Shown piece after piece: positions 1-64,000 of a DNA stretch of 64,000 bases. The translations under genes were made by a program, and so were the position numbers. This DNA comes from Octopus bimaculoides (lineage: Eukaryota), in the NCBI RefSeq assembly GCF_001194135.2, contig NC_068992.1, positions 49,935,555 through 49,999,554 of the forward strand, read 5' to 3'. How positions within the stretch are numbered: the stretch's first letter is position 1; each line of letters starts with the position of its first letter. The notes under the pieces were generated by a model, which had not been told where the DNA came from, did no database searches, and was given only the letters and a program-made list of their open reading frames with translations.

Positions 1-535
1 TACTACCTACTCCTTTTCTACATACTGAGCAGGGCCATCTACCTGAAGGGGTTTGTGTTTTATCTACCTTCCTACTTATTAGGATTTTGGTTTTAGCTAG
101 GTTGACTCTAAGGCCTTTCAATTCTAGACCTTGCTTCCACACCTGAAACTTCTCCTCTAGTTCTGATAGTGACTCCGCAATTAGGGCAAGGTCATCAGCA
201 TAGAGGAGCTCCCAGGGGCAACCTGTCTTGAACTCCTCTGTGATTGCCTGGAGGACTATGGTAAATAAGAGGGGGCTGAGGACGGAACCTTGGTGGACCC
301 CTACCTCTACCCGGAATTCATTGCTGTACTCATTTCCAACCCTCACCTTACTGGGGCCCCAACTCCTTAATCACACAGCCCCAACTATACACATCTACAA
401 TAAGAATTAGTATCTGTTTAGCTCATTATTAGCCCTCCCACAATATTTCTCATTTTCATTCTGGCCACTGACCTTCTTGCATCAGTTTTCCATTGATTAT
501 CCCCACTCCCTACCATCTCTTTCCTTTAATGCTTA
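1..535 (-). mobile_element. RTE-like LINE reverse transcriptase fragment
   Basis: Minus strand reads QGSVLSPLLF...GCPWELLYADDLALIAES...GRWPCSVCRKGVG with a frameshift. Confidence 0.85.
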
Positions 536-2004
536 GCGGTATTTCGTCTGCTGCTACGTTCTGAGTTCAAATTCCGCCGAGGTCGACTTTGCCTTTCATC
601 TTTTCAGGGTCGATTAAATAAGTACCAGTTACGCACTGGGGTCGATATAATCGACTTAATCCGTTTGTCTGTCTTTGTTTGTCCCCTCTGTGTGTAGTAA
701 AGAAATAACACACACAGATAGATAGATAGATAGATACACATACATACATATCAAAGTTTGAAGAAACTTTAAACATTACATTTTTCTCTCTTGGGAAGAA
801 AGGCTTTGTATTAAAACATTAGGAGTCTTGTCTCCTTTCCCTCCACCACCACCACCAGCATAAACACTCACCCAGATTATATCAGCATTAGTAGAAATAG
901 CTGTTTTTGCCAATGCAGACCACTACTACTTTCCATAGCTAGTTCACTTGGCTACCATGTAGTAAAAGATACAGACAGTCTGAGAGATATATTACCAAAT
1001 ACACAGACAGTTTCTTCCTTTGTCAGTTTCAATGAAAGGGATTCAGTTGGTCAAAGAACTGAATTACCTCCTCCTGAATTCATAAGTAACTGAGCATTTC
1101 ACTCACACATATATACCCATGGTCGGATTTATGTTGGGGACAATATAAGTGATGGCCCAGGGGTCGCTTTAACTCAGAGGAGCAGAAAGCTTGGAATTAT
1201 AGGCGTGGTTGTGTGGTAAGAAGCTTGCTTCCCAACCACACGGTTTCAGGTTCAGTCCCACTGTGTAGCACCACGGGCAAATGTCTTCCACTATTAATAG
1301 CCTTGTGGGGACCAATGCCTTCTGAGTGGATTTGGTAGACAACCAAAGCCTTGTAAATGAATTTAGTAAATGGAAACTGAAAGAAGATTGCTCTCTGTCT
1401 CCGTCTCTCCTAGACTTAATATCAAGCAATAGTTGTAAATGAGCATCACTGTCATACAAGCAGTGTCCTTCATTTCCAGGTTTGTCCAGCCATGGAAAAA
1501 TATTAACTTGCTTGGAAATGGGTGGAAGTTGGCAACAGGAAGGGCATCTGGTTGAAGAAAATCTGCCTCAATGAATTCTCTTTGACTCATGCAAGCATGG
1601 AAAAGTGGATATTGAAACAAATGATAATGAAAGAAAATAAAAATAAAAACTAAACAGAGTAGCTTTGTTAGTAAACAGGTCTTTAATTAATTACAATATC
1701 AAAGAATGGTCAGAAGAGTGATGGAAAGAACTCTGGAAGATGAAAATGATTATTTACAAATGCTTGCAGAATCTGACTTGTTTTATGGAACACCTTTACA
1801 ACAACAACAACAAAAAAAAAACACTTTTTGGTAACAGTTTTGCTCTCTTGGCAATATCTGTCTCTCTCTTTCCTTCACATACACACACATACACACTCCC
1901 TATTCCTCGCTTGCTCATTTGTAAAGACACTTTCTTTCTCTCTCTCTCTCTCTCGCACACACACACACAGAGTCTGTGTGGTAGAGAACAGTGGAATTCC
2001 TGGT

Positions 2005-2089
2005 TTATATAGCTTTCCTGTGATATTCAGGTGATGCCACGATGTAATCAGAGAGACTGAATAATGATGAGGTGTTCTTTTGGAGAAAT
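2005..2089 (-). CDS. MORF4L1: MRG15 last coding exon ([27 protein letters not shown])
   Basis: PEYHRKA C-terminus; TTTCAG acceptor, TAA at 2007-2005. Confidence 0.95.
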
Positions 2090-5000
2090 CTGAAAGAAAC
2101 GGACAAAATAGAACTCCATGAAGACAGACTTAAAGACAGAGGCAGTGGAATGAAGGGGAAAATAGGTAGACATAGGGAAATGGTCAGATAAAGTCAAAGA
2201 AATACATACCAAAATGGACAGACAGTAGGTATCGAAATATCGACAAACTGATAATTAGACAGACAAAGACCCAGGTAGAAAGACTGATTTGGGTAATTAG
2301 ACAGATGAAAGATCAGAGAGAGAGAGAGAAAGAGAAAGAGAGAGGTGGTGTTCAGGATAAGGGGTGGATAGACTGACAGATGGAAACAGTAAGAGATAGC
2401 TGGAGTGAAGCACTAACAGACAGGCAGGTAAGGAGACAGATAGACATACAAATAAACAGATAGGTGAAAGGGAAGACAGACAGACAGGTGCTTAAGAAAA
2501 CAGATATACTGGCATAAAAGAAGGTTAAAGGGCAGATAGATAAATAGGTGGGTAAGATGATGGGCAGGTAGACACATAAGTGAAAGGAGAGAGAGATAAG
2601 TGAGAGGGAAAGGTGACAGATAGACAGGTAGGTGAGAGGGAAGAGAGACAGATACACAGGTAGGTGAGAGTAGATAGAGAGGTCAGTGAGAGAACAGACA
2701 TACATACATACAAGGTGAGAGAGCATATAAATAGATGCACAGGTGGGAAAGAAGACAGATAGATCAATAGCCAGGTAGGTGAGAAGTTAAAGAATTAGAT
2801 ACACCGACAGGTAAGGTGAGAAGACAGATTGGAAGGTAAGCAAAAAGATAAATTTAAAATATCATAATATGGACAAATAATGGAACTAAAGACAATTTTA
2901 ACCCCCCCCCCACAAAAAAAAAAAATAACATCACCACCGCCACCATTATTATTACTATCAAGTGCAGTGTTCGGTACATGATGTAATGCCAGTTTGACCT
3001 TTACAGAAAATCAAAGCAGATAAAATAGAAGTAGACATCAGAAGAACTCTGACCCTTTCCCCTCTCCTCACCTCTCTCTCTTTGTGTCCCAAGCTGCCAC
3101 ATATCACTGTGAGAGTGTATGAAACTTCCTTCTTGCCACCTCCTCTGTCCACCACCACAACTACCTGACAATGGAAATCCAATGAAATCTGTTCAAAGAT
3201 TCCTCCATCACCATCCCACCTCGACCCCATGGTATCAGTATTAGCTCATACTTAGCATTGCAGAGGTTACATGGATATGAAGAAGATAGAGGGAGTCCAG
3301 AGAGATTAGGGTGGGGTCATTCGAATATATCCTCCACCTCTTAGCACTGGGTCGCTCATTGTTCATTAGCCGTAGGCGTAGGTGTGATTGTTGCCGTTGT
3401 TGTTTAGCCCCAGGCCAGGTCTGATCAAGCCGACCTATGATCAAAAGTGATGCAGTGAATGGGTGAAGAGAGCAAGAATATGATAGAATAGTGACAGCAC
3501 TTGGTAACAAGCCGGGGCAGTTACAGCTCTTCCTGACCGTGTATGAGTGTTTATGAGACAGCGAATATGAGTGTGTGAGAGTATGAGTGTGAGTGAGTGA
3601 GTGAGTGAGTAAGAGTGCGCTGCTGTGCTGTGTTTGCAAATATGTATATATGGGGGTTTCTAAGTGAATGTGTGTGTGTGTGAGAGAGTGGGTGAGAGTG
3701 CTTGAGTGTATTTGCAAATGTGTATACATGTGAAATTCTAAGTGAGTGTGGGAGATATACAGTTTCTGAGTGTGTGTGTGTGCATGCATTTATGTGTCTT
3801 TCTGAATGTGTGAGAAAGTGTGTGTAGATGCATATGTGCATGTGTATGTGTGTACGCATGGATCAGCATGTTGCTGTTAGGATTGAGGAGTAACTGATAT
3901 TTAATACTAAGCTTGCTTCCCAATCTTATGATCTTGGGGTTCAGTCCATCTGTGTGGCACTTAAGGTAAGTGACTTCTGCAACAGATAGCCCTGTAGGAA
4001 CCAAAGCCTTATGAGTGGATCTGGTAGACAGAAACTGAAAAAAGCCCATTGTGCATATGTGTGCATGTGTGTGTTTGTGTTGTTTGTCTCCCACCACTGT
4101 TTGGCAACTAGTGCCGATTGGTTTATGTCTCTAACTTGGTGGTTTAATTTAATGAAAATACCAGACTTAGAAAAACAAGTGCTCAGGTCAATTTGTTCAA
4201 CTAAACACTTCAAGGTGGTGCCCCAGCATGGTCGTGGTCCAATGACTGAAACAAGTAGTAAAAGATAAAAAGCAAACACAAGAGGGATACTCACTGTAGG
4301 AAGTCATGAATGTGCAGCATTAATAACTGGATACTCTTCTCATCCAGAGACGTGTAGGTCAACATTCCTCCGATTTTCACTGAAAAACACAACACACCCT
4401 TACATCAAGATCACATATAAGATTATAGGGGGTCCACACAACAAAAGTGTAAATTGGGGAGCTACAATAATATTTTAAGGGCCCCTGAAAAAATTTGCTT
4501 TGATGTGTGTATTGGTATGTATTGCAAAAAACAGGGTTCTTTTCTATGGCTAGATGCCTTCTTTCTGTAACATATTACATAGTTCAACCTACAATAGTTA
4601 ATGTGTAAAAAACAAAATAGGAATCTTGAAAGAAGTTTCAATAAAACTAATTTTTAAATATTGAATGGCTGGTGGAGGGCAGAATAAAATAGTAATCCAT
4701 AGATAAAAAATGAATGAGAACCCTTGAGATTTATCATCATTTAGCATCTGTTTTCCATGCTGGCATGGATTAAATGGTTCAACTATAACTGGTCTAGAGA
4801 GCTGCACCAGGCTCCAGTCTGTTTTGGCTTAGTTTCTATGGCTGGATACTTTCCTAACACCAACCATTCCACGAGGTGTATTGGGTGTCTTTTATGTGTC
4901 ACCAGCGCGGGTACCAATAAGGTGTCACTGGCACAGATGCCTTTAATGTGTCACCAGCGTGGGTGCCTTTAACATGTCCAGTGACTGATGAGTATGTCTG

Positions 5001-8000
5001 GTCAAGGTTTACATTTTAAGAAGCTAATTAAAATGCCATCACATGTATGGATAATGTTGGTCTAACACTAGTTATTGAGACCTATGCCTGTGAGGGAACT
5101 ACTATGTGGTTGTTTGACTTGTTAAACACAACAGCCAAATTTCCTTCAAATCCAACTTTTACATTTTAACCCTTTTGATAGGGAATCATCTGAGACTGCC
5201 ATTTGTTCTTTGAGGAAATAAAACTTTCCTGTTTTAAAGTGAATTAAATTAAAATCTTCCATCAAAATATGTGAATTTATGTTCCAAACATCAGCTTCAT
5301 AGTGACAAAGTTATTTTACAAAATCTTCCATTATTTCCAAAATTATTTGAAACAAGGGCAGCATATTTCAACAGAAAAAAGCAAACAAAAGTTACCATCC
5401 CTTTTGATCCGAACCCACTTGAGACTGTCCCTGATTCTTTGATATAAACTCCTTTTCTTAAAGTGATCTTAATTAAAACATTCCAACACAGTTTCATGTT
5501 GGGCTGGCAGAATCATTAGCAAAGCGGGTGAAATACTTAGCAGCATTTCATCCATCTTCACATTCTGAGTTCAAATTCCGAGGTTGACTTAGCATTTCAT
5601 CCTTTCGGGGTCGATAAAATAAGTACCAGTTGAGTATTGAGGTCAATGTAATCGACGTGCTCTCTCTCCCCCAAAATTGCTGGCTTTGTGCCAAAATTTG
5701 AAATCAATTAATGTTCTAAACACCAGATTAATAACGACAAAGTTATTTTGCTATATTCTTCATCATTTTCAAAATGAACAGAAACAAACACTGTGTGTTT
5801 CTATGTTGTCATGAGCTTCATGGTTCTGTTGCAGTACTGCAACATGCATGAAGAAAAACAGTCTTTGTGAAGAACATATATAGAATGGTCGCCTATAAAT
5901 CAACAACTTCATGAAACATAGTGAGGAATGGGGTCTTACCAAATAGTCGCAGCAAATGAATCACTCCATAAATGGCTGACATGGGGGTGTCAGGATAGTC
6001 AGCTAGAATCTGAACAACAAAAACAAATTTAAAAATATGTGATGGACAATGATTTACCAAGAAGAAAATGAAGGAAGAGATTATTGATGCAGTGAGAAGT
6101 ACAATTAACTATAAGGATATATTTAGGGCGAGGGACTTGGTTGAAGCATACATTAGGATTAATTAGGAATAAACAACAGGACAAGGATCAGTGACAACAC
6201 TGTGTAACATGATTTGGGTAGCAACTGTTATCTCTGATTTGCTTACCCCTAAAGAGTATGAAAAATGGCTAATGTTTCCTTCAAACTTTGATTTTTGTTA
6301 CATTTATGCAAACCTCAAAGAATCCCTCTCAACACATGGCTATGATGCTCCCCCATTATTCCTGCTTGTGATCAGAAATGCACATATTGTCTGCCACTAA
6401 TGGACATGCTCAAGTGGTTAAGGTCACGCAACTGACAGGCAAATCTGTAGTATTGTGCAGAATATTTGCTATAACGATATTTCTGCATCAGCAACTTGGT
6501 ACTGAAATGTAATGGAAAATAGGCCAGTTTCAAAACGTTGATATCCCAGTCACAAAAGCAAAATTTGAAGAGAATATTGTTTCCTTGATTTCTAGACAGA
6601 GGCAAATAGGAAATAAGACTTACTGATCGAAGACAACAAAAAAAATTGTTACATATTTAAATGCTGTAATTTATACAAGTAATGCAGTTATACAAAACAG
6701 GGCTTCTAAAATAAAATTATACGAGGGGGCACAGAAGTTCCTGGCTTTAAGGCCTGGTTGGAGTCCCAGCCTTCAGAGTTGTTTTTATAGGGCTTAGAAA
6801 AACTGAAGGACCACTGCAATAAGTATGTGAATCTGAGAAGGGAATATGTTGAATAATATCATAATAAACTAATCCGCCTGTATTTTTTTTTTATCCAAAG
6901 CCAGGAACTTTTCAGCAACCCCTCATACAGGAATGGCTATGTGGTTAAGTTTGCCTCCACATAATTTTGGGTTCAGTCCCACTGCATGGTACCTCGGGTG
7001 GTTGGGAAGCAAGCTTCTTACCACACAGCCACTTTCATGATAAATTTTTAATTATTATGAAATTACCTCTTTGTTGAGTGTACAGACAATTATTTCTACT
7101 GTTTTTCTTTTTGTTTTTGTTTTTCTTTCTCTAATCAAGAAGAAACTTTCACTCAATCACTTTTCATAGAAAGCATTCATAGCATTCAGTGAATTATTCT
7201 TTAGCTCATTTATCAAAATTTATGCTATTGGCTCATTTAAGTTACTTCCCTTAGCTCATGACTGCACCTGGTTTTCTGATCTAAAATTCAGTGATTTAAA
7301 GTGAAAATTATCAAAATATGTTAATTGATATTTCAAATATCAGATTAAAAATGACAAGATAATTTTACTAAATTCTCCCTTATTTCCAAAATTAATTGAA
7401 GTGAAGGCAGTGTATTTCAACAGAGGAATGGTAACAAAAGAGTTAATGGTGACAAATGTTGGAAATACCACTTACCTCAGCATATTGTGGTCTCTCAAAT
7501 TTGTATAGTAATTGTGTCCCTAACATAACGTTAAAATATTCCCGGATTCCATGGGTCACTTGCAACAAAGTCTCCCTAAAATTCAGATATGCATTCAGGT
7601 GTGAAAAAGGGAAGAAATTTAAGATAATAAAAAAAAAACATTGGATTTTTAAAGAAGATAATTTTTAAGTCAGGCACAAGGACAAAATTTTTTTAGAAAA
7701 TTATGGGAGGAGAATAATTGCTCTTTGTTGCTCTTGCCAAATGCACCCAGTATAACACAATACGAGAGACAAATTAAGAAGAAATTAATTAAATACATTA
7801 TTGTTATATTTGGAGGAGAAGGGTCATTTTTTTCCCTTGCCAAATAAACACATGCACTATATATTTGTTCTTCACTCGTTTATTACTATTCTCTGAAGAA
7901 AGGAGGAAACACATAGGATGAAAAGTTACTGAAGAGGTCACAAGTGTGTGGCAAAAGATTTCCAACCATTGAACATAAAATAAGAACAGCAATAAACAAG

Positions 8001-10006
8001 CGAAGAACGAATATATAGTGCATGTGTTTATTTGGCAAGAAAAAAATGACCATCCCCAAATACAACAATATCTGTTTCAACACACAATTACACATCAGGA
8101 ATCTTGCAAAACAAATACATGGACGTAAAAAATTAAATATATTACTGTTTAATTAATGTAGAAAAGTTGAGCTTACTTGGGCATGGTCCCTGTTTTTAGC
8201 TTGTAGGCCAGATATTGCTCTAAGATTGAGTCAATTGTGGTTCGAGCAGGTAACGAGACAAGCTAGGGAGAAAAAACGAAAAAAAAGAGAAAAACAAAAT
8301 ACATACAAATCTCATGAGAAAAACCTATCATCAAAGGGGTTCCAACCACGACATGACCATCCTGTCTTTCTAGGTGGTTCCTGAGTGAATTGGAACAATG
8401 TGAAATAAAGTGTCTTGCTCAAGAACACAACACACAGACAGGTTCGGGAATGAAACTCACTACATCATGATTGTGAACCTAACATTTTAATCACTGAGCC
8501 ATGAGACATGCATTATTTTACATTGCACTTGTTAGTAGTGATAGCAAGATTTTAAGAGATTCCCTGCCTATTTAGCTTAAAGTTAACCTCAGCTTTAACT
8601 ACAAAAACACCTGCGTGATGCCACTTTAAAGTGCCTGTGTGGCGTCACATAAAAGTGACCATGTGGTGTCATGAAAAAGTGCCAGTGCGATGCCATGCAA
8701 AAGCACCTATGCAGGGCCATGTAAAAGCACCCATGCGATGCCACATAAAAGCATCCAGCACTCTGTAAAAGAAGGGTATCAAGCAGTAGAAACCATGCCA
8801 AATCAGACTACAGTCTGATGCAGCTCCCCAGTTCTGGTCAAACACCATCCAACACATGCCAGCATGGAAAACAGACTAAACTCTTCAAGGCGAGGTTCCA
8901 GCATGGTCGCAGTCCAATGACTGATAACAAGTAAAAGAATAAAATAAAAGAATCTGAGACAAAATCCTGGGTATTGTCAGTTTTCAGTCCAAGAGATGTT
9001 TTATGATGGAAATGACATTGTCTTCTCTACCTGCTTCTGTCTGGTTATTAAGTCCCAGTCATCAACAAGCCAGGGTTTCAAATCTTCGGGTAGCTTTACT
9101 TTTACTTCCATCTTTGATGGGAAATGATCCTCCTGAAGGAATATAAACATAGATATTTTTTTAAAAAAAGGGTAAAGAAAAAAAAAAAGCAGCAAACAGT
9201 TTTATATAAAGAGAGAGAGAGAGTGAATAGCTGAATCAGCAAACTGCCAGACAAAATGGTTAAAGACTAGCAAAAATGGTCAAACGCAGAATAAAAGACC
9301 TTATGGTGTGGCTGTGTGGTAAGAAGCTTGCTTCCCAATCACATGTGAGTGAATTTGATAAACAGAGACTGAAATAAGTCTGTCAAATAAATATGTGTAT
9401 GTGTGTTGATCTGTACTCTTGTCTCGATAACATGTGGACTGAGTTTATTAAACACAGAACCTAAGGTCACAGAAGAAATACTGCTAAGCAGTTTTTCTGG
9501 CACATTAAGGATTCCACCAGCTCACAGTCTTATTAAAAGGAATAATAATGACAGTGATGATGATGATAAATAATTAAGTCAAACATTACAATATATATAT
9601 ATACCAGTAATTAACCAGAGGGATGAAACATGTTTAGTTAAAAGAACAAAAGTCAAAGAAACCCATATAGAAAAGATTGTGTATCAAAAATTTAGGAAGT
9701 TAGAAATAACATTTATCCTGTTATTGGATCCATAGAAGTTACCTTTTCTGTAATACTGATTTCTCGGATCTGTGTGTGGATTTGGCATGGTTTGCTGTCT
9801 TTCTCCACATTTGTACTGTTGCTTATTTCTGAATGGTCCGATTCATTAGGGGAGTCCACCTCTTTTCTACCTTTACCCCGACCACGCTTCTGCAGGCTCC
9901 AATCACTGGTGTTCACTTTGTTGTCTTCAGATGCAGACTTTCGTACTTTATCAGATGCTTTCCAAGCAGCTCTTCGGGTTGTTGATTCTTCTTTTTCCTA
10001 TTAATT

Positions 10007-10040
<34 letters not shown>

Positions 10041-13000
10041 TTTCCCTAAAAGAAATGGAGAAACTTTTAAAATACAAAGACCTGGAAATAGAGGTAAGTC
10101 GAATGTGGAATCTAAAAACAGAAACAATTCCTATCATAGTAGGTGCCTTAGGTATAATAAAAAAATATTCAGACAAATACATAACAAAAACACCAAGACT
10201 TATAAATATATATAGCATACAGAAAATTGCACTACTGGGTACTGCACACATCCTATGCAAAACACTTTCAATACAGTAACCATAAGAGCATCACAGCAAA
10301 CCACAGCACATACCTAAGGCACACAGAGCTGTGCTCGGTAGTGAAGTGAAAGCACGTTATAAAACTAAAACTACTGAATAATAATCCTTTCTACTATAGG
10401 CACAATGCCTGAAATTTTGGGGGAGAGGAATTAGATTACATTGACATCAGTGGTGCTTATTTCATCAACCCCCGAAAGGATGAAAGGCAAAGCTGACCTT
10501 GGCAGAATTTGAACTCAGAACACAAAGAATATATGCTGCTAAGCATTTTGCCTGGCATGTTAACGATTCTGCCAGCTTGCGACCTTAATAATAATTCTTT
10601 CTAATTTTGGCACATGACCAGCAATTTTGAGGAGAGGAGGCAAGTCAATTACATTTACCCCAGTATTTAACTAGTACTTCATTTCACTGACCCTGGAAGA
10701 ATGAAAGGCAAAGCAAAGTCAACCTAAGTGGAATATGAACCCAGAATGCGAAGAGCCTGAAGAAATGCTGCTAACAATTTTGTCTGACATGGTAATGATT
10801 CTGCCAGCTTGTTGCCTTGGACAGTAATAACTTGCTCAACTCACACCAGCAAGGAAAGCAAATGTAAAATGATCATGAATTCCAAATTAAGTTGGTAAAT
10901 GAGAAACAATTCTCAGAACTACCATTCCAAAACTCATTACAGCTTAGTTCAATCTAAATGTATTAGTTTTGTTGGTTGTTTCAAAGAAATTTATTTTCAT
11001 CTGTTTCATATTCTCATTGAACCATGGAATTCTCACAGAATAACCATTAACCAATCTCTTTCCATTCATGAGTTTTCTTATTTAACCAGAATGACTGAAA
11101 ACTATACAGGCATACATCAACTCATGTCGTTTCAAGTTGCATCTTTTTCAAATTAATGTTTTTTTTTTTAAAGAAATTAATAGAAAAAAAAAAACCTTCA
11201 ATTTCAGTTTACATCAGTTTAGGGGAACATATTTAAAAGCATAGAAATTTCAGAAAACACTTAAAAATCAAATAAAATACATCTGAAAATATGAACGAAC
11301 CATTTATTAAAAGTGATATAAAGTAATAAATCTTTAAAAATGTTTTTTTGTGTTATGATGATTTTTGAGTGAAGTTGCATGTCTTGGAACCATTTACCAA
11401 TGGAAGCTGAGATATGCCTTTATGTGGCACTGTCAGTTAAGAGGGTTCCAGTTGATCTGACCAATGGAACAGCTTGCTTGTGAAATTAATATGCAAGTGG
11501 CTGAACACTCTCCAGACACATGTACCCTTAATGTACTCCACAAGGAAATTCAGTGTCCACAGAATGTAACAAGGCTGGCTCTTAGAATTACACAGGTAAA
11601 ACTCATTCTTACCAGCTGAGTGGACTGGAGCAATGCAAAATAAAGCGTCTTGCTCGAGGGCACAATATGCAGCCGGGATGCGTACTTTCACACATAGCTT
11701 ATATGTACCTGTGTAAGGAACATGAAATAAAAACGCTTCTGTTTAATAAAAGTAAGAACTCAAAGAACATGTTAACTTACCGATTCCACATTGGAGTCTA
11801 GTTTTGCCTTCTTTCGCTTTAAGTCTGCACTTGTTGTCTGTGTTGAGGCTGCACTTGAAGACGCACTACTGTTGCTGTCGGTGGCTGATGATTGGGCTAA
11901 AATGGGAAATCCATCCAACACAGCTTCATTATCAAATATTTCATACAGCCACAGGGATAGTGCAGAAAATTAGCAATCAACTGAACTTGGTTACAATATA
12001 TTTACCAGTAATTAACCACGAATGAAATGTGCTTAGTTAAAACTGGTTCTCAACAATTTTTCACCTATGGGCCTCTTTGATTATTATTTTACGCTAGTAG
12101 CTCCCCATAGCCATTTGATGTTTTAGAAACTAGTTTTATAGATATTTCTTACAAAGTTTCTATTTTGTTTTTCACATGTTTATTTGCATATGTTAGCAAG
12201 AAACATGTTAAACTATGTTAAGTGTTAGATAAAGAAACCTGGCTGTTACTTGCAATAAATATATCTAAAGCAAAGTTTTTTCATGGACCCTTAGAATAAT
12301 ACTGTGGATCCCCAAATTACTATTTTGCAAAATCTTATACAAACCTTGGTTGAGAACCACTGAGTTAAAAGAACAGGAAGCTAGAAATAACATTTTCTAT
12401 TGAAATTGGGATCGCATTGTACCTGCACATTACCAAACTACAATCAACACAACATATTTTAATATCTGCACTGTACCTTCACACATATACTAACTCATAG
12501 ACTGCACCACCACCACACAACAGACTCAGCTACACTGCACCCCCACACAATGTAATGGGGTGTATTACATGGTACCCAGATTAGACTGAATTAAGATAGA
12601 GCAGGACACTGGAGACGTAGATTGTTTCTGGATGTTTGATTGGCAATCTTTATGCTGTAACAAGTCAACTAGGGATTGGCTGGGAATAAAGAACAACAAC
12701 AACAACTATAACCGTGCAATAACAAGAACAACAACATGCGTACACCTACGTGCTTTAGGCTTTGATGACTTCTCTCCTGGCAGTGATGATTTATCTTTTT
12801 CTACTTTCTTGACAGCTTTAGTTTTCCGAGAGCCTCTACAATGGAACATCGATAGTCATGGTTACAAGATTTAATGAAGGACAATGTATGTGGTTGGGGT
12901 ACATAAATACGTAAGAGTGCAGATGCCTTGTTGATAATTTGTGTGCTTGTATGAGAATGGATGCGAGAATGTGTTAACAGATGTGTATGAGAGGATACAT

Positions 13001-15733
13001 TTACTTGTGATCATCATCATCATCATTTAGCATCTGCATTCCATACTGGCATGGGTTAGACAGTTTGACTGAAACTGCTAAGCTGGAGAGCTGCACCAGG
13101 TTCCAATCTGATTCGGCATGGTCTCTACAGCTGGATACCCTTCCTAACACCAGCCAAGAGTGTGATGGGTGCTCTTTACGTGCCACTGGCATGGGTGCCA
13201 GTTACATGACACCAGATGGTTAGAGATGGGGATAGAGGTAAATGTGGTGAACGGGACAGTGGTGGTAGTATGGTCCATGGTAAATATCAGTATAAAGAAG
13301 GGAACTGAAAGGTATAGAAGAGGGTGATAAGTAGCAGGGCAATAAGCCTGTGTATAAATATGAAAATAGTGTGATATGTGCACAGGGCAGGGGGGGATGG
13401 GGTCAGTGAGAGAGAGATGTACAGTGACAGAGATGGATGTCAGAGATATATAGGGGTAGCTATAGTGACTAAAGACCAGAGTAACTGTCTATGGTAAATA
13501 CACGATGGTGTTGAGAATGATAACAGATAGAGTGAAAAGATGATAAAGTAAATTCTGCAACGTGTGACATAGTTCAAGTTAAAAGAATTGTTGAAAAGAG
13601 ATAAGAAAAAAACAATACTGAAGTTAAAATATATCTCACGCGTGAGCTTTCTGTAGTTCTTTTTGCTTCTGTAAACCAGCGTCGTTAAACTTCAAAACTC
13701 TACACTCAGGCACCCATTCATCCCAGCTAGAAGATATAAAAATAAACAAGCATAAAGCAAAATATAAAAGATTCATTAATTCTGCAATGACTTTCCATTG
13801 TGGATATTTTTTATGAAATGATGTCAGAAAGAATACAAAATGTAGACATAAAGAGGATATAAAGAATATATAAAGCCACCACTGTTGATTTAAAGTCCAG
13901 TTTCCCATGCTTATACGAGGCAGAGTCATTTCCATAATGCATTTTCATTAACTGCATCAATTGGCTACTCCTCACCAAAACATACGCACATGTATATACA
14001 TATATATATATATGCACACACACACACACACATATATATGTATATATAAGAATATATATAAAGGAGGCCACTAGCTGGACTGCTAATGTGCTAGAAGAAG
14101 ATCACATGTCATGTGTCTACTAAGACCGAATAATTCTCAAAGGGAATTCCCTTTGAGAATTATTTGGTCTTAGTAGACACATGACATGTGATCTTCTTCT
14201 AGCACATTAGCAGTCCACCTAGTGGCCTCCTTTATATATATTTTTATATATACATATACAATAATCCTTTGTGATCTCAGATATTTTTTCTGAATCTCCC
14301 TGATTCTTTTAATGTGCTTGTTCCCTGGTATTAAATTGATATTAATTAATATCCAATTTTTTTACCCTATTGTTTAATCTTTATATTCCTCCGTTTTCCC
14401 ATTCTTTGAACTTTCCGTCTTTCCGACGAAGGGCTCCGCCCGAAACGTCATACTCTCTCTCTTTCCTTTCCCGAGCGTCCAATAACACTATCCGTATCAC
14501 GTCCTCACTTTGTTGTTTTTTTGTTATTGTTTTTTGTGTTTTTTTTTTTAACTATATATATATATATATATATGCGCAGGATGAGAGAGGCAGCTGAAAG
14601 CGCCTTTTGTTGGCTTTGGAGCAAGAGAGAAGAGTTAAGCTGGAAGCAAGGAGGAGGTGAGGAGTAGTGATTTGGCCACCTCTACTGACCCACCAACGAG
14701 ACAGTGTTACGGTTCAGGATCGAAACACTCAATGAATGTTAAGATATTGTCTGATGACATCAGTTCCTCCTGGCCAAAGCTCCATTCACTTTGGTAAGAG
14801 GAAAAAAAAGCACCTCCTTCAAAGTGTTGTTTAACATCATCATTTAACGTCCATTGTCCATGCTGGTATGGGTTGGACTAACATATATATTGTCAATTCA
14901 AATAAAAAAAACAAACAAACATGAGGATGTGCACAACCAATGTATTAGCTTGACATTTGGTGAAAGAAGAGTGTTTGACATTTCAAGCATAGCTCTTCGT
15001 CGGAAAGGAGAAAGGGAAAAGTCCAAGGATAAAAAAGAAACAGCCAATGGTAAACATCTAGTTACATTGCTGACACAAATGCATGTATATTGCATTATTT
15101 TTATGCTAGCATAGATGGCAATTTTTGACAGGATCCAATGGATCAGAGGTGCAGGATTTGTTCCAGTGTCACAGTTTTGGCATGATTTCTATGGGTGGAT
15201 GCCCTTCCTAATGCCAACCCTTTTACAGAGTACATTGGGTGCATTTTTCATGGCACCAGCACTAGTGAGGTTTTCTTGCATATGACAGGCTTCCACACAC
15301 CTAAATTTTATTCACAAAGAAGGTACTAAGGCTATTATAACAGATGAGACTGTGTACAAAGTGCCACACAGAGGGACCTAACTCAGAGCCATACCCTCGC
15401 AAAGGAAACCTCTCATATATGGCCATGCTACCTGCACTGGAAAATAAAAGAAAGACACTAAAAGCTTGTCCTCAATGAAAACAGGATTGTAAAAGAAATA
15501 AAGGGGAAAAAAATGGAATTGTTTGAATAAAAGAAGAACTCACTTCTTATTCCATCCATTGTAATGAATGAAATATCGGATAATTTTCTCTTTAACATCG
15601 TATTTGACACACTGAAAGACAGAGAGAGTGTAATTTAATTGCAGTCAATTAGATGAAAGATTTTGGTACAAACCACATACAGATAGGCAAAGGGAAACAG
15701 ATATAATTAGAGGTAGACAGATCAATAAATATA

Positions 15734-15802
<69 letters not shown>

Positions 15803-16271
15803 TGAGAAAATAGATAATTAGAGAGAGATCAATAGATCTGCAGAGAAAGAGAGAGACAGACCATTAGAGATGTCAATAGATAGATATGTTGAGAAACAGA
15901 TAGACAGATCAATAGATATACCAACAGACAGATAAATAGATAGACCCCCATACATATATGGAAGGATAATAAACAGATAGGCGGATGAATAGATAGTCAC
16001 ATTGAAAGTTAAATAGGCAGACGGACAGATAGATATATATAGAGAGGGGGAGAGAGAAAGGTAGACAGGCAAGCAGATTGAAAAATAGAGACATCTTTTA
16101 CTTGTTTGAGTCGGGAAGAACTTTTAGTCAGATCATTTGGTCCCTGTACTTATTTTTTAAAGCCTGATGCTTATTCTATCAGTCTCTTTTGCCGAACCAC
16201 TAAGTTACTGGGGCATAAACACATCAACACTGGTTGTCAAGCAGTGCTGGGAGACAAACAAAGATACAAAA

Positions 16272-16303
<32 letters not shown>

Positions 16304-17744
16304 TAATATCATCATCATCCTCATTTAACATCTGTTTTCCATGCTGGCATGGGTTGGAGAGTTTGTCAGGGGCTGGCTAGGCAGAAGACTGCACTAGGCT
16401 TCACTATGGATGCCCTTCCTAACACCAACCTCCTCAAGGAGTGGACTTATATATAAAATAGGCTTCTTTCAGTTTCCATCTACCAAATCCATTCACAAGG
16501 ATTTGCTTAGTGGCATTTCTTCAAACTTTATATTCCGAATTCAAATGCCGCCACGGTCGACTTTGCCTTTCATCCTGGTGATGTTGTAAAACAAGTACCA
16601 GTTGAACACTGGGGTCGATGTAATCAACTTAGCTCTACCCCAAAATTTCTGGCCTTGTATCAAAATTTCAAGATAATTTATGTTCCAAACATCAGCTTAA
16701 TAAGGAGAAAGTTATTTTATTAAATACTTGTTTTCATAAGTAATTCAAACAAGGGCAGTGTATTTCATTAGGAATATTACAACAAAAGGGTTAAGGCTGA
16801 TTACTTAACATACTAACATCCAGACCCCAAAAACTTTCTATGTCAACCCAATGAGTGGACTAAGCACAATCTCAGTTGACTTGCTACACAATAACAAGCA
16901 AGTTTTCATCAAATGAAATCCTACCAGCTTCTAAATAAATGAATAAACAAAAGAAAGGAGCATACAACAGAGTGTAATCTGAGATACTGCACAAGGTCAG
17001 AGTAATAGTCGTAATGATAGTCCTCCTTCAATTGTGCTGGTCAGAGAGTGAACAGCAAAAATAGATCTTAAAGATAACACAGAAGAGAAACAAAACCAAG
17101 AATTATATGAGGGGGGTGCTGAAAAGTTTCTGACTTTCAGGGTATTGCGAAAGGCCTGGTTGGAGGCCCGATCTTCTGAGTTCTTTTACACAGCTTAGCA
17201 AAAATGATAGACCACTGCAATAAGTGTGTGAAAGTGAGAGGGGAATGTGCTGAATAAAATCATAATTAACTGATCCTCCTGTATTTTCTTTTACCTAAAG
17301 CCAGGAACTTTTCAGTATCCTTTTGTATGCATACCATATTTCCCAGAATACAAGTTGAATTCTTCAGACCAAAATATACAGCCAAAAAAAATATAGGTTG
17401 ACTTATACACCACGACAACTTTAGGGGATCGAATATTCCATGTGAAATGCAGCACGATTTGGAAAGACAGTGATGCTGTTTGAATGTTCACAGTATATAC
17501 TGTGCTAACTTGTATGCCAGAAATTACGGTATACTAAAACATGAAAAGGAAACATCAAGCTAGACAAGAAGAAAATTATATGACGCAGCAAAAGAATAAA
17601 TTAGACATTAAGTGAAGATTAATTATATTATAGAGCAAGAGAAAATTTGATGAACTTACTTTGGCTTCATATAATAATGGTCCATGAAAACACAGAACAC
17701 GCTCTCCTGAAAAGGGAAATAGTTTTGAGACTGAGCATGAAAGT

Positions 17745-17785
<41 letters not shown>

Positions 17786-18851
17786 CCTTTCTACTAAAGA
17801 CACAAGGCCTGAAATTTTGTGTGGAGGCTATTAGTTGATTACATCAACCTCAGTGTTTCACAGGTACTTCATTTATTGACCCCAGTATGGAACTGGTGAT
17901 GCTCAAACCAGTGAACTGGCTTGAATGAAATAACGACTGGTTATTGATGTTTTCGATATCGCCGTCCGTTTCCATAAAGAGCTCACAACTTTAGGAATTA
18001 TGTGCAAACAACACTGGTTCCTATCCACGGCAAGTTTATTTGTTGCGCGAAACGTAATATTGCATCTGGCTAGATTCTTAAATTCCCAAATGCATGCCTT
18101 TTTTAAAGCTCCTCCGACGCAATGTTTATTTCGGAAGGATGAAAAGGCGGAATACATATTCGGAATGCCTGTCACTCCATCGATGGAAACTAAAATGAAA
18201 CTAAAATAAGCTACAATCACCATTTATGTATTTTCAAGCCATCCTCAACAGTATGACATGCCGCATATTGAAGATAGACGAACCAGACTTAAAGAGCCAA
18301 CAACGTTGTTTAACCTGCTAGAAAAATGGAATAGCAGCCGAATCTCATTCAAACTGCACCCTACTGTCTTAAAGAAAAGAAGGATGATTTGAAAAGAAAC
18401 TACTGGATAATGACGGTTGAGAAAATTTTGACCATAGAACTGGCCTGGAACTAAACAACAACCGCTTTTTGAATAGTCAGTCTGTCAGGCTTGTTTCGAT
18501 GGAAGCGGCGAAGAGGGCGGAGGAAGACATCAAGCTTCAAATGTTGACAACAATGGAAGTCCAGGCGGTTGCAATGGACAAAGAAAAAAAAAGTTTTGTT
18601 CTAATTATTCGTTCGTTTAAGCACCTTGTTGTCAATGATAATAACTATTACGTTGGGAGCAACATATACGGATTGTGTAAACTAAAAATATACACATGTG
18701 TTGCGAGAAAACCGAGAGTGAAAAAAAAAACAACAAGAATTAATATTATGAGAATAACCGACCACGCTGTTTCGCTCTTTCAACTTAAAGCTCGATAATT
18801 GTACAAATTACAAGTATACTCACCCTCAACAAATTTCATCTTAGGAGCCAT
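2005..18851 (-). CDS. MORF4L1: MRG15 / mortality factor 4-like 1 (chromodomain + MRG domain), complete spliced CDS, 319 aa (404 aa with the 9743-9997 exon)
   Basis: Exons 18824-18851, 17660-17706, 15544-15611, 13640-13726, 12750-12835, 11781-11896, 9031-9132, 8177-8262, 7476-7575, 5940-6009, 4295-4379, 2005-2089 sum to 960 nt with GT-AG junctions in phase. Translation [25 protein letters not shown]...[12 protein letters not shown]...[22 protein letters not shown]...[22 protein letters not shown]...PEYHRKAI* matches recalled MRG15 motifs throughout. Confidence 0.96.
2200..2830. repeat. Degenerate (GATA/GACA)-type purine-rich repeat; similar tract at 15660-16080
   Basis: Recurrent AGACAGATAG/AGGTAG units. 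Confidence 0.8.
4295..4379 (-). CDS. MORF4L1: MRG15 exon 11 ([27 protein letters not shown])
   Basis: LDEKS...HDFL motif; CAG acceptor, GTGAGT donor. Confidence 0.95.
5940..6009 (-). CDS. MORF4L1: MRG15 exon 10 ([23 protein letters not shown])
   Basis: YG..HLLRLF motif; CAG acceptor, GTAAGA donor. Confidence 0.95.
6719..6928. mobile_element. Mariner-like non-autonomous element (~210 bp); further copies at about 17105-17330, 33990-34200, 52500-52708
   Basis: Imperfect TIRs GAGGGG..GAAAAGTTCCTGGCTT / AAGCCAGGAACTTTTCAGCA.CCCCTC, TA at the flanks. Confidence 0.75.
7476..7575 (-). CDS. MORF4L1: MRG15 exon 9 ([33 protein letters not shown])
   Basis: Highly conserved MRG motif; TAG acceptor, GTAAGT donor. 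Confidence 0.96.
7799..8070. mobile_element. Foldback MITE, ~90-bp imperfect TIRs
   Basis: 7801-7892 is the reverse complement of 7983-8068 (30-bp perfect core); TA on both sides. Confidence 0.75.
8177..8262 (-). CDS. MORF4L1: MRG15 exon 8 ([28 protein letters not shown])
   Basis: LPA...DSILE.Y motif; TAG acceptor, GTAAGC donor. Confidence 0.93.
9031..9132 (-). CDS. MORF4L1: MRG15 exon 7 ([34 protein letters not shown])
   Basis: Start of MRG domain; CAG acceptor, GTAGAG donor. Confidence 0.96.
9743..9997 (-). CDS. MORF4L1: Candidate extra/cassette MRG15 exon, 85 aa, phase 0-0
   Basis: TAATAG acceptor, stop-free 255-nt frame [13 protein letters not shown]...[10 protein letters not shown]...SITEK, AAG|GTAACT donor; in frame with both neighbouring exons. 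Confidence 0.6.
10039..10380 (+). mobile_element. 5'-truncated Dong/R4-type non-LTR retrotransposon in a (TAA)n tract
   Basis: [28 protein letters not shown]...[13 protein letters not shown] is the R4/Dong restriction-like endonuclease C-terminus; (TAA)n on both sides. Confidence 0.85.
11781..11896 (-). CDS. MORF4L1: MRG15 exon 6 ([38 protein letters not shown])
   Basis: [13 protein letters not shown] parallels human KKRARVDPTVEN; TTTTAG acceptor, GTAAGT donor. Confidence 0.9.
12043..12362. mobile_element. hAT (Charlie-like) MITE; partial relatives at about 4570-4725 and 37610-37765
   Basis: Ends CTGGTTCTCAAC / GTTGAGAACCACTG; 8-bp TSD AGTTAAAA at 12035-12042 and 12363-12370. Confidence 0.88.
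12750..12835 (-). CDS. MORF4L1: MRG15 exon 5 ([28 protein letters not shown]), linker
   Basis: Phase 2-1 as required between exons 4 and 6; TAG acceptor, GTAGGT donor. Confidence 0.85.
13640..13726 (-). CDS. MORF4L1: MRG15 exon 4 ([28 protein letters not shown])
   Basis: WDEWVP motif; TAG acceptor, GTGAGA donor. Confidence 0.95.
14035..14258. repeat. 224-bp spacer-less palindrome
   Basis: 112-bp arms centred on GGGAA|TTCCC (14146/14147), 3 mismatches. Confidence 0.95.
14419..14453 (+). ncRNA. Penelope-type minimal hammerhead-like motif (degenerate), copy 1
   Basis: CTTT-CCGACGA-A-GGGC tcc GCCC-GAAAC-GTC. Confidence 0.5.
14581..14800 (+). mobile_element. 3' fragment of an RLE-type (HERO/NeSL-like) non-LTR retrotransposon
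   Basis: Reads [20 protein letters not shown], resembling the AAExASxWLWxKR C-terminus of these elements, then a UTR-like tail. Confidence 0.5.
14973..15007 (-). ncRNA. Penelope-type minimal hammerhead-like motif (degenerate), copy 2
   Basis: CTTT-CCGACGA-A-GAGC tat GCTT-GAAAT-GTC-AAAC. Confidence 0.5.
15544..15611 (-). CDS. MORF4L1: MRG15 exon 3 ([22 protein letters not shown])
   Basis: Chromodomain YFIHYxGWNK; CAG acceptor, GTGAGT donor. Confidence 0.95.
15739..15800. repeat. (TA)n microsatellite (many other TA, CA, GA, TAA, CAT tracts across the window)
   Basis: Visible. Confidence 0.95.
17660..17706 (-). CDS. MORF4L1: MRG15 exon 2 ([16 protein letters not shown])
   Basis: Chromodomain motif; TTTTCAG acceptor, GTAAGT donor. 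Confidence 0.95.
18824..18851 (-). CDS. MORF4L1: MRG15 exon 1 ([10 protein letters not shown])
   Basis: ATG at 18851, donor G|GTGAGT, phase 1. Confidence 0.9.
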
Positions 18852-18991
18852 CTTTCTTGTTTTTAAATAAACATAGGCTAAGACGAAAATAAAAAGACAA
18901 ACTTCAGTGTTAATCACATAATTATTTCATTGGTATCAACGTGAAAACGACTGTGTGTGAAACGTCATGGCTGCGAGGAAAACGAAATTAG

Positions 18992-19001
18992 GTGACGTCA
19001 C
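18992..19001. promoter_or_regulatory. Palindromic CRE (GTGACGTCAC) in the CpG-richer MRG15 promoter region
   Basis: TGACGTCA at 18993-19000, about 140 nt upstream of the ATG. Confidence 0.5.
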
Positions 19002-19073
19002 TGGTCTATGATAGTTTCTTATTAGCATTTCGTATTTTCATTCTCTGTAGATACTTTTCAATTATCATAAATC

Positions 19074-19525
19074 ATTAACAGAGTTGTTGTATTGATGCTT
19101 TAGAAAAATATGAGTAGAATATATATGTATATAAAAGAATATAGAAAATTGAATGTTTCTTTGTTTGAAGGGTTTAGCGACGTGGCTTTTCTTCGTTTCG
19201 TTTCTGTTGTATTTATTGTGAGATAATTAGATTTTGGAGGCACTGTTCTCTTCCGCTATGTTAGTGTTTATATAAACATTTACATAGAATAGAATATTTA
19301 TTAATAGAGTTGTAATAATGATTTAAAAAATATGCGTGGAATATATATAAGAAAAAACGGAATATAGAAAATGAAATATTCTTTTATTTAAAAGATTTAG
19401 TTACGTGTGATTCCTCTTCGTTTCGTTTCAGTTGTGTTTGTAGCATGATAATTACTGATTTTTGGATAAACCGTTTTCTGCCGCCATGGAAGTGTTTATA
19501 TAAATATTTACGTTGAATGAAATAA
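19074..19525. repeat. Degenerate tandem duplication, period about 225 bp
   Basis: CTTCGTTTCGTTTC at 19191 and 19416; AGTGTTTATATAAA at 19263 and 19491. Confidence 0.85.
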
Positions 19526-19909
19526 AACGTGATATACATACTATAATATATTTATACTTACTTTAAGGGTTAGGATTAAAGATTGGGATCGGGATTGATT
19601 TAAGAAAAGATTTTACGGTTTGATTCAAGATTTTTAAAAAGTGTCAAATATTTAAAAATTTCATTTTCGGTTTAATACATTTAACATGTTTGTAACCGAG
19701 GGTTCATGATTGAGCAAATTTTGCTGTTAGGGCATCAAAGAACTACTGTAGTTCTTTGAAACTGAAACAATACAATAACGACGAAAATAAGCAAGAGCAA
19801 AAAGAAAATTTATTAGACGCAAGAGCCTAAGACGTTTGGGACAATATAAGGTGAAATATAAAGAAACAAGAAATAGTAAGGGTTTGTAAAGAAATAAATG
19901 GGAGATATC

Positions 19910-20116
19910 GGTACTACTAAAGCAGCGCGGACCCGAACGTGCAGTCGCGCGTCCGGGCTAGCTAGTCGTGAGTGGTCGATCCTAACCCTAACCCTAAACA
20001 CATATTCATTTGCACACGCGGGTTAGGGTTAGGGTTAGGGTTAGGATCGACCACTCAAGACTAGCTAGCGCGGACGCTCGACTGCTCGTTCGGGTCCGCG
20101 CTGCTTTAGTAGTACC
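19910..20116. mobile_element. Foldback MITE (Merlin-like ends) with internal opposed telomeric repeats
   Basis: 88-bp TIRs with 4 mismatches starting GGTACTACT; 8-bp TSD GAGATATC at 19902-19909 and 20117-20124; (CCCTAA)n and (TTAGGG)n at the inner ends. Confidence 0.88.
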
Positions 20117-21169
20117 GAGATATCTTCTAAACAATGAATATATCACAGCAACTGATTGCACATCACAAGGTTTAACGGAACCTACTGAAGCAAGCCAGCA
20201 CGCTTGCAGTATTACCACGGGCGATGGCGAGACTAAGACGTTGGGAAAGCCAAGCGCCCTCACAGACATGAATATATTATTAAACAGGTAACAAGAAAAT
20301 GCGATAAAAGTATTGAGAAATAGTCGTTTGGATTCTACCTCTTGATTGATAATGACAAACAATAGCAAGCCCTGAAAATAATGGCACTGTACAGTTAAAT
20401 GGAACATGAAATCCAGGAGTTCTCAACCACTGTGCCGCACAGAAAGAATAATTTTAAAACTTTATATAAATTTTATCGACTAACACAGTCTGTAGGATGT
20501 TTTTGCATTATATATGTGTTATATGTATTTAATAATTAACCTAGTCCATTATCTGTCGCTATGCTACCGGGTAACGACCCAGTCAAGATAAAATAGATCT
20601 TTCGACAGAAACCTACTGCAATAGTCACGTTGATATACTCAGAAACAACCTGTTTTTTTTTCTTTTTTGAAGAAACAAATTTTAATTCTTTCACACACAC
20701 ACACTCTCTCTCTCTCTCCCTCACTGTAAGCCACTCTCAACAACAATAACAACCTCTCTTTATAGTGAAAATCGTTTATTAAAGTTTGTGTTGCGTCGTA
20801 TGTATGTTGAAAGACATACAGAAACACATACATGGGCAAACAACCAAAAATATATCTATGTAATATATATACATATATAAATCTGTGTTGTTTTGTGTAG
20901 TGTTGACAGACTTGCACTTAAAATACCCACTTTTTAAATCAAAACTTGTTAGTTACTATGGTGACAATGCTATTATCTATCTGTTTGACTGGCTGGCTGT
21001 CCTACACACACACTCACTGTATTTCTGTTTCAACAACTTTTTCCTTCTAAACAACAACCCTCCCTCTAAATATACATTATGACAGTGTTATCTCCCCTTT
21101 TTGATTCTTTCCCCCTTCTCCCTCCCTCTAATAGATGTTCTCTTTTATAATCTACGATTATATATTTAT

Positions 21170-21850
21170 TGTTACGCGCGTGATCTCCCGATCTGTGGAA
21201 AATTCTTCTTGCAGAAAACCGTTCCGTAGGGCAAAAAGGTTGGGGACTAACTTTTAATCTTAAAATTTACTCAATAGCAGCTTCCCTTGTTAACCTCACC
21301 TTCCTCTTCAAGTGGTTCTGGAAGTTGGTGAGGGCTTGGCCTAAGAGGAAAACCTTTATCCTCACACCTTTCAACAGCCAAATGTACCACACAACTTCCT
21401 TTACCATAGCCACTATACAGAGTAAAACTATTTGCTTTTCTCTGGCAAAGAAATGTGGTCGACCGATCAACTTACCTGTAACTGTTACTTCTTGGCTATA
21501 TATCGTGTAGGTAGATGTTTAGTGTAGATGAAAACGGAGACTGGCTGGTGTTAGATATAATGTTGCCGGAGACAAGTTGCGTGTGGTCAGCGGCGTGTGC
21601 CAAAGACCTAGAGCAGTCGAGAACTGCCGTTTTTTATAGAGAATAGTAGGTTCCTAGGAGCTGGTGATTAATTTCCCGCAAAAGGAAAAATGAACTGTTG
21701 CGCCAACACGAATGGACGGCTGGAAGCCGACCAATACAAACGACAGGTTCGTTTAATCACGGGGTTATGTGACCAGCTGGAGCGAAAAGATTTGTGGAGC
21801 CGATATCCGGGTATTTAAGCCTAGACGAGTCAAAACGGAAACATCTCACA
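21170..21850 (-). mobile_element. Probable solo LTR
   Basis: TGT...ACA termini, CpG-richer than flanks, minus-strand TATAAAAA and ATTAAA; no clean 4-5 bp TSD. Confidence 0.45.
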
Positions 21851-21869
21851 TATAATGACAGTGTAAATC

Positions 21870-21930
21870 ACTTCTGCTACACCTCTATTTCCAGATCTTT
21901 GTATTTTGAGAGTTTCTCCGTTTCTTTTAC
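21870..21930 (-). mobile_element. Short Dong/R4 fragment
   Basis: Minus strand [18 protein letters not shown], same motif as 10055-10100. Confidence 0.7.
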
Positions 21931-21934
21931 AGAT

Positions 21935-23815
21935 ATGTTGTCATATTTTTGTCTTGAAGTACGAATAGAAATCTACAGTACGAGTCAGTTTCATAAAGCG
22001 ACTGCTAGTCAGCGCTGAACTCGCACGCGCTCTCCCAACATGCAAAGTCTCCGCTCGCTTAGTTAACGTGTTTATCTCCTTGTGGCAGCATCCTTCTTGT
22101 GTTTTACCCAGTGTTTTTGCTTAGTTTTGTGCATTTTTTACTATTGTTTTAAATAATTAGTTGTCTTAGCCATGGGCTCTAAAATGGTTAGCGCAAAGTA
22201 CAATGCTGAGAAGAAGAAAAAGATGATTACGATAGAATTGAAGAAGAAAATCATTCATAAACACGAGAAAGGAGTGCGTGTAGTGGACATAGCACGTCAA
22301 TACGACCGAAGCACGTCGATGATCTGCATCACCCTGAAGAAAAAGGAGGAAATCGAGGCCATTACAACAGCAAACAGTGTCTCCAGGCTCTCCAAGCAAC
22401 ACACATCTGTTCACGAAAGAATGGAAAAATTGCTTCTCCTGTGGATCAACGAGAAGCAACTCGCAGGAGATACGATTTCGGAGACCATCATCTGCGTGAA
22501 AGCGCAAGCGTTGTATGGGGATCTCCTGAAGCAGGACCCTGGAACATCGACGGAGGAGGAGACATTAGCAGACGCATTTAAGGCCAGTCACGACTGGTTT
22601 GATAATTTCAAAAAGAATCTACATAACTGCAGAGGAGAAGAAAATACCAGGCCACAAGGCTATGAAAGATAGGCTAACTCTCAGCCTTTGTGCCAATGCG
22701 AGTGGAGACTTGAAGATTAAGCTGCTCCTTGTCTACCATTCTGAAAACCCACGAGCGTTCAAGTCGCACAAAATCCTGAAGGAGAAGCTGTAGGTCATGT
22801 GGAGGGCAAACGTTAAAGCCTGCGTTAGCAGGCAATACTTCTCCGAATGGGTCAGCCTTGTCTTCTGACCAGCAGTGAAAAAATAGCTTCTGGAGAAAAT
22901 ATCTTCCTCTCAAAGCCCTCCTCATTCTCGACAATGCTCCTGCTCACCCTCCTAATTTCGAAGGTGATATCATGGATAAATTTAAATTTATAAAAGTTCT
23001 TTATCATTCACGCAACACCACTTCTATCTTGCAGTCCATGGACCAACAAGTGATTTCTAATTTTAAAAAATTGTACACCAAACACCTATTTCGTCGACGC
23101 TTTGAAGTCACCGAAAATACAAATCTGACCTTCGTAAGTTTTGGAAGGAGTACTACAATATTGTAAACCGTCTGAAAAATCATCGATATGGCCTGGCAGA
23201 GTGTAACGAGGAGAACGCTGAATTCTGCATGGAGGAAACTGTGGCCTGACTGCGTATCCGAAAAAGACTTCGAGGGGTTTGAGTTTGAAATCCCTGTAGT
23301 CGGGAAGACAGTGTCTCTTGGCAAGTCCATGGGCCTCGAGGTTGATGATGAGGACATTAACGATCTCATCGAAGAACACTCAGAGGAGCTGACGACAGAT
23401 GAACTTCTGCATCATTAGGAGCAGCACATTTGGATGCGGTGGAAGAGATTGGTTCCCTGGAGGAGGACAATGTAGCGGAGAAGGCTATCTCTAGCAGTGA
23501 AATAAAGGCAGTGTTGGCAAAGTGGCAGTATGTTTCTGAATTCATAGAAAAATATCATCCTAAAAAAGTAGCTCCAGGTTGTGCAGTTACTTTATTTAAT
23601 GACACTGTTCTGGCGCATTTTCGTAACATTTTGAAAGGCAGGAAAAAGCAGACTTCGCTTGATATGTTTCTAATGAAACGACCTGTAAATGTGAAAAGTG
23701 AAGAAAGTGTGTCCAAAAAGCCTAAATCAAACGAAGTGAGAGAGAAAATGCTAGAAATTGTTCTTCCTGAAGTTTTAATGGAAAGTGATTCTCCTTCCAA
23801 ACAGATTTGCTGAAG
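21935..23815 (+). mobile_element. Decayed Tigger/pogo-family DNA transposon (transposase pseudogene 22172-23813)
   Basis: CENP-B-type HTH region (KKKMITIELKKKII...MEKLLLLWINEKQLAGDTISETIICVKAQALY), DDE_1 motifs DRLTL.LCANASGD, LILDNAPAHP, LQSMDQQVISNFKKLY; broken by stops and frameshifts. Confidence 0.92.
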
Positions 23816-26429
23816 ATAGCAGCCAAATAGGTAAATAGTATACCTCAAACCCGTATCCCGTTATCTTGAAAAAGGATACGTTGGATAATGTAGCGTGGGC
23901 TCTCTGCACATAAGAAAAAGTGGGACAGTCACGGATCGGCTTAATGAGGATGGCCGGGGGCTAAACAACAAGACGTTTTCGTCGCTCAACAGCTCTTCTT
24001 TTGAAATATATATATTTCCATAAATAAGCATAGATAATTGAGTAGAGTCAATTAGAATGACTTATAATTCTTGATTCTTACTTTTTTATCGACGGCAGAT
24101 ACAACCAAACAAGCTATTGAGGGTTTCGGCTGAAACACGAACAAGGGAGGTAACTCTAAAGCAATTTGGAAGCCGCACACACGCTTGCTTCGGCTGTGGA
24201 TAGAATTCTGAAGACGATCCACCACTCTGTGATGAATGCCTTCACAGTTGTGATTAAACCGACTCTGCTGCTTCCACACCAAGGTGACCTGGCTACCGAT
24301 TGTCCAGAGATGTAGCGCTTGTACAGACGAAAAATAAATATTGTTATTTGTTTCGGAGATCTTGTTCCGCTTTTATTTTCGTACCAAACTGCATTTCCTA
24401 CACTTTCATTTTCAATCCTACGTTTATTGTAGAACATTTTTACATTTAGGGACGTTATTTTTTAGTTTCTCTGTTCTATACAACATTTTGATGGGTCTTC
24501 GGTTTCTCATTTATGCACATATTCATATTCCTTGGTTTAACTTGAATCCAGAACTATTTTTTTTACTTAATGCAGATCCAACCTCCTTTGTTATTATGAT
24601 GTAATTCAAAGTCAGTCGAACAAATTAGCTGCAACAAGCAGTGTTGTCGACTAGATATCTCATTAGGTATTATGACTACGACCCTGCAAGTATACCTCCG
24701 TACGGGCACTTCGTAGTCGAGAAACACTAGCGAACCGGTTGTTTCTTTGCTATCTTTTGAAGTACCTTGTGCTTCAAAACAACAAAATTAATATAGAAAG
24801 GGTTATGAATTCCATAACCATTTTGTGGTGCAGTGTTAGCCATAAACAGTTCTTCACTCGGTAATAATATCCTGTCATCAATCTTGTCGGTTTGGCTCAC
24901 ACTTTTTAAAATTTTACAATTAAGTTACATCAATAAACCAAATTGTCTATGATGAATTCATTAATTTTATATCTAATTTTCCATGCTAGCATGGGTTGGA
25001 TGCAAAATTAATCTAAAAATAAGCATTTTATGGCTAGTTGCCCTTCCTCTTACCAACCTTTCCCTGTTTGTCAAATCGGCTGTTTTTTTCCCCCTACTCC
25101 TTCATCGTCATCAATATTTAACATGCATTTTCCATGCTAGCTTGACAGGAACTGGCAAAGCCAGGTCTCATAGTTTGTTCCGGCTTGATTTCTACAGCTG
25201 GATGCTCTTCCTAACACCAACTGCTTTACTAAATGTCCTGGGTGCTTTTCATGTGGCACTTTGGTTTTCAGATGGAAATGCAAAACAACTGCTCTTATTG
25301 TCAACAGGAAATGAATGATTGTTTATTTTTGGAAGGACATTGTGGGGTAGGTGTGAGAGGTCAGACCTGACCAGTTTAAGCATAAAACAGGTAGAAAATT
25401 TGGGCCGGATATGGCTGTTTTAAATTAAGTTCAGTAACTGACTGGTATTTAATTTTATTGATCTTAATCAACTGGTATTTAAGTACAATGAACTTGTTAA
25501 TCAGTCAACTACAATAGCTGATTGATAATTACATTAGTGTTTTAGTAACTAACTAGTTAATTGACATAGCAACCTCATTAATTGATTGCTATTTAAATAA
25601 TCAACCTCAGTAATTGACCAGTACTTAATTGAATTGACCTCGATTAATGACTGGTAGTTAATTATCTTAATCAACCTTAGTTATCAACTAATACTTAACA
25701 TATTGATTTAAATCAACCTCAGTAACAGACAGGTAATTAATTATCGACTGCTACATAATTACGAGATTGATTGCCACATAATTATATCAATTTTAGTAAT
25801 TAAATATATAATTTAATTACATTGATCTCACCCATTAATTGAACCAGTAGTTGATTGTTATTAATTTATCCACTTTAGGAGACTAAAAAGTAAGTGTAAT
25901 ATCACTAGAATTTGAACTCAGATGCTACGAGTTAAATAATGCAAAGCATTTTAACCACTGCACCACCAGTTTTACCACCTCCCACCTTCACTACTTATTG
26001 CCTGCTATACACTGTGTCCATCACAAAAACTTATTACTAATGTTTTTTTTGTCATTACAAAATCTATTATTCTTTTATTTGTTCCTCAGTCACAGTGACC
26101 TTGCATCATGTTTGAATAGGACTCTTCACCTGCAACAAATCCTTTGTTCTTTTATGTAACCAGGTGTTTTTTAAGCCTTGTTATGAACACATTTCAAGTG
26201 TACGTGTTTTCAAACACATTTGTACATGCATACATATACACACATACACCTGAATACGTTTCACCCTCCCAACATGTGTGTGTATGTATATCTATCTATC
26301 TATCTATCTATATCTATATATATATACATATAATTTTTCATAGGAAAATATGTAATCGTTACCAATATAGCAGGAGATTTCACTGCAAAAAAGTCTAAAT
26401 TAGACTCCTTAGGGATCGTTCTCCTTGTT

Positions 26430-26572
26430 TATATATATCCAAAGTTCTAAATTTTTTAATTTAAGAGAGATTTGACGCTAATATCCATTATTAATGTAAT
26501 TTATTCCTAATAATGGATATTAGTGTCAAATCTCTCTCTTAAATTTAAAAATTTAAAACTTTGGATATACAT
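26430..26572. mobile_element. Small AT-rich foldback element in (TA)n
   Basis: About 64-bp arms (26430-26493 / 26508-26572) with a 14-nt loop. Confidence 0.75.
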
Positions 26573-28654
26573 ATATATATATATATGTATTCTGATATAT
26601 GTTTCAGCCCTAAGGCTGTGGCCATGCTGGGCATATATATATATATATATATATATAAGCTTGGAGATAGATATTATCCAGGTGGATACCGTATTAACTC
26701 TCTGTTAAGTTCCAGTTAATGGCTAACCACTTCGATCAGTATTTAGAGCCTGTTGACTACAATTTGCTGTTAGTCACTCTGGAGATTCTTCCAATGGGTA
26801 ATTTCATGTATGCTTAACTGCACAGCAAAGATTGTTTGGAATATTCTTTATTATTAATGATATNNNNNNNNNNATATATATATGATATGATATATATCAT
26901 GCTAACATGGAAAATGGACATTAAAGGATGATGATGATATACATATATACATTACTGTATCAATGAGACTATCAGATGTTGTAGCTTTCAAATGATGCCA
27001 TCCCACTGGCAAAGTGGGCAAACTAACACTCTCCTTCTTAAATGGAACACTGGCCAACTCCTGTCAAACTGTCCAACCCATATTGGCATGGAAAACAAAC
27101 ATTAAATGATGATGTTGATATATATACAGCCAGAGGTGGGCACCACCAATCGAAAAGTTAACTTCGTTAATCTGTTAACCAAAAAGTTGACCTTGCCAGG
27201 ATTTGAACACAGAATGTACAGAGCCAAAATAACTGCTTCTAAGCACTTTGTCCAACACGCTAATGATTCTTTCAGCTTACCCCCTTAATACTGGTTTCAG
27301 ATTTAGGCAGAAGGCCAGCAATTTTAGGGAAGGGGTTAAGTTGATTACATTGATCCCAGGGTTCAGTTGCTACTTATTTTACCGACCCTGAAAGGATGAA
27401 AGGCAAAGTCAACTTTGGGTCAGGTTTGAATCAGAATGCAAAGACAAACGAAATGCCGCTAAGCATTTTGGCCAGTGGGCTAATGGTTCTGCCAGCTCAC
27501 TAGCTTGCTTAACACCTTAATATTGCTGAGACCCCCTTCGGTCATGACTGACCATGGGATTGCACCAGAAAGTTACCCTCCCAGGGACAAGTCTGGGCAA
27601 GGTTGTTTATGGAAGACCAGCAGTCGCCCATGCATACCCATGCCACCAGTGTTATCCAAGGGCTGATACACCTTAATATTAATAGTTGCAATAACATAAA
27701 TAATAATGATTTCAAATTTTTGCTACAAGGACAACTTGGGTGAGAGGGATTAAGTCGATTACACTGACCCCAATGCGTAACTGGTACTTATTTAATCGAC
27801 CCCGAAAGGATGAAAGACAAAGTCAACCTTGGCAGAATTTGAACTTAGAACATAAAGACGGATGAAATACCGCCAAGCATTTCACCTGGTATGCTAACGA
27901 TTCTGCCAGCTTGCTGTCTTAAGATAAATAATAATAATGATAATAATAATAATAATAATAATCCTTTCTACTATAGGCACAAGGTCTGAAATTTTGGGGG
28001 AGGGGCTAGTTGATTACATTGACCCCAGTACTCAACTGGTATTTATTTCATTGACCCTGAAAGGATGAAAGGCAAAGTTGGCCTTCCTGGATTTTGAACT
28101 CAGAACATGAAACCAGATGAAATACCGCTAAGCATTTTGCCCGGCATGCTAACGACCTGCCAGGTCGCTGCCTTAATAATAATAATAATAATAATAATGA
28201 TAATAATAATAATAATAATAATGATAACATTAGTAGCAGTAATAGTAACACCATTAGCAATATGGAGACAGGAGGTTACGAATGGTGGGTATGTGATAAC
28301 ACAAAACATATACAAGTTTCAGTTAGAAATATAAATACATTTTCCATTTTTTTGAGGGGCAGGGTTGTTTTCCATGTATAAGACATCATATAGAATCATT
28401 ATTCAGGAGGGGTTAAAAATTCATTTATTTATTTATTTATTTATTCATTTATTTATTGATCCACAGGGAAGTAGTAAAAAACAAAAAAAAAAAACAAAAC
28501 AAAACATAATAATAAATATAAACAATTCCCAACCCTCCCCTCAACAATCATCATTATTATTTTGTTGTTGTAATAGAAGTGATAATAGTAGTAGTAGCAG
28601 TATTGGTTGTTGTTGTTATTGTTATTGTTGTTGTTGTTGGTGTCTTTAATCTGC

Positions 28655-29229
28655 NNNNNNNNNNNNNNNNNNNNNNNNNNNNNNNNNNNNNNNNNNNNNN
28701 NNNNNNNNNNNNNNNNNNNNNNNNNNNNNNNNNNNNNNNNNNNNNNNNNNNNNNNNNNNNNNNNNNNNNNNNNNNNNNNNNNNNNNNNNNNNNNNNNNNN
28801 NNNNNNNNNNNNNNNNNNNNNNNNNNNNNNNNNNNNNNNNNNNNNNNNNNNNNNNNNNNNNNNNNNNNNNNNNNNNNNNNNNNNNNNNNNNNNNNNNNNN
28901 NNNNNNNNNNNNNNNNNNNNNNNNNNNNNNNNNNNNNNNNNNNNNNNNNNNNNNNNNNNNNNNNNNNNNNNNNNNNNNNNNNNNNNNNNNNNNNNNNNNN
29001 NNNNNNNNNNNNNNNNNNNNNNNNNNNNNNNNNNNNNNNNNNNNNNNNNNNNNNNNNNNNNNNNNNNNNNNNNNNNNNNNNNNNNNNNNNNNNNNNNNNN
29101 NNNNNNNNNNNNNNNNNNNNNNNNNNNNNNNNNNNNNNNNNNNNNNNNNNNNNNNNNNNNNNNNNNNNNNNNNNNNNNNNNNNNNNNNNNNNNNNNNNNN
29201 NNNNNNNNNNNNNNNNNNNNNNNNNNNNN
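28655..29229. other. Assembly gap (N run); other large gaps at 49580-49880, 51580-52388, 57652-58156, 59790-60292
   Basis: N characters, mostly flanked by simple repeats. Confidence 0.99.
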
Positions 29230-29281
<52 letters not shown>

Positions 29282-29305
29282 TATATATTTATATATGTAT
29301 ATGTT

Positions 29306-29337
<32 letters not shown>

Positions 29338-29789
29338 CACACACACATACACAAATGTGTATATGTATATATGCAAGTGTGTGTATGTGTATGTATGTAC
29401 ATGTGAGTGTGTGAAAGAGGGACTATATATACATGTTCAAGTTATTTTAAAGCAAGTTTAAGAATAACGACTAAACATTTATACTGATGGGGGGGGGGGG
29501 GGNNNNNNNNNNGACTAAACATTTATACTGATGGGGGGGGGGGGGAGACTCAATACTAAAAACAGAGTCATCAGAATTATCATAAAATTCTTTCTGATTG
29601 GGACTTCAAATTTCCTTTCGATGGTTTATTCAACCAGTTGCATAAGCTGTAAGGAAACCTCAAGAGTCCCAATCAAAATGAATTTTCTAACACACACACG
29701 CATACATATGTATACATATACAATATATATACACACACACATACATATATAGACATGTGTATGTGTTGCAGCTTGGAATACAGTGAGAT

Positions 29790-29838
<49 letters not shown>

Positions 29839-29900
29839 AAGAGAGAGCTGCCAGTGTGAGCACCATTATGTGACAGTCCATTTTATTTCTCCTCCAGCCC

Positions 29901-31127
29901 CTACCGAGACAAACTAGACAGGGTGTTTGTAGATACATTAGTGCCCTGTCGACTTCCACCACTATTGTCTTCCCCACTATTGTCTTCATATCCAACTTGG
30001 TAAAGAAGAAAATGGGGGTAGAGAGCTTCAACAATGTCCCCACGACCCATCTCTTTCAGTCTATTCACTAATATGGTCACAGTGGCATTAGAGTCTGATG
30101 ACCATTCTTCTAGTGTTCGATTCGTTTTGCTTTCGTGCTTGTTGCTGCTGGAATCCAGTGAAGGGAGAACTTTTGTAAGCCCAAGTGTTACAGCTAGCAG
30201 GCACCAGTCTCGCCCCATCGGTTCAGCAGGGTCGAGCATGGCACTCAAAATACGTCTCGCATGGATAGTCAGCATAGAAATATGCAAGTCCACCCCCAAT
30301 GTAACATTATCCATGACATCAGGGGAACCGAGGAAAATAACCTCTGCGATGCATTCTGGTTCCATTTTGTCCAATTTGACACTAAGGGTATGATTCAGTT
30401 GACATTCAATGAGCTGTCTTGGAGAATAGCTGGATACCACTTTTACATGTTCTTCTAGCTGTCCCCTGTGAAGTATGTGTCGCTCTATTTGAAAATAGGG
30501 ACAGATGTCATGAATGATTTGTTCGACAGCTGTGACAAAGTCCTCGAGGAAGTAGAAAACTGCTGTCCGAGATTCTTTTGGACCACGGACTTTGATTTCA
30601 AAGAATTGTTCATTTTTGTCCATGTTTAGGATTCCTTCTAACTCACCACAGCAGTATTTGGAACCGTGGTGCCACTGGTACAAATCAAGTGAAGGATCAT
30701 CATTCTCCAGCACCAAAGTCCTTCTCAGCTGTACCTGAACTCTCGGGAAGAGGTATTTGAACTGATTACCGGAATCTGACACAGATATTATCCGCATCCC
30801 GCCGTAGATAGCATCTGCATAGTGTTGAGAGTCCTTCTGCCAGAGACCATTCAGGGTTTCAACGAAATTCAAACAAGGGAATTCATATTCGACGTCACCA
30901 TCATTGTCACATTGTGTACAGACTTCGAGACATTCGAGAACCTTAAGCAAGTCTAGAGCATCAGTTTCGGGGTACATTAGTTGAAATTCATCGATGGTAA
31001 AACAACCTGTAATCCGAGTCTGGAGGATCTTGTCATGAGAAATGAGGTTTCCAATGACATCCGTACACAACCAGTTGGGGTGGAGTACCACAAGGTCAGG
31101 CCCAGTTTCATTTTCAAGGTAAATCAC
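29901..31127 (-). CDS. DAPK1: DAPK1 last exon: COR C-terminal part, death domain and Ser/Thr-rich tail
   Basis: ORF 29901..31232 entered at the TTTTCAG acceptor (31128); [20 protein letters not shown] death-domain motif, ends NTLSSLSR*. Confidence 0.96.
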   Translation of the reverse strand: MIYLENETGPDLVVLHPNWLCTDVIGNLISHDKILQTRITGCFTIDEFQLMYPETDALDLLKVLECLEVCTQCDNDGDVEYEFPCLNFVETLNGLWQKDSQHYADAIYGGMRIISVSDSGNQFKYLFPRVQVQLRRTLVLENDDPSLDLYQWHHGSKYCCGELEGILNMDKNEQFFEIKVRGPKESRTAVFYFLEDFVTAVEQIIHDICPYFQIERHILHRGQLEEHVKVVSSYSPRQLIECQLNHTLSVKLDKMEPECIAEVIFLGSPDVMDNVTLGVDLHISMLTIHARRILSAMLDPAEPMGRDWCLLAVTLGLTKVLPSLDSSSNKHESKTNRTLEEWSSDSNATVTILVNRLKEMGRGDIVEALYPHFLLYQVGYEDNSGEDNSGGSRQGTNVSTNTLSSLSR

Positions 31128-31380
31128 CTGAAAAGTAAATAATAATGTTGTTAGTATAATAATAATAATAATCCTTTCTACTAAAGGTACAAGGCCAGAA
31201 ATTTGGGAGAGGGGACTAGTCAAATGCATCAACCCCAGTACTCAACTGGTACTTTATTGATCCCCAAAAGAATGAAAAGCAAAGTCAACCCTGGCAGAAT
31301 TTGAACTCAGAATGTAGCAGCAGATGAAATACTGCTAAGCATTTTACCTGGCGTGTTAACGATTCTGCCAGCTCGCCACC

Positions 31381-31444
<64 letters not shown>

Positions 31445-32140
31445 GAATAATAATCTTTTCTACTGGAAGCACGAGGCCTCAAATTTGGGGGAAGGGATTA
31501 AGTTGATTACATCGACCCCAGTGCGTAACTGGTACTTATTTGATTGACCCTGAAAGGATGAAAGGCAAAGTTGACCCCGGCAGAATTTGAACTCGGAATG
31601 TAAAGACAGACGATATACCACTAAGCATTTCGCCCAGCGTGCAACTGATTCAGTCAGCTCACCGCCTTAATAATAATAATAATAACAATGGTTTAAAATT
31701 TTGGTACAGGGCCAGGAATTTTAGGGGAGGGAATAAGTTGATTACATTGACCCCAGTGCACAACTGGTACTTATTCTATTGACTCCGAAAGACCAAAAGG
31801 CAAAGTTAACCTCGGTGACGTTTGAACTCAGAACAGACAGATGAAATGCCACTAAGCGTTTTGCTTGGTGTGCTAATGATTCTGTCAGCTTGCCCTCTTG
31901 ATAATAATAACAATAATAACAATCCTTTCTACTATAGGCACAAAGCCTGGGTTTTGTGGGGAGGGGAACAGCCGATCACACTGGCACCAGTACTCAACTG
32001 CTACTTAATTTATCGATCCTGAAAGGATGGAAGGCAAAGTTGACCTCGGTGGAATTTGAACTCAGAACATTGGGGCAGACACAGACAAAATACCGCTAAG
32101 CATTTCGCCCAGCTTGCTGACAATTTTGCCAGCTCACCTC

Positions 32141-32188
<48 letters not shown>

Positions 32189-33402
32189 CATAATGATCCT
32201 TTCTAGCTCTGGCACAAAGCCAGCAATTTTGATGCGAGAGGGTTAGTCAACTATATCAACTCCAGAGCCTGATATGTACTTTTGTATCATCCTTAGGGGG
32301 ATGAAAGATAAAACTGACTGAGGCAGGATTTGAAATCACAATGTAAAGAGATGGAACAAATATCAAAGGCAGATGCTCTAATGATTCAGCCAATCCACAA
32401 TCCTTAATAAATTCTAACATTGGGAGGATTTATCTTATTTGATCCCTGAAAGGGTGGAAGAGACAAACAAAAAGAAAACAAAAGACAAAAAAAAAAAATA
32501 TTACACTAGTGGAATTTGAACTTATTTAAATGTACAGCAAGCAAGAAAACAAGACTTACCTCACCAATTAACTGTAACTGGTGCACAAGGGATTTTAGAT
32601 CGATTTCACCTGCTAAGGGGTTAATCTTTGTGCGAACATGCTCTGAGAAACTCTTCCAATCTAATACTGGATATGATGATGAGGCTCGACGCCAGTACGG
32701 AAGTTGTGAGACCATGAGTTCCAAGAAGCCAGATGTTTGTGGTAATGACTGTTGAAATAGATGTAACAATGTCAATATAAGTCCTTTATATGCAAAAAAG
32801 CAGTACTGGATTAAAAAAGCCATCTGTATATCACACTCAATGTAAATGCATTGCAAAAAAGAAACTTTACTGGGATATTCATTTGAAGATATTTTTTATG
32901 GATGTGCTGCGTTTAATTCTTTAGCATTTAATCTGGTCATATCTGACCCAAATATTCCACCGGTTTCATGTTAAACCTGACCAGATCCAACATCTCACAC
33001 TTACCCTACAATGCCATTCTAAAAATATACAAACACAACATTGAAATCTCGAAGCCACAAGATAATGCATAATTAATTCAAAACAATGTAAATAAATAAA
33101 CAATATATTTGACAAGGAAATCTGAATGCTGAAGGATTAGAAATACAAATATATCTGTAGTGCATTCTCATCAGCCACTTCTAGGACGATTTTTATCTGT
33201 TACTGATATATTTGTTATTTAACAAATAGGCGCAGAAGTGGCTGTGTGGTGAGTAGCTTGCTTACCAACCACATGGTTCTGGGTTCAGTCTCACTGCGTG
33301 GTGGCACCTTGGGCAAGTGTCTTCTACTATAACCTCGGGCTGACCAAAGCCTAGTGAGTGGATTTGGTAGACAGAAACTGAAAGAAGCCCGTCTTATGTA
33401 TG

Positions 33403-33455
<53 letters not shown>

Positions 33456-59355: not shown

Positions 59356-61246
59356 GAACACAGAAAGAAACAAGGTGAGAAACAAGGAGAAAAAACATAT
59401 AAATGTAGTGGTCAGCAATCTATTATGGCGAATGCCGGACAGAAGGATCACACAGGAGAGCTAAGAAAAAAGGGAGATGTGCATGTAGGTATATAAGTGT
59501 ATATGTGTATGTATGGATGAGTGCGTGTCAGGGTCTCCTTATCTTGACAGCATCAAACTGTTGTAAATGAGTGTCACCATTATACAAGTGGTATCGTGGA
59601 AGCATGTCTGGGCATGGGGAAATATTATCTTGCTTGGAAACAGATGAAGGTTGGCATCAGGAAGGACATCTGTCTATAGAAAATCTGTTCCAACACATTC
59701 TGGTTGAGCCACCACCACCACCACCCTCACAGCCTCAATTTGCTACCCCCCCCCCACCACAATCTAGCAATCAACCCATCCCCCCCACANNNNNNNNNNN
59801 NNNNNNNNNNNNNNNNNNNNNNNNNNNNNNNNNNNNNNNNNNNNNNNNNNNNNNNNNNNNNNNNNNNNNNNNNNNNNNNNNNNNNNNNNNNNNNNNNNNN
59901 NNNNNNNNNNNNNNNNNNNNNNNNNNNNNNNNNNNNNNNNNNNNNNNNNNNNNNNNNNNNNNNNNNNNNNNNNNNNNNNNNNNNNNNNNNNNNNNNNNNN
60001 NNNNNNNNNNNNNNNNNNNNNNNNNNNNNNNNNNNNNNNNNNNNNNNNNNNNNNNNNNNNNNNNNNNNNNNNNNNNNNNNNNNNNNNNNNNNNNNNNNNN
60101 NNNNNNNNNNNNNNNNNNNNNNNNNNNNNNNNNNNNNNNNNNNNNNNNNNNNNNNNNNNNNNNNNNNNNNNNNNNNNNNNNNNNNNNNNNNNNNNNNNNN
60201 NNNNNNNNNNNNNNNNNNNNNNNNNNNNNNNNNNNNNNNNNNNNNNNNNNNNNNNNNNNNNNNNNNNNNNNNNNNNNNNNNNNNNNNNNNNNTGTTTATT
60301 AACTTTCAGCTTTCTTTATCAAAAAACAAACAAAAATGTATTGATTGGAATAATTACATGCTGAGTGATGGGAGTGGGTGGGATGGAGTGTTAGTAATGG
60401 TGAAAGAAAAGGAGAGGGTTCAGATGTAATGATGGTGGTGGAATGGGTCAAAAAACACTTGTTATCTTTAAATGTAGGAGATACTAAAGAACTGATAACA
60501 GTGATTCAAAGATAACAGTCATGATTCACACACACACACAGAGTGCGAGGGTGGTGGCAAAGGTAACTAAGGTTACAGTGTGGGAATTGTACTTGCTGAT
60601 AAATAAGGGTGGAAAATTTGTCTGGTCCAAACTAATTAATCCAACTCACTCCTAAGATTTTGTATTTGGTTTGCAAGATTTTTCTACATAAACCAGTGTG
60701 TTGTGACAGATTTTGTTACATTTTTAGGAGGGTCATAATGTCAATAGCAAAAACATGCACTGGTTCTATTTCACTTCTTTTATTATTATCATTATTAAGG
60801 TAGCAAGCTAACAGAATTGTTAGCATCCTGGGCAAATTTTGTCTGTCTTTAAGTTCTGAGTTCAAATCCCATGAAAGTTGACTTTGCTTTCATCCTTTCA
60901 GGGTCAATAAATTAAGTACCAGTGAAACACTGGGATCAGTGTAATCAACTAGTATTGAGCAGAATATTTACTGTAGCCCATCTTTTACATCAAGACAAAA
61001 CATGGACATGATAACACTTCTAATCAGTTAAGATCAGAAGCCATGAGAGCCACTGCCTGGTACTGCATCAGGGCATTTATAATAATTATTATTATTATCA
61101 TTATCATTATTATTACTATAATTATTATAACATTGTTATGTGATGGCAGGAACTGCAGAGCTCTGAACTAAATTAGTTACCTTGCAGTATATAATTTCAT
61201 CTCTGCTTCTTGGATTTCACCTTAAATTTGACTTGAGTTAATTGTC

Positions 61247-61300
<54 letters not shown>

Positions 61301-64000
61301 ACGAGAGACAAGCAAAAGGATGGAAGAGAGTAATTGGACAATGTCACCAACCTACCTACCTACTGAAAGTGCGTAGGTTCATATCCCAATGAAAGTAAAA
61401 TATATATAAAAAAGAAAATCATTAATGTCTGGAAAAGAATCAATTGTTACTGTTAAGTGAGTGGGCAGAAGTGAGATGTTTAGATTCATTTTTATTTTCC
61501 AAAACTACGATAATAATAGTGTTTTGAATTGAATAAAACTAGTTGATTTTTGTGTTCTGTGTTTTTTTCTTTTTTCTTTTTTGTTCATTCTAGAATTGAG
61601 TTGTTTTATCAATGAAAAACAGTCTGTTACTGGCATCCATATATTTCTTTCAAATGAACTGATGAGATGGGGGGAATAACAGCTAGGTGCAATATGGCAC
61701 CAATAGTAAGGGAATAGTTACATAAAGATAACGGTAATGGTTCATAAGGAATCACCTGTAATGCGAGGAAGGAAGAATTAATACAGTAAGATGGACACTC
61801 AAGTGGAGACCCCTTAGCTGTTGTTACCCTAACCACCAAAGGTCAAGTCTGATCCAGTAGACCAATGGTTCTGGCAATGCTGACCTTCCTATCCTTTTTA
61901 GGGTATGATCATATTTGAGTGAGGGCATGTGGCCTACTGGTTAGGGTGTTGTACTCTTGATTGCAAGATCATAGTTTCAGTTCCTAGACTAAGCAGTACA
62001 TCGTGTTCCTGAGCACTTCATTTCATATTGCTCTGCGATCCCTTTGACTACTGACACACCATGAACATCATCATCATCATCGTTTAACGTCTGCTTTCCA
62101 TGCTAGCATGGGTTGGACGATTTGACTGAGGATTGGTGAAACCAGGTGGCTACACCAGGCTCCAATCTGATTTGGCAGAGTTTCTACAGCTGGATGCCCT
62201 TCCTAACGCCAACCACTCCGAGAGTGTAGTGGGTGCTTTTACGTGTCACCCGCATGAAGGCCAGTCAGGAGGTACTGGCAACGACCATGCTCAAAATGGT
62301 GTATTTTACATGCCACCTGCACACACAACACAAACATTTAATCACTATAAACAAGTCGTCTGTGCAGGTTGTTCAGCAAGAAATTGCTGAACTTGGACTT
62401 GAGAGACTTCCAATTGTTTTAAAGAAGATGATTATGACATTTTAACAACTGGTTTTACAACTGGATGCCCTTCCTACTACGAACCATTCATTTATTACAA
62501 CATCATCATCATCGTCATCATTCTTTTAATGTCCACTTTTCTGTGTTTGTATGGGTCAGGCAGAATTTTTTGAGGCAGATTTTCAATGGGTGGGTGCCCT
62601 TCCTGTTGCCAACCCTAGTTTGTTTCCATTGAAATTAAATATTTCCCTACAATTAGACATGTTTTCATGAAAGATTGGAATTAATTGGCACTATTTGTAT
62701 GGTAGTAAAATGCTCATTTACAACTTACATGTGATGTCAAGACGAGGAGGTACAAACATACAAACACACACACACAAGTATGTGTATGTGTGCGTATGTG
62801 ATGAACTTCTTTCAGTCTCTGTTTATCAAATCCACTCACAAGGTTTTGATTGACCTGGGGCTGTAGTAGAAAATGCCACGGAGTAAGACTGAACCTAAAA
62901 CCACATGGTTAGGAAGCAAACTTTTTAACTACACAGCCATGCCTGTGCTTCACGCAGGTGTGAAATCATTTTTGATCTTATTTTTCAGGTCAACAAATTC
63001 GGAAATAAATTTACGTGACTTGCACAATGAGGTGTACTATAACTTAAACTGATCCCAACTTATTTGACAAACTCCAGAAGGATGAAAAGCATAAAATCAA
63101 CCTTAATGGTATTTGAATCCCAAGGATAAAACAGACGTTAAACAACATAGCAATGGCAGCTATAGAGAAGAAACTACACCCATGAAACCACAGTACAGCT
63201 GTTGTATATGATATTGATTGATATGGTGTATATTTAATATATAATTCACAAAGCTATACCTAATTTGCATATTGATGTTGATACTATTTTTTTCTTACAA
63301 CTGCTAACTATTTTTTAGTGGTTGTTGAACTAACACTAACATAGCGAATCAAATCAGTTCTTGTGTCAAGCAGGATGTATTTTCTCCATAGCTTACAAGC
63401 TGTTTCTTCTCAGATTCACAATGAATTATTAAACTCTGATAATAACTTTAGAGAATTCAAAATGTTACAATAGCAATAAGATTATAATTTGACAGATTAA
63501 TTAATAACCATCACAGTTACCAGCGCCACCTTTGTCTTTATGCCCTCTTTTACCATGTTGGCATGGACTGAATAAAAACTACATGAGGCAATTTTCCTAT
63601 GGTTAGTTGCCCTTTCCTGTCACCAAATCCATGAAATTTAGAGTTATTCTACTGGTTTTCATACATTGAGATCAATGAAACCATAGAGTGATAAGGTATA
63701 TCGTTTACAAGAAATTTAAACATGCATTACCGTTCTTTTTTCTTTTGCTCAAATGGTTACAAGCAGATGATAAACACATGTTCACATGTGATCTAATTTC
63801 ACAGTGGACTAAATACTTATAGATATTAGTCAAATGTCATCATCATCATCATTTTAAAATCGAGTTTGCCAAGCTTGAGAAAGAGAGAAGATGGTGACAA
63901 TGTGTCAAGATGTAAACTAAAGGTACAAGGAAGTGAATGTATGTGGATTGGACAGGGTGAGTGAGCAGCGAGTTCATGAGAGTGCAAAGGAAGACAGAAG

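What the first reader, a model, noticed from the sequence alone, without database searches (positions are those of the whole stretch)
9743..9997. Extra 85-aa in-frame exon between the MRG15 linker and MRG domain
Seen: a stop-free 255-nt, phase 0-0 block bounded by TAATAG| and AAG|GTAACT, lying between exon 6 (ends ...NVES) and exon 7 (EDHF...), encoding a charged, disordered-looking peptide with a basic [10 protein letters not shown] patch. Established: in human MRG15 the equivalent residues (VEN/EETF) are contiguous. Its acceptor is an (ATT)n microsatellite beside a Dong insertion rather than a pyrimidine tract, i.e. weak. Reading through the donor gives VTSMDPITG* (stop 9713-9715) with a minus-strand AATAAA at 9444-9449. 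Inference: a lineage-specific alternative exon giving either a 404-aa MRG15 with an added NLS/AT-hook-like nucleic-acid-binding patch, or a chromodomain-only truncated isoform lacking the MRG scaffold domain.
Basis: partly seen in the sequence, partly recalled or inferred. Interest (0 to 1): 0.7.

Follow-up and report, generated by a model that had tools for sequence, protein, structure and literature searches.

The report
Constitutive cephalopod-specific MRG15 linker exon
This is a real 255-base coding exon of the octopus MRG15 (MORF4L1) chromatin-reader gene that lengthens the floppy linker between its two domains; it was spliced in by every read in the three RNA runs read, it is already in the public gene model, and it is an ordinary lineage-specific addition, not an alternative exon.

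Summary
The block at 9743-9997 (minus strand) is as described: 85 stop-free codons, phase 0-0, bounded by TAATAG| and AAG|GTAACT. It is coding exon 7 of 13 of Octopus bimaculoides MORF4L1/MRG15. The spliced 404-aa product is identical to RefSeq XP_014776683.1. In three raw RNA-seq runs, 75 reads join exon 6 (11781) to 9997. All 30 reads at the next exon's start (9132) come from 9743, so none skip the exon. Depth is zero past the donor, so neither the proposed cassette behaviour nor the truncated chromodomain-only isoform is seen. The exon is conserved with the same splice phase in O. sinensis, O. vulgaris and Argonauta hians, and in transcripts of a more distant cephalopod. Its dN/dS is about 0.09. 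It is absent from a second cephalopod MRG15 paralog and from all non-cephalopod MRG15s examined, where VES|EE.F are contiguous. It is therefore a lineage-specific exon gain in a conserved phase-0 intron. The peptide is predicted to be disordered and matches no Pfam family. Its basic patch fits a simple NLS pattern but lacks the AT-hook GRP core. Verdict: real, constitutive in the runs read, already annotated, of low interest.

The parts
9743..9997 (-). The exon in question: coding exon 7 of 13 of MORF4L1/MRG15, 255 nt, phase 0-0, residues 145-229 of the 404-aa protein.
   Evidence: Stop-free translation. Spliced CDS is identical to XP_014776683.1. RNA depth is about 20-30x against 0x in the intron.
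9998..9999 (-). AG acceptor of the exon, in use.
   Evidence: 24, 25 and 26 reads in X41, X42 and X44 continue from here into the end of exon 6, with agreement 1.
10009..10040 (.). (TAA)n / (ATT)n microsatellite that takes the place of a polypyrimidine tract.
   Evidence: TRF reports period 3, 10.7 copies. ATT, ATC or ATA arrays lie at the same place in O. sinensis, O. vulgaris and Argonauta.
9741..9742 (-). GT donor of the exon (AAG|gtaact), in use.
   Evidence: Joint 9742/3 to 9131/2 seen in 13 and 11 reads. 30 of 30 reads at 9132 come from the exon.
9863..9892 (-). Basic patch [10 protein letters not shown] (protein residues 180-189).
   Evidence: Sequence. Conserved in O. sinensis and Argonauta. 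The more distant cephalopod is basic here but has a different sequence.
11781..11896 (-). Upstream coding exon 6, ending [13 protein letters not shown]. This is the canonical NLS-like KRKR..VES motif that directly precedes the MRG domain in other animals.
9031..9132 (-).
   Evidence: Pfam MRG matches residues 227-393.
2005..18851 (-). Whole MORF4L1 coding region, 13 coding exons: 18851-18824, 17706-17660, 15611-15544, 13726-13640, 12835-12750, 11896-11781, 9997-9743, 9132-9031, 8262-8177, 7575-7476, 6009-5940, 4379-4295, 2089-2005.
9713..9715 (-). Stop codon that read-through of the donor would reach. No RNA evidence that this happens.
   Evidence: ORF listing. Zero depth at 9600-9739 in three runs.
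9444..9449 (-). AATAAA hexamer in the intron. No evidence that it is used.
   Evidence: Sequence. No reads at 9426-9580 once repeat-derived reads are excluded.
10055..10279 (+). 74-aa ORF fragment, antisense to the gene, that looks like the tail of a retroelement. It is followed by two SINE-like copies up to about 10820. It is not part of the exon.
   Evidence: ORF, sequence, no Pfam family, very high repeat-derived RNA depth.

Best explanation
**What it is.** The block is a coding exon of Octopus bimaculoides MORF4L1 (MRG15), included in every read in the RNA data available. MRG15 is the H3K36me3-reading subunit shared by NuA4/TIP60-type acetyltransferase and Sin3/Rpd3S-type deacetylase complexes.

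**Where it came from.** The exon was gained in a conserved phase-0 intron. That intron lies between the NLS-like KRKR..VES motif and the first residues of the MRG domain. The gain happened in one of two cephalopod MRG15 paralogs.

**How it most likely works.** It adds 85 residues to the disordered linker that tethers the chromo-barrel domain, which sits on the nucleosome, to the MRG domain, which sits in the enzyme complex.

**Shown here.** Both splice junctions are used. No skipping and no read-through were seen. The product is identical to the RefSeq model. The exon is conserved under purifying selection in octopods. It is absent elsewhere. It is predicted to be disordered.

**Inferred only.** The longer, highly charged tether changes the reach and flexibility between the two domains. 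The conserved basic cluster (KRGRGKGRK, which fits the K-K/R-x-K/R pattern) may act as a second nuclear-localisation signal or a non-specific nucleic-acid contact. The flanking acidic Ser-rich stretches (SASED, SPNESD.SE) may be phosphorylation sites. The purine-rich GAAGAA start of the exon plausibly acts as a splicing enhancer that offsets the T-only acceptor tract.

The confidence given applies to the shown core (a real, constitutive, annotated, lineage-specific coding exon). The functional inferences alone would rate about 0.35.
For: - **Identity to the annotated protein.** The 13-exon CDS translates to 404 aa identical to P0121 = XP_014776683.1, MORF4L1 of O. bimaculoides.
- **Junctions.** 24, 25 and 26 reads at 9998 continue into the end of exon 6 with agreement 1. 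Joint 9743 to 9132 was seen in 13 and 11 reads. At 9132, 13, 10 and 7 reads all continue into the 3' end of the extra exon, with agreement 0.99-1. That is 0 skipped of 30, a 95% upper bound of about 10%.
- **No read-through.** Depth is zero at 9600-9739.
- **Other runs.** Eighteen further RNA-type runs from seven studies hold all sampled 31-mers of the exon.
- **Orthologues.** O. sinensis and O. vulgaris have a 255-nt exon with 3 aa changes. Argonauta has a 258-nt exon. All have AG|G...AAG|gtaa. A 408-aa transcript-derived protein from another cephalopod contains it.
- **Selection (Nei-Gojobori).** Octopus against Argonauta: exon pN 0.155 and pS 0.70, dN/dS about 0.09. This is like linker exons 5-6 (pN 0.187). 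The MRG domain has pN 0.02.
- **Paralog B.** It has the intron at VES|EE but no exon and no similar sequence within that intron.
- **Disorder and novelty of the peptide.** AF2 gives pLDDT about 25 and no secondary structure for residues 78-241. There is no Pfam family and no hit among 1.84 billion representative proteins.
- **Two-module architecture.** In the yeast relative Eaf3, the chromodomain lies on the nucleosome and the MRG domain is bound to Rco1 (PMC10709384).
Against: - All three raw-read runs come from one study and their tissues are unknown, so tissue-specific skipping is not excluded.
- Reads overlapping 9038-9080 are silently filtered by the tool. This lowers counts at the downstream junction.
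- The functional part (tether, NLS or nucleic-acid patch, phosphorylation sites, splicing enhancer) rests on sequence pattern only.
- The basic patch is not conserved residue by residue in the more distant cephalopod, and the C-terminal half of the exon diverges strongly there (pN 0.42). This also fits a loosely constrained spacer.
- The AF2 alignment had only 10 sequences.
Confidence: 0.85

Rival explanations
1. One reading: a cassette (alternative) exon, included in some transcripts and skipped in others, so that the gene makes both a 404-aa and a 319-aa MRG15.
For: - The acceptor has no C-containing pyrimidine tract and follows a microsatellite.
- The exon is phase 0-0, so skipping would keep the reading frame.
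- Other animals have annotated isoforms with small insertions at exactly this junction: Patella vulgata X2 and Haemaphysalis longicornis X1.
Against: - 0 of 30 reads skip the exon in three runs.
- Depth at the exon's 5' end equals the depth at the end of exon 6.
- RefSeq gives one unlabelled isoform in both O. bimaculoides and O. sinensis.
- No skipped form of about 320 aa with high identity appears among 2743 homologues, which include transcript assemblies.
Confidence: 0.1
2. Read-through of the donor followed by intronic polyadenylation near 9444 gives a chromodomain-only protein ending ...[13 protein letters not shown].
For: An in-frame stop lies 9 codons past the donor, and an AATAAA lies about 290 nt further on.
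Against: - Depth is zero at 9600-9739 in three runs, while the exon itself has 20-30x.
- The few reads at 9430-9500 seen disappear when the repeat-containing stretch is left out.
Confidence: 0.03
3. The exon is real and constitutive but functionally neutral. It would be a lineage-specific expansion of a disordered spacer that is tolerated rather than used, with constraint only on keeping the frame, the charge and the lack of structure.
For: - MRG15 linker length varies widely among animals, with total lengths from about 290 to 528 aa in the hits.
- The exon evolves about as fast as the other linker exons and much faster than the two domains.
- It is predicted to be disordered and matches no family.
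Against: - dN/dS is about 0.09 over a synonymously saturated distance, so the amino-acid sequence itself is constrained.
- The motifs WKASDK.R.SASED and [25 protein letters not shown] are nearly identical between Octopus and Argonauta.
Confidence: 0.35
4. The exon was derived from a transposable element or from the adjacent microsatellite or retroelement (exonization of repeat sequence).
For: The upstream intron next to the acceptor is filled with a retroelement-like ORF fragment and SINE-like copies, each flanked by AAT repeats.
Against: - The exon is single-copy by RNA depth.
- It has no similarity elsewhere in the window.
- It has no protein relatives.
- It predates the Octopus-Argonauta split, whereas the flanking repeats differ between the species.
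Confidence: 0.05

Closest known systems
Human/vertebrate MORF4L1 (MRG15), 323-aa form
   Same: Same architecture of N-terminal chromo-barrel (Tudor-knot) domain, disordered linker with a KRKR..VE(S/N) motif, and C-terminal MRG domain. The MRG region is 62-69% identical.
   Different: In vertebrates VEN/VES and EETF are contiguous. The octopus gene has 85 extra residues exactly there.
Cephalopod MRG15 paralog B (Argonauta GAB1606130.1, O. sinensis 'isoform X2' 333 aa, Acanthosepion pharaonis MORF4L1)
   Same: Same exon-intron plan, with a phase-0 intron at VES|EE. Same domains.
   Different: It has 12 coding exons and no exon in that intron. Its MRG domain and C-terminus are more diverged (...YLRKVG instead of ...YHRKAI).
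Bivalve MRG15 with long linkers (Crassostrea, Ostrea, Saccostrea, Mercenaria; 413-451 aa)
   Same: The linker is expanded to a similar total length and contains basic motifs.
   Different: The bivalve expansion lies upstream of the KRKR..DPTVES motif and carries true AT-hook-type KKRGRP cores. The octopus insertion lies downstream of that motif and has no GRP core. The two look like independent events.
Isoform-specific insertions at the same junction in Patella vulgata X2 (VRPRK) and Haemaphysalis longicornis X1 (16 aa)
   Same: Extra residues are inserted exactly between VES and EE.F.
   Different: Those insertions are short and are annotated as alternative isoforms. The octopus exon is long and constitutive in the data.
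Yeast Eaf3 in Rpd3S
   Same: A two-module reader. The chromodomain lies on the H3K36me3 nucleosome and its DNA, and the MRG domain is bound to Rco1 in the complex, so the linker acts as a tether (PMC10709384).
   Different: There is no sequence relation between the Eaf3 linker and this exon. The functional analogy is an inference.

Membership tests
MRG15 / MORF4L1 (MRG family chromatin reader) | N-terminal chromo-barrel / Tudor-knot domain | tested here: met
   Pfam PF11717 (E 5.6e-15) and PF22732 (E 6.3e-17) match residues 7-73.
MRG15 / MORF4L1 (MRG family chromatin reader) | C-terminal MRG domain | tested here: met
   Pfam PF05712, E 8.5e-54, matches residues 227-393.
MRG15 / MORF4L1 (MRG family chromatin reader) | Identity with the annotated orthologue | tested here: met
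   The spliced product is identical to XP_014776683.1.
Cassette (alternatively spliced) exon | Both inclusion and skipping junctions are present in RNA | tested here: not met
   Inclusion junctions were seen in 75 and 30 reads, and the skipping junction in 0 of 30 reads, in three runs. Only one study was sampled.
Intronic-polyadenylation truncated isoform | RNA coverage continues past the donor to a poly(A) site | tested here: not met
   Depth is zero at 9600-9739 in three runs.
AT-hook DNA-binding motif | Core R-G-R-P (GRP) flanked by basic residues (definition from general knowledge) | tested here: not met
   The patch is KRGRGKGRK, with no proline core. The distant cephalopod has QRRVRSKNKK. 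Bivalve linkers do carry KKRGRP.
Classical monopartite NLS | K-K/R-x-K/R pattern in an exposed region (definition from general knowledge) | tested here: inconclusive
   K-R-G-R and the surrounding basic residues fit the pattern, and the region is predicted to be disordered. Nuclear import was not tested, and the canonical KRKKAK motif of exon 6 is also retained.
Transposon-derived (exonized) exon | Detectable similarity of the exon to a repeat family or a multi-copy sequence | tested here: not met
   The exon is single-copy by read depth. It has no other match in the window and no protein relatives. No cephalopod repeat library was available.
Dong (R4-clade, TAA-repeat-specific non-LTR retrotransposon), for the neighbouring insertion | Reverse-transcriptase/endonuclease ORF and insertion within (TAA)n | tested here: inconclusive
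   The fragment at 10046 to about 10376 is flanked by AAT repeats, but its 74-aa ORF matches no Pfam family.

The most novel reading that the evidence does not exclude
After a duplication of MRG15 in cephalopods, one copy gained a new, selectively maintained 85-aa disordered module. Its conserved basic cluster and acidic, phosphorylatable flanks would give this H3K36me3 reader a distinct mode of chromatin or nucleic-acid engagement, or of nuclear import. The two paralogs would then have divided or extended the ancestral role. A weaker variant is that the exon is skipped in tissues or stages not sampled here.
Probability: 0.25. Interest if true: 0.35.

Novelty: already known. Interest (0 to 1): 0.15.

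Why it matters
It matters little beyond annotation. The exon is already part of the RefSeq and GenBank protein models for three Octopus species and for Argonauta, and linker length in MRG15 varies widely among animals.

The modest point of interest is evolutionary. This is a clean case of exon gain in a deeply conserved phase-0 intron, in one of two cephalopod paralogs of a core chromatin reader, and the new exon is kept under purifying selection. That could serve as a small case study of how disordered linkers of chromatin readers grow.

The two full-text searches that paired a gene name (MRG15, MORF4L1) with cephalopod or octopus found no paper on a cephalopod MRG15.

Tried and rejected
- **Word-indexed protein search with the peptide.** The exon peptide plus short flanks gave no hit, although 99%- and 82%-identical proteins are in that collection. 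I treated this as a sensitivity failure of the search, not as absence.
- **HMMER against representatives.** The 85-aa peptide found nothing among 1.84 billion representative proteins. This says little about cephalopods, because clusters are represented at 50% identity.
- **Laying reads on one stretch spanning exon 6, the extra exon and the next exon.** The skipping junction was therefore tested from loose ends at each exon boundary instead.
- **Loose ends at 11780.** They were never printed, despite 31-40 reads there. The test was done from the other side.
- **Logan RNA contigs.** They showed zero depth over the exon although the index says they hold it. The likely reason is that transcript contigs carrying the human-like MRG region are filtered out. 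They were not used as evidence of absence.
- **Identifying the species behind P0003.** That it is a decapodiform is inferred only from its divergence.
- **Homology of the exon with the bivalve linker.** The first alignment suggested it. I rejected it because octopus exon 6 ends with the canonical KRKK.K.D..VES motif at the canonical spacing, and the distant cephalopod keeps ...DPAAVES before the insert.
- **Verifying 'Dong'.** No Pfam match.
- **A paper on MRG15 and nucleosomes.** It held nothing about the linker.

Full report
**1. The observation**

On the minus strand, 9997-9743 is an 85-codon stop-free block: [85 protein letters not shown]. It is preceded by ...aataattaatag and followed by gtaact.

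- A (TAA)10.7 array at 10009-10040 lies directly upstream of the acceptor.
- Reading through the donor gives VTSMDPITG and a stop at 9713-9715.
- AATAAA lies at 9449-9444.

**2. The gene**

A tBLASTn search with a vertebrate MRG15 sequence found one set of exons on the minus strand. Joining 13 coding exons at canonical GT..AG sites gives a 1215-nt CDS. The exons are 18851-18824, 17706-17660, 15611-15544, 13726-13640, 12835-12750, 11896-11781, 9997-9743, 9132-9031, 8262-8177, 7575-7476, 6009-5940, 4379-4295 and 2089-2005.

- The 404-aa product is identical to P0121 = XP_014776683.1, 'mortality factor 4-like protein 1 [Octopus bimaculoides]'.
- Pfam finds the Tudor-knot / MSL3 chromo-like domain at residues 7-73 and the MRG domain at 227-393. 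It finds nothing for the exon peptide.
- The exon is therefore already part of the public gene model, and the window is O. bimaculoides.

**3. RNA evidence**

Only three raw-read RNA-seq runs were available (X41, X42, X44). They come from one study, and about 6% of each was read.

- **Upstream junction.** At 9998, 24, 25 and 26 reads continue with GATTCCACATTGGAGTCTAGTTTTGCCTTC, with agreement 1. This is the reverse complement of the end of exon 6 (...GAAGGCAAAACTAGACTCCAATGTGGAATC). The last G of exon 6 equals the G of the acceptor AG, so the junction is 11781 to 9997.
- **Downstream junction.** The joint 9742/3 to 9131/2 (GT..AG on the minus strand) was seen in 13 and 11 reads.
- **Skipping test.** When only the first 48 nt of the next exon were laid, every read there (13, 10 and 7) continued into TTTCTGTAATACTGATTTCTCGGATCTGTG, the 3' end of the extra exon, with agreement 0.99-1. 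That is 0 skipping reads of 30, a 95% upper bound of about 10%.
- **Depth.** Exon 6 ends at depth 40, 31 and 37, and its intron is at 0. The extra exon starts at about 30.
- **Read-through.** Depth is zero at 9600-9739 in all three runs. There is therefore no read-through of the donor and no use of the intronic AATAAA. The few reads at 9430-9500 were repeat-derived and vanished.
- **Editing.** No T>C change (A-to-I on this strand) reaching 3% was seen in the exon.
- **Other runs.** Eighteen further RNA-type runs from seven studies hold all sampled 31-mers of the exon.
- **Annotation.** RefSeq gives a single, unlabelled isoform in O. bimaculoides and O. sinensis. No high-identity product of about 320 aa appears among 2743 homologues, which include transcript assemblies.

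**4. Relatives**

The exon has the same length and splice sites in O. sinensis (L006 18746-19000) and O. vulgaris (L007 19646-19900), with 3 amino-acid changes. Argonauta hians has a 258-nt version (L005 11074-11331). All are bounded by AG|G...AAG|gtaa.

- A trinucleotide array (ATT, ATC/ATA) precedes the acceptor in all four genomes.
- A 408-aa protein from transcript assemblies of another cephalopod (P0003; L001-L004) has ...KRKKARLDPAAVES, then a divergent but alignable insert, then EDRF....
- Its distance from Octopus (about 68-70% identity) parallels the octopod-cuttlefish distance in the other paralog (72%). It is therefore probably a decapodiform. This is an inference, because the species could not be looked up.

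Nei-Gojobori counts for O. bimaculoides against Argonauta:

| Region | pN | pS | dN/dS |
|---|---|---|---|
| Extra exon | 0.155 | 0.70 | about 0.09 |
| Linker exons 5-6 | 0.187 | 0.743 (saturated) | could not be computed |
| MRG domain | 0.020 | 0.615 | 0.015 |

The exon is protein-coding sequence under purifying selection, at the level of the rest of the linker.

**5. Lineage specificity and origin**

In every non-cephalopod MRG15 aligned (gastropods, a chiton, bivalves, nemerteans, a vertebrate), the KRKR.R.DPTVES motif runs straight into EE.F of the MRG domain.

Cephalopods have a second paralog: Argonauta P0094 (331 aa), O. sinensis P0125 (333 aa), Acanthosepion pharaonis P0126/P0127 and Logan P0128.

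- Mapped on its Argonauta locus, this paralog has 12 coding exons and a phase-0 intron of about 1 kb exactly between ...DPTVES and EEAF...
- That intron holds nothing similar to the extra exon.

Octopus exon 6 ends [13 protein letters not shown], the canonical motif at the canonical spacing. The exon therefore sits in the ancestral intron. The simplest history is a gain in paralog A after the duplication. A loss in paralog B is less parsimonious, given the outgroups.

The expanded bivalve linkers lie upstream of the motif and carry KKRGRP cores, so they are independent expansions.

The exon has no other copy or relative in the window and no hit among 1.84 billion representative proteins. No donor gene or transposon can be named.

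**6. What the peptide looks like**

- It has 18 K/R, 16 D/E and 27 S/T/N/Q residues out of 85. GRAVY is -1.56 and pI is 8.8.
- AF2 gives pLDDT about 25 and no secondary structure for residues 78-241, although the alignment was shallow.
- Blocks conserved between Octopus and Argonauta are [26 protein letters not shown](K/R)[15 protein letters not shown] and IRE.
- The basic cluster fits the simple K-K/R-x-K/R NLS pattern but has no AT-hook GRP core. In the distant cephalopod it is QRRVRSKNKK, so what is conserved is basic charge, not an RG motif.

**7. Mechanism proposed**

In the yeast relative Eaf3, the chromodomain sits on the H3K36me3 nucleosome and touches DNA, while the MRG domain is held by Rco1 inside Rpd3S (PMC10709384). 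The linker is a tether between the two.

The octopus exon more than doubles that tether, from 67 to 152 residues. It also adds a basic cluster flanked by acidic Ser-rich stretches. The most likely effects are:

- longer reach and greater flexibility between the two domains;
- an extra NLS or a non-specific nucleic-acid contact;
- regulation by phosphorylation.

These are inferences. A neutral spacer expansion remains a serious rival.

On splicing, the acceptor tract is 55% pyrimidine, all of it T. That equals exons 10 and 12 of the same gene, so it is not an outlier. The exon is the longest in the gene, is 65% purine, and begins GAAAAAGAAGAA. A similar start is kept in the other species. This is a plausible enhancer, but it was not tested.

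**8. Verdict**

Of the interpretation, the lineage-specific, in-frame 404-aa product stands. The alternative-exon reading, the truncated isoform and the AT-hook reading are not supported. The feature is already annotated, ordinary in kind, and of low interest.

Noticed in passing
L008 (Argonauta BAAFZT010000048.1, 32.38 Mb) versus L005 (same contig, 12.00 Mb); proteins P0094, P0125, P0126, P0128: Cephalopods carry a second MRG15 paralog with the canonical VES|EE junction, 12 coding exons and a diverged C-terminus (...YLRKVG). In Argonauta it lies on the same 37.8-Mb contig as paralog A, about 20 Mb away. In O. sinensis it lies on a contig of the same length as paralog A's chromosome. Source annotations label it 'isoform X2', although it is a separate gene.
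   Followed up: partly
Proteins P0016 (Patella vulgata X2) and P0098 (Haemaphysalis longicornis X1): Other animals have annotated isoforms with short insertions at exactly the same VES|EE.F junction: VRPRK in Patella and SEEASAPLPHKTRHAK in Haemaphysalis. This intron seems to be a recurrent site for extra coding sequence.
   Followed up: no
Proteins P0005, P0007-P0009 (oysters): Oyster MRG15 linkers contain two KKRGRP (AT-hook-type) motifs and a duplicated KRKR.R.D motif upstream of the canonical one. This is an expansion independent of the octopus exon.
   Followed up: no
Protein P0127 (Acanthosepion pharaonis, 392 aa): This paralog-B model has an insertion of about 55 aa inside the chromodomain, between GWNK and WDEW. 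From memory, that is the place where the long human MRG15 isoform carries its extra segment. It could be an analogous alternative exon or a retained intron in the model.
   Followed up: no
window 10046-10820: The intron upstream of the exon holds a 74-aa plus-strand ORF fragment (10055-10279) that resembles the tail of a retroelement. Two SINE-like copies follow (about 10387-10590 and 10597-10820), each preceded by AAT repeats. RNA depth here is hundreds to thousands, from repeat copies elsewhere. The 'Dong' label could not be verified.
   Followed up: partly
window 9302-9345: A short SINE-like segment in the downstream intron attracts 300-450x RNA reads, which continue into ...GTTCCGGGTTCAGTCCCACTGCGTGGCACC. 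This is repeat-derived and unrelated to the gene's splicing.
   Followed up: no
window 10046-10062 (minus strand): A good-looking acceptor, tttctccatttcttttag|G, lies 49 nt upstream of the AG that is used, just beyond the microsatellite. Using it would bring an in-frame TAG (10000-9998) into the mRNA. All 75 junction reads use the downstream AG instead.
   Followed up: partly
window 9927-9928: In run X44 only, 4 of 27 reads carry TC>AT on the plus strand. This would change codon 24 of the exon from GAA (Glu) to ATA (Ile). The reads have only two start points and one orientation. It may be a polymorphism or an artefact.
   Followed up: no
Protein P0124 (Logan, 350 aa): One transcript-derived member of the distant cephalopod's cluster starts at MKFNEHG and so lacks most of the chromodomain, while keeping the extra exon. 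It may be a partial contig or a form with an alternative 5' end.
   Followed up: no
The word-indexed protein search returned nothing for the 110-aa peptide query, although near-identical proteins are in the collection. Negative results from that tool for short, low-complexity queries should not be trusted.
   Followed up: yes
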